This document shows, in pieces, positions 1 to 64,000 of a stretch of DNA of 64,000 nucleotides. Location: positions 155,899 to 219,898 of the forward strand of contig DATJUT010000031.1 of assembly GCA_035502185.1 (NCBI GenBank), given 5' to 3'. Every line of letters begins with the position of its first letter. Position 1 is the stretch's first letter. Position numbers and translations under genes: made by a program. This stretch comes from Gemmatimonadales bacterium (lineage in GTDB: Bacteria; Gemmatimonadota; Gemmatimonadetes; Gemmatimonadales; JACORV01). The notes under the pieces were generated by a model. That model ran no database searches. It saw only the letters and a list, made by a program, of their open reading frames with translations, and was not told the DNA's origin.

Positions 1-566
1 TCGTTCACCACGGCCTGTTCTGGAGCGGCCTCGAGCCGCTGGTGGGGCGCCATTACCGGCGTGCGGCGTCGCTCGTGCGCCACGGCATCGCCCTGTACTC
101 GGCGCACCTCCCGCTCGACCGGCACCCGGAGGTCGGCAACAACGTGGTCCTCGCCCGCAAGCTCGGGCTCGAGGTCCGCGGCTGGTTCGGTGAGTACCGC
201 GGCGCCCCGCTGGGCACCTGGGGCGAGCTGGACCTGCCGCGGGAGACCCTGGCGACGCGGCTCGGCGAGATCCTGGGCGGGGCCGTGCGGGTCATTCCGG
301 GCGGGCCGGCACGAGTGCGGCGGGTCGGCATCATCACCGGCAGCGCCGGCTCCATGATCGCGCAGGCCAAACGCGCCGACCTCGACTCCTTCGTCACCGG
401 CGAAGGGCAGCACTGGACCTACTTCGACGCGGAAGAGCTCGGGGTCAACGCGTTCTACGCCGGCCACTACGCGACCGAGACCCTTGGCGTGAGGGCGCTC
501 GCGGAGCACATCGCCGAGCGGTTTCAGCTGCCGTGGTCGTTCGTTGATCATCCGACCGGCCTGTAG
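1..566 (+). CDS. NIF3-family dinuclear metal centre protein (YbgI / GTP cyclohydrolase I type 2 homologue); 5' end cut by the window edge
   Basis: The frame is open from the window edge (VHHGLFWSGLEPLVG...). The HHGLFW and C-terminal GHYATE motifs are typical of NIF3/YbgI. ORF-track 42..566 is the GTG-initiated remainder of this frame. Confidence 0.8.
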   Translation, partial: VHHGLFWSGLEPLVGRHYRRAASLVRHGIALYSAHLPLDRHPEVGNNVVLARKLGLEVRGWFGEYRGAPLGTWGELDLPRETLATRLGEILGGAVRVIPGGPARVRRVGIITGSAGSMIAQAKRADLDSFVTGEGQHWTYFDAEELGVNAFYAGHYATETLGVRALAEHIAERFQLPWSFVDHPTGL

Positions 567-581
567 CCTCGGGCTGGGGCG

Positions 582-1490
582 GTGGGCCGGACCGGTGAGC
601 GGCGGGCCGTGATCGGCCCGCTCATCCGCTCACCCCGCCACCTCCCTCGCAGCACTTCGCTCGTCCCGGGCCGGCGGCGGCGACTCGAGAATCTGGTCAG
701 CCACGCCATCGAGACGCTGGCGGGTCCGTTCGGGATGTGGCGCCTCCAGCGGCTGGCCGTGGAGCGCCACGACGTCGCCCTTCGCGGCCTCGCTCGCTCG
801 TTCGACGGCTACCGCATCGCCTTCCTGACGGACCTGCACTACTCGGCCGTCGTGCCGAAATGGTGGATCGCGAAGGCCGTTGCCGCGGGGCTCGCGCTGC
901 AGCCCGATCTGATCCTGCTCGGAGGAGACTACCTGTCGCACAGCCCGCGCTACGCATCCGGACTGACCGAGCTGCTGCGACCGCTCTCGGCGCCCGACGG
1001 CGTCTTCGGCGTGCTGGGCAACCACGATCACTACGTCGGGGCCGAGCTGGTGCGCCGGGCCGTCGGCGAGGCCGGGGTAGTCGAGCTCCGCAACGCATCG
1101 GTGCGTGTCAGGCGCGGGGTGGACGAATTCGCCGTGGCGGGCGTCGGCGACCTGCGCTTCGACGTCATCGACTTCACGGCGGCGCTCGCGGGCGTTCCGG
1201 ACGAGATGCCACGCGTCGTCGTGTCCCACGACCCGGACGTGTTCGCGTTCTGGCCCGCTGACCTGCGCCTCGACCTGATGCTTTCGGGCCATACCCACGG
1301 CGGCCAGGCGCACCTCCCGTGGCTGGGGCCCCCGTACGTGCCCTCGCAGTTCGGATACCGCTACCTGGCCGGGGCGATCCGCGAGGGGGCTCGCGAGCTG
1401 TGCGTCTCGCGCGGCATCGGGGCCATCACGGCGCCGTTCCGGTGGCGCTGTCCGCCGGAGGTCACGCTGCTGGTGCTGCACCCCTCTTGA
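582..1490 (+). CDS. Calcineurin-like metallophosphoesterase (YaeI-type)
   Basis: Metallophosphoesterase motifs are present in order: DLHY, GGDY, GNHDHY, SGHTHGGQ. The internal ATG at 735 (MWRLQRL...) is an equally plausible start. Confidence 0.85.
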   Translation: MGRTGERRAVIGPLIRSPRHLPRSTSLVPGRRRRLENLVSHAIETLAGPFGMWRLQRLAVERHDVALRGLARSFDGYRIAFLTDLHYSAVVPKWWIAKAVAAGLALQPDLILLGGDYLSHSPRYASGLTELLRPLSAPDGVFGVLGNHDHYVGAELVRRAVGEAGVVELRNASVRVRRGVDEFAVAGVGDLRFDVIDFTAALAGVPDEMPRVVVSHDPDVFAFWPADLRLDLMLSGHTHGGQAHLPWLGPPYVPSQFGYRYLAGAIREGARELCVSRGIGAITAPFRWRCPPEVTLLVLHPS

Positions 1491-1509
1491 CACGGCGGGC
1501 CCATAGTGC

Positions 1510-1527
1510 CACTGTATCGGTACAGTG
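1510..1527. promoter_or_regulatory. Inverted repeat CACTGTA-tcgg-TACAGTG, a candidate operator for the adjacent GntR/YtrA regulator
   Basis: 7-bp arms at 1510-1516 and 1521-1527, read directly from the sequence. A TTGACA (-35-like) lies at 1487-1492. The repeat overlaps the first possible start codon of the GntR gene (GTG 1525). Confidence 0.4.
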
Positions 1528-1926
1528 ATACAGGTGGCGGGGGCCGTGTTCCGGCACATCGATCCACGCAGTCCCGTTCCGCTCTACGCGCAGATCGCCG
1601 ATCGCATCCGCATCGCGATCGCGACCGGGGACCTCGCGCCGGGGGCGGCGCTCCCCTCGGTCCGGCAGCTGGCGTCGCAGCTGCGGGTGAACCCCGCCAC
1701 CGTCGTGCAGGCCTATCGCGAGCTGGAGGACGCGGCCGTGGTCGAGAGCCGGCAGGGAGCGGGCACGTTCGTCCGGGAGCTGGGACAGCCCAGGCGCGAA
1801 GCGGAGCGGCAACGGGAGGCCCGGCGGCTGGTGCGGCGGCTGCTGCACGAGGCGTCCGTGGTTGGCGTGACCAAGGAGGACATGGAGCACGCGCTCAGAG
1901 TCGAGATGAGGTTGCGGCTAGCATGA
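1525..1926 (+). CDS. GntR-family (YtrA-subfamily-like) transcriptional regulator
   Basis: Winged-HTH signature PLYAQIADRIRIAIATGDLAPGAALPSVRQLASQLRVNPATVVQAYRELE. The protein is short (133 aa). Its stop overlaps the ABC ATPase start (ATGA at 1923-1926). The true start may be GTG 1546 (FRHIDPRSPVPLY). Confidence 0.85.
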   Translation: MIQVAGAVFRHIDPRSPVPLYAQIADRIRIAIATGDLAPGAALPSVRQLASQLRVNPATVVQAYRELEDAAVVESRQGAGTFVRELGQPRREAERQREARRLVRRLLHEASVVGVTKEDMEHALRVEMRLRLA

Positions 1927-2816
1927 ACTACGCCATCGAGACCTCGGGGCTGGAGTACCGGGCCAGCAGGCGCTTCGAGATCCGGGACCTGAATCTCAGG
2001 GTGCGGTCGGGAGCCATCTACGGCTTCCTCGGACCCAATGGCTCGGGGAAGACGACGACGATTCGCCTGCTCCTCGGCATGTTGCGGGCCCAGCGGGGCG
2101 CGATCACGGTGCTGGGGCGGCAGGTTCCCGGGGAGATGGCGCGCATCTTGGCGGAGACGGGATACGTGCCCGAGCGTCCGCATCTGTATCCATACCTGTC
2201 CCTCGAAGAGGCCATCCACTTCCACGCGGCGTTCTATCCCGGCTTCGACGTCGCGTACGCGGCGGAGCTGCGCCAGGGCTTCGGCCTGCCGCTGGATCAG
2301 AAGCTCGCGAAGCTCTCCAAGGGAGAGATGGGGAAACTGCACATCCTGCTCGTGCTCGCGCAGCGGCCGCGGCTGCTGGTGCTGGACGAACCCACCGACG
2401 GACTCGATCCGGTGGTGCGACGGGACGTGCTGGCGGCGCTGCTCGATTTCTGCTCGCAAGGCACGGCCACGGTCTTCATCTCCAGCCATCTGGTCCACGA
2501 GCTGGAACGCATCTGCGACTGGGTAGGGGTTCTCGACGACGGTAAGCTGGTGGTGGAGCTGCCCATGCAGAGCTTCAAGAATGGCATCAAGCGTATCCGG
2601 ATCTCCAATCCTCCGAGCCTGATCGGCGACACGCCGTTCGTGCTGCTGCAGCGAGAGATGGCCGGAACGGAGCAGGTGTGGGTCGTGCGCGGCTGGCAAC
2701 CGCCGATGGTGCAGTGGTTCGAGGGCGCGGGCGCGGGTGTCCGCGAGATCGTAGACCTGGACCTCGAAGAGGGGTTCGTCGAGCTGCTGCGCTCGTCGCG
2801 CGGCTCGAGGTTCTGA
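1923..2816 (+). CDS. ABC transporter ATP-binding protein
   Basis: Walker A GPNGSGKTT, ABC signature LSKGEMGK, Walker B LLVLDEPTDGLD, and H-loop SSH. ATG at 1923 lies inside the long ORF 1506..2816. Confidence 0.95.
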   Translation: MNYAIETSGLEYRASRRFEIRDLNLRVRSGAIYGFLGPNGSGKTTTIRLLLGMLRAQRGAITVLGRQVPGEMARILAETGYVPERPHLYPYLSLEEAIHFHAAFYPGFDVAYAAELRQGFGLPLDQKLAKLSKGEMGKLHILLVLAQRPRLLVLDEPTDGLDPVVRRDVLAALLDFCSQGTATVFISSHLVHELERICDWVGVLDDGKLVVELPMQSFKNGIKRIRISNPPSLIGDTPFVLLQREMAGTEQVWVVRGWQPPMVQWFEGAGAGVREIVDLDLEEGFVELLRSSRGSRF

Positions 2817-2831
2817 AGCAAGGGGCGCCGA

Positions 2832-3491
2832 ATGTACACCCAGGTACTCAAGGCCCAGTGGCTCACCGCGCGGACGGCGGTGATGTTGTTGGTGGTGCTC
2901 GCGTTCGCGCTGCCGCTGCTGGTCGTGACGTACGGCGGCAACCTCGAGGGGGCGCCAAGCGGCCGGGTCGCGACCTGGCTGTTTGCCGCGCAGAGGATCG
3001 GTGTGCTGATTCCCGGCCTAGCCCTGCTGCTCGGCCTGCTACTGGGTCTTGGCGCTTGGGCGCCCGACCACGCGGGGAATCACGTGTACGCGCTGTCGCT
3101 GCCCGTGCCGCGGGGCATGTACGTGCTGCTGCGTTTCGCCGCCGGCGCCACGCTGCTCGCCGTGCCCGTGGCCGCCTTGGGAATCGGCGCCGCCGTGGCG
3201 GTCGCATCCGTGAAGCTTCCCAGCGGCGTGCACGCCTATCCGTTGGAGTTGACGGCCCGGTTCGCCCTCGCCGCGCTGGTCTGCTATGCGATCTTCTTCG
3301 CCATCTCCATCGCGACTCGGCGCGCGGTCCTCGCCACGCTGGGTGTGGTGTGCGGCATCCTGCTCGCCGACCTGCTCCTCGTGGCGCTCGGAGTCGAAAG
3401 CTCGGTCACCCAGAGCGTGTTCTACCTCCTCACCACCTGGCCGGGGCCGCTCAGCATCCTGATGGGGCGGTGGGCGCTGTTCGATGTGTAG
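2832..3491 (+). CDS. Polytopic membrane protein, possible permease partner of the ABC ATPase
   Basis: 219 aa with about 6 hydrophobic helices, directly downstream of the ATPase. No catalytic motif was recognised. Confidence 0.6.
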   Translation: MYTQVLKAQWLTARTAVMLLVVLAFALPLLVVTYGGNLEGAPSGRVATWLFAAQRIGVLIPGLALLLGLLLGLGAWAPDHAGNHVYALSLPVPRGMYVLLRFAAGATLLAVPVAALGIGAAVAVASVKLPSGVHAYPLELTARFALAALVCYAIFFAISIATRRAVLATLGVVCGILLADLLLVALGVESSVTQSVFYLLTTWPGPLSILMGRWALFDV

Positions 3492-4593
3492 ACGCGCCGT
3501 CGTCTGGCTTGCCCTCGCCACGCTCGGCGGCGCTTCCGCGGCGCGTACTCAGGGTGTCCCGCGCAAGGACCACGGCGCGCGGGGACTGCTGGCTCGCGCC
3601 GAATCGCTCCTCGCTGACGCCAGGCGCGCGGACTCGGCCGACCGGTGGCGGGCGCAGGAGCAACGGCGGGCCCGACGTTTCGACGCGGGCGATGTGACAC
3701 TGCTGCTGCCGGGAACGGTGGGCCGGGCGGCCGGGCGGGTGGTCGTGGCCAGTGCGGCGGCGTATCTCAACGATCTCGGCGCGGTTCCCGAGGTGTTCCT
3801 CCGCCGACACGTGCTGGTCACACTGCTCGCCACGGACGTGGACGTCACGCTGAAGACGGAAGGGCTCCTCGGTCGCGCCACAATCGGGATCGATCTCCCG
3901 CTCGTTCCCGACACGCTCGTAGCCGGTTGGAGCGTGGCGGCCGCCGTCGTGCGCGCGTACGAGGGCACGCTCGATCGCGCATGGCAGGACTGGCTGCCGA
4001 CGGATCTGAGCCTCGGGTGGCGCGTGGCAGCGGACGGGCCGGCGGCGGTGCGCGCGCTGATGGAAGGAGACACCCGTGCGGGGGCGAAATGCCTGGAAGG
4101 CGAGGTGGCGCGATGTCGGTTGTGGCTCGGGCTTGATGACGATCCTGACCCATTCCAGGCTCGGTACGAGCCGGGCGAAATCCGGCACCTCGTCGCTCAG
4201 CGCGAGTGGTTCTACGAACCGGAGCGGGCGGACGCGGAGCAGTGCGTCGCCGGATCCGACGACGCCTGCCTGCGCTTCGCTGAGGGCACGCGGTTCGTGC
4301 CCCGCATCCCTGCGGGCGCGGCGGCGCGGCGCAGTCTGTTGCGGGCCGTGCGTGCGCTCCACGGTCCCGACGCGCTCCTTCGGGCGCTCGCCGACACATC
4401 CGGCTCGCTGGGCCAGCGCCTGGCGCGGGTCGCGCGAGTCCCGGAGGACTCCATGGTCGCCGAGTGGCGTTCGTGGGTGATGACGGAGGGAGGCCAGGCG
4501 CGCGTGACCGCCGGCGTCGGCGATGCGCTCCCCGTCCTGGCGTTTGTGGGCCTGCTGTTGCTGGCTGCGACTAGGGGTGGCCGGTGGCGCTGA
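3484..4593 (+). CDS. Hypothetical exported protein with a C-terminal membrane anchor (paralogue 1)
   Basis: Signal-like N-terminus MCRRAVVWLALATLGGASAA and C-terminal TM ALPVLAFVGLLLLAATRGGRWR. The start overlaps the upstream stop (ATGTGTAG). It shares a C-L-[EQ]-G-x4-C-x-L-x-GL block with the next gene. Confidence 0.6.
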   Translation: MCRRAVVWLALATLGGASAARTQGVPRKDHGARGLLARAESLLADARRADSADRWRAQEQRRARRFDAGDVTLLLPGTVGRAAGRVVVASAAAYLNDLGAVPEVFLRRHVLVTLLATDVDVTLKTEGLLGRATIGIDLPLVPDTLVAGWSVAAAVVRAYEGTLDRAWQDWLPTDLSLGWRVAADGPAAVRALMEGDTRAGAKCLEGEVARCRLWLGLDDDPDPFQARYEPGEIRHLVAQREWFYEPERADAEQCVAGSDDACLRFAEGTRFVPRIPAGAAARRSLLRAVRALHGPDALLRALADTSGSLGQRLARVARVPEDSMVAEWRSWVMTEGGQARVTAGVGDALPVLAFVGLLLLAATRGGRWR

Positions 4594-5771
4594 GCCGAAT
4601 GCCCTGGCTCTGGGCCCCGCTCGTCGCCCTGCTCGTCATTAGCGCGGCGCTTCTGCCGCCGCGGGAACCGTCCGAGGGCGGTGGCTTGGCGGTCGCGTTG
4701 GGCCTCGCCGAACGGGCCACGCCGGCCACCGGGGAGCGCTATGCCATAAGGGCGCTCCAGGAGGCGATCGCGAGGCAGAAGGACGAACTCGAGTACAACC
4801 GTCTCGGCGACTCCCTGCGCGCGGCGGCGCGGGGCCCGCGGGCCGTGCACAGTGCGGACGGCTCCTTGACCGTGCTGTTCGAGACGCCCGTGGGCGCGGA
4901 TAGCGCACGCGTATGGCTGCACGCGGCGGCCGGCGAGCTCGGCCTGTATCCGAGCATCGGCGCGGGCGGGATCCCGGTGATCGTCGCACTGTACTCGAAT
5001 CCGGCAAGACGCCGCGGGCAGGGGAACAACTACGAATGGTGGACCCTGCGATCGCGCGAGTATGCCCGCGAGCAAGGGGACCCCTGCGTCGTGGAGGTCA
5101 ACCTGCTTTCGCGCAGGGACTTCGGCTACCGCCAGCTCATCGCGCGGGATGCTGCGGGCGCGCCGATCGGGCGGTTCCTGGACGAATGCGCGTTGTACGC
5201 GAGGTTCGGCGTTCCCGGCGGCGCGGTGCGACGTTGGCTCGCAGGGCGTCCCTGGTGGTGGTGGGGAAGGGAGCCTCTCGCGGTCCGGATGCAGGAGGCC
5301 GGGCGGACCATCAAGCCGGTCACCATCCAGCGTGCCTTCGACGTCACGGCTCAGCCTTGGATGGCCAGCGACCCGTGGAGGGAGATCGGTTGCCTCCAGG
5401 GCGCGGCGCCACTGTGCAGCCGGCTGGCTGGGCTTTCGAGCCTTTCGTCGGCGGGGGACGAACGCTTCTACTTTTACGGCAGCCAGTACTACACGCACGG
5501 CGAACTGCTGGCGTACCTGCTCAAGACGGGGTCGCCGGCCGCGTTTGCCGCGTTTTGGCGATCGCCGCTGCCCACAGGCCGGGCGCTCGAACAAGCCTAC
5601 GGCGAGCCGGCCGGGGAGCTCGCAAGGGAGGCGTTTTCCCACTGGTTCAGCGCGTCCGAGGCTGGCGGACCGAGCGTGGGCGACCGCGCCGTCGCCGGCG
5701 GTCTGGTCTGGGTCGCGGTAGCGCTCGCCATCGCGCTGGTCGCCGGCCGGCGCTGGAAGGTGGCCGGCTAG
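4584..5771 (+). CDS. Hypothetical exported protein with a C-terminal membrane anchor (paralogue 2)
   Basis: N-terminal hydrophobic segment PWLWAPLVALLVISAALL and C-terminal TM GGLVWVAVALAIALVAGRRWK. The block GCLQGAAPLCSRLAGL parallels KCLEGEVARCRLWLGL in the previous gene. The start overlaps the previous stop. Confidence 0.6.
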   Translation: MALSRMPWLWAPLVALLVISAALLPPREPSEGGGLAVALGLAERATPATGERYAIRALQEAIARQKDELEYNRLGDSLRAAARGPRAVHSADGSLTVLFETPVGADSARVWLHAAAGELGLYPSIGAGGIPVIVALYSNPARRRGQGNNYEWWTLRSREYAREQGDPCVVEVNLLSRRDFGYRQLIARDAAGAPIGRFLDECALYARFGVPGGAVRRWLAGRPWWWWGREPLAVRMQEAGRTIKPVTIQRAFDVTAQPWMASDPWREIGCLQGAAPLCSRLAGLSSLSSAGDERFYFYGSQYYTHGELLAYLLKTGSPAAFAAFWRSPLPTGRALEQAYGEPAGELAREAFSHWFSASEAGGPSVGDRAVAGGLVWVAVALAIALVAGRRWKVAG

Positions 5772-6052
5772 GCCTGGTCGAGCGGCACCACGAACCTGAC
5801 GATGATCCGCTCGCGGGACTGCGGGCTCACGGTGCAGAACGACTTCCCACCGAGCAACCGCTTCACGCCGTTGACCTCCGCCTCCCCGATGCTGGGCACG
5901 TCGCGGAACGTGATCTCCAGCGTCTGGCCCGCCGTGAGCTGATAGCGCACGGGTCGGCCCTGGAGCCGATGGTACGGATCCACCTTCGCCAGGCCCGCCC
6001 CGAGCGCCTGCTTGATGGCGGCGGCTCGCTCCGAGGCGGCCAGGCTCCTCAC
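5768..6052 (-). CDS. Small hypothetical protein (94 aa), translationally coupled to queG
   Basis: GTG at 6052-6050 overlaps the queG TGA (6051-6049) as GTGA. Sequence VRSLAASERAAAIKQALG...ITFRDVPSIGEAEVNGVKRLLGG...IIVRFVVPLDQA has non-shadow-like composition. No family was recognised. Confidence 0.45.
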   Translation of the reverse strand: MRSLAASERAAAIKQALGAGLAKVDPYHRLQGRPVRYQLTAGQTLEITFRDVPSIGEAEVNGVKRLLGGKSFCTVSPQSRERIIVRFVVPLDQA

Positions 6053-7014
6053 GCCGCCGGGCACCCGTCCTCCGGGCGGCGCTCGCCGTTCTCGGTGACC
6101 ACTGCGGCGTTGCGGGTCAGGCCCGAGCGGCCGGCACGCATCAGCGCCGACGCGCCGAAGGCGTCCTCGAACTGCTGTTCCGACATCGTGGCGATGTCCT
6201 GCAGGGCCGGCCATTCGGTCGCGGGACGCGCGCGGTATCTGGTTTCCGCCGTCTCGCGCGCGAACCGCACGTTCCAGGGACAGACGTCCTGGCACACGTC
6301 GCAGCCGAACAGCCAGTCTCCGAGCGATGGCTTCAGTGCCTCGGGCACCGGTCCCCGGGCTTCGATGGTGAGATAGGAAATGCAGCGGGTCGCGTCGAGC
6401 ACCCGAGGCTCGGGGAACGCCCCGGTCGGACACGCCTCGAGGCAGCGCCGGCAGGTGCCGCACCGGTCGGCCTCGAACGGGGGGTCGACGGCCAAGACGA
6501 GATCGGTCAGCAGCACGCCGACGAACGTGAAGGAGCCGAGTCGAGGGTGGATCAGCATCGTGTTCTTCCCGACCCACCCCAGGCCTGCGCGCCGCGCGAG
6601 CTCGCGCTCCGGCAGCGGGCCCGCATCCGCGAAGGCCCGGAATCGGCCGGTCCCGGCGGCGTCCACGAGACGCGCGCCGAGGTGCTCGAGGTTGACCCGC
6701 ATCACCGCGTGGTAGTCGTCGCCGAGGGCGTAGCGCGCGACGCGGCCGCGCCCCGGGGCGGGCGCGGCGTCTTCCTGCCAGTAGTTGTGGAGCACCACCA
6801 CGGCGGAGCGAGCGTCGGGCCAGGTGCGTGCTGGTTCCCGCCGGATCGGGGCCTGTCGCTCCAGGTATCGCATCTCACCCTGATACCCGCTCGCCAGCCA
6901 GCGATCGAACGCGGCCGCGGCCGCCGACGGGCCCAGGTCCGTGACTCCACAGGCGTCGAAGCCGATCTCGCGGGCCATCGCCCTGGCGGCGGCGGCGAGC
7001 GCGGTGGGCGTCAC
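6049..7014 (-). CDS. queG: Epoxyqueuosine reductase
   Basis: Two 4Fe-4S ferredoxin motifs (CGTCRRCLEACPTGAF and CDVCQDVCPWN), plus the GEMRYLERQ and VVLHNYW regions typical of QueG. The start is set to GTG 7014, which overlaps the upstream stop (GTGA). The ORF track extends to 7110. Confidence 0.9.
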   Translation of the reverse strand: MTPTALAAAARAMAREIGFDACGVTDLGPSAAAAAFDRWLASGYQGEMRYLERQAPIRREPARTWPDARSAVVVLHNYWQEDAAPAPGRGRVARYALGDDYHAVMRVNLEHLGARLVDAAGTGRFRAFADAGPLPERELARRAGLGWVGKNTMLIHPRLGSFTFVGVLLTDLVLAVDPPFEADRCGTCRRCLEACPTGAFPEPRVLDATRCISYLTIEARGPVPEALKPSLGDWLFGCDVCQDVCPWNVRFARETAETRYRARPATEWPALQDIATMSEQQFEDAFGASALMRAGRSGLTRNAAVVTENGERRPEDGCPAA

Positions 7015-7268
7015 GGCGCCAGCAGCTCCCGACGCCAGCGGGCCACGCGCAGCACGTCCTCGACGGGAGGAATCGCTCGTTCGTCCCCGTAGGCGGTCAG
7101 CATTCGCCACCGGACGTACTCTGGCGGCGGCAGCGGCAGGAACGGCGGCTCCCGGTACCAGCGACGCCGACGCATCGACCAGGCGAGGGCAGCGAGGTCT
7201 CGCGCCACGCGCGGGTTGACGACGGCCCTCCCGATGAGGGCGAGCGACAGGGTGCGCCAGGTGCGCAT
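7011..7268 (-). CDS. Small hypothetical protein (85 aa) upstream of queG
   Basis: ATG at 7268 is preceded by an AAAGGAAAA RBS-like stretch. Sequence: MRTWRTLSLALIGRAVV...WYREPPFLPLPPPEYVRWRMLTAYGDE. The stop is coupled to the queG start. No family was recognised. Confidence 0.5.
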   Translation of the reverse strand: MRTWRTLSLALIGRAVVNPRVARDLAALAWSMRRRRWYREPPFLPLPPPEYVRWRMLTAYGDERAIPPVEDVLRVARWRRELLAP

Positions 7269-7275
7269 TTTTCCT

Positions 7276-7304
7276 TTGTGCCCCCCAAGGGGAATCTGTA
7301 TATT
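7276..7304 (+). promoter_or_regulatory. Sigma70-like promoter candidate TTGTGC-17 nt-TATATT upstream of the LOG-family gene
   Basis: TTGTGC at 7276-7281, a 17-nt spacer, and TATATT at 7299-7304, in an unusually AT-rich intergenic patch. AGAGGG (RBS) lies 6 nt upstream of ATG 7337. Confidence 0.4.
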
Positions 7305-7336
7305 CGCACGCTCACCCCGTGGCAAGAGGGCTCCCG

Positions 7337-8116
7337 ATGTCATCAGACGGTGATGCTCGAAGCGGACCGAGGCGCCTCGGGCCGACCGAGGACGAGCGTC
7401 TCTTCAGCGTCCCGCATCCGACCGAACGCAGGCGCGAGTTCGTGTCGTCCGATCCGTGGCGCGTGCTGCGGATCATGGGCGAGTTCGTCGAGGGGTTCGA
7501 CACGCTCGCCGGGGTATACTCGGGCGTGACCTTCTTCGGCTCCGCCCGCACCAAGCCCGACGATCCGCACTACCGCGCCGCGACGGAGACGGCGCGCCGG
7601 TTCGCCGGCGCGGGCTTCTCGATCATCACCGGCGGCGGACCGGGGATCATGGAAGCGGCCAACCGGGGCGCCCAGGAAGGCGGCGGCCCGTCGCTCGGGC
7701 TCAACATCGAGCTGCCGTTCGAGCAGGGCACCAATCCGTTCGTCGATACGGCGATGCACTTCCGCTACTTCTTCGTTCGCAAGACGATGTTCGTGAAGTA
7801 CTCCATCGGGTTCGTGGTCTTCCCCGGCGGGTACGGCACGCTCGATGAGCTGTTCGAGGCCCTGACGCTCATTCAGACGGGGAAGATCAAGCACTTCCCG
7901 GTGGTCCTGTTCGGCGTCGACTACTGGCGCGGCCTGGTGGACTGGCTGCGTGGCACGGCGGCCGCGCGGGGCACGATCGACCTGCGGGACCTCGACATCT
8001 TCCACCTGACGGACGATCCCGCCGTGGCCGTGGACGTGGTGACGCGCGCCCGTGAGTCCCTGCTCGCCCAGCGGACGGAGCCGATCGGGGGCCGATCCGT
8101 GGACGGACTCTTCTAG
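7337..8116 (+). CDS. LOG-family (TIGR00730) nucleotide phosphoribohydrolase / lysine-decarboxylase-like protein
   Basis: GGGPGIMEAANRGA and PGGYGTLDELFE (PGGxGTxxE) motifs. ATG 7337 has an RBS and is preferred over the ORF-track GTG 7319. Confidence 0.9.
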   Translation: MSSDGDARSGPRRLGPTEDERLFSVPHPTERRREFVSSDPWRVLRIMGEFVEGFDTLAGVYSGVTFFGSARTKPDDPHYRAATETARRFAGAGFSIITGGGPGIMEAANRGAQEGGGPSLGLNIELPFEQGTNPFVDTAMHFRYFFVRKTMFVKYSIGFVVFPGGYGTLDELFEALTLIQTGKIKHFPVVLFGVDYWRGLVDWLRGTAAARGTIDLRDLDIFHLTDDPAVAVDVVTRARESLLAQRTEPIGGRSVDGLF

Positions 8117-8146
8117 GCGAGTGCGCCGGCGCGGGGGCGTGACCCG

Positions 8147-9655
8147 ATGAGCGAGCGCTCCGGCGCCCCGACCATGAGCGGCCGGTATCTATGGTACGCG
8201 CTGGCGCTGCTGGCCTTCGGGAACCTGCTGAACTATCTCGACCGCAACATCATCCTGGCGCTGTTCGAGCCCATCAAGGACGAGCTGGACATCACGGACA
8301 CGCAGCTGGGCTGGCTGGGATCATCCTATGCCATCGCCTTCGCGCTCGGCGCGCTCGGGGCCGGCGTGCTGTCCGACCTGCGGTCACGGCGCACGGTGAT
8401 CGCCGGCGGCGTGGCCCTGTGGAGCGGGTTCACGGCCCTGGGCGGGGCGGCTGCGACCTACTGGCATCTCCTGACGACCCGCGGCGTGGTGGGGGTCGCG
8501 GAATCGTCGTACCTGCCCGCGGCGCAGGCGATGCTCGCCGACTACTTCCCGGACCGCGGGCGCGCGCAGGCGATGGGCATCTTCTGGGCCGGCCTGGCGG
8601 TGGGGGGCGTGCTGGCGGTCTGGCTCGGGGGCCACCTGGCGACCGCCTTCGGATGGCGCACCGCGCTGATCGTAGTCGGCCTGCCGGGCATCCTGTTCGC
8701 GCTGCTGCTGGCACGGCTGCGTGACCCGCGACCCCAGCCGCGACCGATGCTGCCGCAGACGCGGGCAGTCCGGCGCATTGCCCTCACGCCGAGGCTGATC
8801 CTGCGCGCCGGCCTTCCGCTCCTGCTGTCGATCCCGGTCGGGGCCGCCGTCTTCGGCGCGCTGATCCTCTTCCGGGTGGCGGCGGCCGCGGATACCGCGG
8901 TGTTCGGCGCGATCGTCGGCGTGGGTCTCGTGTGGACCATCGTCAAGTGGGTGCGGGTGGCGATGCGATGGCGCCACCGGCTGCTCGTCGGCGTCCCGGC
9001 CGACGCCGTGGACGAGATGCTGGACGCCGCGGCGGTCGTGCTGCGCACGCCGACTCTCGTCTGGATGTTCATCGGCGGCGCGTTGACCACGGCGGCTATG
9101 AATTCCCTGGTGGCGTGGTCGGCGAGCTACCTCCAGCGGGTATTGGACATGTCGCTGCTGCAGGCGGGGCGGCAGATCGGACTGGTGGGACTGGTGGCCG
9201 GCGTACTGGGGTCGTGGATCGGAGGGCGCTCGGGCGACCGCCTGATGGAACGCACCCCCGCGGGACGGGTCATCGCCGGCGCGGTGGGATTCCTCGCCGG
9301 AGCGCCGCTGTGCGTGGTGCTGCTGCTCGTCAACGACGTGCGGCTCTTCTCCGGCCTGTTCTTCGTCGTGGTGTTCTTCTTCACCTGGTACAACGGGCCC
9401 GCCGCCGCCGTGCTGTTCGACGTGGTGCCGCGCGGCATCGCGGCCACGGTGATGGGGGCCTACGTCTTCTTCATCCACATCGCCGGCGATGCCATCGCTC
9501 TGCCGGTCGTGGGGCTGTTGTCGGATCGCTACGGCCTGCGCGTCGCGCTGATGACGCTCCCTGCCGTCGGCCTGCTGGGTGGGGCGCTGCTCCTCCTGGC
9601 GGTGCCGACCGTGGCCCGCGACATGGCGCGCGTCAGGTCGCCGGCGGCGGCGTGA
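8147..9655 (+). CDS. MFS transporter
   Basis: 502 aa with 12-14 predicted helices. An MFS loop motif-like LSDLRSRR lies after TM2, followed by a long central loop. Confidence 0.88.
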   Translation: MSERSGAPTMSGRYLWYALALLAFGNLLNYLDRNIILALFEPIKDELDITDTQLGWLGSSYAIAFALGALGAGVLSDLRSRRTVIAGGVALWSGFTALGGAAATYWHLLTTRGVVGVAESSYLPAAQAMLADYFPDRGRAQAMGIFWAGLAVGGVLAVWLGGHLATAFGWRTALIVVGLPGILFALLLARLRDPRPQPRPMLPQTRAVRRIALTPRLILRAGLPLLLSIPVGAAVFGALILFRVAAAADTAVFGAIVGVGLVWTIVKWVRVAMRWRHRLLVGVPADAVDEMLDAAAVVLRTPTLVWMFIGGALTTAAMNSLVAWSASYLQRVLDMSLLQAGRQIGLVGLVAGVLGSWIGGRSGDRLMERTPAGRVIAGAVGFLAGAPLCVVLLLVNDVRLFSGLFFVVVFFFTWYNGPAAAVLFDVVPRGIAATVMGAYVFFIHIAGDAIALPVVGLLSDRYGLRVALMTLPAVGLLGGALLLLAVPTVARDMARVRSPAAA

Positions 9656-11300
9656 GCGCCTGCCGCATCTGCTGCACCTCGGCCAGGTAGGCGGCGAGGG
9701 AGGCGGCCTCGCGCGCGGCATCCCAGCCGAGCTCCCGTCCGAGCAGACCGGCCACCACCGGCGTCAGCTCCGTACCCTGGCTGGGATGCTGCCGAAACAG
9801 GTGAGTGCGGCGAATCATGACGTCGCTGACGGAGAGCGCCATCTCGCGCCGTGCCTGGTGGATCACCTCGGCGCGAAGGACCGGGACACCGGAGGCCAGC
9901 GGCTCCGCCAGGGGAGTGTCGCGGAAGGCCAGGTTGGCGACCGCCATCGCTTCCGTGCCGTAGGTGTCGACCAGGTGGCGCGCCGCGCCCTCGTCAAGTC
10001 GTTCCTTCACTAGCTCGCGAACCAGCAGCTCGAGGTCGGCGACCTCGCCACCGGGCAAGGGCTCCTCGGCGGTCGGCGCGCTCGGGGCGATGACGCGGCC
10101 GTCGAGACGGTGGAGCTTCAACCCCACCAGATCCACCAATTCCGCCGCCATCGAGCGGTACGTCGTCAGTTTGCCGCCGGTGATCGTCACCAGGCCGGAC
10201 GCGCTCTCGAAGATCCGGTGCTCGCGCGGGACGGCGGCGGTCGTCCCCCCGCCCCCGTCCCTGAGCAGCGGGCGGAGGCCGGCCCAGGCCGCGAGGAGGT
10301 CCGGGGGAGCGAGTCGCGCGTCGGGGAACAGGGCGTTTGCCGAGCGCAGCAGGTAGGTGATGTCGTCGGCGGTCGGAGCGACCGCCCCGGGGTCCCCTTC
10401 GTAGTCCGTGTCGGTGGTGCCGAGCACGGTGACGTCGCCCCACGGCAGCACGAACATCACGCGGCCGTCGAGCGGGGAAGTCATCGTGAGCGCGCCCGCG
10501 TTACCGAGCCGGGCGCGCGGAACCGCGACATGGACCCCTTTGGTTGGCCGGAGCACGGGCTCGGCGCCAGGCTCGTCCAGCTGGCGCATCGCGTCGGTCC
10601 AAGGGCCCGTCGCGTTCACGGCCACGTGCGCCCGGACGGCGAAGTGCCGGCCGTCGATGACGTCCTCCACCACCACGCCCCGAAGCTGGCCCGCAGCCTT
10701 CTCGAGCGACTTCACCGCCGCGTAGCTCGCGACCATCGCGCCGCTGCGGCGCGCCGCGCGCACGTTGGCCAGGACCAGCCGGGCGTCGTCGCAGCAGGCG
10801 TCGTAGTACACGGCGCCCCCCAGCAGGTCCTTGCTCCGCAGCTGCGGCTCGGCCTTGCGGACGCCGCGTCGCGACAGCGTCCGATGCATGCGCACGTTCC
10901 GGAACACCGACAGCAGGTCGTACAGCCACAGGCCGGCGGCCAGCCGGCCGCGGGTCACCCGGCCGCCGGCGTGGATCGGGAAGAGGAACGGCATCGGCCG
11001 CACGAGATGCGGCGCGATCCGTAACAGGACGCGGCGCTCGCGGCTCGCTTCGAACACCAGCCGGAGCCAGCCGTGCTCCAGATAGCGCAGCCCGCCGTGC
11101 ACGAGGCGAGACGAGCGACTGGACGTGCCGCTCCCGAAATCGCCGGCCTCGAGCAGGGCCGTGCGGATTCCGCGCCGGGCGGCGTCCCGCGCGATGCCGG
11201 CGCCGGTGATGCCCCCGCCGATCACCAGCAGGTCGGGCGGCGTCGCGGCCATCGCGTCGAGATCCGCGCGGCGGGTCTCAGCGGAGAACGCCGAGTCCAT
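9633..11300 (-). CDS. glpD: FAD-dependent glycerol-3-phosphate dehydrogenase
   Basis: Dinucleotide fold DLLVIGGGITGAGIARDAARRG and GTSSRSSRLVHGGLRYLE, with a GlpD-like C-terminal domain. ATG 11300 (MDSAFSAE) is preferred over ORF-track 11366. Confidence 0.92.
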   Translation of the reverse strand: MDSAFSAETRRADLDAMAATPPDLLVIGGGITGAGIARDAARRGIRTALLEAGDFGSGTSSRSSRLVHGGLRYLEHGWLRLVFEASRERRVLLRIAPHLVRPMPFLFPIHAGGRVTRGRLAAGLWLYDLLSVFRNVRMHRTLSRRGVRKAEPQLRSKDLLGGAVYYDACCDDARLVLANVRAARRSGAMVASYAAVKSLEKAAGQLRGVVVEDVIDGRHFAVRAHVAVNATGPWTDAMRQLDEPGAEPVLRPTKGVHVAVPRARLGNAGALTMTSPLDGRVMFVLPWGDVTVLGTTDTDYEGDPGAVAPTADDITYLLRSANALFPDARLAPPDLLAAWAGLRPLLRDGGGGTTAAVPREHRIFESASGLVTITGGKLTTYRSMAAELVDLVGLKLHRLDGRVIAPSAPTAEEPLPGGEVADLELLVRELVKERLDEGAARHLVDTYGTEAMAVANLAFRDTPLAEPLASGVPVLRAEVIHQARREMALSVSDVMIRRTHLFRQHPSQGTELTPVVAGLLGRELGWDAAREAASLAAYLAEVQQMRQALTPPPAT

Positions 11301-11398
11301 GGCCCAATTTGCCACCAAAAACCCGCGGGCGCACGGTGCGACCGCGCTGGCCCGCACTCCACGCACGGGCTAGCTTTGCTGGGACCGGCGGCCAGCCG

Positions 11399-12715
11399 AT
11401 GCGCCGGAAACGGAGCCGGATCATGCTCGGGCAGAACGGTCGTCGGGTCGCCGTCATCGCGGGTTGCCGCACCCCGTTCGTGAAGTCCGGCACGGTGTTC
11501 AAGGACCTCAGCGCCGTCGAGTTGGCCAAGCTCGCCACGCGCGAACTGCTGATTCGGACCGAGATTCCGCCGGCGAAGGTGGATCAGGTCGTCTTCGGCC
11601 AGGTCATTCCCTCGGTGCTCGCGCCCAACGTGGCACGGGAAGTGAGCCTGCTGCCGCAGTTTCCCCGGAACGTGCCCGCGTTCTCGCTGAACCGGGCGTG
11701 CGCGTCGTCGGGCCAGGCCGTCGCCGAGGCGTTCGACCAGATCGCGCTCGGGCAGGCGGACATGGTCGTCGCGGGCGGGACGGAATCGCTGTCCGACATC
11801 CCGATCCTCCACTCCAGGCGATTCGCGGAGCTGCTCGTGCAAGCGAGCCGGGCGCGCACGCTGGGGAAACGGTTGGCGACGCTCGCGAGGATCCGTCCGC
11901 GCGATCTCGTTCCGGTGACGCCGGCCATTGCCGAGCCGTCCACCGGCGAGACGATGGGGCAGTCGGCCGAGAAGATGGCCAAGGAAAACGGCATCTCGCG
12001 GCACGCCCAGGACGACTACGCGCTGCGCTCGCACCGGCTGGCCGCGCGGGGCACGGCCGACGGGCGGTTGACGGCGGAAATCGCGCCCGTCTTCGTTCCG
12101 CCGGCGTACGAGCCGGTCACCGCGGACAACGGGATACGCGCGGATTCCACCCTCGAGCAACTGGCGGCGCTGAGGCCGGCGTTCGACCGGCGCTACGGAT
12201 CGGTGACTGCCGGCAACGCATCGCCCCTGACCGACGGCGCGTCCGCCGTGCTGGTGATGAGCGGGGAGGCCGCTCGGGCCGCGGGATTCGAGCCGCTGGC
12301 CTACGTTCGCTCGTATGCCGTGGCGGCGGTGGATCCCGGCGCCCAACTGCTCATGGGCCCGGCGTACGCCATCCCTCGCGCGCTCGAGCGAGCCCGCATC
12401 GCCTGGAAGGACCTCGGGCTCGTCGAGATGCACGAGGCGTTCGCGTCGCAGGTGCTGTCGAATATCCAGGCCATCGAGTCGGATATGTGGGCGCGCGAGC
12501 ACCTCGGGCGCGACAGGCGCATCGGCGAGGTGAACTGGGAGGTGCTCAACGTGATGGGGGGGTCGATTGCGATCGGCCACCCATTCGGCGCGACCGGCGG
12601 GCGCCTCATTACGACGCTCGGCAACGAGATGCGGCGGCGGGACGTTCAGTTCGGACTGGTCTCGGTGTGTGCCCAGGGCGGCATGGGGTTTGCCATGGTC
12701 CTCGAGCGGATGTGA
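11399..12715 (+). CDS. fadI: 3-ketoacyl-CoA thiolase (acetyl-CoA acyltransferase), FadI-like
   Basis: N-terminus RVAVIAGCRTPFVKSG, active-site Cys region LNRACASSGQA, C-terminal GHPFGATGGR and CAQGGMG. The thiolase-then-hydratase/dehydrogenase order matches fadIJ. Confidence 0.9.
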   Translation: MRRKRSRIMLGQNGRRVAVIAGCRTPFVKSGTVFKDLSAVELAKLATRELLIRTEIPPAKVDQVVFGQVIPSVLAPNVAREVSLLPQFPRNVPAFSLNRACASSGQAVAEAFDQIALGQADMVVAGGTESLSDIPILHSRRFAELLVQASRARTLGKRLATLARIRPRDLVPVTPAIAEPSTGETMGQSAEKMAKENGISRHAQDDYALRSHRLAARGTADGRLTAEIAPVFVPPAYEPVTADNGIRADSTLEQLAALRPAFDRRYGSVTAGNASPLTDGASAVLVMSGEAARAAGFEPLAYVRSYAVAAVDPGAQLLMGPAYAIPRALERARIAWKDLGLVEMHEAFASQVLSNIQAIESDMWAREHLGRDRRIGEVNWEVLNVMGGSIAIGHPFGATGGRLITTLGNEMRRRDVQFGLVSVCAQGGMGFAMVLERM

Positions 12716-12725
12716 GGCGGTCCAC

Positions 12726-14879
12726 GTGGACGCGGAGGGTGGAACGGGCGCGCTCGCGACGGTAGTCGAAGACGGCGTCGCCGTCCTCACGCTCGACCTG
12801 CCGGGCGAGAGCGTCAACAAGTTCTCGCGAGCGGTGAGGGACGAGTTCGCGGCGGCGTTCGCGGCGCTGCAGAACGACGCCGCGGTCCGCGCCATCGTAA
12901 TCGCGTCCGGCAAGAAGGACGTGTTCGTCGCGGGCGCCGACATCGAGGAGTTCGTCGCGCTGCGCACAGCGGAGGAGGCCAGGCGGCTGTCGCGGGACGG
13001 GCAATCGATGCTCGACCGCGTGGCGGACTCGCCGAAGCCGGTCGTGGCCGCGATTCACGGCGTCTGCCTCGGTGGCGGACTGGAGTTGGTCCTCGCGTGC
13101 CACTATCGTGTCGCGACGGACCACCCGAAGACCGCGCTCGGGGCGCCCGAGGTCCAGCTCGGCATCATCCCCGGGGCGGGCGGGTGCAACCGGCTGCCAC
13201 GCGTCGTCGGACTCCGCAGTGCGCTGGAGATGATCCTCACCGGGAAGAACGTCCGCGCCGCGAAGGCGCTCAGGATGGGGCTGGTGGACGAGCTGGTGCC
13301 GCCGGCGATCCTGCGGCAGGTCGCCGTGAAGGCGGCGCGGCGGCTCGCCGAGACCCCGGTGCACCGCCGGCGCCGCGGCGGTGTCCTCGGGTGGCTCTTC
13401 GACCGCAGCGCGCTCGGGCAGGCCGTCGTGTTGAGACGGGCGCGGGCCATGACGCGATCGCAGACGGCCGGCCACTATCCGGCTCCGCTCGCGGCGCTGG
13501 ACGTGATCCGGTGCAGCCTGGCGAGCGGCATGGAGCAGGGGCTGCCCTACGAAGCGGAGCGGTTCGGCGAGATGGCGATGACCGACGTGTCGCGCCGGCT
13601 GGTCGAGGTGTTCTTCGCCACCACCGCGCTCAAGAAGGACCCCGGCGTTCCGGCGCCGGCGCCGGCCCCGCGTCCGGTCGCGCAGCTGGGCATCCTGGGC
13701 GCCGGGTTCATGGGATCGGGCATCGCGGCGGTCGCGGCGGCGCAAGCGGGGGTGCCGGTACGCCTCAAGGATGCGGATCTGCCGCGGGTCGGCGCCGGCC
13801 TCAAGGCGCTGGCCGGCATCGTGGACGAACGGGTGCGCCGTCGGAGCGTCAGCCGGCGCGACGCGGGGCGGCAGCTCGCCCTGGTCTCCGGCGGCATCGA
13901 CTTCGCGGGATTCCACGCGGCGGACCTGGTGATCGAAGCGGTGTTCGAGGACCTGGAGATCAAGCGCCAGGTGCTTCGCGAGGTCGAAGCCGTTTCCCGG
14001 CCCGACTGCATCTTCGCGTCGAACACCTCGACGATTCCGATCTCGCGCATCGCCGAGGCCTCGGCCCGTCCGGAGACCGTGGTCGGAATGCACTTCTTTT
14101 CGCCGGTGCACCGGATGCCGTTGCTGGAGATCGTCGTCGGAGCGCGCACCGCGCGGGAAACGACGGTGACGGCCGTCGCATTCGGACGGCGACTCGGCAA
14201 GACGGTAGTCGTGGTGCAGGATCGACCCGGCTTCTTCGTCAACCGGATCCTCGCGCCGTACATCAACGAGGCCGGGCGGCTGTTGACGGAAGGCGTGCCC
14301 ATCGCGCTGCTGGATCGGGCGATGACGCAATGGGGGTTCCCGGTCGGGCCGATCACGCTGCTCGACGAAGTCGGCCTCGACGTGGCCGCCAAGGCGGCGC
14401 ACGTGATGCACCAGGCGTTCGGCGACCGGCTCGAACGGTCGCTCGACCTCGACGCGTTGGTGGCGGACCGGCGGCTGGGACGCAAGAACGGGCGGGGCTT
14501 CTTCCTCTATCGGGCGGGGAAGAAGGCAGGCGAGGACCCGACGGTGTACCGGGCGCTGGGTCTCGCGCCGGCGGAGCGCGAGACCGACCCGGACGTCGTG
14601 GCCGAGCGGCTGGCGTTCGCCATGCTCAACGAGGCCGCGCGGGCCCTCGAGGAGGGCGTGATCGCGCAGCCGCGCGACGGGGACGTGGGCGCGCTGTTCG
14701 GCATCGGATTCCCGCCCTTTCGCGGGGGCCCGTTCCGTACCCTGGATGCCCTGGGTGCCCGGGCGGCCGTGGACAGTCTGGCGCGCCTGGCGGCGACGCA
14801 CGGCGATCGCTTCGCCCCCGCCGCCTCGCTGGTCGCCCAGGCCGAGCACGGTGGACGCTTCTACCCTTCACTTCGGTAA
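12726..14879 (+). CDS. fadJ: Fused enoyl-CoA hydratase / 3-hydroxyacyl-CoA dehydrogenase
   Basis: Crotonase part (VIASGKKDVFVAGADIEEF) followed by the NAD fold GILGAGFMGSGIA and a 3-HCDH C-terminal domain. GTG 12726 is preceded by GAGG. The ORF-track start 12567 overlaps the thiolase. Confidence 0.92.
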   Translation: MDAEGGTGALATVVEDGVAVLTLDLPGESVNKFSRAVRDEFAAAFAALQNDAAVRAIVIASGKKDVFVAGADIEEFVALRTAEEARRLSRDGQSMLDRVADSPKPVVAAIHGVCLGGGLELVLACHYRVATDHPKTALGAPEVQLGIIPGAGGCNRLPRVVGLRSALEMILTGKNVRAAKALRMGLVDELVPPAILRQVAVKAARRLAETPVHRRRRGGVLGWLFDRSALGQAVVLRRARAMTRSQTAGHYPAPLAALDVIRCSLASGMEQGLPYEAERFGEMAMTDVSRRLVEVFFATTALKKDPGVPAPAPAPRPVAQLGILGAGFMGSGIAAVAAAQAGVPVRLKDADLPRVGAGLKALAGIVDERVRRRSVSRRDAGRQLALVSGGIDFAGFHAADLVIEAVFEDLEIKRQVLREVEAVSRPDCIFASNTSTIPISRIAEASARPETVVGMHFFSPVHRMPLLEIVVGARTARETTVTAVAFGRRLGKTVVVVQDRPGFFVNRILAPYINEAGRLLTEGVPIALLDRAMTQWGFPVGPITLLDEVGLDVAAKAAHVMHQAFGDRLERSLDLDALVADRRLGRKNGRGFFLYRAGKKAGEDPTVYRALGLAPAERETDPDVVAERLAFAMLNEAARALEEGVIAQPRDGDVGALFGIGFPPFRGGPFRTLDALGARAAVDSLARLAATHGDRFAPAASLVAQAEHGGRFYPSLR

Positions 14880-14887
14880 CCATACGC

Positions 14888-15817
14888 ATGCTGCGCCGCA
14901 CATTCCTGTATCTCAGCGAGCAACCGCAGATCTTCGCCTTCATTCGCGGCAACCGGCTGGCCCGGCGGCTTGCCTCGCGGTTCGTTGCGGGCGAGACGAT
15001 GGATTCCGCGGCGGCCGCCGTCCGCGAGCTGAACGGGCGCGGGATCGCCGCCAGCCTCGACCTCCTCGGAGAGAGCGTCACGAAGGCGGACGAGGCGCGG
15101 AGCTGCGCGGCGACGGTCGCCGAGATCCTGGCACGGATCGCGGCGGACCGGCTCGACTGCAACGTGTCGGTCAAGCTCACGCAGCTGGGACTCGACCTCG
15201 ACCGCGGTCTGTGCCTCGAGAACATGCGCCGGATCCTGGACCGCGGCCGCGAGCTGGGCATCTCCGTGCGCATCGACATGGAGAGCAGCGCCCACACCCA
15301 GCGGACGCTCGACCTGTTCGAGCGGGACCTGCTGCCGGTCTACGGCGACCGCGTGGGCATCGTGATCCAGTCGTACCTGCGTCGCAGCGCCGCCGACGTC
15401 GACCGCCTCATCGGGGCTCGCGCCCGGGTTCGGCTCTGCAAGGGCGCGTACCAGGAGCCGGCGACGGTGGCGTTTCCCGACAAGGCGGACGTGGACCGGA
15501 GCTACGGGGAGCTGATCGAGAAGCTCCTGGAGCACGGCCATCAGCCTGCGGTCGCGACGCACGACCCCGCACTGATCACGCGGGTGCGCCGCTTCGTTGA
15601 GGCGAAGGCCATCGCGGCGGACCGGTTCGAGTTCCAGATGCTGTACGGCATCCGGCGCGACCTCCAGGAGGAGCTGCGACGGGCCGGGTACCGGGTGCGG
15701 GTGTACGTGCCGTTCGGCACCCAGTGGTATCCCTATCTGATGCGGCGCCTGGCCGAGCGGCCGGCCAACATCGCCTTCATCCTCGGCAACGTCGTCAAGG
15801 AAACGCTGCGGACGTGA
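14888..15817 (+). CDS. Proline dehydrogenase (monofunctional PutA-like)
   Basis: ProDH barrel motifs in order: LDLLGE, VKLTQLG, IDMESS, QSYLRR, RLCKGAY, ATHD, FQMLYGIR. ATG 14888 lies inside ORF 13097..15817. Confidence 0.88.
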   Translation: MLRRTFLYLSEQPQIFAFIRGNRLARRLASRFVAGETMDSAAAAVRELNGRGIAASLDLLGESVTKADEARSCAATVAEILARIAADRLDCNVSVKLTQLGLDLDRGLCLENMRRILDRGRELGISVRIDMESSAHTQRTLDLFERDLLPVYGDRVGIVIQSYLRRSAADVDRLIGARARVRLCKGAYQEPATVAFPDKADVDRSYGELIEKLLEHGHQPAVATHDPALITRVRRFVEAKAIAADRFEFQMLYGIRRDLQEELRRAGYRVRVYVPFGTQWYPYLMRRLAERPANIAFILGNVVKETLRT

Positions 15818-16137
15818 ACTTCGCGGAAGACACACTGGGTGGATACGTGGCCGTGCACGGGCGGCCGCCGGGCCTCACCGGCAGCGATGGTCACCCGTAC
15901 TCGGTCGGGGTCTTCTCGGAGGACGACCCCGGACCGGATGGCCGCTACGGTGCGGCGCTTCTCTTCATCCGCTGGTCGGCGAGCAATGCCCCGGATGGGC
16001 ACCTGGAGAGCGACTACCTGGCGTTCGGCCCGACCGCGGCGGCCGCGGAGGCGGAGGTGGGCCGTCTGAGCCTGCTCGGCGTGAAGGAAATTCTCGACGC
16101 GCTGATCGCGTCGCATCCCGGAAGCGGAGCGACATGA
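15814..16137 (+). CDS. Hypothetical protein (107 aa)
   Basis: GTG 15814 overlaps the ProDH TGA (GTGA), and its stop overlaps the next ATG (ATGA at 16134). No family was recognised. Confidence 0.5.
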   Translation: MNFAEDTLGGYVAVHGRPPGLTGSDGHPYSVGVFSEDDPGPDGRYGAALLFIRWSASNAPDGHLESDYLAFGPTAAAAEAEVGRLSLLGVKEILDALIASHPGSGAT

Positions 16138-17366
16138 AAGACGTGAGCCTGTTCACCCCGTTCCGCGGCGAACGCTACGCGGACGCGGCCTCGCTGGAAC
16201 GACGCCTGGCCCCTCCCTACGACGTGATCTCTCCGTCGCAGCGGGCGGAGCTGGTGGCGCGTGATCCATGCAACGTCGTGAACGTGGACCTGCCGGCGGC
16301 GCCCGGCGGAGGCGACCCGTACGCGGAGGCGGCACGCCTCCTGGCCGAGTGGCGCGCGAGCGGCGTGCTGGTGCGCGACGAGCAGCCGTCCGCGTACGTG
16401 CTTCGCACCTCGGGCCGGTTTCCGGACGGCTCGGTGCGGGAGCGGACCGGGGTGTTCCTGGCGGTGGCGGCGGAACCGTTCTCCAGGGGGCGAGTCCTCC
16501 CGCACGAGCGCACCCACGCCGCGGCGAAGGAGGATCGCCGGAGGCTGATGCACGCGACGGGCGCCAACCTGAGTGCCGTGTTCCTGCTGGCGCCCGACGG
16601 AACGGGGAAGCTCGACGGGGCGCTGCGCCAGGCGACGGCGCGCCCGCCGTGGGCACGGTGTCCGGCCCTGGGGTCGGACCAGGCCATCTGGGTCGTGACG
16701 GGAGCGGAGGCCGAGCAGCTCGCCGCGGCGGCGGGCGCCGAGAGCGTGTACGTGGCCGACGGGCACCACCGCTTCGAGACCTCGGTGATGTTCAGGGACG
16801 AAGCGCCGTCAGCCTGGCAGGCTGGCGCGGCGCGCACCCTGGCCTACGTGGTGTCGTTCCGCGACCCCGGACTCGTGATCCTGGCCACGCACCGCATGCT
16901 CGAGGGTGCGCCGTTCGAGCCGGACGCCTTCCTGGCGGCGGCCGCGCCCTACTTCGCGATCGCACCGACCCGGAAGGAGCCCACGCTCTCGGTCGTCTTC
17001 AAGGGAGGCCGGGAGGTGGCGCTGGCGGTGCGGCCGAAGGCGAAGTGGCCGAAGGTGAATGACCAGGCCGTGCATCCGGCGGTGCGCGCGCTGGAGGTGG
17101 CCGCGGCCGACAGCCTGGCCGTAGGCGTCGTCGCCGCATCGCTCCTGGGGACGGCGCCGGCGCTGCGCTACACGGCCGACGTCGCCGAGGCGCGCGAGGC
17201 CGGCCGCGAGGGCCGCTGCGCCTGCGCGCTGATACTGCCGCCGACGCGCCTCGAGGCGGTGCGGCGAGTGGCGGATGCGGGGCAGATCATGCCGCCCAAG
17301 TCCACCTTCTTCGCTCCGAAGGTGCCGACGGGCGTCGTGCTCCGTCCGTTCGACGCCCCGGTCTAG
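16134..17366 (+). CDS. DUF1015-family protein
   Basis: N-terminal FTPFRGERY and PPYDVISPSQR motifs, plus the ADGHHR motif, all characteristic of DUF1015. Confidence 0.85.
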   Translation: MKDVSLFTPFRGERYADAASLERRLAPPYDVISPSQRAELVARDPCNVVNVDLPAAPGGGDPYAEAARLLAEWRASGVLVRDEQPSAYVLRTSGRFPDGSVRERTGVFLAVAAEPFSRGRVLPHERTHAAAKEDRRRLMHATGANLSAVFLLAPDGTGKLDGALRQATARPPWARCPALGSDQAIWVVTGAEAEQLAAAAGAESVYVADGHHRFETSVMFRDEAPSAWQAGAARTLAYVVSFRDPGLVILATHRMLEGAPFEPDAFLAAAAPYFAIAPTRKEPTLSVVFKGGREVALAVRPKAKWPKVNDQAVHPAVRALEVAAADSLAVGVVAASLLGTAPALRYTADVAEAREAGREGRCACALILPPTRLEAVRRVADAGQIMPPKSTFFAPKVPTGVVLRPFDAPV

Positions 17367-17893
17367 TCCTTGGCCGGCGCCGCGAGCGCCCGGATGATCG
17401 CGCGGCAGAACGCCGGGAGGTCCGCGGGCGTGCGGGAAGAGATCAGATTGCCGTCCACCACGACCGGCTCGTCGAGGTAGGTGGCGCCCGCGTTGACCAC
17501 GTCGTCGCGGATGGCGCGCACGCAGGTCACGCGGCGTCCCTTCAGCAGGCCGGCGGACACCGGCACCCAGGCGGCGTGGCAGATGAACGCCACCGGCTTC
17601 CCGGCCTCCGCGATCGCCCGGGTGATGCCGAGCAACTTCTCCGAGCGCCGCATCTGGTCCGGAGCGTAGCCTCCCGGGATGACCAGGCCGTCGTAGACCT
17701 CGGCATACAGGTCGTCCACGAAGCTGTCGACCGTGACCGGGTAACCCTTCTTGCCCAGGTAGGTCTTCTCACCCAGCCCTGCCACGACCGTCTTCGCGCC
17801 TTCCTCCTCGAGGCGGATCTTCGGATACCACAACTCGAGGTCCTCGTACTGCGGGCCCACGAAGAACAGCACCGTCTTGCCCTTGAGCATCAT
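17363..17893 (-). CDS. DJ-1/PfpI-family protein (intracellular protease/amidase type)
   Basis: 176 aa. Nucleophile elbow KPVAFICHAAW, and VVDGNLISSRTPADLPAF. Convergent with the DUF1015 gene, sharing CTAG. Confidence 0.9.
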   Translation of the reverse strand: MMLKGKTVLFFVGPQYEDLELWYPKIRLEEEGAKTVVAGLGEKTYLGKKGYPVTVDSFVDDLYAEVYDGLVIPGGYAPDQMRRSEKLLGITRAIAEAGKPVAFICHAAWVPVSAGLLKGRRVTCVRAIRDDVVNAGATYLDEPVVVDGNLISSRTPADLPAFCRAIIRALAAPAKD

Positions 17894-17903
17894 GGGGCCG
17901 ACC

Positions 17904-19295
17904 TCACGGTTTCGGGTGGCCGATCAGGACCTTCTGTTCCTTGGCTGTGACTGGCGGTGCAATGACGGGCAAGCCCGTCACCGCGCGTAGCGCCTCGGTG
18001 ACGTCCGACTCGGTGATCAAGCTGGTGCCGGCCACCACCTGGCGCCAGACGCGCTCGACACCCGGGCCGCCGACCTCGACGGCGAAGGTGCGGATCTCGG
18101 CGTCGCTGACCCGACGGTCCGGGGCCGCACGGGCGGCGGCCAGCATCCGGCGCGCGACGTCGCCCAGCGTGGCCTCGCCGTCGGTGCCGCGGCGGATGGC
18201 GCCGTCGAGCAGCAGCCCGGCGAGCATCCCTTTGCGGTAGACGAGGAGGGTGGTGTTGTCTCCCAGGACGTTCTCGTGCTGCTCCTGGGTCATGGTCATG
18301 CTCGTGTCGCGTTCGATGCGCTGGTAGTTGCGCAGCGACTGGTAACAGAGGTCGGCGAGGTCGTCGGGCCGGCCGCTCCACTCGGCCTCGAGTCGAGCGG
18401 CGAAGTAGTCGGTGACGCCCTCCGTCCACCACCGATCGGTGTCCATCGCCCCGCCGAACCACAGGTGCAGGGTTTCGTGGAACACGTCGTGAATGCGCGC
18501 CCGCTCCAGCAACTCGCCCGGCTCCCAGATCAGTGCGATGCTCGACCGTCCCTGCAGGCTGCCGCTGGTGCGCCCCTTCGAGCCGACGTCGCTGGTGTAC
18601 GTGACCCGGGGCACGGGCACCCCCCCCAGGGCCTCCGACGCGCTGCGCAGGCTGGCCGCGATCACCTCTTCGAGCGCGGAGTCGCCGAAGTGCCGCTCGC
18701 CGCGCACCGCGAGGACGAACGGCGTGCCCCCGGCGGTGTCGCGAAGCAGGCGGAAGTCGGGGGCCGCAGCCAGGGTGGTGCCGAGAAGGGCACTGCTGCC
18801 AGCCGGGTTGAAGGCCTCCTGGTCCACCCCCCACGCGGTGACCACGTGCCAGCCGGGCGGCGTGATGAAGTGCACCCAGATGAGCGGATAAGGGCGATCC
18901 GGGCCGTAGGCCGACGCGTCCGGCGCCACGAAGACCCCGCGGCCGACGGCGTAGAGGTGGGCGTCGTTCAGCCCGGCGCCCGTAGAGCTGAGCGCGACGC
19001 CGCTCTGGAAGTCCAGGCGATAGCGGAACCGTACCGCGCCCGCCGAGGCGACGATCCGGTAGCCATGGGCGACCGGGCGCACGGAGAGAGGCCTTCCGTT
19101 GTCGTCGGTAGCGGCGAGTCCCTCGACGTCGGTCCCGGCGGAGAGGGACGCCGATGGAACCGACAGCGCGATGCTCTCGGCGGCCGTCGTCGTGAGGCGG
19201 GCCTCGATCGACAGGTGGGCCGGCGGCGAGGCGATGACGTCCACGTCGTACACGAGCGTGTCCCGCCGCTCCTGCGCTGCAGCGGTCACCGGCAC
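17904..19295 (-). CDS. Gluzincin metallopeptidase (M1/M61-like)
   Basis: HEXXH plus downstream Glu: [30 protein letters not shown]. The ORF-track GTG start gives no signal peptide, although signal-like sequence is encoded just upstream (see findings). Confidence 0.75.
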
Positions 19296-19347
19296 GGCGG
19301 ACAGGAGAGCGGCCGCGACGCCGAGCGCGACCGCTCCGCTGTCGCGG

Positions 19348-19968
19348 CTAGCCCGCGTATTTCATCCCGGCGTCGTCCAATGCGAGCACTCGGCGCCCGG
19401 CCTCGAGTCCCGCCTCGACGACCTCTCCCAGAACGAGGGTATGGTCGCCGGCGGGCATCGTGGCGACCAGACGGCACTCGAGCCATCCGAGTCCCTCGCT
19501 GAGAATCGGTGCGCCGGTGACGGGCGCGGGACGGGAGGGCACGCCTTGGAGCTTGGCGGGTTGGCGTCGCGACGACCGCCCGAGTTGCTCGGCCAGCTCA
19601 CGCTGGCCCTCGGCGAGCACGTTGACCGCGAACCCGCGCGCGTCGCGGATCATCGGCAGGCTCTTGGATTCGTTCTGGAGGGCGACCACGAGCATCGGTG
19701 GGGTGAACGCCGCCTGCATCACCCAGTTGGCCGTCATGCCGTGGTCCTCGCCCTCGCTCATCACCGTCACGGCGTAGAGGCCGTACGGGAAATGGCGCAG
19801 GACGGTCTTCTTGGCCTCTTCGTTCACCGGCGCCTTCGCGGCAGGGGTCTCGGGGACAAGGTAGTGGCGGCGCCCCCGCCGCGCGAGATAGCCGGTCGCT
19901 GGGCCGCCGAACGACGCGACTCGGCGCGCGGCGCGATCGTCGGCGGCCGGGTCGTCTGCGGCGCCCAC
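19348..19968 (-). CDS. Flavin reductase-like (FMN-binding split-barrel) protein
   Basis: [10 protein letters not shown]...[22 protein letters not shown]...[11 protein letters not shown] pattern. The start is uncertain: GTG 19968 or GTG 19827 (VNEEAKK). Confidence 0.8.
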
Positions 19969-20028
19969 CGAGGTCGCCAGCCCCGCGGCGTTGAGCGGGG
20001 CCTGGCAGGCGGCTATTATGCCTGCTTC

Positions 20029-22152
20029 ATGGCCACCCGGACCAAGAGCGAAGTCGGCGCCCGGCAGCTCGCCAGAGCCGACCTCCTAGGCATCTACCGC
20101 CTGATGCTGTTGTCGCGCCGGCTCGACGACAAGGAAATTCAGCTCAAGCGGCAGAACAAGATCTTCTTCCAGATCTCCGGCGCCGGCCACGAGGCGGTGC
20201 TGGTGGCCGCCGGGATGCTGTTGAAGCCGGGACACGACTGGTTCTACCCGTATTACCGTGACCGGGCGCTGTGCCTCACGCTCGGGATGACGCCCACGGA
20301 GATGCTGCTCTCGGCGGTCGGCGCCGCGGCCGACCCCAACTCCGGCGGGCGGCAGATGCCCTCGCACTGGGGCCACCGCAAGCTGAACATCGTGAGCCAG
20401 TCGAGTCCGACGGGCACCCAGTGCCTGCAGGCGGTGGGATGCGCGGAGGCCTGGTACCGGTACGACCGGCTCGAGGGGATCCCGGACCGGAAGGAGCGCA
20501 CTCGCCACGACGAGATCGTCTACTGCTCGCTGGGTGACGGCACCTCGAGCGAGGGTGAGTTCTGGGAGTCGCTGGGCACCGCGTCGAACCTCAAGCTCCC
20601 CGTGCTGTTCCTCGTCGAGGACAACGGCTACGCGATCTCGGTGCCCATCGAGGTCCAGACGCCCGGCCGGTCGATCTCCAAGCTGGTGGCCGCCTTCCCC
20701 GATCTACTGGTCGAGGAGGTGGACGGCTGCGATCCGGTCGCCTCCCGCGACGTGCTGGCGCGCGCGGTTGCGCACTGCCGGGCCCGCCGGGGCCCCGCGC
20801 TGGTGCACGCGCACGTGATCCGGCCCTACTCCCACTCGCTGTCCGACGACGAGGTGATGTACCGGCCGGCCGAGGAGCGGGCGGCCGAGGCGGCACGGGA
20901 CCCGGTGGCGCGCTTCCCGGAGCGCCTGGTCGCGGACGGCGTGGCGAGCGCGGAGGAGATTGAGCGGATCCAGGCGGAGGTGGCGGCGACGGTCGAGGCG
21001 GCCGCCGAGGCGGCGCTCGCGTCCCCGGCCCCGGCCCCCGAGACGGCGTCGCGATACGTCTACTCGCCGGACGTCGACCCGACCTCGGAGCGGTTCGACA
21101 CTGAGGACGACCCGCAGTTCGCCGGCGATCCCACGACGATGGTGGACCTGTTGAACGCCTGTCTGCGGGACGAGCTGAGTCATGATCCCCGGATGGTGGT
21201 ATTCGGCGAGGACGTGGCGGACGCGTCGCGGGCGGGTGCGCTCGGGAAGGTCAAAGGCAAGGGCGGAGTCTTCAAGGTCACCTGGGGGCTGCAGAAGCGC
21301 TTCGGCGACGACCGGGTGTTCAATTCGCCGCTCGCCGAGGCGAACATCGTCGGCCGGGCGATCGGGATGGCGACCCGCGGGCTGAAGCCCGTGGTCGAGA
21401 TCCAGTTCTTCGACTACATCTGGCCGGCGTACATGCAGATCCGCAACGAGCTGGCGACGCTCCGCTGGCGCTCGAATGACGCGTTCAGCGCCCCGGTGGT
21501 GATACGGGTGACCTACGGCGGCTACCTGAAGGGCGGCGCGGTCTACCATTCGCAGACCGGTGCGTCGCTGTTCACGCACGTGCCGGGCCTGCGCGTGGTG
21601 TGCCCCGCCACGGCCCTCGACGCCAACGGTCTGTTGCGAACGGCGATCCGGTGTGACGACCCGGTGGTGTTCCTGGAGCACAAGCACCTGTACCGCCAGA
21701 CCTACAACAAGGCGCCGTATCCGGGCCCCAACTTCATGGTGCCGTTCGGCAAGGCCAAGGTGGTCCGACCCGGTTCCGATGTCACCGTGCTCACCTACGG
21801 AGCGTTGGTGCAGCGGTCGGTGGTGGCGGCCAAGGAAGTGGAGGAGGCCACCGGCGTGAAGGCGGAGGTGATCGATCTGCGCTCGCTGGCCCCGGTGGAC
21901 TGGGAGACGATCGCGCGCTCGGTACAGCGGACCAGCAAGGCAGTGGTGGTCTACGAGGACCCGATCTCGTGGGGCTACGGCGCGGAGCTGGCGGCGCGCA
22001 TCGGGGACGAGCTGTTTGCGTGGCTGGACGCCCCCGTTCGCCGGGTGGCCGGCATGGACACCTTCGTGGCATACGCTCCGCAGCTCGAGGATCATATCCT
22101 GCCGCAGGTCGCGGACGTCGTGGCCGCCATCCGGGAGCTGGCGGCCTTCTGA
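20029..22152 (+). CDS. 2-oxoacid dehydrogenase E1 component, fused alpha/beta subunits (TPP-dependent)
   Basis: Alpha part has the TPP motif [38 protein letters not shown]. Beta part has [18 protein letters not shown] and a transketolase-like C-terminal domain. ATG 20029 lies inside ORF 19099..22152. Confidence 0.9.
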
Positions 22153-25100
22153 TGACCAGTGCCCGACGTGCGCGACACGCGCTGTTCGGGCTCATCTTCG
22201 TGCTGTCCGGCGCTGCCGGACTGGTCTACGAGCTGGTCTGGGTCCGCGAGCTCTACGAGGTCTTCGGCTCGACGATTCACTCGGTCACCACGGTGGTGGC
22301 GGCCTACATGGGCGGCCTCGGCCTCGGCGCCTGGCTGCTCGGGCGGCGCGCGGATTCCCTGGCTCGTCCGGCCCGGTTGTACGGCGTCCTCGAGCTGGGC
22401 ATCGGGCTGTTCGGCCTGGCCTCGCCGTGGGCGGTGAGGGCCGTGGGCACCGTGTACCTCGACGTGGCGCGCGCGCTCGGGCCGGGGCTGTGGGCTGGAA
22501 CGGCCATCAAGTTCGTCTTCGCCTTCATCGTCCTGCTGATCCCGACCTTCCTCATGGGCGGGACGCTGCCGGTGCTGACGCGCGCGTTCGCCGGCGACCG
22601 CAGCGACGAGCTGCGCGGCGAGCTGGCACTGTTCTACGGTCTCAATACCGTCGGCGGCGTCGCAGGCTGCGTGCTCGCGGGATACGTGCTGATCGAGTTC
22701 GTCGGTCTGCGGGCGTCGCTGCTGGCGACGGCCGCGGTCAACCTGGCGCTCGGCGCGGCCGCACTCCTGCTGGCGGGCGTGCCGGAGCCGGCGGCCTCCT
22801 CGCGCGCGCCGGAGGGCGAGCCCGTATTCACCCCGGATCCCGGGCCGGCCACGCGCCGCCTCGCCACGGGGCTCATCGCCTTCACTGCCCTGGCGTCGCT
22901 GCTGTACGAGATCGCGTGGACCCGCGCGCTGATTCTCGTGATCGGCAGCTCCACCTATGCCTTCACCACCATTCTCGCCTGCTTCCTGCTGGGCATCGGG
23001 CTGGGGAGCCTGATCGCGGTCGGCCGGGGCCGGGCACCACGGGATCTGCTGCTGCGGGCGGCGGCCGTGCAGGGCGTCATCGCCGTGTTGGCGTCGTTGC
23101 TGTTCCCCTTCTTCCGGGCGCTGCCGGTCTACGTAGTCGCGACGCTCCAGGTGCCCTTCCTCGGCGTCGGGGAGCTGCTCGCCCTGCAGGCGGCGGCCGT
23201 GGCGCTGGTCGTGATCCCGCCCGCAGTCGGGATGGGCTACAGTTTCCCGCTGCTGGCGGAACTCGCCTCGGAGCGCGCCGGCGCCACGGGCCGTGAGGTC
23301 GGTCACGCATACCTGGCCAATACGCTCGGCAGCATCGCGGGGGCGGTGGTGACGGGTTTCGTGCTGGTCCATCTCATCGGCAGCGAGCGGACCCTGGCGG
23401 TGGGCGTCGTGGTCAACGTGGCGGCGGCGGCCGCGCTGGCCTGGTGGGCCTGGCGGGATCGCGGGGGCGTGGGGATGCCGCTGGGCGTCGAGCGCATTCC
23501 GGTGGCGCTGGGAGCGCTGGCGCTGGTGATCGCGCTGGCCACCCCGAGCTGGTCGGGGCGGCTCCTCGACCGGGCGCCGGCCGTGTACGGGAGGACGCGG
23601 CTCGATCGGGACGAGCTCGGCCGGTACCTGCGCGGGTACGGCTCGGAGCAGTTGAGCTTCAAGGAAGGGTGGAACGCCGCGGTGTCCGTGTGGCGGGACG
23701 GCAACCAGAGCTGGCTGAAGGTGAACGGCAAGGTCGATGCGTCGAGTGTCGCGGACATGGACACGCAGGTCTCGCTGGGGCTGCTGCCGGCCCTGGCCCA
23801 GGGGCGCCCGCGCCGCGCCTTCGTGGTGGGATTCGGCAGCGGAGCCACCACCCGCGCGATCGCGGACGTGCCCGGCATCGCGCGGATCGACGTCGCCGAG
23901 ATCGAGCGAGCGGTGCTGCGCGCCAGCCCGGACTTCCGCGACGTCAATCGCGACGTACTGGCGGACCCGCGGGTCCACGTCATCGAGGACGACGCGCGCA
24001 GCGCCCTGATGCTGGCGGATTCCGCCTACGACCTGATCGTGTCGGAGCCCTCGAATCCCTGGATCGCGGGGGTCGCATCGTTGTTCACGCGCGACTACTT
24101 CCAGGTGGTGGCGAAGCGGTTGGCGCCGGGCGGGGTCTTCTGCCAGTGGCTGCAGATGTACCGCGTCACGCCGGGCCTCGTGGCGGTGGTCGTCGCCAAC
24201 CTGCGGGCCGTCTTCCCGCACGTGGAAGTCTGGTTTGCGAATTCGAGCGACCTGGTCGTGCTCGGGGCGCGCGACCCGATACGATGGAGCGGCGCGCGAA
24301 TCGCGGCGGCCTTGCGCCCCGGGACGGCGACGGCGGCGTCCCTGCGCATGTGGCTGCGGGTCGACGAGCCGACGCAGCTGCTGGGGCACTTCCTCCTGGG
24401 TGATCGTGGCAGCGCGGCGCTCGCGAGCCGCGCGCCGTTCGACCACACCGACGACCATCCGGTGCTCGAATTCCAGGCCGCCCGGTCGCTGCTCGCCGGG
24501 ACGCCGTCGGAGCCGGTGTTCGATTCCCTGGTCGCGCTGAAAGCGGCGGTGGGGGATTCAACGCCGATCCTGGAGGACTGGGACCTGCCGGCGGGCGCGT
24601 GGCGAGCCGGGTACGCCGCGGCGCTTCCCGACGACAACCCGGAGGCGCTCCACTCGGCCGAGTTGGCAGTGCGCGCGGTGCCGCGCGATCCGGCGTACCA
24701 GGGCGTGCTGGGCACCGTTCTGTTCGGCCGCCGGGACTTCCGGTCGGCGGCGGCGCACCTGGACAGCGCGCTCGCCCGGATGCCCGGCGACGCCAGGCTG
24801 CTGCTGACGGCGGGGCTGACCGATCTGGCGCTGTCGAACCCGGCGCGGGCGCGCGAGCTCCTGAGCAGCGTCGCGGTGCACGGCGGGGACTCCGCCTTCG
24901 CGTCCGCGGTCCTGGCGCAGCTCGACGCGAACAGCGGGAACTACGCGGCGGCAGCGGTGGAGGCCATCCGGGCGATCGCCAGCCTGCGGCCGACGCTGGA
25001 GCGCCCCTTCCCGGGGGCACTGGAGGGCGCTGTGACCACGCTGGGTCAGCTCGCGCCGCCGGCCGTGGCCGGCCCGGTGTTCGAGCATGCCGTGGCGGCG

Positions 25101-25271
25101 CTCCCTTACTGGCAAACCGGCTACTGGGGTGGAGCGGTGGTCGGAGCCCGGGCCGGAGGGGCCGCCTGTGCGCGCGCCGAGCGCCTGGCGCTCGAGCTGG
25201 GAAGGTTCGGCTGGACGGCGGAGGAGATCGTGCCGCTGGTGCGGTCCTGCCTGGCGCGACAGGGATCCTGA
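22152..25271 (+). CDS. Fused polytopic membrane domain / spermidine-synthase-like methyltransferase fold / TPR-like protein
   Basis: About 12 N-terminal helices, then the AdoMet-fold region VVGFGSGATTRAIAD...DLIVSEPSNPW, then a helical-repeat C-terminus. ATG 22152 shares one base with the E1 stop (TGATG). Confidence 0.85.
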   Translation: MTSARRARHALFGLIFVLSGAAGLVYELVWVRELYEVFGSTIHSVTTVVAAYMGGLGLGAWLLGRRADSLARPARLYGVLELGIGLFGLASPWAVRAVGTVYLDVARALGPGLWAGTAIKFVFAFIVLLIPTFLMGGTLPVLTRAFAGDRSDELRGELALFYGLNTVGGVAGCVLAGYVLIEFVGLRASLLATAAVNLALGAAALLLAGVPEPAASSRAPEGEPVFTPDPGPATRRLATGLIAFTALASLLYEIAWTRALILVIGSSTYAFTTILACFLLGIGLGSLIAVGRGRAPRDLLLRAAAVQGVIAVLASLLFPFFRALPVYVVATLQVPFLGVGELLALQAAAVALVVIPPAVGMGYSFPLLAELASERAGATGREVGHAYLANTLGSIAGAVVTGFVLVHLIGSERTLAVGVVVNVAAAAALAWWAWRDRGGVGMPLGVERIPVALGALALVIALATPSWSGRLLDRAPAVYGRTRLDRDELGRYLRGYGSEQLSFKEGWNAAVSVWRDGNQSWLKVNGKVDASSVADMDTQVSLGLLPALAQGRPRRAFVVGFGSGATTRAIADVPGIARIDVAEIERAVLRASPDFRDVNRDVLADPRVHVIEDDARSALMLADSAYDLIVSEPSNPWIAGVASLFTRDYFQVVAKRLAPGGVFCQWLQMYRVTPGLVAVVVANLRAVFPHVEVWFANSSDLVVLGARDPIRWSGARIAAALRPGTATAASLRMWLRVDEPTQLLGHFLLGDRGSAALASRAPFDHTDDHPVLEFQAARSLLAGTPSEPVFDSLVALKAAVGDSTPILEDWDLPAGAWRAGYAAALPDDNPEALHSAELAVRAVPRDPAYQGVLGTVLFGRRDFRSAAAHLDSALARMPGDARLLLTAGLTDLALSNPARARELLSSVAVHGGDSAFASAVLAQLDANSGNYAAAAVEAIRAIASLRPTLERPFPGALEGAVTTLGQLAPPAVAGPVFEHAVAALPYWQTGYWGGAVVGARAGGAACARAERLALELGRFGWTAEEIVPLVRSCLARQGS

Positions 25272-25287
25272 GGGCGAGCGAACGGGG

Positions 25288-27204
25288 TCAGGCTTCGGGG
25301 CCGATCTCGCGTCCGGTGAGCTTGCGTATCTCCACGGCCGCGGAGACGGCGGCATCCACGTCGCGGGACAGCGAGCGCGCCTGCTGAGTCGCCTGCGTGA
25401 GGTCGCCGAGCGCCTCGGCGACGCCGGCGGAGCGTAGCCGCAGCAGGTCGAACCGCACGTTCTGCATCGCGAGCAGGCAGGATTCGAGTTGGGACTCGAG
25501 GGCCGCACGACGCGCGATGAGATCGTGGACGGTCTGGCGCTGGCGTTGCAGGAGGCTCATGCGCCGGTCGCGGTCGGACGAGGCCGACTCTTGTTCCAGC
25601 GCGGCGATGCGGGCCTCGATCTTGTGCTCCGCCGCCGTGTCGATGTCGCGCTCGAGCGCCGCGAGCGTCCGCGCGAGGTCGCGAGCCCGGCCGAGCAGCT
25701 GGTCGACGGTCGGTCCGACGTCCGGCAGCATCTTCCGCTCGGACTTCGGCATTCGCTCCAGCATCCCGAGAATTGCCGAGCGGTCGCGCGCCGCCTGCTC
25801 GATGCCGGCGGCCTGCGAGCCGAACTCCTCCGGCGTTCCGGCGGCATTCGAGTCGGCCCGATGCGTCTTGGCCTCCAGCGCGTCCGGGGCCGGCGGCCGG
25901 TGCAGCACGTCCCGCCAGGAATAGCCGGCCGTCCACAGGCGCGAGTAGTCGCGCGCCAGGCTCCAGCCCATCCAGAGCGCGGGGAACAGGAACCACGGGT
26001 GCCCGATCCCGCCGGCGAACGTGATGTTGATCAGCATCAGCGGTCCGATGACCGAAGCGTATCGGGCCATCCGGTGGCGGAGCTGAACCACCATCAGCGG
26101 CTCGCCGGTCTGGGCCGCGCGCTGGGCGACCTCGCGGTCCTCTTCGGCCCGCCGCTCGAGCTTGCGGTCGGCCTTGCTCAGGCGGCGTTCGAGCCGGTCC
26201 CGTGTGCGTTCGATGCGCGACGCCTGCCGGCTGCGGCGTTCCGCGAGCCAGCCGGCGGCATCCGGCGGGCCGGCCGCCGGGAGGTCTCGAGGGCGCTCCG
26301 CGGGGGTTGACCGGCGCGAGCCCGGGCGCGCCGCCGGCGGCGCGTACGTGCTCGTCTCGAGCGCGCGTCGCAGCGCGTCCGCCGTTGGCCAGCGATCCTC
26401 GGGGTCCTTTTCCAGGCAGCGCATCACCGTGAGCGCCAGCTCTCGCGGTGCGTCCGGCCGGAGCCGCTCGACCGGCACCGCCGGCGTCCCGATCTGCTTC
26501 ATCAGCAGGCCGGGAACGGTCGGCGCCTGGAACGGCAGCTCGCCGGCCAGCATCTGGTAGGCGACCACGCCGAGGGAGTACAGATCGGAACGGCCGTCGA
26601 TGACCCGCTCGCCGGCGGCCTGCTCGGGGCTCATGAAGGCCGGCGTGCCGATGGCGATGCCCGTGTCCGTGAGGGTCCCGCCCTCGGCGCTGAGGGCCTT
26701 GGCGATGCCGAAGTCCGTCACCATCACCCGCCCGCGCGTGCCCTCGAGGAGGATGTTGTCCGGCTTGACGTCGCGGTGGATCACCCCTTGCTGGTGCGCG
26801 GCGGCCAGCGCGTCGGCGGTCTCGCGCATGATGCGCCGGGCTTCCTCGATGGAGAGGCGACCGCGGCGCTTGATCCGCACCGACAGGGACTCGCCGTCCA
26901 CGTAGCCCATCACGAAATACACGATATCGTCGGACTCGCCGACGCTGTGAATGGGCACGATGTTCGGGTGGGAGAGCCGGGCCGCGGTCTCGGCCTCGCG
27001 GACGAAGCGGGCGCGGATGTCGCGGCGGAACGCCAGCTCCGGCGGCAGGACCTTGACGGCCACCGTCCGCTTGAGCTTCTCGTCCCGGGCGCGGAAGACC
27101 ACGCCCATGCCGCCGCGGCCGATTTCGCCCTCGAGCGTGTAGGCGCCGGCGAAGGCCGCCGAGAGACGGGCTTCGAGGGCGCGGTCGGCTTCGGGGTGGC
27201 TCAA
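25288..27204 (-). CDS. Hanks-type Ser/Thr protein kinase with a C-terminal 2-TM segment and coiled-coil domain
   Basis: GRGGMGVVFRA...VAVK, HRDVKPDNILL, DFGIAK, and SPEQ motifs. Hydrophobic hairpin VIGPLMLINITFAGGIGHPWFLFPALWMGWSL, then about 200 aa of heptad-like sequence. Confidence 0.92.
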   Translation of the reverse strand: MSHPEADRALEARLSAAFAGAYTLEGEIGRGGMGVVFRARDEKLKRTVAVKVLPPELAFRRDIRARFVREAETAARLSHPNIVPIHSVGESDDIVYFVMGYVDGESLSVRIKRRGRLSIEEARRIMRETADALAAAHQQGVIHRDVKPDNILLEGTRGRVMVTDFGIAKALSAEGGTLTDTGIAIGTPAFMSPEQAAGERVIDGRSDLYSLGVVAYQMLAGELPFQAPTVPGLLMKQIGTPAVPVERLRPDAPRELALTVMRCLEKDPEDRWPTADALRRALETSTYAPPAARPGSRRSTPAERPRDLPAAGPPDAAGWLAERRSRQASRIERTRDRLERRLSKADRKLERRAEEDREVAQRAAQTGEPLMVVQLRHRMARYASVIGPLMLINITFAGGIGHPWFLFPALWMGWSLARDYSRLWTAGYSWRDVLHRPPAPDALEAKTHRADSNAAGTPEEFGSQAAGIEQAARDRSAILGMLERMPKSERKMLPDVGPTVDQLLGRARDLARTLAALERDIDTAAEHKIEARIAALEQESASSDRDRRMSLLQRQRQTVHDLIARRAALESQLESCLLAMQNVRFDLLRLRSAGVAEALGDLTQATQQARSLSRDVDAAVSAAVEIRKLTGREIGPEA

Positions 27205-27369
27205 GGACGAACGGGGTTCATAGCCGCGGAAAGATTAGCGCTGCCCAGGAGGCGTGGCAACACTACAATGTGGACTGCCAACTGGCCGGACGCTGCGTCA
27301 TGGCGACGCGCAGGCAACCGCGCCGGTTCCATTGTGCTGCCAGAATGGCACGAGGGTGTGGCCGTGCCG

Positions 27370-27384
27370 TGGCACGATCGGTGC
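27370..27384 (+). promoter_or_regulatory. Sigma54-like -24/-12 element candidate (TGGCAC-gatcg-GTGC) upstream of lon
   Basis: GG (27371-27372) and GC (27383-27384) are separated by exactly 10 nt, 56 nt upstream of lon ATG 27440. The -12 box is GTGC rather than TTGC. No enhancer-binding protein lies in the window. Confidence 0.25.
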
Positions 27385-27439
27385 CCTGCAGGAACGGGAT
27401 TGGACGGCCCACGGTGTAGAACGTATGCGTGAGGATCGA

Positions 27440-29863
27440 ATGACCGAGCGGTTGAGCCTACCCCTGCTGCCCCTTCGGGACATGGTGCTGTTCCCGGGGG
27501 TGACCACGCCCATCAGCGCTGGCCGGCCCGGGACGCTGCGCGCGATCGAGGCGGCGCTCAAGTCGGAGCGACGGCTGATCTTCGCGGTTGCGCAGCGGGA
27601 GAACACGGAGCAGGTCGGCCTCGAGAATCTGTACTCGATGGGAACCATTGCGCGGATCGGGCAGATGCAGCGCGGCCTGGCCGGCGTGCAGCTTCTGCTG
27701 CAGGGTGAGGCCCGCGCCAGCGCCGTTCACCTCTCCGAGCACGATGGCTATCTCGAGGCCGTGGTGCGCGAGGTGGACGACCAGGCTCCACCCGACAGCA
27801 ACGACGCCGCGTTCCTCGCACTCTACAAGGAGTCGCGGGAGCGCGCCGCCGAGCTGGGGCAGAAGAGCGGCCTGCCGGAAGAGATGGTCCAGCAGGTGGT
27901 GGCTTCGGTCACCGACGCCGGCCGGTTCGCCGACATGGTGGCAGGCTACCTCGACGTGAAGACCCCGGAGCGGCAGGCGCTCCTGGAGACACTGGCCGTC
28001 GAGGAGCGGCTGCGCCGGGTCCTGATTCTGGTGCAACGGCAGATCGACGTCGCCGACGCGCAGGAAGACATCAAGTCGCAGGTCCAGGAGGAGCTGGGCG
28101 AGCGCCAGAAGGAGCTCTACCTGCGCGAACAGCTCAAGGCGATCCGGCGGGAGTTGGGCGAGAGCGAGGACGATCGCGACGCGGCGGCGCTGCGCGAGAA
28201 GCTCCAGAAGCTGGAGCTGCCGGAGGCGGCACAGAAGGAAGTCGAGCGGGAGCTGGGCCGGCTGGAACGCACGTCCAAGGACTCGATGGAGGCGCAGGTC
28301 ATCCGGACCTTCCTCGAGTGGATCGCGGAGCTGCCCTGGAACGCGCGCTCGGAGGACTCACTCGACCTGGCGCGCGCCGAGCAGGTGCTGGAAGAGGACC
28401 ACTACGGCCTGCACGACGTGAAGGAGCGGGTGCTCGAGTTCCTGGCGGTTCGGCAGCTGCGGGACCGGGACGAGCAGCAGGAGCGGGCCGCGGCCCAGGC
28501 CGATACGCCGGGCCAGGCCGACGACAAGGTGCTCGCGAAAGGCCCCATCCTGCTGTTCGTGGGTCCGCCCGGTACCGGCAAGACCTCGATCGCCAAGTCC
28601 ATCGCCCGCGCGATGGGGCGGAAGTACGTGCGGATCTCGCTCGGTGGAGCGCGGGACGAGGCGGACATACGGGGCCACCGGCGCACCTACGTGGGAGCGA
28701 TGCCCGGCCGGATCGTCCAGGGCATGAAGCAGGCGGGCACGAAGAACCCGGTGTTCCTGCTGGACGAGGTGGACAAGCTCGGCGTCTCGTTCCAGGGCGA
28801 CCCGGCGGCGGCGTTGCTCGAGGTGCTGGATCCGGCGCAGAACGACTCGTTCACGGACCATTACCTGGGCGTGCCGTTCGATCTGTCGGAGGTGCTGTTC
28901 ATCGCAACGGCGAACTTCCTCCAGAACATCCCGGCACCGCTTCTCGACCGGCTCGAGACCGTGGACTTCACCGGATACACCGAGCTGGAGAAGCTGGCCA
29001 TCGCGCGGCAGTACCTCGTGCCGCGGCAGCTGAAGGAGAACGGCCTCACCCCCGAGCGCCTGGTGATCGAGGATTCGGCGGTGCGCGAAATCGTCGGCGG
29101 CTACACGCGCGAGGCGGGCGTGCGGCAGCTGGAGCGGGAGCTGGGCCGCCTGGCGCGGAAGATCGCACGACGGGTGGCGACGGACGGCGGAGAGCGCATC
29201 GTGCTCACCGGCGAGGACGTGCGCTCGCAGCTGGGCCGGCCCAAGGTTCGACCCGAACGGGCCGCCACCAGCGACGCCATCGGAACCGCCACCGGCATGT
29301 ACTACACCCCGACCGGCGGCGACATCATGTTCGTCGAAGCCTCGCTGATGCCGGGCAAGGGCGACCTCGTCCTGACGGGGCATCTGGGTGACGTCATGAA
29401 GGAGTCGGCACGCGCCGCCCTGACCTACGCGAAGACCCACGCGTCCGTGCTGGGAGTGCGGGAGGAGGCGCTCAAGGACCGCGAGGTGCACGTGCACGTT
29501 CCTGCAGGCGCCATCCCGAAGGACGGCCCGTCGGCGGGCGTCACGATGGCGACGGCCCTGGTTAGCGCCATGACGCAGCGGCCGGTCCGGCACGACGTGG
29601 CGATGACCGGAGAAGTGACCCTCAGCGGCAAGGTCCTTCCCATTGGCGGCCTGAAGGAGAAGGTGCTCGGTGCGGCTCGAGCCGGTATTCTGGAAATCGT
29701 GCTGCCAAAGGAGAACGAGCCAGAGCTCGAAGACCTGCCGGAAGAGGTCCGCAAGAACCTCGCATTCCATCCGGTCGCCACCCTCGACGAGGTGCTCGCC
29801 ATCGCCTTGCGCAGCCAAGACGCCAAGGCCGTGGACGAACTCCTCTCGGTCAGAGCGCGCTAG
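27440..29863 (+). CDS. lon: ATP-dependent Lon protease
   Basis: LON N-domain (LPLLPLRDMVLFPG), Walker A GPPGTGKTS, Walker B FLLDEVDK, and proteolytic site PKDGPSAGVTMATAL. ATG 27440 lies inside ORF 27254..29863. Confidence 0.97.
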   Translation: MTERLSLPLLPLRDMVLFPGVTTPISAGRPGTLRAIEAALKSERRLIFAVAQRENTEQVGLENLYSMGTIARIGQMQRGLAGVQLLLQGEARASAVHLSEHDGYLEAVVREVDDQAPPDSNDAAFLALYKESRERAAELGQKSGLPEEMVQQVVASVTDAGRFADMVAGYLDVKTPERQALLETLAVEERLRRVLILVQRQIDVADAQEDIKSQVQEELGERQKELYLREQLKAIRRELGESEDDRDAAALREKLQKLELPEAAQKEVERELGRLERTSKDSMEAQVIRTFLEWIAELPWNARSEDSLDLARAEQVLEEDHYGLHDVKERVLEFLAVRQLRDRDEQQERAAAQADTPGQADDKVLAKGPILLFVGPPGTGKTSIAKSIARAMGRKYVRISLGGARDEADIRGHRRTYVGAMPGRIVQGMKQAGTKNPVFLLDEVDKLGVSFQGDPAAALLEVLDPAQNDSFTDHYLGVPFDLSEVLFIATANFLQNIPAPLLDRLETVDFTGYTELEKLAIARQYLVPRQLKENGLTPERLVIEDSAVREIVGGYTREAGVRQLERELGRLARKIARRVATDGGERIVLTGEDVRSQLGRPKVRPERAATSDAIGTATGMYYTPTGGDIMFVEASLMPGKGDLVLTGHLGDVMKESARAALTYAKTHASVLGVREEALKDREVHVHVPAGAIPKDGPSAGVTMATALVSAMTQRPVRHDVAMTGEVTLSGKVLPIGGLKEKVLGAARAGILEIVLPKENEPELEDLPEEVRKNLAFHPVATLDEVLAIALRSQDAKAVDELLSVRAR

Positions 29864-29877
29864 GACCGAACTCCGGC

Positions 29878-29895
29878 GTCAACCATCCAGTTGAC
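29878..29895. promoter_or_regulatory. Palindromic site GTCAAC-CATCCA-GTTGAC (copy A), immediately 3' of TetR gene 29899-30429
   Basis: Read directly from the sequence. It matches 16/18 positions of the reverse complement of copy B (30437-30454). It lies between the convergent lon and TetR stops. Confidence 0.45.
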
Positions 29896-29898
29896 ACG

Positions 29899-30429
29899 CT
29901 ATCGCCAGGTGCAGTAGTCCGCGACCATCCGGGCGACAGTGCCCTCGAAGTCGCCCGCCCCGCCGGTCGCCGATTCCGACGCTCCGCCTGCCCGGTGTCG
30001 GCCGAGTGAAGCCGCCACGACGACCTCGGCCACGGGCTCCGGATTGATGTCGTCCCTGAAGTACCCGGATCGCTGACCGTCCTCGAGGATCCTCACGGCG
30101 GCCCTGACGGCTCGGGACCGCGTGTCGTCGCCCAGCAGAGCTCCTAGCTGCGGCGTTGCAGCGGCAAGCCGTCGAACCAGCTCCCGCACTCTCTCCGCCG
30201 GCGTGCCGTGCCCGACCGACTCGAAGTCCAATCGGGTGGCGACGGCTTCCGCGACAGCTTTGTGAAGACCGGCCTTGGAACCGAAGTAGTGAAACAGCAG
30301 CTGCTTGTTTACGCCGGCGGCCGCGGCTATCCGATCCACCCGCGCGCCAGCGAAGCCATGCGCGGCGAACTCCACCTCGGCTGCCGAGAGGATCCGAGCC
30401 CGCCGAGGGCGTTCACTACCCAGCGCCAT
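29899..30429 (-). CDS. TetR/AcrR-family transcriptional regulator
   Basis: N-terminal HTH ILSAAEVEFAAHGFAGARVDRIAAAAGVNKQLLFHYFGSKAGL. Confidence 0.85.
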   Translation of the reverse strand: MALGSERPRRARILSAAEVEFAAHGFAGARVDRIAAAAGVNKQLLFHYFGSKAGLHKAVAEAVATRLDFESVGHGTPAERVRELVRRLAAATPQLGALLGDDTRSRAVRAAVRILEDGQRSGYFRDDINPEPVAEVVVAASLGRHRAGGASESATGGAGDFEGTVARMVADYCTWR

Positions 30430-30436
30430 TCGCCCC

Positions 30437-30454
30437 TCAACTGGACGGTTGACA
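30437..30454. promoter_or_regulatory. Palindromic operator candidate (copy B; minus-strand reading GTCAAC-CGTCCA-GTTGAG) overlapping the TetR leader/RBS
   Basis: Ends 8 nt upstream of TetR ATG 30429 and sits just downstream of the TTGACC-17-TACGTT promoter candidate. Confidence 0.5.
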
Positions 30455-30458
30455 CCGG

Positions 30459-30487
30459 AACGTAGACCGACTCCCGTAGCCGGTCAA
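30459..30487 (-). promoter_or_regulatory. Sigma70-like promoter candidate TTGACC-17 nt-TACGTT for the TetR gene
   Basis: On the minus strand: TTGACC at 30487-30482, a 17-nt spacer, TACGTT at 30464-30459. Confidence 0.4.
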
Positions 30488-30491
30488 GCCG

Positions 30492-30854
30492 CTACATCGA
30501 CTCTGACTCCAACGAAGCCCTGGCCTGGGCGAACGCGCCGTCAATGTCACGGATGCACTCTCCGATGGCGGCGAGGTCCTTCGGCGTAAGCTCGCTGCCG
30601 GCGGACTGCAGGCGCTGGGTCAAGGCCTCTCCGTCGCGGCTTCGAGCGCTTACAGCCGGGAAGCCATAGGAGCCACCGGAGCCAGCCAAACGGTGGAAGG
30701 CCTGCCTGAGCTGGACGAGTGCGGCCCGCGGATCCGCAGCGAGCGCAGCCTGCAGCCCTCTCAGCTCGGCCACGCGCTTGAGGGAGTCGGCCAAGTACTC
30801 GCGGCGCAGTTGCCGCAACTGCTCGGCGAGCGGGTCGTCGGCGTCAGGGGCCAC
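30492..30854 (-). CDS. Stand-alone histidine phosphotransfer (HPt) domain protein
   Basis: 120 aa helical protein with the HPt phosphorylation motif FHRLAGSGGSYGF (H-x-L-x-G-S-x-x-x-x-G). Confidence 0.75.
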   Translation of the reverse strand: MAPDADDPLAEQLRQLRREYLADSLKRVAELRGLQAALAADPRAALVQLRQAFHRLAGSGGSYGFPAVSARSRDGEALTQRLQSAGSELTPKDLAAIGECIRDIDGAFAQARASLESESM

Positions 30855-30880
30855 GATGGCCCTCCGGTTGGATTTCCGCC

Positions 30881-31597
30881 TCAGCTCCTACCCTGCGCCG
30901 CCGCCGAGGCGAGTTCGCGGCGAAGCAGATGGCGGACAAAAGGGACAACCGCAGGGTGGTTCGTCGCGACGCCGGTCGTGCCGGAGCGGTTCTCGAGGGC
31001 ACAGACGGCGCGGCGTCGGTCCGCGACGATGGCGATCGGCAAGCCGCCCCAGTAGGACTCAATCTCGCCGGGGGGCACGGATCGCACGAGCGCGCCCGCA
31101 GGGGCCGGCGAGCCGAGCGAGAGCAGGCGCTCCGCGGCGTGCGCGTGGCGGACCTGGCCAAGATCCGCGTAGACCTCCGAGACCCACGGCCCCACCACTG
31201 CCAGCAGTTCATCCCGGGCGCTGAGGGCGCACGCTCTCACCCGGTCCAGGACGGCCGATCGGTCCCCAAGCAGCTCGACGTTGGCGCGAGCGGCCTGTGC
31301 GCCGCGTCGCTCCACCGCGGACAGTTGCTGCGCCAGCCGTTCCAGCCGCCGCTGAGACTCGTGCCCCAGCCGACCCATGAGGGCGTCGGGGTCCTCGGCA
31401 ACCCAGCGTGCCGGGCTGCCTGGAAGCCGCGTGACCACCCCTCTGGCGGCCATGGTCTCGAGCGCACCGTAGGTGTTCGCCCGGGCCAGCGCCGCCTCCC
31501 TGGCGACGGTGTAGCCGGTAGCTGGAGACACTCGCAGCAGGGCGACGTAGACCCTGCTCTCCGTTTGAGTGAAGCCGAATCGAACCAGCTCATCCAC
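30881..31597 (-). CDS. TrmB-family transcriptional regulator
   Basis: From GTG 31597 the N-terminus reads DELVRFGFTQTESRVYVALLRVSPATGYTVA, a typical TrmB wHTH, followed by a TrmB-like C-terminal domain. The ORF-track TTG 31633 would add 12 AT-rich codons that form a palindrome (see findings). Confidence 0.75.
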   Translation of the reverse strand: MDELVRFGFTQTESRVYVALLRVSPATGYTVAREAALARANTYGALETMAARGVVTRLPGSPARWVAEDPDALMGRLGHESQRRLERLAQQLSAVERRGAQAARANVELLGDRSAVLDRVRACALSARDELLAVVGPWVSEVYADLGQVRHAHAAERLLSLGSPAPAGALVRSVPPGEIESYWGGLPIAIVADRRRAVCALENRSGTTGVATNHPAVVPFVRHLLRRELASAAAQGRS

Positions 31598-31619
31598 AGT
31601 AGTAGCAATAGCTACTACT
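31598..31619. promoter_or_regulatory. AT-rich inverted repeat AGTAGTAGC-AATA-GCTACTACT abutting the probable TrmB start
   Basis: 9-bp perfect arms, read directly from the sequence. On the minus strand it is embedded in TTGACC(31633-31628)-17 nt-TATTGC(31610-31605)-7 nt-GTG(31597). Confidence 0.5.
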
Positions 31620-31654
31620 TTTGCGGCGGTCAACCTATCTCACAACCCAGCCCG

Positions 31655-32725
31655 TCACACGCTCGCGATCTCCCAACCGGCCAAGCGCGAGATCAGGGAC
31701 ATCCGGAAGGTGACGTCCGCTTGCCGGCTCTCCGGAGTCCGGGCGTCCGCCTGCAGCGGGAACGCGTGGTACGACCACGGCGAGATCCGCCTCGGGATGG
31801 CACGCAGGTTCTTGGGAGTCCACACACCCTGGTCGTCGCAGTCCTTGAGCAACCGGGCCCAGACGCGGGTCGCGGTGGCAGAGCGCTGGAGAACGCCCAG
31901 GCGGGCGAGGATCTCCATCCAGTGGAGCGCAAAGGGCAGATCGTCGGGCTGGCCGGAGGCGGCCACCTTGAGGGGATCGCCGAGCAGGACGAACGACGGC
32001 TTCAGGACCTTCTTCCCGGCCGCTACCCCAAAGCTCTTCTTGGTGGCCGGCTGCGCCAGGTAGCTGCCGAGCCGCTCGACGAGGCCGGCGCGCTCCCGCT
32101 GCACGGCGGGCAGCATCGCGAGCAACGTGACCGAGAAGAGGGTCGGTGGATAGGCTCCCGGCCTGAGCACCCAGCCCTGCGACGTCTTGACCAGCGGGTC
32201 GTCGACCAGCTCGCTGCGGAGGAACTGAGAGACCGCGTTGGCGATCTTGTGGGCGGCCCCGCGGACTCTGGGGTCGTCGCCGTTCCCCACGTGAGCGAGG
32301 GCCGCCGCCGCCGCCTCTCGCACGATCTCCCTGATCCACGGCTCGACGCCGGGCTCGGCCGCGCCGAACTTCTGGAACTCGAACAGCAGCTTCGGATCAC
32401 TGTCGCGGGACAACAGGCGGTACAGGAGTCTCCCCGCCAGCTTGAGCGGGCGGCTGTCCTGAGGCCAACACAGCTCCACCAGCCGGCGGTACTGGTGGAT
32501 CGTGCCCACGTCCTTGATGCCGGCGGCCTTGTTCGGCGACACGCCGAGGAGGTTGCCCCCCCACACTCCGGTGTCCTTCTGTTTCTTGGCGATCTGCCGG
32601 GCGGGCGGGTATGCCTCGAGCTCCGGCCTCAGCGCTTCGAGCTGCGCCGAGTCTGAGCTCCCCACGATTTCCGTGAGCGTGCGGTACCGGATGGCAGGGC
32701 AGCCGTACTGGAGCAGCCAGGACAC
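31655..32725 (-). CDS. Hypothetical protein (356 aa), mostly helical
   Basis: Long ORF with normal composition and no signal peptide. It is the first gene of the minus-strand string hyp-TrmB-HPt-TetR. No family was recognised. Confidence 0.6.
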   Translation of the reverse strand: MSWLLQYGCPAIRYRTLTEIVGSSDSAQLEALRPELEAYPPARQIAKKQKDTGVWGGNLLGVSPNKAAGIKDVGTIHQYRRLVELCWPQDSRPLKLAGRLLYRLLSRDSDPKLLFEFQKFGAAEPGVEPWIREIVREAAAAALAHVGNGDDPRVRGAAHKIANAVSQFLRSELVDDPLVKTSQGWVLRPGAYPPTLFSVTLLAMLPAVQRERAGLVERLGSYLAQPATKKSFGVAAGKKVLKPSFVLLGDPLKVAASGQPDDLPFALHWMEILARLGVLQRSATATRVWARLLKDCDDQGVWTPKNLRAIPRRISPWSYHAFPLQADARTPESRQADVTFRMSLISRLAGWEIASV

Positions 32726-32826
32726 GGGGACGCGATGCGAGGTGGGAAGGGTCAGGCTCGCCTCCCGGAAGGTTGCGACGTCCGTCTCAATTGGCCGCCA
32801 AACTTACAAGTCCGTCCGACGCCAAG

Positions 32827-33753
32827 CTAGGGCCCCCGAGAGGCAAGCGGCAGCCCGGTCACGCGGATTCGCGCGATGGTGCCGTGTGCGGTGCTCCCGC
32901 GCTCCGACGTGAGCACGACCAGGTCCGCCGCGAGGAACGCCACGCCCTCTCCTTGGGGCTCCACGAACGGGATGGTGAGCCCGCCGGCGGGCGTCAGTGG
33001 AGCGGGCAGCGAGTCGCCCCGAAGCCGGAAGAAGTGCAGGGTCGAGTAGGTCCGCACCGCCAGCGTGGCGCCGTCGGGAGAGACGGCGGCGCCGGTAACG
33101 ACCCGCAGCAGCGCCAGGTTTGGGGCGACATCGAGCGGGCCGACGAGGAGCAGCGTATCCACCTCACCCGAGCGCTGCGGCCGGGTCCTCGGAGGCACGC
33201 GGAACATGAGGGGCCGTCCGAACGCCTCCTTGGTGACGATGAACACGCGTGCTGCGGGATCGACGACGATAGCCTCGGCGTCGTGCGGGTGGTCGGGATA
33301 GCGTAGAGTGGTGGCCGCCTCCACGGGCACGGACCGAAGCGTGTCTCCGGGTCCGCGCGGCGGCTCGGGCTCTTCGACCCGGTACAGGACGACCTGTCGG
33401 CGGCTGTGTCGGTTGTCGCCGATGTCGGCGGCATAGAGGCAGCGGGCGACCGTACCGGGACACGGGCCCCCGCCCAGGTCCTCCCAGTCCACGTTGCGGG
33501 CGCCGGTGACCAGAATGGAGCCCAGATCGTCACCGGCCGAGTCGGTCGCATAGAGCCGCGGCTCGTCGCCGCTGTCGTTGTGCGTCCACACCACCCCTGG
33601 CCGGCGCGTGCTGGGCGTCACGCCCGAGCTCTCGACCAGTCGTGGAGCCAGGAAGACGGCCGTATCCACGAGCGCCAGCCGCACCGCGTTCTGCGCGGCG
33701 GCGGTTCGAGCGAGCGCCAGGCCGCCGACGAGAATCCCCAGCCGCAATCGCAC
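32827..33753 (-). CDS. Secreted hypothetical protein, probable beta-propeller
   Basis: Signal peptide MRLRLGILVGGLALARTAAAQ. ESSG...WTHNDSGD...DWEDL...ADIGDN patterns recall the YjiK/SdiA-regulated-like propeller families. Confidence 0.6.
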   Translation of the reverse strand: MRLRLGILVGGLALARTAAAQNAVRLALVDTAVFLAPRLVESSGVTPSTRRPGVVWTHNDSGDEPRLYATDSAGDDLGSILVTGARNVDWEDLGGGPCPGTVARCLYAADIGDNRHSRRQVVLYRVEEPEPPRGPGDTLRSVPVEAATTLRYPDHPHDAEAIVVDPAARVFIVTKEAFGRPLMFRVPPRTRPQRSGEVDTLLLVGPLDVAPNLALLRVVTGAAVSPDGATLAVRTYSTLHFFRLRGDSLPAPLTPAGGLTIPFVEPQGEGVAFLAADLVVLTSERGSTAHGTIARIRVTGLPLASRGP

Positions 33754-33827
33754 CGCCGCAGTCTACCCGCGGCCCGCGCGCGACGGCAATCCTTGCCCGC
33801 GGTGCGGGGGCCGCCGATCTTTCTTGC

Positions 33828-35852
33828 ATGCCGACATCGTTGCTCGCGCGCCGCGTGGCGCGCCGGCCGGAGCAGGTCCGGCTGTCGGGCCGCATCCTCT
33901 ACCTCACCGAGGATCCGGACCTGATTACGCGCCAGCTTGCGGGCGAGGATCTCGACTGGAATACCCGCGTCAAGCTCCGCGACAACATCTCCACCGACGA
34001 GATCACGCCGGCGTACATCTGCTACTACTTCGACGACACACTGGGCGAGTTCCCCTACCTCGGCCTCAAGGCCGGCGAGGCGTTTCCGATCGGGCGAGGC
34101 GCGGTGAAGCGCGGGGGGTTCGTCGCCTCGGCCGCGGGCAAGCGCCGCGGCAAAGGGTCGTCGCGCGAGCAGTCACCCTACGCCGAGATGCGCGCCGGCA
34201 TTCAGCTGGTGGTGGGCGAGAGCATCGAGCGGATCTACCGCGAGAACTGCCAGAACCTGGGCATCCTGACGACCACGGACTTCTCCGTGCTGGAGCGGGT
34301 CCGCGGCGGGCACCCGATCCCGCTGTCGCTGTTCACGGCGGGCGAGGGCCAGATCACCCGCGACATCATCGAGTTCGGCGGGCTGTTCAACTACAACGTC
34401 GCGCGGCTCCAGGGCGTGGTGCGCGTGCCCGCGGTGGTTACGCGCCCGCGGCCGATGACGATCGCGGAGAAGATCTTCGCGCGGCATTGGGTCGTCGACG
34501 CCGCGGCGGGGCGAGTCGGCATACCGGCCGCGGCCCCCGGCGACGAGGGATTCGTCGTCACCGACATCCGCTTCAGCCACGAGTACGTGACGCCGATGGC
34601 GGCGATCTTCTTCGAGCAACTGCTCGGCGCCGACGAGCCCCTCAACGACCCGTCGTCCATCTTCTTCTTCCGGGACCACCTGACCTTCCTGCGCGATGCG
34701 ATGACCCCCGAGCGAATCGCCGAGGGTCTCCTGGACGTCGCCAACCAACTGGAGGTCAAGCAGCGGGAGTTCGCGGCCTCGAAGGGCGTGAAGCTGTACG
34801 GCGAGCTGGGGCTCGGCCGCCTCGGGTCGGAGGCGATCTGTCACTCGAAGATCCTCGAGGCGCACGCCCTGCCGGGCCAGATCATCATCGGGAGCGATTC
34901 CCATACCCCCCACGCGGGTGCCGTGGGGTGCGTGGCCTTCGGCGTGGGAACCACGGCCGTCTTCAACAGCTGGATCACCCGCGACGTGCGGGTGCAGGTG
35001 CCGCCGTCGTTCCGGGTGGTGGTACGGGGGCGCAAGCCGGACGGCATCACGGCGAAGGACATCATGCTCCAGCTGCTGCGCCACCCGTACGTGAAGAACG
35101 GGGACGCGATCGGCCAGGTGGTCGAGTACTGCGGCGAGGTCGTCGCAGACCTCAGCGTCGACGAACGGGCCACCATGACCAACATGGCGGCGGAGGTGGG
35201 CGCCTTCACCGGCATCATCGCGCCCGACCGGCGGACGGTCGAGTTTCTGGTCGAGCAGCGTGGGCTGGAGCGGGCGGAGGCGGAGCGGCTCTGCGCCGGC
35301 CTGTTCTCCGACCCCGGGGCGGAGTACGTGAAGGAGATCGAGATCGACGCGTCGGCGCTCAAGCCGATGATCGCCCTTCCGGGCGACCCCGGCAACGGGC
35401 GGGAAATCGGGGAGCTCGGCGACCCGGTGAAGATCGACATCGCGTACGCCGGCTCCTGTACGGCGGGCAAGCGCGAAGACATGGACATGTACGCGCGCGT
35501 GTTCGGCCAGGCCGCCGCGCGGGGGCAGCGGGTGGCGCCGTGGGTGCGCTGTTACATCCAGTGCGGCTCGCAGGAGGTGTATCGTTACTGCCAGGCCCGC
35601 GGCTACGATCGCGTGTTCGCGCAGGTCGGCGCGACGTTCATCGAGCCTTCGTGCGGCGCGTGCATCAACGCCGGCCCCGGAGTGTCGCGCAGCACGGGCG
35701 AGGTCACGATCTCGGCGATCAACCGGAACTTTCCCGGGCGCTCGGGGCCCGGACAGCTCTACCTCGCCTCGCCGTACACGGTCGCGGCGTCCGCACTGGC
35801 CGGGTACGTCACCGCCTGGGAGCCCGAGCCCTCGACGGCCGGCGTGGCCTGA
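33828..35852 (+). CDS. Aconitase-superfamily Fe-S hydro-lyase; LeuD-like swivel domain N-terminal to LeuC-like catalytic domains
   Basis: The N-terminus has [10 protein letters not shown] and [12 protein letters not shown] (small-subunit-like). It is followed by [29 protein letters not shown] and SCGACIN (cluster-ligand regions). ATG 33828 lies inside ORF 33642..35852. Confidence 0.85.
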
Positions 35853-35865
35853 AGCGGGAGGAAGG

Positions 35866-36153
35866 GTGGCGGCGACCAGCTTCGATTCGGGCGTGCGCCT
35901 GGCCAAGCAGTGCAAGGCGCTCGGCCACCCCGCCCGGCTCGCCATCGTGCGTTATCTGGCGGCGCAGCGCGGGCGGTGCACCTGCGGCGACATCGTCGAC
36001 CAGCTCCCGCTGGCGCAGTCCACGGTCTCCCAGCACCTCAAGGTCCTGCGGAGTGCGGGGCTGATCGTCGGCGAGGTCGAGCCGCCGCGGGTCTGCTATT
36101 GCCTCAACGAACAGGCCTTCGCCGCGCTCAAGCGCGCCGTCGCTGCCCTGTAA
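35866..36153 (+). CDS. ArsR/SmtB-family transcriptional regulator
   Basis: [13 protein letters not shown]...[43 protein letters not shown] lies upstream, 13 nt after the aconitase-like stop. Confidence 0.88.
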
Positions 36154-36163
36154 GTCCACCCTG

Positions 36164-38500
36164 TCAGCGGTGGGCGCTCCTGATGGCGTTGAACAGGAGC
36201 GGGTAGGTCGCAAGGCTCTGGCCGCGATACTGCGGCCGGAAGCCGAACAGGATCACCCGGCCGCGGCCCCGCCGCACCTCCACCATTGCCGCCTTGCCCG
36301 CCAGTCGTGCGGCGCCGAGCAGCCAGCCCGACAGCAGGACGTCACCGGGTTCGTCCGGATACCGTGCCACGACGCGCACTCGCAGTGGATCGCGTACCTC
36401 GAACGCGGGCCCGTCCTCGAACCACGCGATGGTCTGATTCGGCATGCCGGCCGCCAACGGGTCGTCGGGGTCGAGGAGCAGGCGCAGAATGCTCCCCGGG
36501 CCGTAGAAGTCCTGCGGCGAGAGATCCAGCAGGGCGTCCGAGACCGGCAGATCCAGTGCCCCGATGGCGAAGTCACAACTCTGGTCGAGGGCGATCAGGG
36601 TCCCGCCACCATCGACGAAGTCGCGCAGCGCCTGCACGCCGGCCGCCCCCATGCCACCCGCCACGTGCGCCGGATAACGGTCGGCGGGAAGGCCGCTCAG
36701 CAGGGCCGCAGGCTCCTGGCTCGGCAGGATGACGGCGTCGAACCGGTCCCCGAGTTTGCCGGCCCGGACCTCGGAGTCCGCAAGCGCCAAGTACGGGATC
36801 TTCCAGGTATCGAAGACCCAGCGGGTCCAGCCCTCGTCGTCCGGGGCCGCGTACGAGCGGTAGACGCCGATTCGCGGGGCCGCGCCTCCGGGCCGGAATG
36901 CCGACGGCTCGCTCGACAGCCCGGGCGCCGTGAACGAGGGCGGCGCCGCGGTGATCGGCGCCGACAGCGCGACCGGCAGGGACTCGGCCACGGCGAGCGC
37001 GCGCACGCCCAACAGGAGCGAGAGCGTATGTGCGGTCACGTCGTACGGGCGTCGCGGGGGGCCGCCCGGGTACTCACGCAGGTCCGGATACGTCTGTCGC
37101 TCCAGCACCGCCTTGGCGAAGGCCGCGTAGGGTTGTCGGAGCAGGATGACGTAGCTGCCCGGAAAGAACCGCTCGCGGCCGATGGTGAAGGAGCCGAGCG
37201 CGGCCCGCACCTCCACCTGCGCATGGCGGAAGATCTCGAGCAGCGTGCTCAAGGCGAGGGGGTTCTGTCCCGCGGCCGGAATCACGAACGCGTACGGCCA
37301 GCCACTCCAGCCGTGCACGGCGTGCTCGGCCACCTGCAGCCCGTCTCGCAGCCAACGTTCGCGGTCGTTTGCCACGGCGGCGAGCAGGGCCATCGTGCTC
37401 GCCGTCTGGTAGCGGACGATGTCGGCGAGGCCCCACCTGCCGGCAGGCCAGGGCGCCACGAGGTTCCAGCTGGCGACCCGCGGGTCGACGCCGGGCGCCG
37501 CTCGCAGGCTGTCCACCGACTCCGTGATCGGGCTGGCCAGGTCGGCGCTCGCCGTCTCGCTGAGAATGCGCACGGCTCCGTGGTAATGCTGGAAGGCCCG
37601 GCCCGGCGACCACGCGTCGTACAACGCGTTGACCGCGACGCCGCTGAAGCCGTCGGCCGTCATGCGCCACGCAATGGCGAGGCCCAGGGCGTTGTCGCCC
37701 GCGACCAGCAACGGATCGACGTTGGGCTCGACGGGATCGAGATACGGCGGAATGAAGATCCGGGGGCCGTTCCGCCCCTGCTGGTGCAGGTCGAGCGTGA
37801 CCTGCGGGTGCCATACGTCGTAGAGGCTGTCGACGACGAGCCGCGTTTCGACCTGGGTGAAAGCGTACCAGTCGCGGTTGTCGTCGTGCCCGCTGTAGCG
37901 ATTGAAGAGCTCCGGCGGGCTGGTGCCCTCGGCGGGGGTGCCGAGCGTCTGTGCGTACCAGTGCGAGACGATCGGGACCCCGTCCGGGTTAAGTGACGGC
38001 ACGAGGATGACGACCGTGCGGTCGAGAATGGCGCGAATCTCCGCCGACGTTCCGGAGGCCAGCCGGTACGCCACTTCCAGGGGCGTGAACCAGCCACCGA
38101 CCTCGGTGGAGTGGATCCCCGAGGTCACGAGCACGAACACCCGGCCGTGCCGGACGAGCCGTTCGACGGCGGCCGGGCTGCGGAGCTGGCGTGGGTCGGC
38201 CAGTAAGCGCTGGATCGCGCCCAGCGGCCCCAGTCGGGCGAGGTTGGCCGGACTTGAAATGAACGCGACGATGAAGGGGGCGCCGTTGGTGGTGCGCCCG
38301 ATCTCGCGGACCGCGACCCGATCGCTCGCCCCCTGGAGCGCCCGGAAGTAGGCGACGACGGGGTCCCAGTCCGCGAGCCGGCGGTCGGTGCCTGGCTCGA
38401 AGCCAAGCACCGACGCGGGCGTGGGCACGGCGAGACGCTGGGCCCCGGCAGGAGCCGCGGCGGCGAGCGTCACGCAGGCGACGAGAACGGCACGGCGCAT
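36164..38500 (-). CDS. Secreted M14-family zinc carboxypeptidase-like protein with a large C-terminal extension
   Basis: Signal peptide MRRAVLVACVTLAAAAPAGAQ, HxxE zinc motif GIHSTEVGG, and NPDG. 778 aa. Confidence 0.8.
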   Translation of the reverse strand: MRRAVLVACVTLAAAAPAGAQRLAVPTPASVLGFEPGTDRRLADWDPVVAYFRALQGASDRVAVREIGRTTNGAPFIVAFISSPANLARLGPLGAIQRLLADPRQLRSPAAVERLVRHGRVFVLVTSGIHSTEVGGWFTPLEVAYRLASGTSAEIRAILDRTVVILVPSLNPDGVPIVSHWYAQTLGTPAEGTSPPELFNRYSGHDDNRDWYAFTQVETRLVVDSLYDVWHPQVTLDLHQQGRNGPRIFIPPYLDPVEPNVDPLLVAGDNALGLAIAWRMTADGFSGVAVNALYDAWSPGRAFQHYHGAVRILSETASADLASPITESVDSLRAAPGVDPRVASWNLVAPWPAGRWGLADIVRYQTASTMALLAAVANDRERWLRDGLQVAEHAVHGWSGWPYAFVIPAAGQNPLALSTLLEIFRHAQVEVRAALGSFTIGRERFFPGSYVILLRQPYAAFAKAVLERQTYPDLREYPGGPPRRPYDVTAHTLSLLLGVRALAVAESLPVALSAPITAAPPSFTAPGLSSEPSAFRPGGAAPRIGVYRSYAAPDDEGWTRWVFDTWKIPYLALADSEVRAGKLGDRFDAVILPSQEPAALLSGLPADRYPAHVAGGMGAAGVQALRDFVDGGGTLIALDQSCDFAIGALDLPVSDALLDLSPQDFYGPGSILRLLLDPDDPLAAGMPNQTIAWFEDGPAFEVRDPLRVRVVARYPDEPGDVLLSGWLLGAARLAGKAAMVEVRRGRGRVILFGFRPQYRGQSLATYPLLFNAIRSAHR

Positions 38501-38611
38501 GGCGGTGGATCCCGGAAGGGGGGACCAGGAGCCCGATCCGATCAGCCGGGATGGGTTTCGAAACTAAGCGGGTGTGTCGGCGGGGACCACCCCGATCGAG
38601 CGAGGAAGCGA

Positions 38612-38645
38612 CGAGCCCCGTCCCGATGTTCCGGGACGGGGCTCG
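38612..38645 (-). terminator. 14-bp GC-rich hairpin downstream of the OmpA-family gene
   Basis: CGAGCCCCGTCCCG (38612-38625) pairs perfectly with CGGGACGGGGCTCG (38632-38645) across a 6-nt loop. It starts 26 nt after the stop at 38671. There is no clear U-tract. Confidence 0.55.
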
Positions 38646-38670
38646 CCGGTGCCGATCTACGCGCGACGAA

Positions 38671-40500
38671 CTACTGCAGCCGCTTGATTTCGACGCGCAT
38701 GTTCTGGGCGCGGCCCGCGGCCGTCTTGTTGCTGGCCACAGGATGCGCCGCGCCGTAGCCGACCGCCGTCAACGAGGCGGCGGGGACGCCCTTGCTCACC
38801 AGATACGTCACTACGGCCCTCGCGCGCTGCTGAGAGAGGCGCAGGTTGCGCGCGGCGGTGCCGACGCTGCTGGTGTAGCCCGCGACTTCCCACTTCGCGT
38901 TCGAGGTCGCCTGGATGGCGATCGCGATCTTGTCGAGGTCCGCCATTGCCGCCGGCAGCAGCACCGCGCGGTTCGGACGGAAGGTCACGTTCTTCAGGAT
39001 CATGGCCGCGCCCGCGGTGGGCAGCGTCGGCAACTCGACGGGCGGAGCACCCTTCGGAGCGATGACGACGGTGACCGTCGCGCTCCCGCTCTTCCCGTCC
39101 ACGGCGGCGGTGACGTGCGCCGCGCCGTTCGCCACGCCCGTCGCCAGCCCGGTCGGGCTCACGGTGGCCACACCCGTCGCATCACTGGTCCAGGTGAAGG
39201 TCCTGGCTGCGATCGGCCGGCCGTTGGCATCCATCGCCTGCGCCGAGAGCTGCGCCGTGGCGCCGGCGGCGGAAATCTGAGCGGTCGCTGGAGTGACCGC
39301 GACCGTCGCGGTCGTCTGAGCAACCGTGACGTTCACCGAGCCGCTCTTGCTGCCGGACGTCGCCGTGATCCGGGCCGTACCGTTGGCCACGGCCGTTACG
39401 ACGCCCGCCGCATCCACCGTCGCCACCTTCGTATCGCTGCTGGCCCAGGTGAACGTGGGAGCGTTGAGCGGGTTGTTGTTGGCGTCACGCGCGGCTGCGG
39501 TGAACGCCTGGGTGGCGCCGATCGCGTTGATCGTCGCCATCGCCGGAGTCACCGCCACGGCCGCGGCCGTCCGGGCGACGGTCACGTTCGTCGTCCCCGT
39601 GACGCCCTCGCTCGTGGCGCTGATCGTCGCGGCGCCGTCACGCACCGCTGTCACCACGCCGGCGGCGGAGACCGTCACGGCGGGGTTGTTGCTCGTCCAG
39701 CGGATGACCTTGCCGGTCATCGGGTTGCCCTTCTGATCGAGCGCCCGGGCCGCGAGCTGCTGGGTCTGGCCGAGCGACGTCAGCGTGGCCACGCCAGGCG
39801 TCACGTTGACGCGGGTCAGGACCTTGCGGCCGCCGAGGAACCAGGACAGGCCGACGGTGGCGGCGCCGGTCGGGATGGACCCGATGGCGGACTCCTTGAA
39901 GTTCTCGTACCCGATCCGGCCCTCGATCCGGAGCGCCACGGCCTCGCCGATCATGTGGCGGACGCCGACGCCGACATGGCCGCCGTACTGGGCCGTGACG
40001 TGGGTGCCGCTGGCGGCGGCGTAGGTGCCGCTGGCGCCGACGGTCAGGAACGGGCTGGTGACCTTGTTGATGTCCGGCGTCCAGGTGAGGGCCGCGAAGG
40101 GCTGGACGAACGTCAGGGACGGCGTCGCGCCCGACGAGGAGGCGAAGCCGACACCCGAGCCGACGCTGATGTCCCAGCTCTTGTTCAGGTGGTACCCCAG
40201 CCGGAGCGCGCCGCCGGGCACGACCTGGCTAGCAGGGCTGAGCTTCTTGTCGAAGTACAGAATGCCGGCGCCCGCGCTCAACTCCCAGCTGCCTTCGCGG
40301 TGAGCGGCGGGCATGGCGGGCTTGACTACCGGTGCGGGCGCCGGATGCTGCGCGGGCGCGGCCGCAGGGCGCTGAGCCGGCTGCTGCGCTGGAGGCTTGG
40401 CGGGCTGAGCCGGTGGCTGCGCCGGGCGTTGCTGGGCGAGCAGCAGCGTCGGCACGAACGCGGCCAACGCTCCTGCGGCCAACAGAACTCGCTTACCCAT
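38671..40500 (-). CDS. OmpA-family outer membrane protein: signal peptide, PAQ-rich linker, beta-barrel, 3x Big_2, OmpA C-terminal domain
   Basis: ATG 40500 (MGKRVLLAAGALAAFVPTLLLAQQ). Alternating barrel-like strands, three bacterial Ig-like group 2 repeats, and the C-terminal peptidoglycan-binding motif NVTFRPNRAVL...GYTSSVGTAARNLRLSQQRA...VGYGAAHPVASN. Confidence 0.88.
   Translation of the reverse strand: MGKRVLLAAGALAAFVPTLLLAQQRPAQPPAQPAKPPAQQPAQRPAAAPAQHPAPAPVVKPAMPAAHREGSWELSAGAGILYFDKKLSPASQVVPGGALRLGYHLNKSWDISVGSGVGFASSSGATPSLTFVQPFAALTWTPDINKVTSPFLTVGASGTYAAASGTHVTAQYGGHVGVGVRHMIGEAVALRIEGRIGYENFKESAIGSIPTGAATVGLSWFLGGRKVLTRVNVTPGVATLTSLGQTQQLAARALDQKGNPMTGKVIRWTSNNPAVTVSAAGVVTAVRDGAATISATSEGVTGTTNVTVARTAAAVAVTPAMATINAIGATQAFTAAARDANNNPLNAPTFTWASSDTKVATVDAAGVVTAVANGTARITATSGSKSGSVNVTVAQTTATVAVTPATAQISAAGATAQLSAQAMDANGRPIAARTFTWTSDATGVATVSPTGLATGVANGAAHVTAAVDGKSGSATVTVVIAPKGAPPVELPTLPTAGAAMILKNVTFRPNRAVLLPAAMADLDKIAIAIQATSNAKWEVAGYTSSVGTAARNLRLSQQRARAVVTYLVSKGVPAASLTAVGYGAAHPVASNKTAAGRAQNMRVEIKRLQ
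39064..39810 (-). repeat. Three tandem Big_2 (bacterial Ig-like) coding repeats of about 79-85 codons
   Basis: Protein repeats VxVTPxxAxxxxxGxTxQxxAxAxDxxGxP...FTWxSSxxxVATV...GxxTxVxxGxAxxTAT...SGSxxVTV at residues 231-309, 316-394 and 401-479. Confidence 0.8.
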
Positions 40501-40767
40501 GATGCATCTCCTAGCGGAAGTTTGTCCGGGCCGCGCCAGGCGCTCGCATGTCGCGAGCCCAAGAGTGCCCCGAGACTCAGCGTGGGCGACGACCGAAGGC
40601 GATGGCGCGTGGAGCGCCGCTGCAGCGAGGACCTTCGCCGTCGCTCCGAGGAACGACAAACGCGGTCGCCACGGCCTCGACCTTGCGTGCGCGGGGTCTG
40701 GCGGCCGCCGGAGTCCCGACAATCTTGGCGCGTCGGCTGGGGATGCGCAACCCCGAGGCTCCGGCCA

Positions 40768-42867
40768 CTACCCCTGGACGAATCGGGTCGCCGCGCCCAG
40801 GCGTTCCGCGCTCGCCGAAAGCTCCAGGGCGCTCTGGGACAGGTCCTCGATGGCTTTGAGCTGCTCGGCGGCGGCGGCGGCCACCACCTTGGCCTCGCTG
40901 GCGGAGGCGGACGCGGCCGCCTTGACCTCCGACAGCACCGCTTGCATTTCGGCGGTCCGCTCGGCGTTGCGGCGCGGAAACTCCACCATCCGCTTCGACA
41001 GGTGGGCGAGCGTCTCCGCCGCCCGCACGATGCCCTCCAGCTCGGCGATCCACCGGCTGGCCGCGGCGGTGACGTCGCCGATCTCCCGGCGCATCTGCTC
41101 CAGCAGCTGCGCCGCGCGATCGATGACGCGGCGGGTCTCGCCCGTGGTCTGGCCCGCCTGTTTCGCCTCCTTCGCGCTCTCCTCCGCGAGCCGGCGCACC
41201 TCGTCGGCCACGACCGCGAACCCGGCGCCGTGCTGTCCCGCCCGCGCTGCCTCGATCGTGGCGTTGAGCGCCAGCATGTTGGTCTGGCTGGCGATGGCGC
41301 CGATGGTCTCGGCGAACCGTACCACCTGCTCGGAGGCCTCACGGAGCCGGCCGACCTCGGCCACGCTCTGCTCGACGGTGCTGCCGATGCGCTCGAGGTT
41401 GGCCTTGGTGGCGGCCGTGGCCGAGCGCACGGCCTGGGCCGCCCGCTCCATCTCCTGGGCGGACCGATGCGTCTCCTCCCCCGCCAGGGCCGCGTCGTGG
41501 GCCGCGGCTCTCAGGTCGACCATCGCCGCCTCGGCCCGCGCCACGTGTTCCGTGGCGTTCGCGGCGCCCCCCTCCGCGCCGTGCGCCGCCGCGGCGACCT
41601 CCTCCGAGCTGGCGTGGATCTCCTGGCTCGTGGCCGTCACGTGCTCCACGTAGCCGGCCGTCTGCTGCGAGGACTCGACCAGAGGCTCGAGGACTCCGTG
41701 CACTGCCAGGGCCAGCGCGAGCTGCGGCGCCACCAGGTTCAGGATGTCGGCGTCCGCCCCGCGGTAGATGTCGCCATCGGCGTGGCGGATGCTCCAGGCG
41801 CCGACGAGGTTGTCGCCCTGGTACAGGGGGACCAGGATCTCGGAGCCGGCCGCGTCCTCGCCGCCCTCCGGTTGATGCCCCAATTCGGCGGACACAACGG
41901 GCTTGCGGCGCCGCAGGGCCTCCGCCACCAGACCGCGGTCGCCGGGAATGCGGTAGCCCGGGGCGCGCTCGGGCGCGGTGTCGACGACCTGCACAAGCTC
42001 CTGTCGGTCCGCGTCCCAGCGGGCCACGCCCATATGATCCCAGGGCACCAGGCGCCGCGTGAGGTCCCGAATGACGCCGAAGCTCCGCACGAGATTGACA
42101 TCGCTGGCGATGGCTCGCGCCAGCCGCTCGACCAGTCCCAGTTCGTCCGCGCGGATTCCCTTGTGCAGGAGCCAGTGGGCGAGCACCAGCAGGCCGATCA
42201 GCACGAGGCAGACGACCACGGCCAGCAGCGCCGGGATGTCCGCTTCCACGACTTCGACCCAGGCGAGCGCCAGGGCGGCGCTCAGAAGGTAGACGACGGA
42301 CTCCCAGCGCAGCGTCAGCCGCGCGTCCACCCAGGCCAAGCTCTCCGACAGCGCCAGTTCCGCGTAGAACGTGCCGTTCACGACCAGCGGAAGCCCCACC
42401 GCGAGGAACGCGAGCGGGGGGACGTTCGGTGCAGCGAGCGCGCCGGCCCCGTAGACGCCACCCAGGCGCTCGTAGATGACGCCCACGACGGCGGCACCGA
42501 ACGTGAGGTGGCTCGCGTTGGCCACGGCGGCACGGAGCTGCAGCCGGCGCAGCGGAAGGTCGCCGGCCAGCATGCCCAGCGGCGAAACCAGAACGCCCCA
42601 GCCCCAACCGCGGTGCAGGATGGCGAACAGCACCACACCCAGGACGAAGGACGAAAACCCCTTGCCGGGAAGCGCGAGGCCGTAGCGCCGGGTGGCCGCC
42701 GCGAAGCTGACCAGAAAGACGTACTCGAGAACCGGGAACGGGTGGGGGAAGTCCCCGGTGAGGATCACGTAGGCGAGCGCGGCGAGGGCGAACAGATCGA
42801 CGCCGACGCGGAGGACCTGCTCGGCGCTGCGCGAGTGCCTGGCTGTCTGCTCGTCGCTCAAGTCCAT
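40768..42867 (-). CDS. Methyl-accepting chemotaxis protein-like receptor: polytopic N-terminal membrane domain, GAF-like domain, MCP signalling domain
   Basis: About 8 N-terminal helices and a central GAF-like region ([17 protein letters not shown]). Conserved MCP hairpin tip [46 protein letters not shown] lies before ATG 42867. Confidence 0.9.
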
Positions 42868-42887
42868 GCCTCCCGTGAGCCCATCGT

Positions 42888-42905
42888 ACTGACTGATCAG
42901 TCAGT
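42888..42905. promoter_or_regulatory. Perfect 18-bp palindrome ACTGACTGATCAGTCAGT (copy 1), candidate TetR operator
   Basis: Read directly from the sequence and identical to 47448-47465. It lies 20 nt upstream of the MCP-like ATG, in the divergent region shared with the SelW-like/pfk unit. Confidence 0.6.
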
Positions 42906-43074
42906 CACTGCCGCTCGCCCGCGGCAGGCCTGGAGGCCTGCCTGGGGCGCGGGTCACCGTCGCGGCCTCGGAGCGTGCCCACGGTATGATCTCTTGGCTC
43001 GAACGTCAAGCAGCGGACTGTCGCGCCGGCACGCGGCGTGCTACAGTCCGTCGCGGCATTGACCGGGAGGCCAG

Positions 43075-43302
43075 GTGAAGATCAGCATCGAATACTGCGT
43101 CGTTTGACACTACGAATCGCGGGCCGCCGGTCTGGCGGCCGAGATTCGGCGTACTTTCCCCCCCGCCGAGGTGGTCATGATGCCATCCTCCGGCGGCGTA
43201 TTCGAGGTCATGGTGGACGGCAAGCTCGTCTTCTCCAAGAAGGCGTTGAACCGACACGCGGAGCCGGGTGAGGTCCTGGAACTGATCCGCCAGTGCGCAT
43301 AG
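43075..43302 (+). CDS. SelW/Rdx-family thioredoxin-fold protein with in-frame TGA (43105-43107) at the CxxU position; probable selenoprotein
   Basis: GGGAGG at 43065-43070, then GTG 43075. Translation: VKISIEYCVV-U-HYESRAAGLAAEIRRTFPPAEVVMMPSSGGVFEVMVDGKLVFSKKALNRHAEPGEVLELIRQCA. Family-like sequence lies on both sides of the TGA. A SECIS-like hairpin follows. The stop overlaps the pfk start. Confidence 0.72.
43114..43147 (+). ncRNA. Bacterial SECIS-like stem-loop within the SelW-like mRNA
   Basis: Lower stem GAAUC/GAUUC (43114-43118 / 43143-43147), two further pairs (C43120-G43141 and G43122-C43140), and upper stem GCCGCC/GGCGGC (43123-43128 / 43134-43139). The apical loop is GGUCU (43129-43133). 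The loop G lies 24 nt from the U of UGA. Confidence 0.6.
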
Positions 43303-44375
43303 CGCTTTCCACCGGCGGCGGCGACGCGCCGGGCCTCAACGCGGTCATCCGGGGCGCGGTGCTCTCGGCCGTGCACCGGGGCTGGGCCGTGTACGGGATT
43401 CAGCGCGGCTTCGGCGGGTTGTTGGGGCAGGACCGGGTCGTGGCCCTGGGCCCCGACGAGGTGCGCGGCATCACGCACGTCGGTGGGACTATTCTCGGCA
43501 CCACCAACCGCGACAGTCCGTTCAAGTACCCGGTCCGCCAGCCGGATGGCACGATGAAGGAGGTCGACCGCTCCGATGAGCTGCTGGCGGCGTTTCGCGC
43601 GCACGGGTTCGATGCCCTGATCACCATCGGGGGTGACGGCAGCCTCAACATCGCCCAACAACTGTATGCGAAGGGCCTGCCGGTCGTCGGTGTCCCCAAG
43701 ACGATCGACAACGACGTCGGCGGGACGCAGGCCACCTTCGGGTTCGATACCGCGGTGTCGACGGCGACCGACGCGCTGGACAAGGTGCATTCGACCGCCG
43801 AGAGCCACAGTCGGGTGATGGTGGTCGAGGTGATGGGACGGTACGCCGGCTGGATCGCGCTGCATTCCGGCGTGTCCGGCAGCGCGGACGTGATCCTGAT
43901 TCCGGAGATTCCGTTCGACATCGAGAGCGTCTGTCGAAAGGTGAAGGAGCGCGAAGCACGGGGCCGGCGGTTCAGCATCGTGGTCGTCGCCGAGGGAGCG
44001 CTGCCCAAGGGTGGCTCGCGGGCCCTCAAGGGGCCGGCGGCGGCCGGAGGTGGAATGGAGCGGCTCGGCGGGATCGGCGAGCTGGTGGCGCGCGAGATCG
44101 AGCAGCGGACCGGCAAGGAGACACGGTCGCTGACGCTCGGTCACCTGCAGCGGGGCGGCACGCCGACCACGTTCGACCGCCTCCTGGCCCTGCGCTTCGG
44201 TGCCGCGGCGGTCCGTTGCGTCGCCAACAAGGTATTCGGCGTCATGGTCGCCTACCTGCCGCCCACGGTCGGGTATGTGCCCCTCAAGGACGCCCTGTCA
44301 CAGCCCAAGGTCGTACCCTTGGACTCCGATACGGTGTCCACGGCGCGCGAACTCGGCATCTGCCTGGGTGACTGA
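43293..44375 (+). CDS. pfk: 6-phosphofructokinase (ATP- or PPi-dependent)
   Basis: GGGDAPGLNAVIRG, TIGGDGSLNIA, PKTIDNDV, and VEVMGRYAGWIA motifs. Confidence 0.93.
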   Translation: MRIALSTGGGDAPGLNAVIRGAVLSAVHRGWAVYGIQRGFGGLLGQDRVVALGPDEVRGITHVGGTILGTTNRDSPFKYPVRQPDGTMKEVDRSDELLAAFRAHGFDALITIGGDGSLNIAQQLYAKGLPVVGVPKTIDNDVGGTQATFGFDTAVSTATDALDKVHSTAESHSRVMVVEVMGRYAGWIALHSGVSGSADVILIPEIPFDIESVCRKVKEREARGRRFSIVVVAEGALPKGGSRALKGPAAAGGGMERLGGIGELVAREIEQRTGKETRSLTLGHLQRGGTPTTFDRLLALRFGAAAVRCVANKVFGVMVAYLPPTVGYVPLKDALSQPKVVPLDSDTVSTARELGICLGD

Positions 44376-44380
44376 GGCCG

Positions 44381-46933
44381 GTGCACCCCAGCCGAGACCA
44401 CTACCTCCCACCTGACCGCCAAGCCTTCCACGCCGCGAGGCCGCCCACCGGCCGCGTGGTGGTCATCGCGCCGACGCGCGCCGCCTGCGAGACGATCGAA
44501 ATGGCGATGGGCCTGGACATCCACACCGTGCTCGAGGCCGAGCATGGCGCGGAGATCGAGGCGCTCGCGGGTGACGGCGGGGGTTTCGGAATCGTGGCGG
44601 GCACGGGCACGGGCAAGACGCTTGGCATCCGCCGGATCGCTCGAGCCATCCTCGGCGTTCCCCTGAGGGTCGGCGTCGTCAACCGCGAACGGGAGGCGAC
44701 GCCCGAGACGCCGTCGTGGAACCTCGTGATCGTGACCACGGGGATCGCGCGTCGCTGGTTCCAGGCGGGCGTGATCACGGGCGCCGACGTCGTCGTGGTG
44801 GACGAGATCCACCAGACCTCGGCCGAGCTGGAATTGTGCCTGGCGCTGGGCAAGCGGGCCGGCTGCCGGTTCATCTGGCTGTCGGCTACGGTGGACCCGG
44901 CGTTCTACGCCGGCTACCTCGATTCGACGCGGGTCATCGAAACCCGTGCGTTCGACCCGGCGCGTGCCGCGCGGGTGCGGATCCAGCCCTCGACGGTCGC
45001 GGACTTCCTGGACTCGCGCTTTCTGCGCCGGGTGGTGCGCGAGCGGCGGGGGGTCGCGGTGTTCGTGCCGACCCGGGCGGAGGTGGAGGCGGTTGCCGGG
45101 GCGGTGGGTGCCCAGTGGCCGGCCCTCACGACCGCGTTCTACCACGGCGGAGAGCCGATCCGGGTCATCCGGCCGTTCCTCGAGGGCCTCGCGCCGAAGC
45201 CGTACCTGTTGGCGATGACGGCTGCCGGGCAATCGGCGCTGAACATCGCGGGGCTCGATACCGTGGTCATACTGGACGCGCGCTACCAGAACGTGGTGGA
45301 ACGCGGCCGCAACGTGCTGACCCGGACGCCGCTCGCCGCGAACGACATTCTGCAGATGGCGGGCCGCGTGCACGGCCGTGTCCGGGGCGGCGAGGTGTGG
45401 ATCCTCAGCGATCGGGACCTGGCGTTCGACCGGCTGACGCCGGGCCCTCCGGAGTTCCAGCTCGCGGGTGACGTGGAGCGCGTGGCGATGACGTGCGCCG
45501 CGCTCGGCGTGAACGCCACGGACCTCGAGCTACCCGTGCCGCTGGACCGGACGGCGTACGCGGCCGCCCTCCGGCGATTGGAGGGCCGCGGCATCGTCGC
45601 GGACGGCCGGCTCACGGTCTACGGCGCGGAAGTCGAGGCATTGCCGGTGGAGCGGCCCTGGGCGGAGCTGCTCCTCCACGCGGACGCGGACCTGGTGCCG
45701 GCGGTGGCGGCGTGTTCCGGCGTCGAGTCGCTGCACCGGATGACGCGCGAGGAACGGATGCTGCGCGGCGTGATCGTGCCCGGCTCCGATCACCTGACGG
45801 TCTACAACATCTTCGCCGAGGCCGTCAATCACCACGCGGCCGTCAGCGAGGTCTACGGGCTGGCGCGGCACGTCTTCGCGGACACGGTGGCGGAATGGGC
45901 CGACCGACGCGGGGTGCTGGTGAAGGCCGTCGAGGATGCGGCACTCGGCGTGGCGTCGGTGTACCGCGCGCTCGAGATGACCCTCCCCGCCACCGTGCCC
46001 TACGCGGACGAGCGCATGCTGCGGCGCTTCCAGGACCTGATCGCGCGGATCATGCCGTTCGACCTGGTGGTCGACGAGGAGACGGCGGCCGGCGAGCCGG
46101 TGCGCGTCTCGCGCGGCTCCGTTTGCGGAGCCTGGGGCGGCGTGGCCGGGACCATTCGCTACTTTGCCGACCGGTTCGGCGTCCCGCGCGCGGCCATCGA
46201 GGGCACGCAACTGCCGTACGACCTGATGCGAAGCTACGCCCGCGTCCTCGCTCCCGAAGTGCAGTACGACGCCCGGCATCGGCGGCTGCCCCTGGTGGCG
46301 GTGCGTCGCCGCAACTATCACGGCTTCGAGCTCGAGCGCGACGTCGAGCCGCTGGAGACGATCCCTGCGGAGCTCGCCGGGCCCGCGCGGGCCGCACTGG
46401 TCGAGGCCCTGATGACGGGCGTGGCCCACCACCGGCAAGCCCGCACGCTCCGCCACACGCTGGACCTCCTCGGGGAGCTGTGGCGACGCTCGGGCGGGAA
46501 GTTGAGCGGCGTCGACGGCTCGGTGGTGCGGGCCGCCCTGGGCCGCCGGCTGGAGCGCCTGGGTCGGTTCGAGGATTTCCTCGAGGCCGACCTCGGCCTG
46601 AGCGTCGACGAGTTCGTGTCAGCCGAGGCTCGACGGGAGCTCGAGGCCCTTCCCTCGTTCGTCACCCTCGCCGGCGAGAAGTGCCCACTGGACTACGAGT
46701 TGGACGGCGGCGAAGGCATCGTGCGCGTGCGGCTCCGGGAGCGCATCGCTCGAGCGCTGAGGGACGACGAACTGCCGCGGCTCGACCGGCGGGTCGCCTT
46801 CACGCTGGTGCGGGGGAAGAACACGGCGGTGAGGGCGGATTCTCTGACCGACCTGCGTCGGGTCCTCACCGGGCGCCCGCCGACTGAGCAAGCGCGACGA
46901 GGGCGAGCCAGAAAGCATCGTAGGAAGCTCTGA
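44381..46933 (+). CDS. DEAH-type (HrpA/HrpB-related) ATP-dependent helicase
   Basis: Motif I AGTGTGKT, Ib VTTGIA, II VVVDEIHQ, and III LSATVD, with a long helical C-terminal region. An alternative start is ATG 44501. The last 68 nt overlap the convergent TetR gene. Confidence 0.82.
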   Translation: MHPSRDHYLPPDRQAFHAARPPTGRVVVIAPTRAACETIEMAMGLDIHTVLEAEHGAEIEALAGDGGGFGIVAGTGTGKTLGIRRIARAILGVPLRVGVVNREREATPETPSWNLVIVTTGIARRWFQAGVITGADVVVVDEIHQTSAELELCLALGKRAGCRFIWLSATVDPAFYAGYLDSTRVIETRAFDPARAARVRIQPSTVADFLDSRFLRRVVRERRGVAVFVPTRAEVEAVAGAVGAQWPALTTAFYHGGEPIRVIRPFLEGLAPKPYLLAMTAAGQSALNIAGLDTVVILDARYQNVVERGRNVLTRTPLAANDILQMAGRVHGRVRGGEVWILSDRDLAFDRLTPGPPEFQLAGDVERVAMTCAALGVNATDLELPVPLDRTAYAAALRRLEGRGIVADGRLTVYGAEVEALPVERPWAELLLHADADLVPAVAACSGVESLHRMTREERMLRGVIVPGSDHLTVYNIFAEAVNHHAAVSEVYGLARHVFADTVAEWADRRGVLVKAVEDAALGVASVYRALEMTLPATVPYADERMLRRFQDLIARIMPFDLVVDEETAAGEPVRVSRGSVCGAWGGVAGTIRYFADRFGVPRAAIEGTQLPYDLMRSYARVLAPEVQYDARHRRLPLVAVRRRNYHGFELERDVEPLETIPAELAGPARAALVEALMTGVAHHRQARTLRHTLDLLGELWRRSGGKLSGVDGSVVRAALGRRLERLGRFEDFLEADLGLSVDEFVSAEARRELEALPSFVTLAGEKCPLDYELDGGEGIVRVRLRERIARALRDDELPRLDRRVAFTLVRGKNTAVRADSLTDLRRVLTGRPPTEQARRGRARKHRRKL

Positions 46934-47432
46934 CGTCCGCCGCGGGCGCGCCTGCTGCGAGCGCGGCGGCGGCGCCGTCCAAGAACGTGCACACGGTTGC
47001 GGCAAGATCCTCGGCCGGGATCCCCGGCCGGGCTCCGAGCCCGGCCAGCCACCGCGGCAGCGCCGCGCCGATCCGGACCCGCTCGCGGCCGCGCTCCGAG
47101 AGCAGGGCGGCCCGGGCCTCGTGATCCTGACGCCCGAGCAGGACGAGGTCGGACCCCGTCCGCTCCGCGTTGCCGCCGAGGCTCGACCACAGGGCGTCGA
47201 GGCCGGCCAGACCCGGCGCTCCGGCCAGCGCGGCTGCCCGGCCCTCGGCGCGCCGTCGTGCCAGAGCGGCGGCGGCGGCCGCCAGCAGTCTGCGCTTGGT
47301 GGCGAAGTGGTAGTGGACGAGCGCCGTCGAGACCCGGGCAGTCCTGGCGACGGCGCCGACTGTCACCCGGCCAAGTCCGGAGGACACCAGGCAGGCGCAG
47401 GCGGCGTCGACAATGGTATCGCGCGTGGCCAT
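46866..47432 (-). CDS. TetR/AcrR-family transcriptional regulator
   Basis: HTH IVDAACACLVSSGLGRVTVGAVARTARVSTALVHYHFATKRRL. Divergent from the EamA transporter gene. Confidence 0.85.
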   Translation of the reverse strand: MATRDTIVDAACACLVSSGLGRVTVGAVARTARVSTALVHYHFATKRRLLAAAAAALARRRAEGRAAALAGAPGLAGLDALWSSLGGNAERTGSDLVLLGRQDHEARAALLSERGRERVRIGAALPRWLAGLGARPGIPAEDLAATVCTFLDGAAAALAAGAPAADVRASYDAFWLALVALAQSAGAR

Positions 47433-47447
47433 GGACTCCCCGTAGTG

Positions 47448-47465
47448 ACTGACTGATCAGTCAGT
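47448..47465. promoter_or_regulatory. Perfect 18-bp palindrome ACTGACTGATCAGTCAGT (copy 2), candidate TetR operator in the TetR/EamA divergent region
   Basis: It lies 15 nt upstream of TetR ATG 47432 and 43 nt upstream of EamA ATG 47509. It overlaps the -10 of the TTGACC-16-TATACT promoter candidate. Confidence 0.65.
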
Positions 47466-47490
47466 ATAGCGTTGGCCTCGGCGAGGTCAA
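47463..47490 (-). promoter_or_regulatory. Sigma70-like promoter candidate TTGACC-16 nt-TATACT for the TetR gene
   Basis: On the minus strand: TTGACC at 47490-47485 and TATACT at 47468-47463. Confidence 0.4.
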
Positions 47491-47508
47491 GTCAGGAGCC
47501 GGCTGTCG

Positions 47509-48423
47509 ATGGTGCATCTGGCCATGATCGCGGTGCAGTTCTTTTTCGCCTCCATGACCATCGTGGCCAAGTTCGTGCTGCCCAGCATCTCGCCGGCCGG
47601 CATCGTGTTCTTCCGGGTCACCGGGGCAGCGCTCGCCTTCGGCCTGTTCCAGCGGGCGTGCGTTCGCGAACAGGTGAGCGACCGGAGAGACCTCGCGACG
47701 TTCGCGGGACTGGCGGTCCTCGGTGTCGTCATGAACCAGCTGCTGTTCCTGGAGGGCGTGAAGCGCACGACCGCCATCAACACGAACATCCTGGTCACGA
47801 CCATGCCGGCCTTCACGCTGGCGATCGCCTTGGCGCTGGGACGGGAGCGCGCGACGTGGCCGAAGATCGGCGGGATCGTCCTCGCGGCGATCGGCGCCGT
47901 GTACCTGATCGGACCCGACCGGATCCGGCTCGATCCCACGACGACGCTCGGCAACGCGCTGGTGGCCTGCAACACGGCGTCCTACGGTGCCTACCTGGTC
48001 CTCTCCAAGAAGATGCTCGAGCGCTACCACCCGGTCACGGTCGTGACGCACGTATTCCTGTTCGGGGCCGTGATCGTCACGCCGATCGGCCTGGTGGCGC
48101 TGCGGGACGTGGATCTGACCGCGGTGCCGCCACGCGCGCTGCTCGGGCTCGCCTACATCGTGATCTGTGCGTCGCTGCTGGCCTACTATCTCTCCATCTG
48201 GGCGCTGCAGCGCACCACATCGAGCCTGGTGGCGATGTACGTGTACCTGCAGCCGGTGATGACGATCATCGGCGCGCCACTGATCCTCGGCGAGCACCTG
48301 ACGATTCGCTCCGCTATCGCCGCCGTGGTCATCTTCGCGGGACTGGCCCTGGCAGCGTGGAGCGAGCCGCGCTCCGGTCGCTCCCTCGGCACGGCGTTTC
48401 GTCCACCGGCCGAGGGCGTGTAG
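47509..48423 (+). CDS. EamA/DMT-family transporter
   Basis: 304 aa with 10 hydrophobic helices in two EamA-like halves. Confidence 0.9.
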   Translation: MVHLAMIAVQFFFASMTIVAKFVLPSISPAGIVFFRVTGAALAFGLFQRACVREQVSDRRDLATFAGLAVLGVVMNQLLFLEGVKRTTAINTNILVTTMPAFTLAIALALGRERATWPKIGGIVLAAIGAVYLIGPDRIRLDPTTTLGNALVACNTASYGAYLVLSKKMLERYHPVTVVTHVFLFGAVIVTPIGLVALRDVDLTAVPPRALLGLAYIVICASLLAYYLSIWALQRTTSSLVAMYVYLQPVMTIIGAPLILGEHLTIRSAIAAVVIFAGLALAAWSEPRSGRSLGTAFRPPAEGV

Positions 48424-48494
48424 CGCTCGAGCGGGCGGAACGGGAAACCGCGCGCGTGGCGCCGGCGTAGTGGAGGCGCTCCCGCGCGGAACGG

Positions 48495-50666
48495 ATGCCC
48501 ATGCCGATCCCGGTCGCGTTGCTGTTGACGGTGCAGCTGCAGAGCCCATTCGCCGATTCGGCGACCGCCGCCCTGATCGCGCGGGCGCGGCTGCGGCACC
48601 GCGAGCAGGACAGCGCCGTACACGACTACAGCGCCACGCTGCTCACGCGCCTCGACGCCAGTTTCGGGCGCGGCGGGTTCGCGCGTCTCGTGCCGCTCGC
48701 CGTCCAGGAGCAGCAGGCGGAGCTGCACTGGCAGGCGCCCAACGATCTGCGGATCGTGGCGCTCGGCGAGCGGTCGCGGACCGTGTTCCGGAACGCGACG
48801 ATGGATGCGGGCTGGACCCGTCCCTGGTTCGTGCCGCGTTTCCTGGGCGACAGCATCCGGCTCGTGTCGGACCGCGGGTTTCCGGAGCGCGCGGCCGTCC
48901 ACCCGCTCGCGCCCGGCGCGGAAGCGTACTACGCCTACGCGATCGTCGACTCGCTGCAGCTGTTCCTGCCCGGTCGCACGGTGAAGGCCATCGGCGTCCG
49001 GGTCACGCCCCTTCGCGCGGACGCGGCCTTGATCGCCGGCGAGTTGTGGCTCGACGCCGAGACCGCTGAAACCGTGCGCCTCTCGTTCGTCTTCGTCGGC
49101 AAGCGCCTGTGGGTGGACTCGATCGGCGCGACCGGCCGGGACACCAGCCGCGCGGACCGCGAGGGCGCCCTGGTGGAGCGCATCCTGCGAGTCTCGGCGG
49201 ATCTCGAGTACGGGCTGTACCAGGAGCGCTACTGGCTGCCGTACCGCCAGGCGGTGACGCTCGACGTGCGTCTGCCGTGGTTCAAGAACCTCATCGTGCC
49301 GGTGCACTTCATCACGACCTTCGGGGCCGTGCGGGTCAACGAGAACCGGCCGCTTTCCTTCACCGAGCTGCCCGCGGACACGGCCCCGTCCAGGCACCGC
49401 AAGGGTCGGGAGGACGAAACGCGGCGCTGCGGAGACCAGCTGGCCGGGGGCGCGGGCGCCGACACGCTGTCGGGATCGGCCGGCGGGTGCGTGACCCAGG
49501 GTAGCTGGGCGGGTGGCCGGTTCGAGATCGACGTGCCGCCGGACACGGTGCTGCACGCGTACCGCGGCTGGAGGGATTCACTGCAGTTCGACCTCGCGCC
49601 GGGGGACGCGACGCGGCTGGAGGATCTGCGGCGCGACGTGCTCGCCACGATGGAGCGGCTGCCGGACAGCCTCACGGGCCGCCCCCGGCTCTCCGTCGCG
49701 TTCGACCGCTTCACCGACCTGTGGCGCTACAACCGGGCCGAGGGGGCCTCGCTGGGTGCGGGGTACGAATGGCGCCCAGGCGCGCCGTTCGTCTCTGTCC
49801 TCGTGCGGGCGCGGTACGCGTTCACCGACCAGCGCCTCCAGGGCGCGCTGACCCTGCGGCGCGATGCGGTGGCGTCACGGCTGGAGCTGCAGGCCTTTCG
49901 CGAGATGCGGGACGCCGACCCGCTCGCCCCCGGGCTCACGTTCTCCAATTCCGTCAGCGCGCTCGTGCTGGCGCGCGACGACGGCGACTACGTGTTCGCC
50001 CAGGGTGGCGCGCTGCGCTACCAGCGCCCGCTCGGCGTCGCCGCGGACCTGACGCTGGAGGGGAGCTACTCCGACGAGTCCGCTCCGCGGCGGCTGGCGC
50101 ACAGCGGGCTCAACGAGCTGCTGGGCGGCCGTGGAGCCTTCCAGGCGAACGGCCCGGTCGCGGACGGGCGATACTGGGTTGCGCTCGCCCAGCTCGCCGG
50201 CGGCTCGCGGCCGCTGGGCTGGCGGGCGGGTGCGGAGGGCACGGCAGGCGCGCGGCGCCACGTTCGTGCGTGGGTCGCGGCGACGGCGCGATCCGGCGTG
50301 GTACGATGGCTCGACGTCACGGCTTCCGGATGGGTGGGTGCGGGCGCGGGCGACAGCCTGCCGCAACGGGATTTCCGCCTGGGCGGGGAGAAGACACTGC
50401 GGGGCTATCCTCCGGGGGCGCTCCGCGGCCCCTCCGCGTGGGCCGTGAGCCTCGACGTCGGCCTGTCGTCTCACGCCGTGAGCCCGGTGGTGTTCGCCGA
50501 CGCGGGCGAGGCCGCCTCCCGGTCCGTGTCCTTCCCGGGCGCGCCCGCAACGTCGTTCGGCGCCGGGCTGTCGCTGCTCGGAGGCGCGGTGCGGCTCGAT
50601 GCAGCGCGGCCGGTGGCGCCGGCGGGCCGATGGCGGTGGTCGCTGACGATCGGGGCGCGGCGCTAG
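48495..50666 (+). CDS. Outer-membrane protein with an Omp85/surface-antigen-like C-terminal barrel
   Basis: Short signal-like N-terminus. The C-terminal region LRGYPPGALRGPSAWAVSLDVG...FADAGEA...SFGAGLSL...VRLDAARPV resembles bacterial surface antigen (D15) barrels. Confidence 0.6.
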   Translation: MPMPIPVALLLTVQLQSPFADSATAALIARARLRHREQDSAVHDYSATLLTRLDASFGRGGFARLVPLAVQEQQAELHWQAPNDLRIVALGERSRTVFRNATMDAGWTRPWFVPRFLGDSIRLVSDRGFPERAAVHPLAPGAEAYYAYAIVDSLQLFLPGRTVKAIGVRVTPLRADAALIAGELWLDAETAETVRLSFVFVGKRLWVDSIGATGRDTSRADREGALVERILRVSADLEYGLYQERYWLPYRQAVTLDVRLPWFKNLIVPVHFITTFGAVRVNENRPLSFTELPADTAPSRHRKGREDETRRCGDQLAGGAGADTLSGSAGGCVTQGSWAGGRFEIDVPPDTVLHAYRGWRDSLQFDLAPGDATRLEDLRRDVLATMERLPDSLTGRPRLSVAFDRFTDLWRYNRAEGASLGAGYEWRPGAPFVSVLVRARYAFTDQRLQGALTLRRDAVASRLELQAFREMRDADPLAPGLTFSNSVSALVLARDDGDYVFAQGGALRYQRPLGVAADLTLEGSYSDESAPRRLAHSGLNELLGGRGAFQANGPVADGRYWVALAQLAGGSRPLGWRAGAEGTAGARRHVRAWVAATARSGVVRWLDVTASGWVGAGAGDSLPQRDFRLGGEKTLRGYPPGALRGPSAWAVSLDVGLSSHAVSPVVFADAGEAASRSVSFPGAPATSFGAGLSLLGGAVRLDAARPVAPAGRWRWSLTIGARR

Positions 50667-50700
50667 GCAAGGGCTGAGCGGGCGCCTAGCTTCCCTCGCC

Positions 50701-51201
50701 ATGCGATCGCGCATGGTCGCGAGCCTCGAGATGGTGCTGGTGGTGGTCGCCGGCTGCGGCGTGGGCCCGAGGAGCGAGGTGGGGGCGGACGGCGACCTCG
50801 AAGTTGACCGCGTGGTGGTCGGTCGCACTTCGCGGCTCCTCGACGGGCCGGCGCTCGCCGCGTACTGCGCCAACGACAGCCTTCTCACCGTCGTCGCCGT
50901 GGGTCGGAACGGGGCTGCCGGCATCGCGGTGCGCACGACCCTTCCACTGACCCGGACGAAGAGCTTCGCCGTGGCGCCGGGTCCGGCCGTGACGGCGAGC
51001 GCGGCGGTGGCCGTGCGTCTCGGGACCGGGGCAGCGCGGATCGGAATCTCCGGCAGCCTCCGGCTCGAGGGAACGACGACCGTCAGCGGGGATTTCGACG
51101 TGGCTCTGCCGGACTCGGCCGGCGCGCACCCCCGACTGACCGGGAGGCTGTCGCGGATTCCGATCCGGACCGGGCCGCGGGCGGGGTGCGGCGCGATATG
51201 A
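50701..51201 (+). CDS. Hypothetical lipoprotein
   Basis: Lipobox LVVVAGC near the N-terminus. The stop overlaps the next start (ATGA at 51198). Confidence 0.55.
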   Translation: MRSRMVASLEMVLVVVAGCGVGPRSEVGADGDLEVDRVVVGRTSRLLDGPALAAYCANDSLLTVVAVGRNGAAGIAVRTTLPLTRTKSFAVAPGPAVTASAAVAVRLGTGAARIGISGSLRLEGTTTVSGDFDVALPDSAGAHPRLTGRLSRIPIRTGPRAGCGAI

Positions 51202-52322
51202 GCGCCGGCGGGACGCTGCGCGTGGTGCACGTGGACACGGAACGGACCTGGGGCGGAGGGCAGCGGCAGCTGCACGCACTGGCCACCGGTCTCCAGCGGC
51301 TCGGGCATCGCAGCTGGGTGGTGGCGCGCCCGGGGACGCAACTGTCCGACGCGTTGTGCCGGGACGGAGTGCCGGTCGTCGCCCTGGCGCCCGCGTTCGA
51401 GTGGGATCCGGTGGCCGCGGCGCGACTGAGGGCGTTGCTGCGCCGGGTCCGACCGGATGTCCTGCACGCGCACGCGGCGCATGCCGTGGCGATTTCGGCG
51501 ATGGCGATCGGCCGTACGCCTACCCGACTCGTCGTGAGCCGGCGCGTGGCGCTGCCGTTGCGGGGCAACCCTCTGTCCCGGCTCAAGTACCGCTGTCCGG
51601 CGCAGTTCGTCGCGGTCTCCCAGCGGGTCCGATCGGTCCTGTGCGCGTGCGGCATCCAGCCGGACCGGATCTCCGTGGTGCACAGCGGCGTGAACGTCGC
51701 CCGGCCCGCGCGCCGCGCGAGCGTGCTCACCCTGCGCAGCCTCGGCATCGAGCCGGGGCGTCCGCTGGTGGTCATGGTCTCCGCGCTGGTGCCACCCCAC
51801 AAGGACCCGGCGACCTTTCTGGCGGCGATCGCGGCGGCCCGCGTGGAGGGGAGCGACGTCCAGGCGCTGCTGGTGGGCGATGGACCCTTGGCGGCGCCGG
51901 CCCGCCGGTCGCTGTCGCGGCTCGGGCTGGACGGGGTCGTGCGCTTGACCGGCTTTCGGCCGGACGCCGTGGAGTTGCTGGCTGCGGCGGACGTCGCGGT
52001 CCTCAGCTCTCGGGACGAAGGTCTCGGCACGACACTCCTCGACGCGATGCTCGCCGGAGTACCGGTCGTGGCGACCGCCGCCGGCGGCGTGACGGAGATC
52101 GTGCGCGACGGCATCGAGGGGCTGCTCGTCCCCGTGGGCGACGGCGCCGCACTCGGCGCGGCCATACACCGCGTGCTGCACGACCGCGGGCTCCGCGAGG
52201 CGCTGGCCGCAGCGGGGCGTGAGCGGGTCAAGCGTTTCTCGATCGAACGGACCATCGGCGGGACGGTCGACGTGTACCGCTCGCTCGCGCCGGAGGGTCT
52301 GGCCGTCGGGAGGGGCGCTTGA
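51198..52322 (+). CDS. GT-B fold glycosyltransferase (family 4-like)
   Basis: N-terminal VVHVDTERTWGGGQRQ and C-terminal SSRDEGLGTTLLDAMLAGVPVVATAAGGVTEIV (E-x7-E region). Confidence 0.88.
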   Translation: MSAGGTLRVVHVDTERTWGGGQRQLHALATGLQRLGHRSWVVARPGTQLSDALCRDGVPVVALAPAFEWDPVAAARLRALLRRVRPDVLHAHAAHAVAISAMAIGRTPTRLVVSRRVALPLRGNPLSRLKYRCPAQFVAVSQRVRSVLCACGIQPDRISVVHSGVNVARPARRASVLTLRSLGIEPGRPLVVMVSALVPPHKDPATFLAAIAAARVEGSDVQALLVGDGPLAAPARRSLSRLGLDGVVRLTGFRPDAVELLAAADVAVLSSRDEGLGTTLLDAMLAGVPVVATAAGGVTEIVRDGIEGLLVPVGDGAALGAAIHRVLHDRGLREALAAAGRERVKRFSIERTIGGTVDVYRSLAPEGLAVGRGA

Positions 52323-53281
52323 GCCGGCGGGCGAACCTCGTCGGGTGGACCGTGGCCCTCGTCACGATGGCGGCGCTCGCGTCGTTGGGCGCGGAGGGCG
52401 ACGCGAGATGGCCGTGGCTGGCCTTCGACCTCGCAGCGGCGGCGGCCTTCCTGCTCCTGCTGGTCCCGGCGGGCCGCGGCTGGGTCGGGGGACTGGTCGG
52501 CCGGCATCCCGGCCTGGCCGTGCACGTTCCGCTGGGGCTCGCTCTCTACGGCATGGTTGCGGCGTTGCTCGCGGGCGGTCACAACTGGATCAACCTGATG
52601 CTGTGGCCGATCGGTGCGGGCCTGGCGACCGTCGCCCTCGGCGTGGATCGTGCCGAGGAGCCATCGCCGGCCCGGCTGCTCATCGCGGCCGTGGCGGTGG
52701 CGGCGGTGTGGGGCATCTGGGAGCGCGGGATCCAAATCGCGGTGCCGGGCGGGACGCACCTGAGCCTCGGTCCCCTGGTTGCGCTGGCCCTCGCGCTGTT
52801 CCTGTTCGCCGTCGTGCATCCGCTGCGCACCTTCGACGTCGATCTGGATGTGGGGGCGCGCGACGTGGGCCTCGCCGTGGCAGCGGTCGCGGGCCTGGCC
52901 CTGATCGCGATCCCGCTCGGCTTCGCGATCGGGTTCCTGTCGTACCAGTCCCGGTGGCTGGGGCCGGTACACGGCCTGCTGCGGCTGTACGGTCTGGTGC
53001 TGTTCGTCGGCCTTCCGGAGGAGATGCTGTTTCGCGGCGTGATCCAGGAGGCGTTCACGCGCCTGTGGGGTCCGCGTCCAGGCTTGGTGCTGGGCGCCGT
53101 GGTCTTCGGCCTGCTGCACCTGCTCAAGCACCCGTCGCATCCCAACTGGGGCTACGGCCTGCTGGCCACGGCCGCCGGCCTGGCCTACGGCTGGGTCTAT
53201 CAGCGGACCGGAAAGCTGGCCGCCGCCGCGATCACCCACGGGTGCGTGGATTGGATCTGGAGCATGTTCCTTGGGGCGTGA
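52319..53281 (+). CDS. CPBP-family (CAAX/Abi-like) intramembrane glutamic endopeptidase
   Basis: EEMLFRG (EExxxR), FGLLHL, and ITHGCVDW motifs in a polytopic protein. The TTG start overlaps the upstream TGA. Confidence 0.82.
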   Translation: MSRRANLVGWTVALVTMAALASLGAEGDARWPWLAFDLAAAAAFLLLLVPAGRGWVGGLVGRHPGLAVHVPLGLALYGMVAALLAGGHNWINLMLWPIGAGLATVALGVDRAEEPSPARLLIAAVAVAAVWGIWERGIQIAVPGGTHLSLGPLVALALALFLFAVVHPLRTFDVDLDVGARDVGLAVAAVAGLALIAIPLGFAIGFLSYQSRWLGPVHGLLRLYGLVLFVGLPEEMLFRGVIQEAFTRLWGPRPGLVLGAVVFGLLHLLKHPSHPNWGYGLLATAAGLAYGWVYQRTGKLAAAAITHGCVDWIWSMFLGA

Positions 53282-54128
53282 GGTACCGGTCTCGGGCTTC
53301 ACCATCATCCGCAGCGCGCCCGGCTACGCGTATCCCATCGGGGAATCCCTGAGCTCGCTGATGCCGCTCGTGGAGGAGGTCGTCGTCGTCGCGCAGCGGA
53401 ACGACCCCGCGCTCGCGGTCGTCCGCGGCTTGGCCGACGAGCGCATCACGGTCGTGGAGTCCGACTGGGACGATGGCCCGGACCTCGGTGGCCGGACGCT
53501 GGCGCGCGAGACCAACCGGGCGCTCGCACGGTGCCGCTGCCGATGGGCGCTGTACCTGCAGGCCGACGAGGTGCTGCACGAGGCCGACTACGACGCCATC
53601 CGGACGGCACTCGCGCGCCACGACGCCTCCGAGCGAGTGGACGCCTTGACGTTCCGGTTCTTGCACTTCGAGGGCTCGTACGGCTACGTGAACCCGCTCC
53701 GGTACCGGCGCCAGTGCAGGCTGGTGCGCAACGACGGCCGGCTGCAATCGGTGCGCGACGCGGCCGGCTTCGGCCGGCTCGACGGGCACCGGCTGCGTAC
53801 TCGGCGGAGCGGCGCGCGCGTCTTCCACTACGGCTGGGCGGCGGCCCCGGCCGAGCTGAAGGCGAAGACGCTGGCCCTGGCGCGCCTGTATCACGACGAG
53901 GAGTACGTGAGCCGGCGGTGGGCCCCGGTACCCGCGGACGCCATCGGCAGCGTGGAGCTGGCGTTCCGCTGGAGCGGGCGGCATCCGGCCGTGATGCGGG
54001 AGCGCGTCGCGCGGCAGGACTGGCAGGTGAGTTCCGCCCGGAGGCCGCGCTTCGGCACGCCGCTGGCGAGCGTCCGCTTCTACGCCGCCTGGCTGCGGAA
54101 ATGGGGACTGTTGCGGCGGCGGCGGTGA
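53271..54128 (+). CDS. Glycosyltransferase-like protein (GT-A/GT2-like)
   Basis: FTIIRSA...VVVVAQ...WALYLQADEV (DxD-like) pattern. Its position in the glycosyltransferase cluster supports the call. Confidence 0.55.
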   Translation: MGREVPVSGFTIIRSAPGYAYPIGESLSSLMPLVEEVVVVAQRNDPALAVVRGLADERITVVESDWDDGPDLGGRTLARETNRALARCRCRWALYLQADEVLHEADYDAIRTALARHDASERVDALTFRFLHFEGSYGYVNPLRYRRQCRLVRNDGRLQSVRDAAGFGRLDGHRLRTRRSGARVFHYGWAAAPAELKAKTLALARLYHDEEYVSRRWAPVPADAIGSVELAFRWSGRHPAVMRERVARQDWQVSSARRPRFGTPLASVRFYAAWLRKWGLLRRRR

Positions 54129-54140
54129 CTGCGAGGTGAG

Positions 54141-55247
54141 ATGGCCGGGTTGCTGAAGCGCGCGCGCCAGGGCGTCAAACGGCCGCTCCAGACGCTGTTC
54201 GCCGCGGCGTTGACGCTGCCGCTGGACCGCCGCTCCCGGACGGTGCGCGATCTGGACGGGCTCGAGCCGGGGACGATTCTGCTGTCGCGTACCGACCGGA
54301 TCGGCGATCTGCTGTGCTGCTCGCCGTTGCTCCTCGCGCTGCACCAGCGCTGGCCGCGCGCCCGAATCGTGCTCGTTCCGGGGCGGAAGAACCGCGCGGT
54401 TCTCGAGGGCCTGCCCTTCGTGGAGGAAGGGCCCGTCTTCCGACGGGACCCGCGCAGCTGGGCGGAGCTGGCCTGGCGTCTCGGCCACGTCAGGTGGGAT
54501 CTGTACGTGAGCCTCCGCGCGGAGTCGATGGCCGGCGCCTGGATCGGCGCCTGGAGCCGTGCCCCGGTCCGGATGGCGACGCACCGCACCTACGCCCACC
54601 CCGGGTGCAACCTGATCCTCGGGGTAGACGACTACCATCAGACGACGCGTTACTGTCGCGCAGCGGCGGCGATCGGCCAGCCGCCGGCCGCGGTCCGACC
54701 CGTGTTCCAGGTCCCGGCGGACGCCGAGCGGCGAGTCGCGGAGATGCTGCCGGCGCTCCTGCCGTCCGACGGCCGGCCGATCGTCGGCGTGCAGATTCCT
54801 CATCGGAGCGCGAGGCGGTACACGGTGCGGGCGTGGCCGGAGGACAAGGTGGTGGCACTGGTGCAGGCGCTGACGGACGACGGCTGCCGGGTGGTGCTTT
54901 GCGGCATGGGGCCCGAGCGGGTGGAGGCGCAGTCCGTGCAGGCGCGGATACCGGAGGCGGTGGTGCCCCCGCCGGTGCCGCTGGCGGTGTTCGCTGCGCT
55001 GCAGCGTCGCTTCGCCGTCTTCGTGTCGCCATTCACGGGGACCGTGCACCTGGCGGACGCCGTTGGCGTGACCGTCGTCGCCTACGGGCTGGAGGACCAA
55101 GTTCGCGGCTGGGGGGTCGTCGGACCGTCGCACCGCAACATCGGCGCGCCGCGCGTGAGCGACATCCCCGTCGCGACCGTGCTGGAGGCGGCGCGGGCGG
55201 CCCTGGCGGGCGCGGCCGTCCGGGCGGGGAAAGGACCGGGCACATGA
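54141..55247 (+). CDS. Glycosyltransferase family 9 (LPS heptosyltransferase-like)
   Basis: ILLSRTDRIGDLLCCSPLLLAL N-terminal motif, and a C-terminal GT-B half with FVSPFTGTVHLADAVG. Confidence 0.85.
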   Translation: MAGLLKRARQGVKRPLQTLFAAALTLPLDRRSRTVRDLDGLEPGTILLSRTDRIGDLLCCSPLLLALHQRWPRARIVLVPGRKNRAVLEGLPFVEEGPVFRRDPRSWAELAWRLGHVRWDLYVSLRAESMAGAWIGAWSRAPVRMATHRTYAHPGCNLILGVDDYHQTTRYCRAAAAIGQPPAAVRPVFQVPADAERRVAEMLPALLPSDGRPIVGVQIPHRSARRYTVRAWPEDKVVALVQALTDDGCRVVLCGMGPERVEAQSVQARIPEAVVPPPVPLAVFAALQRRFAVFVSPFTGTVHLADAVGVTVVAYGLEDQVRGWGVVGPSHRNIGAPRVSDIPVATVLEAARAALAGAAVRAGKGPGT

Positions 55248-56035
55248 CCGTCTCCGCGAACGGACCGAGACTCAGCGTCATCCTCATCACGCTCGACGAG
55301 GAGGAGAGGCTTCCGGCGTGTCTGGGGAGCGTCGAGGGCCTGGCCGACGAGATCGTGGTCGTGGACACGGGCTCGCGGGACCGAACCGTCGAGATCGCTC
55401 GACAGGCCGGCGCCCGAGTGGAGCACATCGCGCGCAGTGAGTTCCGGGGTCACGGCAAATCGAAGCAACGGGCGCTGGACCTCGCGACCGGGGCGTGGGT
55501 CCTGCTGCTCGACGCGGACGAGCGTCTCACGCCGGCGCTGCGCGAGGAGATCCGTACCCTCCTGGCGGGACGGCCGGCGGTGGACGGCTACTGGATCCGC
55601 CGCGACGTGTACTACCTCGGCAAGCGGATGCGGTGGGGCGGGCTCGGCCACGACTGGGTGATCCGGCTGTTCCGGCGCGAGCGCGGGCGGTGCACGCCGG
55701 CACCGGTGCACACGGGGGTCGAGGTGGATGGCGTGACGGCCCGCCTGGCGGGCACGATCGAGCATCACACCGTGCGGACGGTGCCGGAGCACCTGGTGAA
55801 GGTCGAGCGCTACGGGTCCATTCGGACAGCGGACTTCGCGGCCCGGGGCCGTACCTACCGCGCCACGGACTGGCTCCGCATGCCGGTGGAATTCGTGCTG
55901 CGGGCGTTCGTGCGCCTCGGTGTGCTGGACGGCACGCGCGGGATCGTGTGGGCGACCATCTCCGCCTACGAGAAGTGGCTGCGCTACGCGATGTTGATCA
56001 ACCGGCCGCCGGACCGGCGCGGCCCGGCCCGCTAG
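55244..56035 (+). CDS. Glycosyltransferase family 2
   Basis: LSVILITLDEEERL, IVVVDTGSRDRT, and VLLLDADE motifs. ATG 55244 overlaps the upstream TGA. Confidence 0.88.
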   Translation: MTVSANGPRLSVILITLDEEERLPACLGSVEGLADEIVVVDTGSRDRTVEIARQAGARVEHIARSEFRGHGKSKQRALDLATGAWVLLLDADERLTPALREEIRTLLAGRPAVDGYWIRRDVYYLGKRMRWGGLGHDWVIRLFRRERGRCTPAPVHTGVEVDGVTARLAGTIEHHTVRTVPEHLVKVERYGSIRTADFAARGRTYRATDWLRMPVEFVLRAFVRLGVLDGTRGIVWATISAYEKWLRYAMLINRPPDRRGPAR

Positions 56036-56036
56036 G

Positions 56037-57320
56037 GTGCCGCAGGGTGATCCCTTCGCACCTGCCGGAGGCGGCCCGCCGCGGCTAGATTCGCGCATTC
56101 CCGTGGAACAGACCTATTTCCGCAAGGGATTCGGCCTCAAGGGCGAGATCCAGGGCGCGCTGACGGACGACTACCACAGCGCCGTGGTGGACGAGGTCCG
56201 CTCCCGGGGGCACACGCTCACGCTGGGCGACCTCACGGTCCGGCTCGCGCAGGAGTTCGGTTTCTGTTACGGCGTCGACCGGGCCGTGGAGTACGCCTAC
56301 GAGACGCGGGCGAAGTTCCCCGGGAAGCGGATCTTCCTCGTGGGCGAGATCATCCACAACCCGCACGTGAACGCGAAGCTGGCCGGCATGGGGATCGTCA
56401 TCATCGCCCGGAGCGCCGCGGGCGAATTCGACTTCGCACCCGTGTCGGCGGACGACGTCGTGATCCTGCCGGCGTTCGGCGTGACGCGCGAGGACTTCGA
56501 GCGACTGCGCACCCTCGGCTCGATCTTGGTGGACACGACCTGCGGATCGGTGCTCAACGTCTGGAAGCGGGTCGAGAGCTATGCCCGGGACGGGTTCACC
56601 GCGATCATCCACGGCAAGTACCAGCACGAGGAGACGCGCGCGACGGCGTCGCAGGTCACCGACCAGCCGGGCGGGCGGTATCTCGTGGTGCGGGACATGG
56701 CGGAGGCGCGCCTGGTCTGCGACTTCATCGAGCGCGGCGACGCGTCCGGCGCGGAGACCCTGCGCGCGAGGTTCGGTGCGGCGGCCTCGCCGGGCTTCGA
56801 CCCGGCGCACGACTTGGAGCGCATCGGCATCGCGAATCAAACCACGATGCTGTCCACGGAGTCGCTGGCGATTGCCGCGGAGCTGCGACGCGCCATGACC
56901 AGCCGCCACGGCGTCGGCAAGCTGGGCGAGCACTTCCGCAGCTTCGACACCATCTGTTCGGCGACCCAGGACCGGCAGGACGCGGTGCTGCGGCTGCTGC
57001 AGGACTCGGTGGACGTGATGGTGGTGATCGGCGGCTACAACTCGAGCAACACGAACCACCTGGCCGCGCTGTGCGCCGAGCGGCTGCCGACCTATCACAT
57101 TGAGGACGCCTCGTGCATCGATGCGGCGTCCGGGACCATCCGCCACAAGCCGGTGGGTGGGCACCAGGAAGCGGAAATCGGCGGCTGGCTCGGCGCCGGG
57201 GGAGAGCGGCGGATCGTCGGCGTGACGGCCGGCGCCTCGACGCCGAACAACAAGGTGGGGGAGACGATCGAGCGGATCTTCGCCACGCGCGGGATCGCCC
57301 TGGGCGAGGCGCTGGCGTGA
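56037..57320 (+). CDS. ispH: 4-hydroxy-3-methylbut-2-enyl diphosphate reductase (long, cyanobacterial/plant-type N-terminus)
   Basis: YFRKGFG...[18 protein letters not shown]...EIIHNPHVN...[10 protein letters not shown]...[11 protein letters not shown]. The start is either GTG 56037 or GTG 56103. Confidence 0.93.
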
Positions 57321-57345
57321 GGCGGCGGGCGGCCGGGCTCGCCCT

Positions 57346-60581
<3,236 letters not shown>

Positions 60582-60594
<13 letters not shown>

Positions 60595-62234
60595 CCCTCG
60601 AGAAACCACTGGTCGGGATGGCCGCGGTAGAGCAGCCACAGCGCGCCGTCGGCGGTGCGAGCCGCGTAGTAGTCGCGCGGGCCGGATGGCTCGCCCGCCG
60701 GGCCGGGGCCGTCGTGCCGCCACCACCGGGGGGCGAGGCGCTCGGGACCGCACCACTCGGCGACGTCGTGCCAGTGGTCGCCGTGCTTGAAGGCAGCGAG
60801 CCCCGATCGTCCGAGCCGCACGTGGACGGGCGTGGGCACGGAGAGCGTCCGCAGTGCGGTGACGACCGTTTCCCCGTCTCCGGCGGGCAGACGCCGGCCG
60901 TGGCGCTGCCCGTCCGGCCGCGCGGGCGTCCAGGCGCCCTGGTCCGCTGGCAGGTGGCCGTCACGCACTTCCGGGACGGCGACGGCGTCGAGTCCCTCGC
61001 TGCCGCGGATCCGGTCGAAAGCGGCGGCCAGGGCAGAGGGGTCGGCCCAGCGCGGCGCCAGGAGATCGCCCTGCTCGCCGGAAGCGGGCACGGTGACGGC
61101 GGCGGAGAGACGAAGCGCGGTGGCGGGCTCGGGCAGCTGCCACCCTTCCAACGCCAGGCGGCAGTGGTCGAACAGGGCGTCGGGATGCGAGGTGGGCCGT
61201 GCGGGCCGCACCGCGCGCTCCGCCGCGGTGCCGTCGTCGAGCTGGAGCGCGAGCGCGATCTCGCGCGCGGCGAGCCCCCGGGCGTGGAGGGCCTCGCTCA
61301 ACGACGCCAGCGCGCCCTTCAGCACGAAGAGCAACGGCTCCGCGGTGGCGACCGGCCCGCCCAGCTCGACTTCGACGACGGGAAGCGCATCGTCGCGGGG
61401 CGTGGAGGGTCCGCGCGAATCGCGGCCGCGCGCCAGCCGGTGGGCGGCCAGCCCCTCGGGACCGAAGCGGGCCTCGACCTCGTCGGCGTCGAGGGCGGCG
61501 AGCTGGCCGAGGTTCACGAGACCCAGGCTCCGCAGCGTCTCGGCGAGGTCGTCGTCCAGGTCGAGCAGGGTGACGGGGAAGGGCGCGAGGTACCGGGCGT
61601 CGGCGCCGGGCGGCACGATCCGCGGCCGCACCGCGGCGTCGGCGGGCCTTCGTGGGTCCGCGCGTCCCCCGTAGGTGGCGGCGTAGGCGGCGATGGCGGA
61701 GTCCGCGACGCCGGCGCGGGCGGGACCGAAGCCGAGGCCGCCCGCGATGGCGACGAGCTTGCCGGCAAGCCTGGCTTCGCTGCCCAACCCCGCGGCGTCG
61801 ATCCACCACAACCCCGCGCCACCCCGCCCCGTTGCCAGACGGCCAGACGGCAAGGAGCTCATCCCCGCGCAGGAAACCCGCGGGCTCGCGGCCAGGAAGG
61901 CGGTGGTGACCTCGAGGGCGGCGCGCGCGATGCGCTCCTCGTCCCACGGCAGCGCGACCAGGCCGGCGGCGAGCGCCGTGGCCTCGGCGAGCGCCATGCC
62001 GGCGGTGACGCCGCGGGCCTGGGCCTCGCGGCTCGTGGCCACGACGCGGGGCTTGCCGCGCAGCTCGACGACGGCGACGACCGGCTCGCTGGGGCGGGGG
62101 TCGGGGCCGTCGGCCGCACTCGTCGCGCCGCTACTTTCGCGCCTTGCGCTCGGGCCGCCGGTCGGCGCGCTCCGGAGCGCGCCGATCGCGAACCGCCCAA
62201 TGCGGACGCAGGCGATCCGGCAGGGGGACGCCAA
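60582..62234 (-). CDS. imuB: ImuB-like Y-family polymerase homologue
   Basis: N-terminus RIACVRIGRFAIGAL, and VVAVVELRGKPRVVATSREAQARGVTAGMALAEA (UmuC/DinB-like). It sits between the imuA-like gene and dnaE2. Confidence 0.8.
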
Positions 62235-62901
62235 CGACCACCTCCGCGGCGCGCGGGGCGCCGCCCTTCAGCGTGGTGACGCGGAGCCGCCGCGCCGCCG
62301 GCCACGCGCCGCCCCAGCCGGGGAGCGCGGGGATGAAGCCGGGGCCGCGCACCGACGGCTCGACCGCCAACACCACCGCCGCTCCGTACCCCGGCAACTG
62401 GAAACCACTGGCAACTTGCCGTCGTGCCGTCTGCGCAACCCGTATCACCAGTGCACTGTCCTTGTCGTGCGCCAGTCGCTGCAGTCGCACGGCGACGCGG
62501 CGCACCGGCGCCGGCACGCGGTCCACGATCACCAGCCCGAAGGCGCCGGTCCGGAGCAGGACGTCGGCGCACCACCAGGCGCTCTCGTGCGCCCTGGGCC
62601 GGACGACCCAGAACGGGCCGAGGGCGGCGAGGTGGGCGGCGGCCTGGGGCGCGAGCGAGCGCTCCGCGTCCACGAGGGCCACGCCCTCATCGGAGCGGAG
62701 CGTCGCCTCCGCGAGGGCGAGGAGGAGCGTCGTGCCGCCGCTCCCCAGGGGCGCATCGAGGGCGGTGATCTGCCCGCGCGGCACGCCGGAGGGGAATGCG
62801 GCATCGAGCGCCGCGATCCCGAACCGGAGTCCCGGGCGGGTGACGGGGACGAGCCGCCGGAGCTGCTCGGGAAAGGCGAGCTGCAGGCGCGGCGAGGTCA
62901 T
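62131..62901 (-). CDS. imuA: ImuA-like (RecA/SulA-fold) protein
   Basis: GIAALDAAFPSGVPRGQITALDAPLGSGGTTLLLALAEA resembles the degenerate RecA-like core of ImuA. It is the first cassette gene ahead of imuB and dnaE2. Confidence 0.7.
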   Translation of the reverse strand: MTSPRLQLAFPEQLRRLVPVTRPGLRFGIAALDAAFPSGVPRGQITALDAPLGSGGTTLLLALAEATLRSDEGVALVDAERSLAPQAAAHLAALGPFWVVRPRAHESAWWCADVLLRTGAFGLVIVDRVPAPVRRVAVRLQRLAHDKDSALVIRVAQTARRQVASGFQLPGYGAAVVLAVEPSVRGPGFIPALPGWGGAWPAARRLRVTTLKGGAPRAAEVVVGVPLPDRLRPHWAVRDRRAPERADRRPERKARK

Positions 62902-62907
62902 GGCGCA

Positions 62908-63981
62908 CTACAGCGGCAGGACCCACTGGCCGAGGTCGTCGAGGGCCTGGGACCGGCGGCGGTATCGCCCCGCGGCCGCCTCGTCCTCGGCCCACGTGGG
63001 GAACCCCGACTCCCGTTGCAGCCGCGCGACCCGTCGCTCGAGCGCAACGGCGTACGCTTCGCTGACGGCGCCGCGCGCGTCGAACGCCCGCTCGTAGCGC
63101 GCGAGCAGCGCCGGGAAGTGCCGCGCGACGACCGGCAGGAAGACCGGCCTCACGGCCGGATAGAGCCGCAACGGCGAGGCGTGGACGAACGCCGCGCCCA
63201 CGTCCTTGGCCGCGCGCATCAGGGCACGCAGCTGGGCCACGCCATCGGTCACGCCCGGCAGGACCGGCGCGATCATCACGCCCGCCGAGACGCCGGCCGC
63301 CGCGAGCTTCTCCACCGCGCGCAGGCGCACTGGCGGCATCGGGGAGCGCGCTTCGAGCTTCTTGATGAGCGGCACGTCGGTCGTGATGAGCGAGAGGTAC
63401 ACGGTGAGCCGGCTCCGCTCCGCCAGGCGCGCGAGCACGTCCAGGTCCCGCGCCACCAGCGGTGACTTGGTGACGAGGCTGACGTTGAGACCGTGAAACT
63501 GCGCCAGCCGCTCCAGGATCCGCCGGGTGAGCCGGAACCGCCGCTCGGCGGGCTGGTAGGGATCGGTCGCCGTCCCGATCGCGATCGCCGCGTCCCCCAG
63601 GCGGGACGGCTTCAGGGTGAGCGCCAGCACGTCCGGCGCCTCGCTCTTGACGAAGACCTGATGCTCGAACGCTGCGTCGTCCCACGAAGCGGCGCCGAGC
63701 CCGCCGCCGTCGCGGCCGCGCTCGACCACGTAGCGGTGGGCGAAGCGGGCGAAGCAGTAGGTACACCCGAACTCGCAGCCGACGTAGGGATTCAGCGACC
63801 AGAATCCCATCCCCGTCTGCTGCGGCGAGTTGAGGATGGACTTGATCGGGAGGCGCACGAAGCTGGTGCCGCGCCGCCGCTGGTCCAGGAGTGCCCAGCT
63901 CACCCGCAACGTCCCCATCCGCAGACCGGGCAATACTGACACCCCGAAGCGCGCACGAGGGAATTTCCGCAGTCCGGGCAC
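62908..63981 (-). CDS. Radical SAM protein (SplB-like / 'DNA repair photolyase' COG1533-type)
   Basis: CxxxCxxC in NPYVGCEFGCTYCFARF. Its stop lies 6 nt before the imuA start. The true start may be ATG 63918. Confidence 0.85.
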   Translation of the reverse strand: MPGLRKFPRARFGVSVLPGLRMGTLRVSWALLDQRRRGTSFVRLPIKSILNSPQQTGMGFWSLNPYVGCEFGCTYCFARFAHRYVVERGRDGGGLGAASWDDAAFEHQVFVKSEAPDVLALTLKPSRLGDAAIAIGTATDPYQPAERRFRLTRRILERLAQFHGLNVSLVTKSPLVARDLDVLARLAERSRLTVYLSLITTDVPLIKKLEARSPMPPVRLRAVEKLAAAGVSAGVMIAPVLPGVTDGVAQLRALMRAAKDVGAAFVHASPLRLYPAVRPVFLPVVARHFPALLARYERAFDARGAVSEAYAVALERRVARLQRESGFPTWAEDEAAAGRYRRRSQALDDLGQWVLPL

Positions 63982-64000
63982 CCGCCGGACGGCAACTTGG

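What the first reader, a model, noticed from the sequence alone, without database searches (positions are those of the whole stretch)
43075..43302. Hidden SelW/Rdx-family gene with in-frame TGA at the CxxU position plus a SECIS-like hairpin
Seen in the sequence: GGGAGG (43065-43070) precedes GTG 43075. The frame reads VKISIEYCVV, then TGA (43105-43107), then HYESRAAGLAAEIRRTFPPAEVVMMPSSGGVFEVMVDGKLVFSKKALNRHAEPGEVLELIRQCA, then TAG (43300-43302). The ORF track shows nothing here because of the TGA. The two halves together reproduce the Rdx/SelW-like signature (IEYC-x-x-[C/U] near the N-terminus, RA..LA.E, GG.FEV..DG.L..SKK). The TGA falls exactly where family members carry the second redox Cys or Sec. 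Six nt after the TGA, a 13-bp interrupted hairpin spans 43114-43147. Its apical loop GGUCU lies 24 nt from the U of UGA. That is the geometry expected for bacterial SECIS elements, and the E. coli fdhF SECIS loop also carries GGUC. The gene overlaps the GTG start of pfk by 10 nt, so it heads the SelW-like/pfk/helicase transcription unit.
Basis: partly seen in the sequence, partly recalled or inferred. Interest (0 to 1): 0.8.

Follow-up and report, generated by a model that had tools for sequence, protein, structure and literature searches.

The report
Unannotated SelW-like selenoprotein gene with SECIS
A small redox-protein gene that gene-callers cut in half at an in-frame TGA is a genuine selenocysteine-encoding SelW-like gene with its own recoding hairpin; the gene type has been known in bacteria since 2005, so this is a correct but fairly ordinary find.

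Summary
GTG 43075 to TAG 43302 encodes a 75-residue Rdx/SelW-like protein with a C-V-V-U motif; the TGA at 43105-43107 sits at the second redox position. With U replaced by C, the protein matches Pfam Rdx end to end (E 5.5e-22) and passes NCBI's curated models for 'SelT/SelW/SelH family (seleno)protein'. All 88 related loci I read at first (8 metagenome contigs, 80 reference genomes from several phyla) keep the TGA. Conservation starts at the start codon, not at the downstream ATG. A 7-bp stem with loop GGUCU begins 21 nt after the TGA and meets every published bacterial SECIS criterion. It is paired in 90% of cells across 83 sequences, with compensatory changes at synonymous sites and in coupled amino-acid swaps. 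TGA is also the commonest ordinary stop in the window, so the recoding is local. The window comes from an unbinned soil-type Gemmatimonadales metagenome contig, so its own Sec machinery cannot be checked. SelA is present in more than 120 Gemmatimonadales MAG contigs, including two MAGs that also carry this gene. Bacterial SelW-like selenoproteins are well known, so novelty is modest. The tight, phylum-wide coupling to pfk is the only unexpected feature.

The parts
43065..43070 (+). Shine-Dalgarno-like GGGAGG, 4 nt before the start codon
   Evidence: Read directly from the sequence.
43075..43302 (+). SelW-like/Rdx selenoprotein gene: 75 codons plus the stop, with GTG start, Sec at codon 11 and TAG stop
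   Evidence: Translation. Pfam Rdx E 5.5e-22 over the full profile. NCBIfam NF041051 92.1 bits against cutoff 88, and TIGR02174 64.6 against 34.2. Solved-structure relatives 2fa8 and 3dex align over residues 2-72. Orthologues are conserved from the start codon onward.
43096..43098 (+). TGC, the redox Cys (C8) of the CxxU motif
   Evidence: Invariant in 81 of 81 aligned homologues. Aligns with the first Cys of CTQC in Atu0228, PDB 2fa8.
43105..43107 (+). In-frame TGA read as selenocysteine (U11)
   Evidence: TGA occupies this codon in 8 of 8 syntenic metagenome loci and 80 of 80 reference-genome loci. True Cys codons (TGT/TGC) sit at the same column in rarer homologues. TGA is the normal stop of 21 of 36 confident ORFs in the window.
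43122..43140 (+). SECIS core: 7-bp upper stem (43122-43128 with 43134-43140) and apical loop GGUCU (43129-43133)
   Evidence: Fold. 90.2% of cells paired across 83 sequences, 4 of 7 pairs with double compensatory changes, covariation 0.283 against 0.129 shuffled (0 of 500) and at most 0.093 for slid controls. Third-position pairs far exceed the codon-usage expectation. [quoted passage not shown]
43113..43148 (+). Whole hairpin including the 6-bp lower stem (43113-43118 with 43143-43148); the lower stem is lineage-specific
   Evidence: MFE -25.8 kcal/mol. The helix containing the lower stem is paired in only 45% of cells across homologues.
43177..43302 (+). The 41-aa fragment that public gene-callers annotate in place of the full gene
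   Evidence: Called gene 9885-10010 'Rdx' on the source contigs L098-L100. The closest database proteins are 41-58 aa fragments.
43293..44375 (+). pfk (phosphofructokinase, 360 aa); its GTG start overlaps the SelW-like gene by 10 nt, so it is the inferred second gene of the unit
   Evidence: Pfam PFK E 7.5e-105. TIGR02483 444 bits. Directly downstream of the SelW-like gene in 38 of about 53 Gemmatimonadota loci, with a gap of -10 to +25 nt in 29 of the 38.
44381..46933 (+). Helicase-like gene (850 aa, weak DEAD/Helicase_C/HrpB similarity), 5 nt after the pfk stop; the inferred third gene of the unit
   Evidence: Weak Pfam and NCBIfam hits, all below the curated cutoffs. Conserved downstream in most Gemmatimonadota loci. 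No terminator-like site in 42700-47300.

Best explanation
The region 43075-43302 is an intact gene for a 75-residue SelW-like (Rdx-family) thiol/selenol oxidoreductase of a Gemmatimonadales bacterium. Translation starts at GTG 43075. When the ribosome reaches UGA 43105, the mRNA immediately downstream folds into a stem-loop: a 7-bp upper stem with apical loop GGUCU that starts 21 nt after the UGA. By analogy with E. coli fdhF, this stem-loop is bound by the Sec-specific elongation factor SelB carrying Sec-tRNA(Sec), so selenocysteine is inserted instead of termination. The product carries a C8-x-x-U11 redox centre at the position of the CxxC motif in Cys-type family members. The same stretch of RNA also encodes the conserved peptide R-A-A-G-L-A-A-E, so protein and RNA constraints are superimposed. 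The gene is probably co-transcribed and translationally coupled with pfk and a helicase-like gene. Shown here: the gene, its family, conservation of the UGA and its flanks, the conserved and covarying hairpin, local rather than global recoding, and SelA in related genomes. Inferred: SelB binding, actual Sec insertion, redox activity, and the operon.
For: Family: Pfam Rdx full length, E 5.5e-22; the 10 residues before the TGA add about 22 bits. NCBIfam '(seleno)protein' models are passed. PDB relatives with CxxC align at the same place. UGA conservation: 8 of 8 syntenic metagenome loci and 80 of 80 reference-genome loci in Gemmatimonadota, Chloroflexota, Actinomycetota, Desulfobacterota, Acidobacteriota and others. 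Conservation begins exactly at the start codon. Sec/Cys interchange occurs at this column. SECIS: the upper stem is paired in 90% of cells, with GC/AU/CG/UA switches. Coupled amino-acid swaps A-A, V-T, S-E, S-G, V-M and I-M all keep pairing. Synonymous third-position pairs are 64/65, 48/48 and 49/60 paired against about 0.45 expected from the window's codon usage. 70 of 83 elements pass all published bSECIS criteria against 11% of shuffles (criteria from PMC13188914). The loop sequence and geometry resemble E. coli fdhF. Local recoding: TGA terminates 21 of 36 confident window ORFs, including pfk and the helicase-like gene, and 26 of 38 SelW-like orthologues themselves end in TGA. Machinery in the clade: 120 of 120 probe hits are SelA, nearly all from Gemmatimonadales. 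SelA of MAG SMAG_U8647 scores 515 bits on TIGR00474, and that MAG and SD8036_maxbin2.bin.21_sub both also carry the TGA-containing orthologue. Literature: SelW-like CxxU proteins are established bacterial selenoproteins (PMC1088965, PMC1794560).
Against: No selA, selB, selD or tRNA-Sec lies in the window or in the reachable part of its 76-kb source contig. selB, selD and selC were not located in any Gemmatimonadales genome here. No Rfam family matches the hairpin. Four of the seven stem pairs follow automatically from the peptide A-A-G-L-A-A. Two Cys-type lineages still keep the hairpin (L095/L096, L097), so the hairpin is not strictly tied to the UGA. The binomial tests ignore relatedness among the sequences. 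There is no experimental evidence of selenium incorporation.
Confidence: 0.9

Rival explanations
1. The TGA is a real stop. The gene is a pseudogene, or only the short product from ATG 43177 or GTG 43171 (41-43 aa) is made, as the public gene-callers assume.
For: This is how generic gene-callers annotate it. TGA is the commonest stop codon in the window.
Against: The TGA and the 10 codons before it are conserved in 88 of 88 loci across several phyla, and conservation starts at the upstream start codon. The 41-aa fragment lacks the CxxC/U redox motif and the first third of the Rdx domain. A decaying pseudogene would not keep a covarying hairpin.
Confidence: 0.02
2. The UGA is read through, but not as selenocysteine. 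For example, near-cognate Trp or Cys is inserted, or another recoding mechanism acts, because this particular organism may lack the Sec machinery.
For: The Sec machinery could not be found for this genome. Some database entries show W at this position.
Against: The one W entry whose DNA I read (P0002 in locus L091) has TGA at this codon, so the W there comes from translating TGA as Trp. TGA is not reassigned in this genome. The element downstream meets the SelB-type SECIS model. SelA, which has no known role outside Sec synthesis, is widespread in Gemmatimonadales and co-occurs with the gene in two MAGs. The family is a documented selenoprotein family (PMC1088965, PMC1794560).
Confidence: 0.04
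3. The hairpin is a passive by-product of the conserved peptide RAAGLAAE in GC-rich codons and is not the functional recoding signal. Sec insertion, if it occurs, would then depend on something else.
For: Ala-Ala-Gly-Leu-Ala-Ala fixes pairs 19-35, 20-34, 22-32 and 23-31 automatically. Cys-type homologues L095/L096 and L097 still have the hairpin. Single-sequence folding is not exceptional in context.
Against: The three pairs that depend on synonymous third positions are paired far above the codon-usage expectation: all three together in 34 of 42 sequences against 9% expected. Amino-acid replacements in the two arms are coupled so that pairing is kept. One Cys-type lineage (L092/L093) has lost the hairpin while keeping nearly the same peptide. 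Loop position and composition match the bSECIS model.
Confidence: 0.04

Closest known systems
Bacterial SelW-like selenoproteins (Zhang, Fomenko and Gladyshev 2005, PMC1088965; Zhang et al. 2006, PMC1794560)
   Same: A small protein of about 75 aa with an N-terminal CxxU motif, Sec encoded by an in-frame UGA, a SECIS stem-loop directly downstream inside the ORF, and few Cys homologues in Sec-using organisms. This gene matches on all counts.
   Different: The published examples are from marine metagenomes, Deltaproteobacteria, Clostridia and Symbiobacterium. Neither the 2006 survey nor the 2026 review that I searched mentions Gemmatimonadota. The conserved coupling to pfk is not described there.
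Cys-type Rdx-family proteins with solved structures (Atu0228 2fa8, SAV_2001 3dex, 2oka, 2ojl, 2obk, 2p0g)
   Same: Same domain. The CxxC motif aligns with C8-x-x-U11, and the GG.FEV..DG motif is shared.
   Different: They are longer (about 105 aa), use Cys rather than Sec, have no SECIS, and share only about 35-40% identity.
Eukaryotic selenoprotein W and Rdx12/MIEN1 (C17orf37, 2ljk)
   Same: Same Pfam family and the same CxxU/CxxC position.
   Different: The eukaryotic SECIS lies in the 3' UTR and has a different structure (PMC1088965, Figure 7). Here the element is inside the ORF and of the bacterial type.
E. coli fdhF SECIS
   Same: A stem-loop immediately after the UGA, the apical loop motif GGUC, both mRNAs begin UGACAC, and the loop starts 22 nt (fdhF) or 25 nt (here) from the U of UGA.
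   Different: The loop is one codon further away. The stem is a 7-bp GC-rich helix. No single bulged U is evident below the loop; instead there is a 3-nt/2-nt internal loop. SelB binding was not tested.

Membership tests
Rdx / SelT-SelW-SelH family (Pfam PF10262; NCBIfam TIGR02174, NF041051) | Profile-HMM match above the curated cutoffs over the whole domain | tested here: met
   PF10262 78.2 bits (cutoff 22.6), profile positions 1-74 of 74. TIGR02174 64.6 bits (cutoff 34.2) and NF041051 92.1 bits (cutoff 88).
Rdx / SelT-SelW-SelH family (Pfam PF10262; NCBIfam TIGR02174, NF041051) | CxxC or CxxU redox motif near the N-terminus | tested here: met
   C8-V-V-U11. It aligns with CTQC of Atu0228 and SAV_2001. 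C8 and the TGA codon are invariant in the homologues.
Rdx / SelT-SelW-SelH family (Pfam PF10262; NCBIfam TIGR02174, NF041051) | Thioredoxin-like fold | not tested
   No structure prediction was run. The fold is inferred only from sequence similarity to solved family members (2fa8 E 1.6e-10 over residues 2-72).
Bacterial selenoprotein gene (SelB/SECIS-dependent UGA recoding) | In-frame UGA conserved among orthologues, with protein conservation on both sides and Cys at the same column in some homologues | tested here: met
   88 of 88 loci have TGA. Conservation profile. TGT/TGC forms in L092, L093, L095, L096 and L097.
Bacterial selenoprotein gene (SelB/SECIS-dependent UGA recoding) | Downstream stem-loop meeting the bSECIS model: 3-9 nt loop, 4-16 bp upper stem, G in the first two loop positions, 16-37 nt spacing, MFE at most -7.5 kcal/mol (PMC13188914) | tested here: met
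   Window: loop GGUCU, 7 bp, 21 nt spacing, -14.9 kcal/mol. 70 of 83 homologues pass against 189 of 1660 shuffles.
Bacterial selenoprotein gene (SelB/SECIS-dependent UGA recoding) | Evolutionary support for the RNA structure (covariation) | tested here: met
   Caveat: the sequences are related, and 4 of the 7 pairs are fixed by the peptide.
Bacterial selenoprotein gene (SelB/SECIS-dependent UGA recoding) | selA, selB, selC and selD present in the same genome | not testable with these tools
   None is in the window or in the reachable part of the 76-kb unbinned source contig. Partial surrogate: SelA (TIGR00474, 515 bits) in MAG SMAG_U8647, and SelA in SD8036_maxbin2.bin.21_sub. Both MAGs also carry the TGA orthologue. 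selB, selC and selD were not located in the order.
Bacterial selenoprotein gene (SelB/SECIS-dependent UGA recoding) | UGA is otherwise a stop codon in the organism (no global reassignment) | tested here: met
   21 of 36 confident ORFs in the window end in TGA.
Bacterial selenoprotein gene (SelB/SECIS-dependent UGA recoding) | Selenium is actually incorporated (75Se labelling or mass spectrometry) | not testable with these tools
   This needs an experiment.
E. coli fdhF-type SECIS | GGUC-type apical loop with G and U exposed, at a fixed distance from the UGA | tested here: met
   The loop GGUCU starts at nt 25; in fdhF the loop GGUC starts at nt 22. G26 is invariant in 83 sequences.
E. coli fdhF-type SECIS | Single bulged U below the loop (a feature recalled from the fdhF literature, not verified here) | tested here: not met
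   The predicted fold has a 3-nt/2-nt internal loop below a continuous 7-bp stem and no bulged U. I therefore file the element under the general bSECIS model, not as an fdhF-type element.
Any Rfam RNA family | Covariance-model match | tested here: not met
   No hit at gathering score in the window, and no hit at E up to 10 in 43040-43320.

The most novel reading that the evidence does not exclude
In Gemmatimonadota the SelW-like gene is translationally coupled to phosphofructokinase: the stop and start overlap or lie within 25 nt in most lineages. Ribosomes can reach the pfk start by coupling only if they first decode the UGA as Sec. Selenium supply, or Sec-decoding capacity, could therefore gate PFK synthesis, or the selenoprotein could act as a dedicated redox partner of PFK. 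Either would link selenium status to glycolytic flux.
Probability: 0.1. Interest if true: 0.6.

Novelty: new member of a known kind. Interest (0 to 1): 0.3.

Why it matters
The gene itself is a textbook bacterial selenoprotein of a family described in 2005, so it changes little conceptually. It has three practical consequences. First, it documents Sec use, through a conserved UGA/SECIS gene plus SelA, in soil Gemmatimonadales. I found no mention of that phylum in the selenoproteome papers I searched. Second, public protein databases hold this family mostly as 41-65 aa fragments or with a residue other than C or U (mostly W) printed at the Sec position, and the one W entry checked is really TGA. 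That distorts family statistics and any Sec/Cys evolutionary analysis. Third, the hairpin is a clear example of overlapping protein and RNA constraints: the amino-acid pairs A-A, V-T, S-E and I-M covary because their codons must base-pair. The conserved coupling to pfk is unexplained and could be tested.

Tried and rejected
- **False tRNA-Sec call.** ARAGORN called a 'tRNA-SeC' 7.6 kb from the SelW-like gene in L028. It lies inside a 396-aa IspH-like ORF and Rfam finds nothing there. I treat it as a false positive and do not use it.
- **Rfam.** No hit on the window or on the hairpin region.
- **Local search for sel genes.** tblastn with the real E. coli SelA, SelB and SelD against the window and the first 88 loci gave no hit. 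The extra 7 kb of the source contig also holds no sel genes.
- **First SECIS scoring.** My first version required a contiguous stem and passed only 58 of 83 elements. It wrongly rejected stems with one A.C mismatch and the Anaerolineae hairpins in a shifted register, so I replaced it with an RNAfold-based test.
- **SelA search with a Longimicrobiales-type query.** A subtype-specific DNA probe solved this.
- **selB, selD and tRNA-Sec next to Gemmatimonadota selA.** None was found. The only selA-adjacent selB and tRNA-Sec was in an Acidobacteriota contig (L378).
- **Failed exact-protein look-ups.** Two look-ups failed, probably because GTG starts were translated as V.
- **Other Sec codons in the window.** A crude scan for other in-frame TGA codons with a coding signal on both sides found nothing convincing. 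It is insensitive: it narrowly missed the real gene too.
- **Promoters and terminators.** The sigma-70 promoter and intrinsic terminator scans found nothing in 42700-47300. This says little for this phylum.
- **Cys forms as a control.** I expected them to give a clean 'no hairpin' result. The outcome was mixed, with one lineage lost and two kept.
- **Structure prediction.** Not run, because sequence-level homology to solved structures already covers the domain.

Full report
**What is in the sequence**

GGGAGG lies at 43065-43070 and GTG at 43075. The frame reads VKISIEYCVV, then TGA at 43105-43107, then 64 more codons to TAG at 43300-43302. The next gene starts at GTG 43293, a 10-nt overlap. 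The mechanical ORF list shows only a 43-aa piece of this frame (43171-43302).

The window comes from unbinned ENA metagenome contigs of about 76 kb (for example ERZ27256612 k141_149884). The public gene calls on them list a 41-aa 'Rdx' fragment starting at ATG 43177. The window is 71% GC. Its closest named relatives are Gemmatimonadales MAGs.

**What the protein is**

With the TGA codon written as Cys, the 75-residue protein matches Pfam Rdx (PF10262) over the entire profile (positions 1-74 of 74, 78.2 bits, E 5.5e-22). The part after the TGA alone scores 55.8 bits, so the ten residues before the TGA contribute real signal.

It also passes two curated NCBI models: NF041051 'SelT/SelW/SelH family (seleno)protein' (92.1 bits, cutoff 88) and TIGR02174 CXXU_selWTH (64.6 bits, cutoff 34.2).

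Solved structures of Cys-type family members (Atu0228 2fa8, SAV_2001 3dex and others) align over residues 2-72. Their CTQC motif sits on C8-V-V-U11.

**Is the TGA conserved, and where does conservation start?**

- The closest database proteins (83-98% identical) are all 41-58 aa fragments, which is what a gene-caller produces when it stops at TGA.
- Reading upstream in eight syntenic metagenome loci gives IEYCVV-TGA-HYE in every one.
- A scan of one genome per species returned 80 loci, about 55 from Gemmatimonadota. The rest come from Chloroflexota, Actinomycetota, Desulfobacterota, Acidobacteriota, Armatimonadota and others. All 80 have TGA at this codon.
- The majority residue is at most 22% in the ten codons before the start. 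It then rises to 98% (I5), 96% (Y7), 100% (C8), 100% (TGA) and 99% (Y13).
- The one database entry with W at this position whose DNA I read (P0002 in L091) is really TGA.
- Genuine Cys forms exist: TGT in L092, L093 and L097, and TGC in L095 and L096. One contig has CGA.

This pattern rules out both a pseudogene and a downstream start.

**Is TGA reassigned in this organism?**

No. Of 36 confident ORFs in the window, 21 end in TGA, including pfk and the helicase-like gene directly downstream. In addition, 26 of 38 SelW-like orthologues themselves terminate with TGA. The recoding must therefore depend on local context.

**The hairpin**

RNAfold places a 13-bp interrupted hairpin at 43113-43148, with loop GGUCU at 43129-43133 (-25.8 kcal/mol, z = -2.7). 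In a wider 81-nt context the energy is unremarkable (z = -0.3), so a single-sequence fold proves little in this GC-rich DNA.

The comparative data are what count. Because the element is coding, 83 sequences align without gaps from the TGA.
- The upper stem (columns 18-24 with 30-36, that is 43122-43128 with 43134-43140) is paired in 90.2% of cells.
- Four of its seven pairs show double compensatory changes.
- Its covariation score is 0.283, against 0.129 for shuffles (0 of 500 reach it) and at most 0.093 when the partners are slid.
- The lower stem is not conserved; its helix is paired in only 45% of cells.

A caveat that I raised and then tested: the peptide A-A-G-L-A-A (GCN GCN GGN CUG GCN GCN) fixes four of the seven pairs by itself. 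The other three pairs depend on synonymous third positions.
- Those three are paired in 64 of 65, 48 of 48 and 49 of 60 eligible sequences, against about 0.45 expected from the window's own Ala and Arg codon usage.
- All three are paired together in 34 of 42 sequences, against 9% expected. These tests ignore relatedness among the sequences.
- Where the amino acids change, they change in pairs that keep the base pairing: A-A (GCC/GCG), V-T (GTC/ACG), S-E (TCC/GAA), S-G, V-M and I-M.
- One Cys-type lineage (L092/L093) has lost the hairpin while keeping almost the same peptide. Two others keep it, so this natural control is mixed.

**Comparison with the published bacterial SECIS model**

The model (PMC13188914, Figure 2A) requires a 3-9 nt loop on a 4-16 bp upper stem, a G in one of the first two loop positions, 16-37 nt between the UGA and the loop, and MFE at most -7.5 kcal/mol. 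The window element has a 5-nt loop GGUCU, a 7-bp stem, 21-nt spacing and -14.9 kcal/mol, so it meets every criterion. 70 of 83 homologues pass, against 189 of 1660 shuffled controls.

In E. coli fdhF, read from the genome record, the TGA is at codon 140 and the loop GGUC starts at nt 22. Here GGUCU starts at nt 25. No Rfam family matches.

**Sec machinery**

The window has no tRNA. Neither the window nor the first 88 loci contain SelA, SelB or SelD. The additional 7 kb of the source contig encodes NifS/NifU-like proteins, DJ-1, ABC transporters, ParA/ParB, an M23 peptidase and bactofilin, but no sel genes. For this genome the question is therefore not testable here.

An apparent tRNA-Sec in L028 was an ARAGORN false positive inside an IspH-like ORF.

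For the clade the evidence is better:
- A probe for the SelA PLP-lysine motif found SelA in four Gemmatimonadota MAGs, at 44-48% identity to E. coli SelA.
Nearly all are from Gemmatimonadales or Gemmatimonadaceae MAGs, and all 120 are SelA by tblastn.
- Two of these assemblies also carry the TGA-containing SelW-like gene. They are DATFFX01 (SMAG_U8647: SelA in L331, SelW-like in L039) and JBOHSD01 (SD8036_maxbin2.bin.21_sub: L343 and L021).
- The SMAG_U8647 SelA is an intact 452-aa ORF scoring 515 bits on TIGR00474, against a cutoff of 268.

**Genomic context**

Upstream, on the other strand, lies a GAF-domain methyl-accepting chemotaxis protein (40768-42867). Downstream are pfk (43293-44375; Pfam PFK E 7.5e-105, TIGR02483 444 bits) and an 850-aa protein with weak helicase similarity (44381-46933).

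In 38 of about 53 Gemmatimonadota loci, pfk follows the SelW-like gene directly. In 29 of those 38 the gap is -10 to +25 nt, and nine have a 4-nt start/stop overlap. The helicase-like gene follows in most. Outside the phylum the linkage is absent. No terminator-like or sigma-70-like site was found in 42700-47300, although that scan says little for this phylum. Co-transcription and translational coupling are therefore likely but inferred.

**What is known, and how new this is**

Bacterial SelW-like proteins with a CxxU motif were the most abundant selenoprotein family in the Sargasso Sea data (48 genes; PMC1088965). They occur in Geobacter sulfurreducens, Desulfotalea, Desulfotomaculum reducens, Alkaliphilus and Symbiobacterium, with Sec proposed as the ancestral state (PMC1794560). 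NCBI has a curated '(seleno)protein' model for the family.

This is therefore a new, unannotated member of a known kind. The papers I searched do not mention Gemmatimonadota. The biochemical function of the bacterial proteins remains unknown beyond a presumed thiol/selenol redox role.

**Verdict**

- Confidence that this is a real Sec-encoding SelW-like gene with a functional SECIS is about 0.9.
- Interest is about 0.3. The gene type is well known, and the only unexpected element is the phylum-wide coupling to pfk.

Noticed in passing
window 43293-43302; loci L009-L063: The SelW-like gene is immediately upstream of pfk in 38 of about 53 Gemmatimonadota genomes. The stop-to-start distance is -10 to +25 nt in 29 of these, and nine have a 4-nt NTGA overlap. 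The linkage is absent outside the phylum. No functional link between SelW-like proteins and phosphofructokinase is known to me.
   Followed up: partly
window 38551-43062 (+): A 1503-aa ATG ORF on the + strand runs antisense across two minus-strand genes that have Pfam support (Big_2/OmpA and GAF-MCP). It ends at TGA 43060-43062, just before the SelW-like start. It is most likely a GC-rich 'shadow' ORF and not a gene.
   Followed up: partly
L094 698-922 (NCBI GCA_033612675.1, 1-kb contig): A close homologue has CGA (Arg) at the Sec position (CVTRTYEP) while its SECIS hairpin is fully intact (7 of 7 pairs). This could be a recent inactivating mutation, a sequencing error or an odd variant. Database entries P0019 (R) and P0009 (L) at the same column were not checked at the DNA level.
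   Followed up: partly
L028 17840-17940: ARAGORN calls a 101-nt tRNA-SeC (anticodon TCA) inside a 396-aa IspH-like ORF, and Rfam finds no tRNA there. It is a false positive that could mislead automated checks for the Sec trait.
   Followed up: yes
Proteins P0002, P0003, P0004, P0007, P0012-P0014, P0016-P0018, P0021, P0077, P0118: Many 'full-length' database entries of this family print W at the Sec position. The one checked (P0002, locus L091) is TGA in the DNA and does not translate to the stored protein under table 11. These entries therefore probably come from gene calls made with a TGA=Trp code.
   Followed up: partly
L108, L175, L301-L418: Gemmatimonadales and Gemmatimonadaceae carry a distinct SelA subtype with signatures VHRSNFEQxGFVA and LYDVGxGLL. 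Its two members compared here (L108, L175) are 67% identical to each other and L108 is at most 57% identical to the SelA of Longimicrobiales and other phyla. selB is not adjacent to it in the 8-kb loci.
   Followed up: partly
window 44381-46933 (+): An 850-aa protein conserved downstream of pfk across Gemmatimonadota has only sub-threshold similarity to DEAD/Helicase_C and HrpB (50 bits against a cutoff of 546). Public calls list no Pfam domain for it. It is a divergent helicase-like protein of unknown role.
   Followed up: no
L067, L068, L076, L077, L083, L086, L087 (Anaerolineae/Chloroflexota loci), TGA + 14 to + 35: In these lineages the SECIS hairpin sits in a shifted register, with the loop about 17-18 nt after the UGA and sequences like GGGCC-GUGAG-CCUGA, instead of the Gemmatimonadales register of 21-22 nt. 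The recoding element has moved while the protein motif stayed in place.
   Followed up: partly
L420 1-7200 (source contig, left of the window): ParA, ParB, an M23 peptidase and bactofilin genes lie just upstream of the window, next to a NifS/NifU pair. A parAB cluster often lies near a chromosomal origin, but this was not examined.
   Followed up: no
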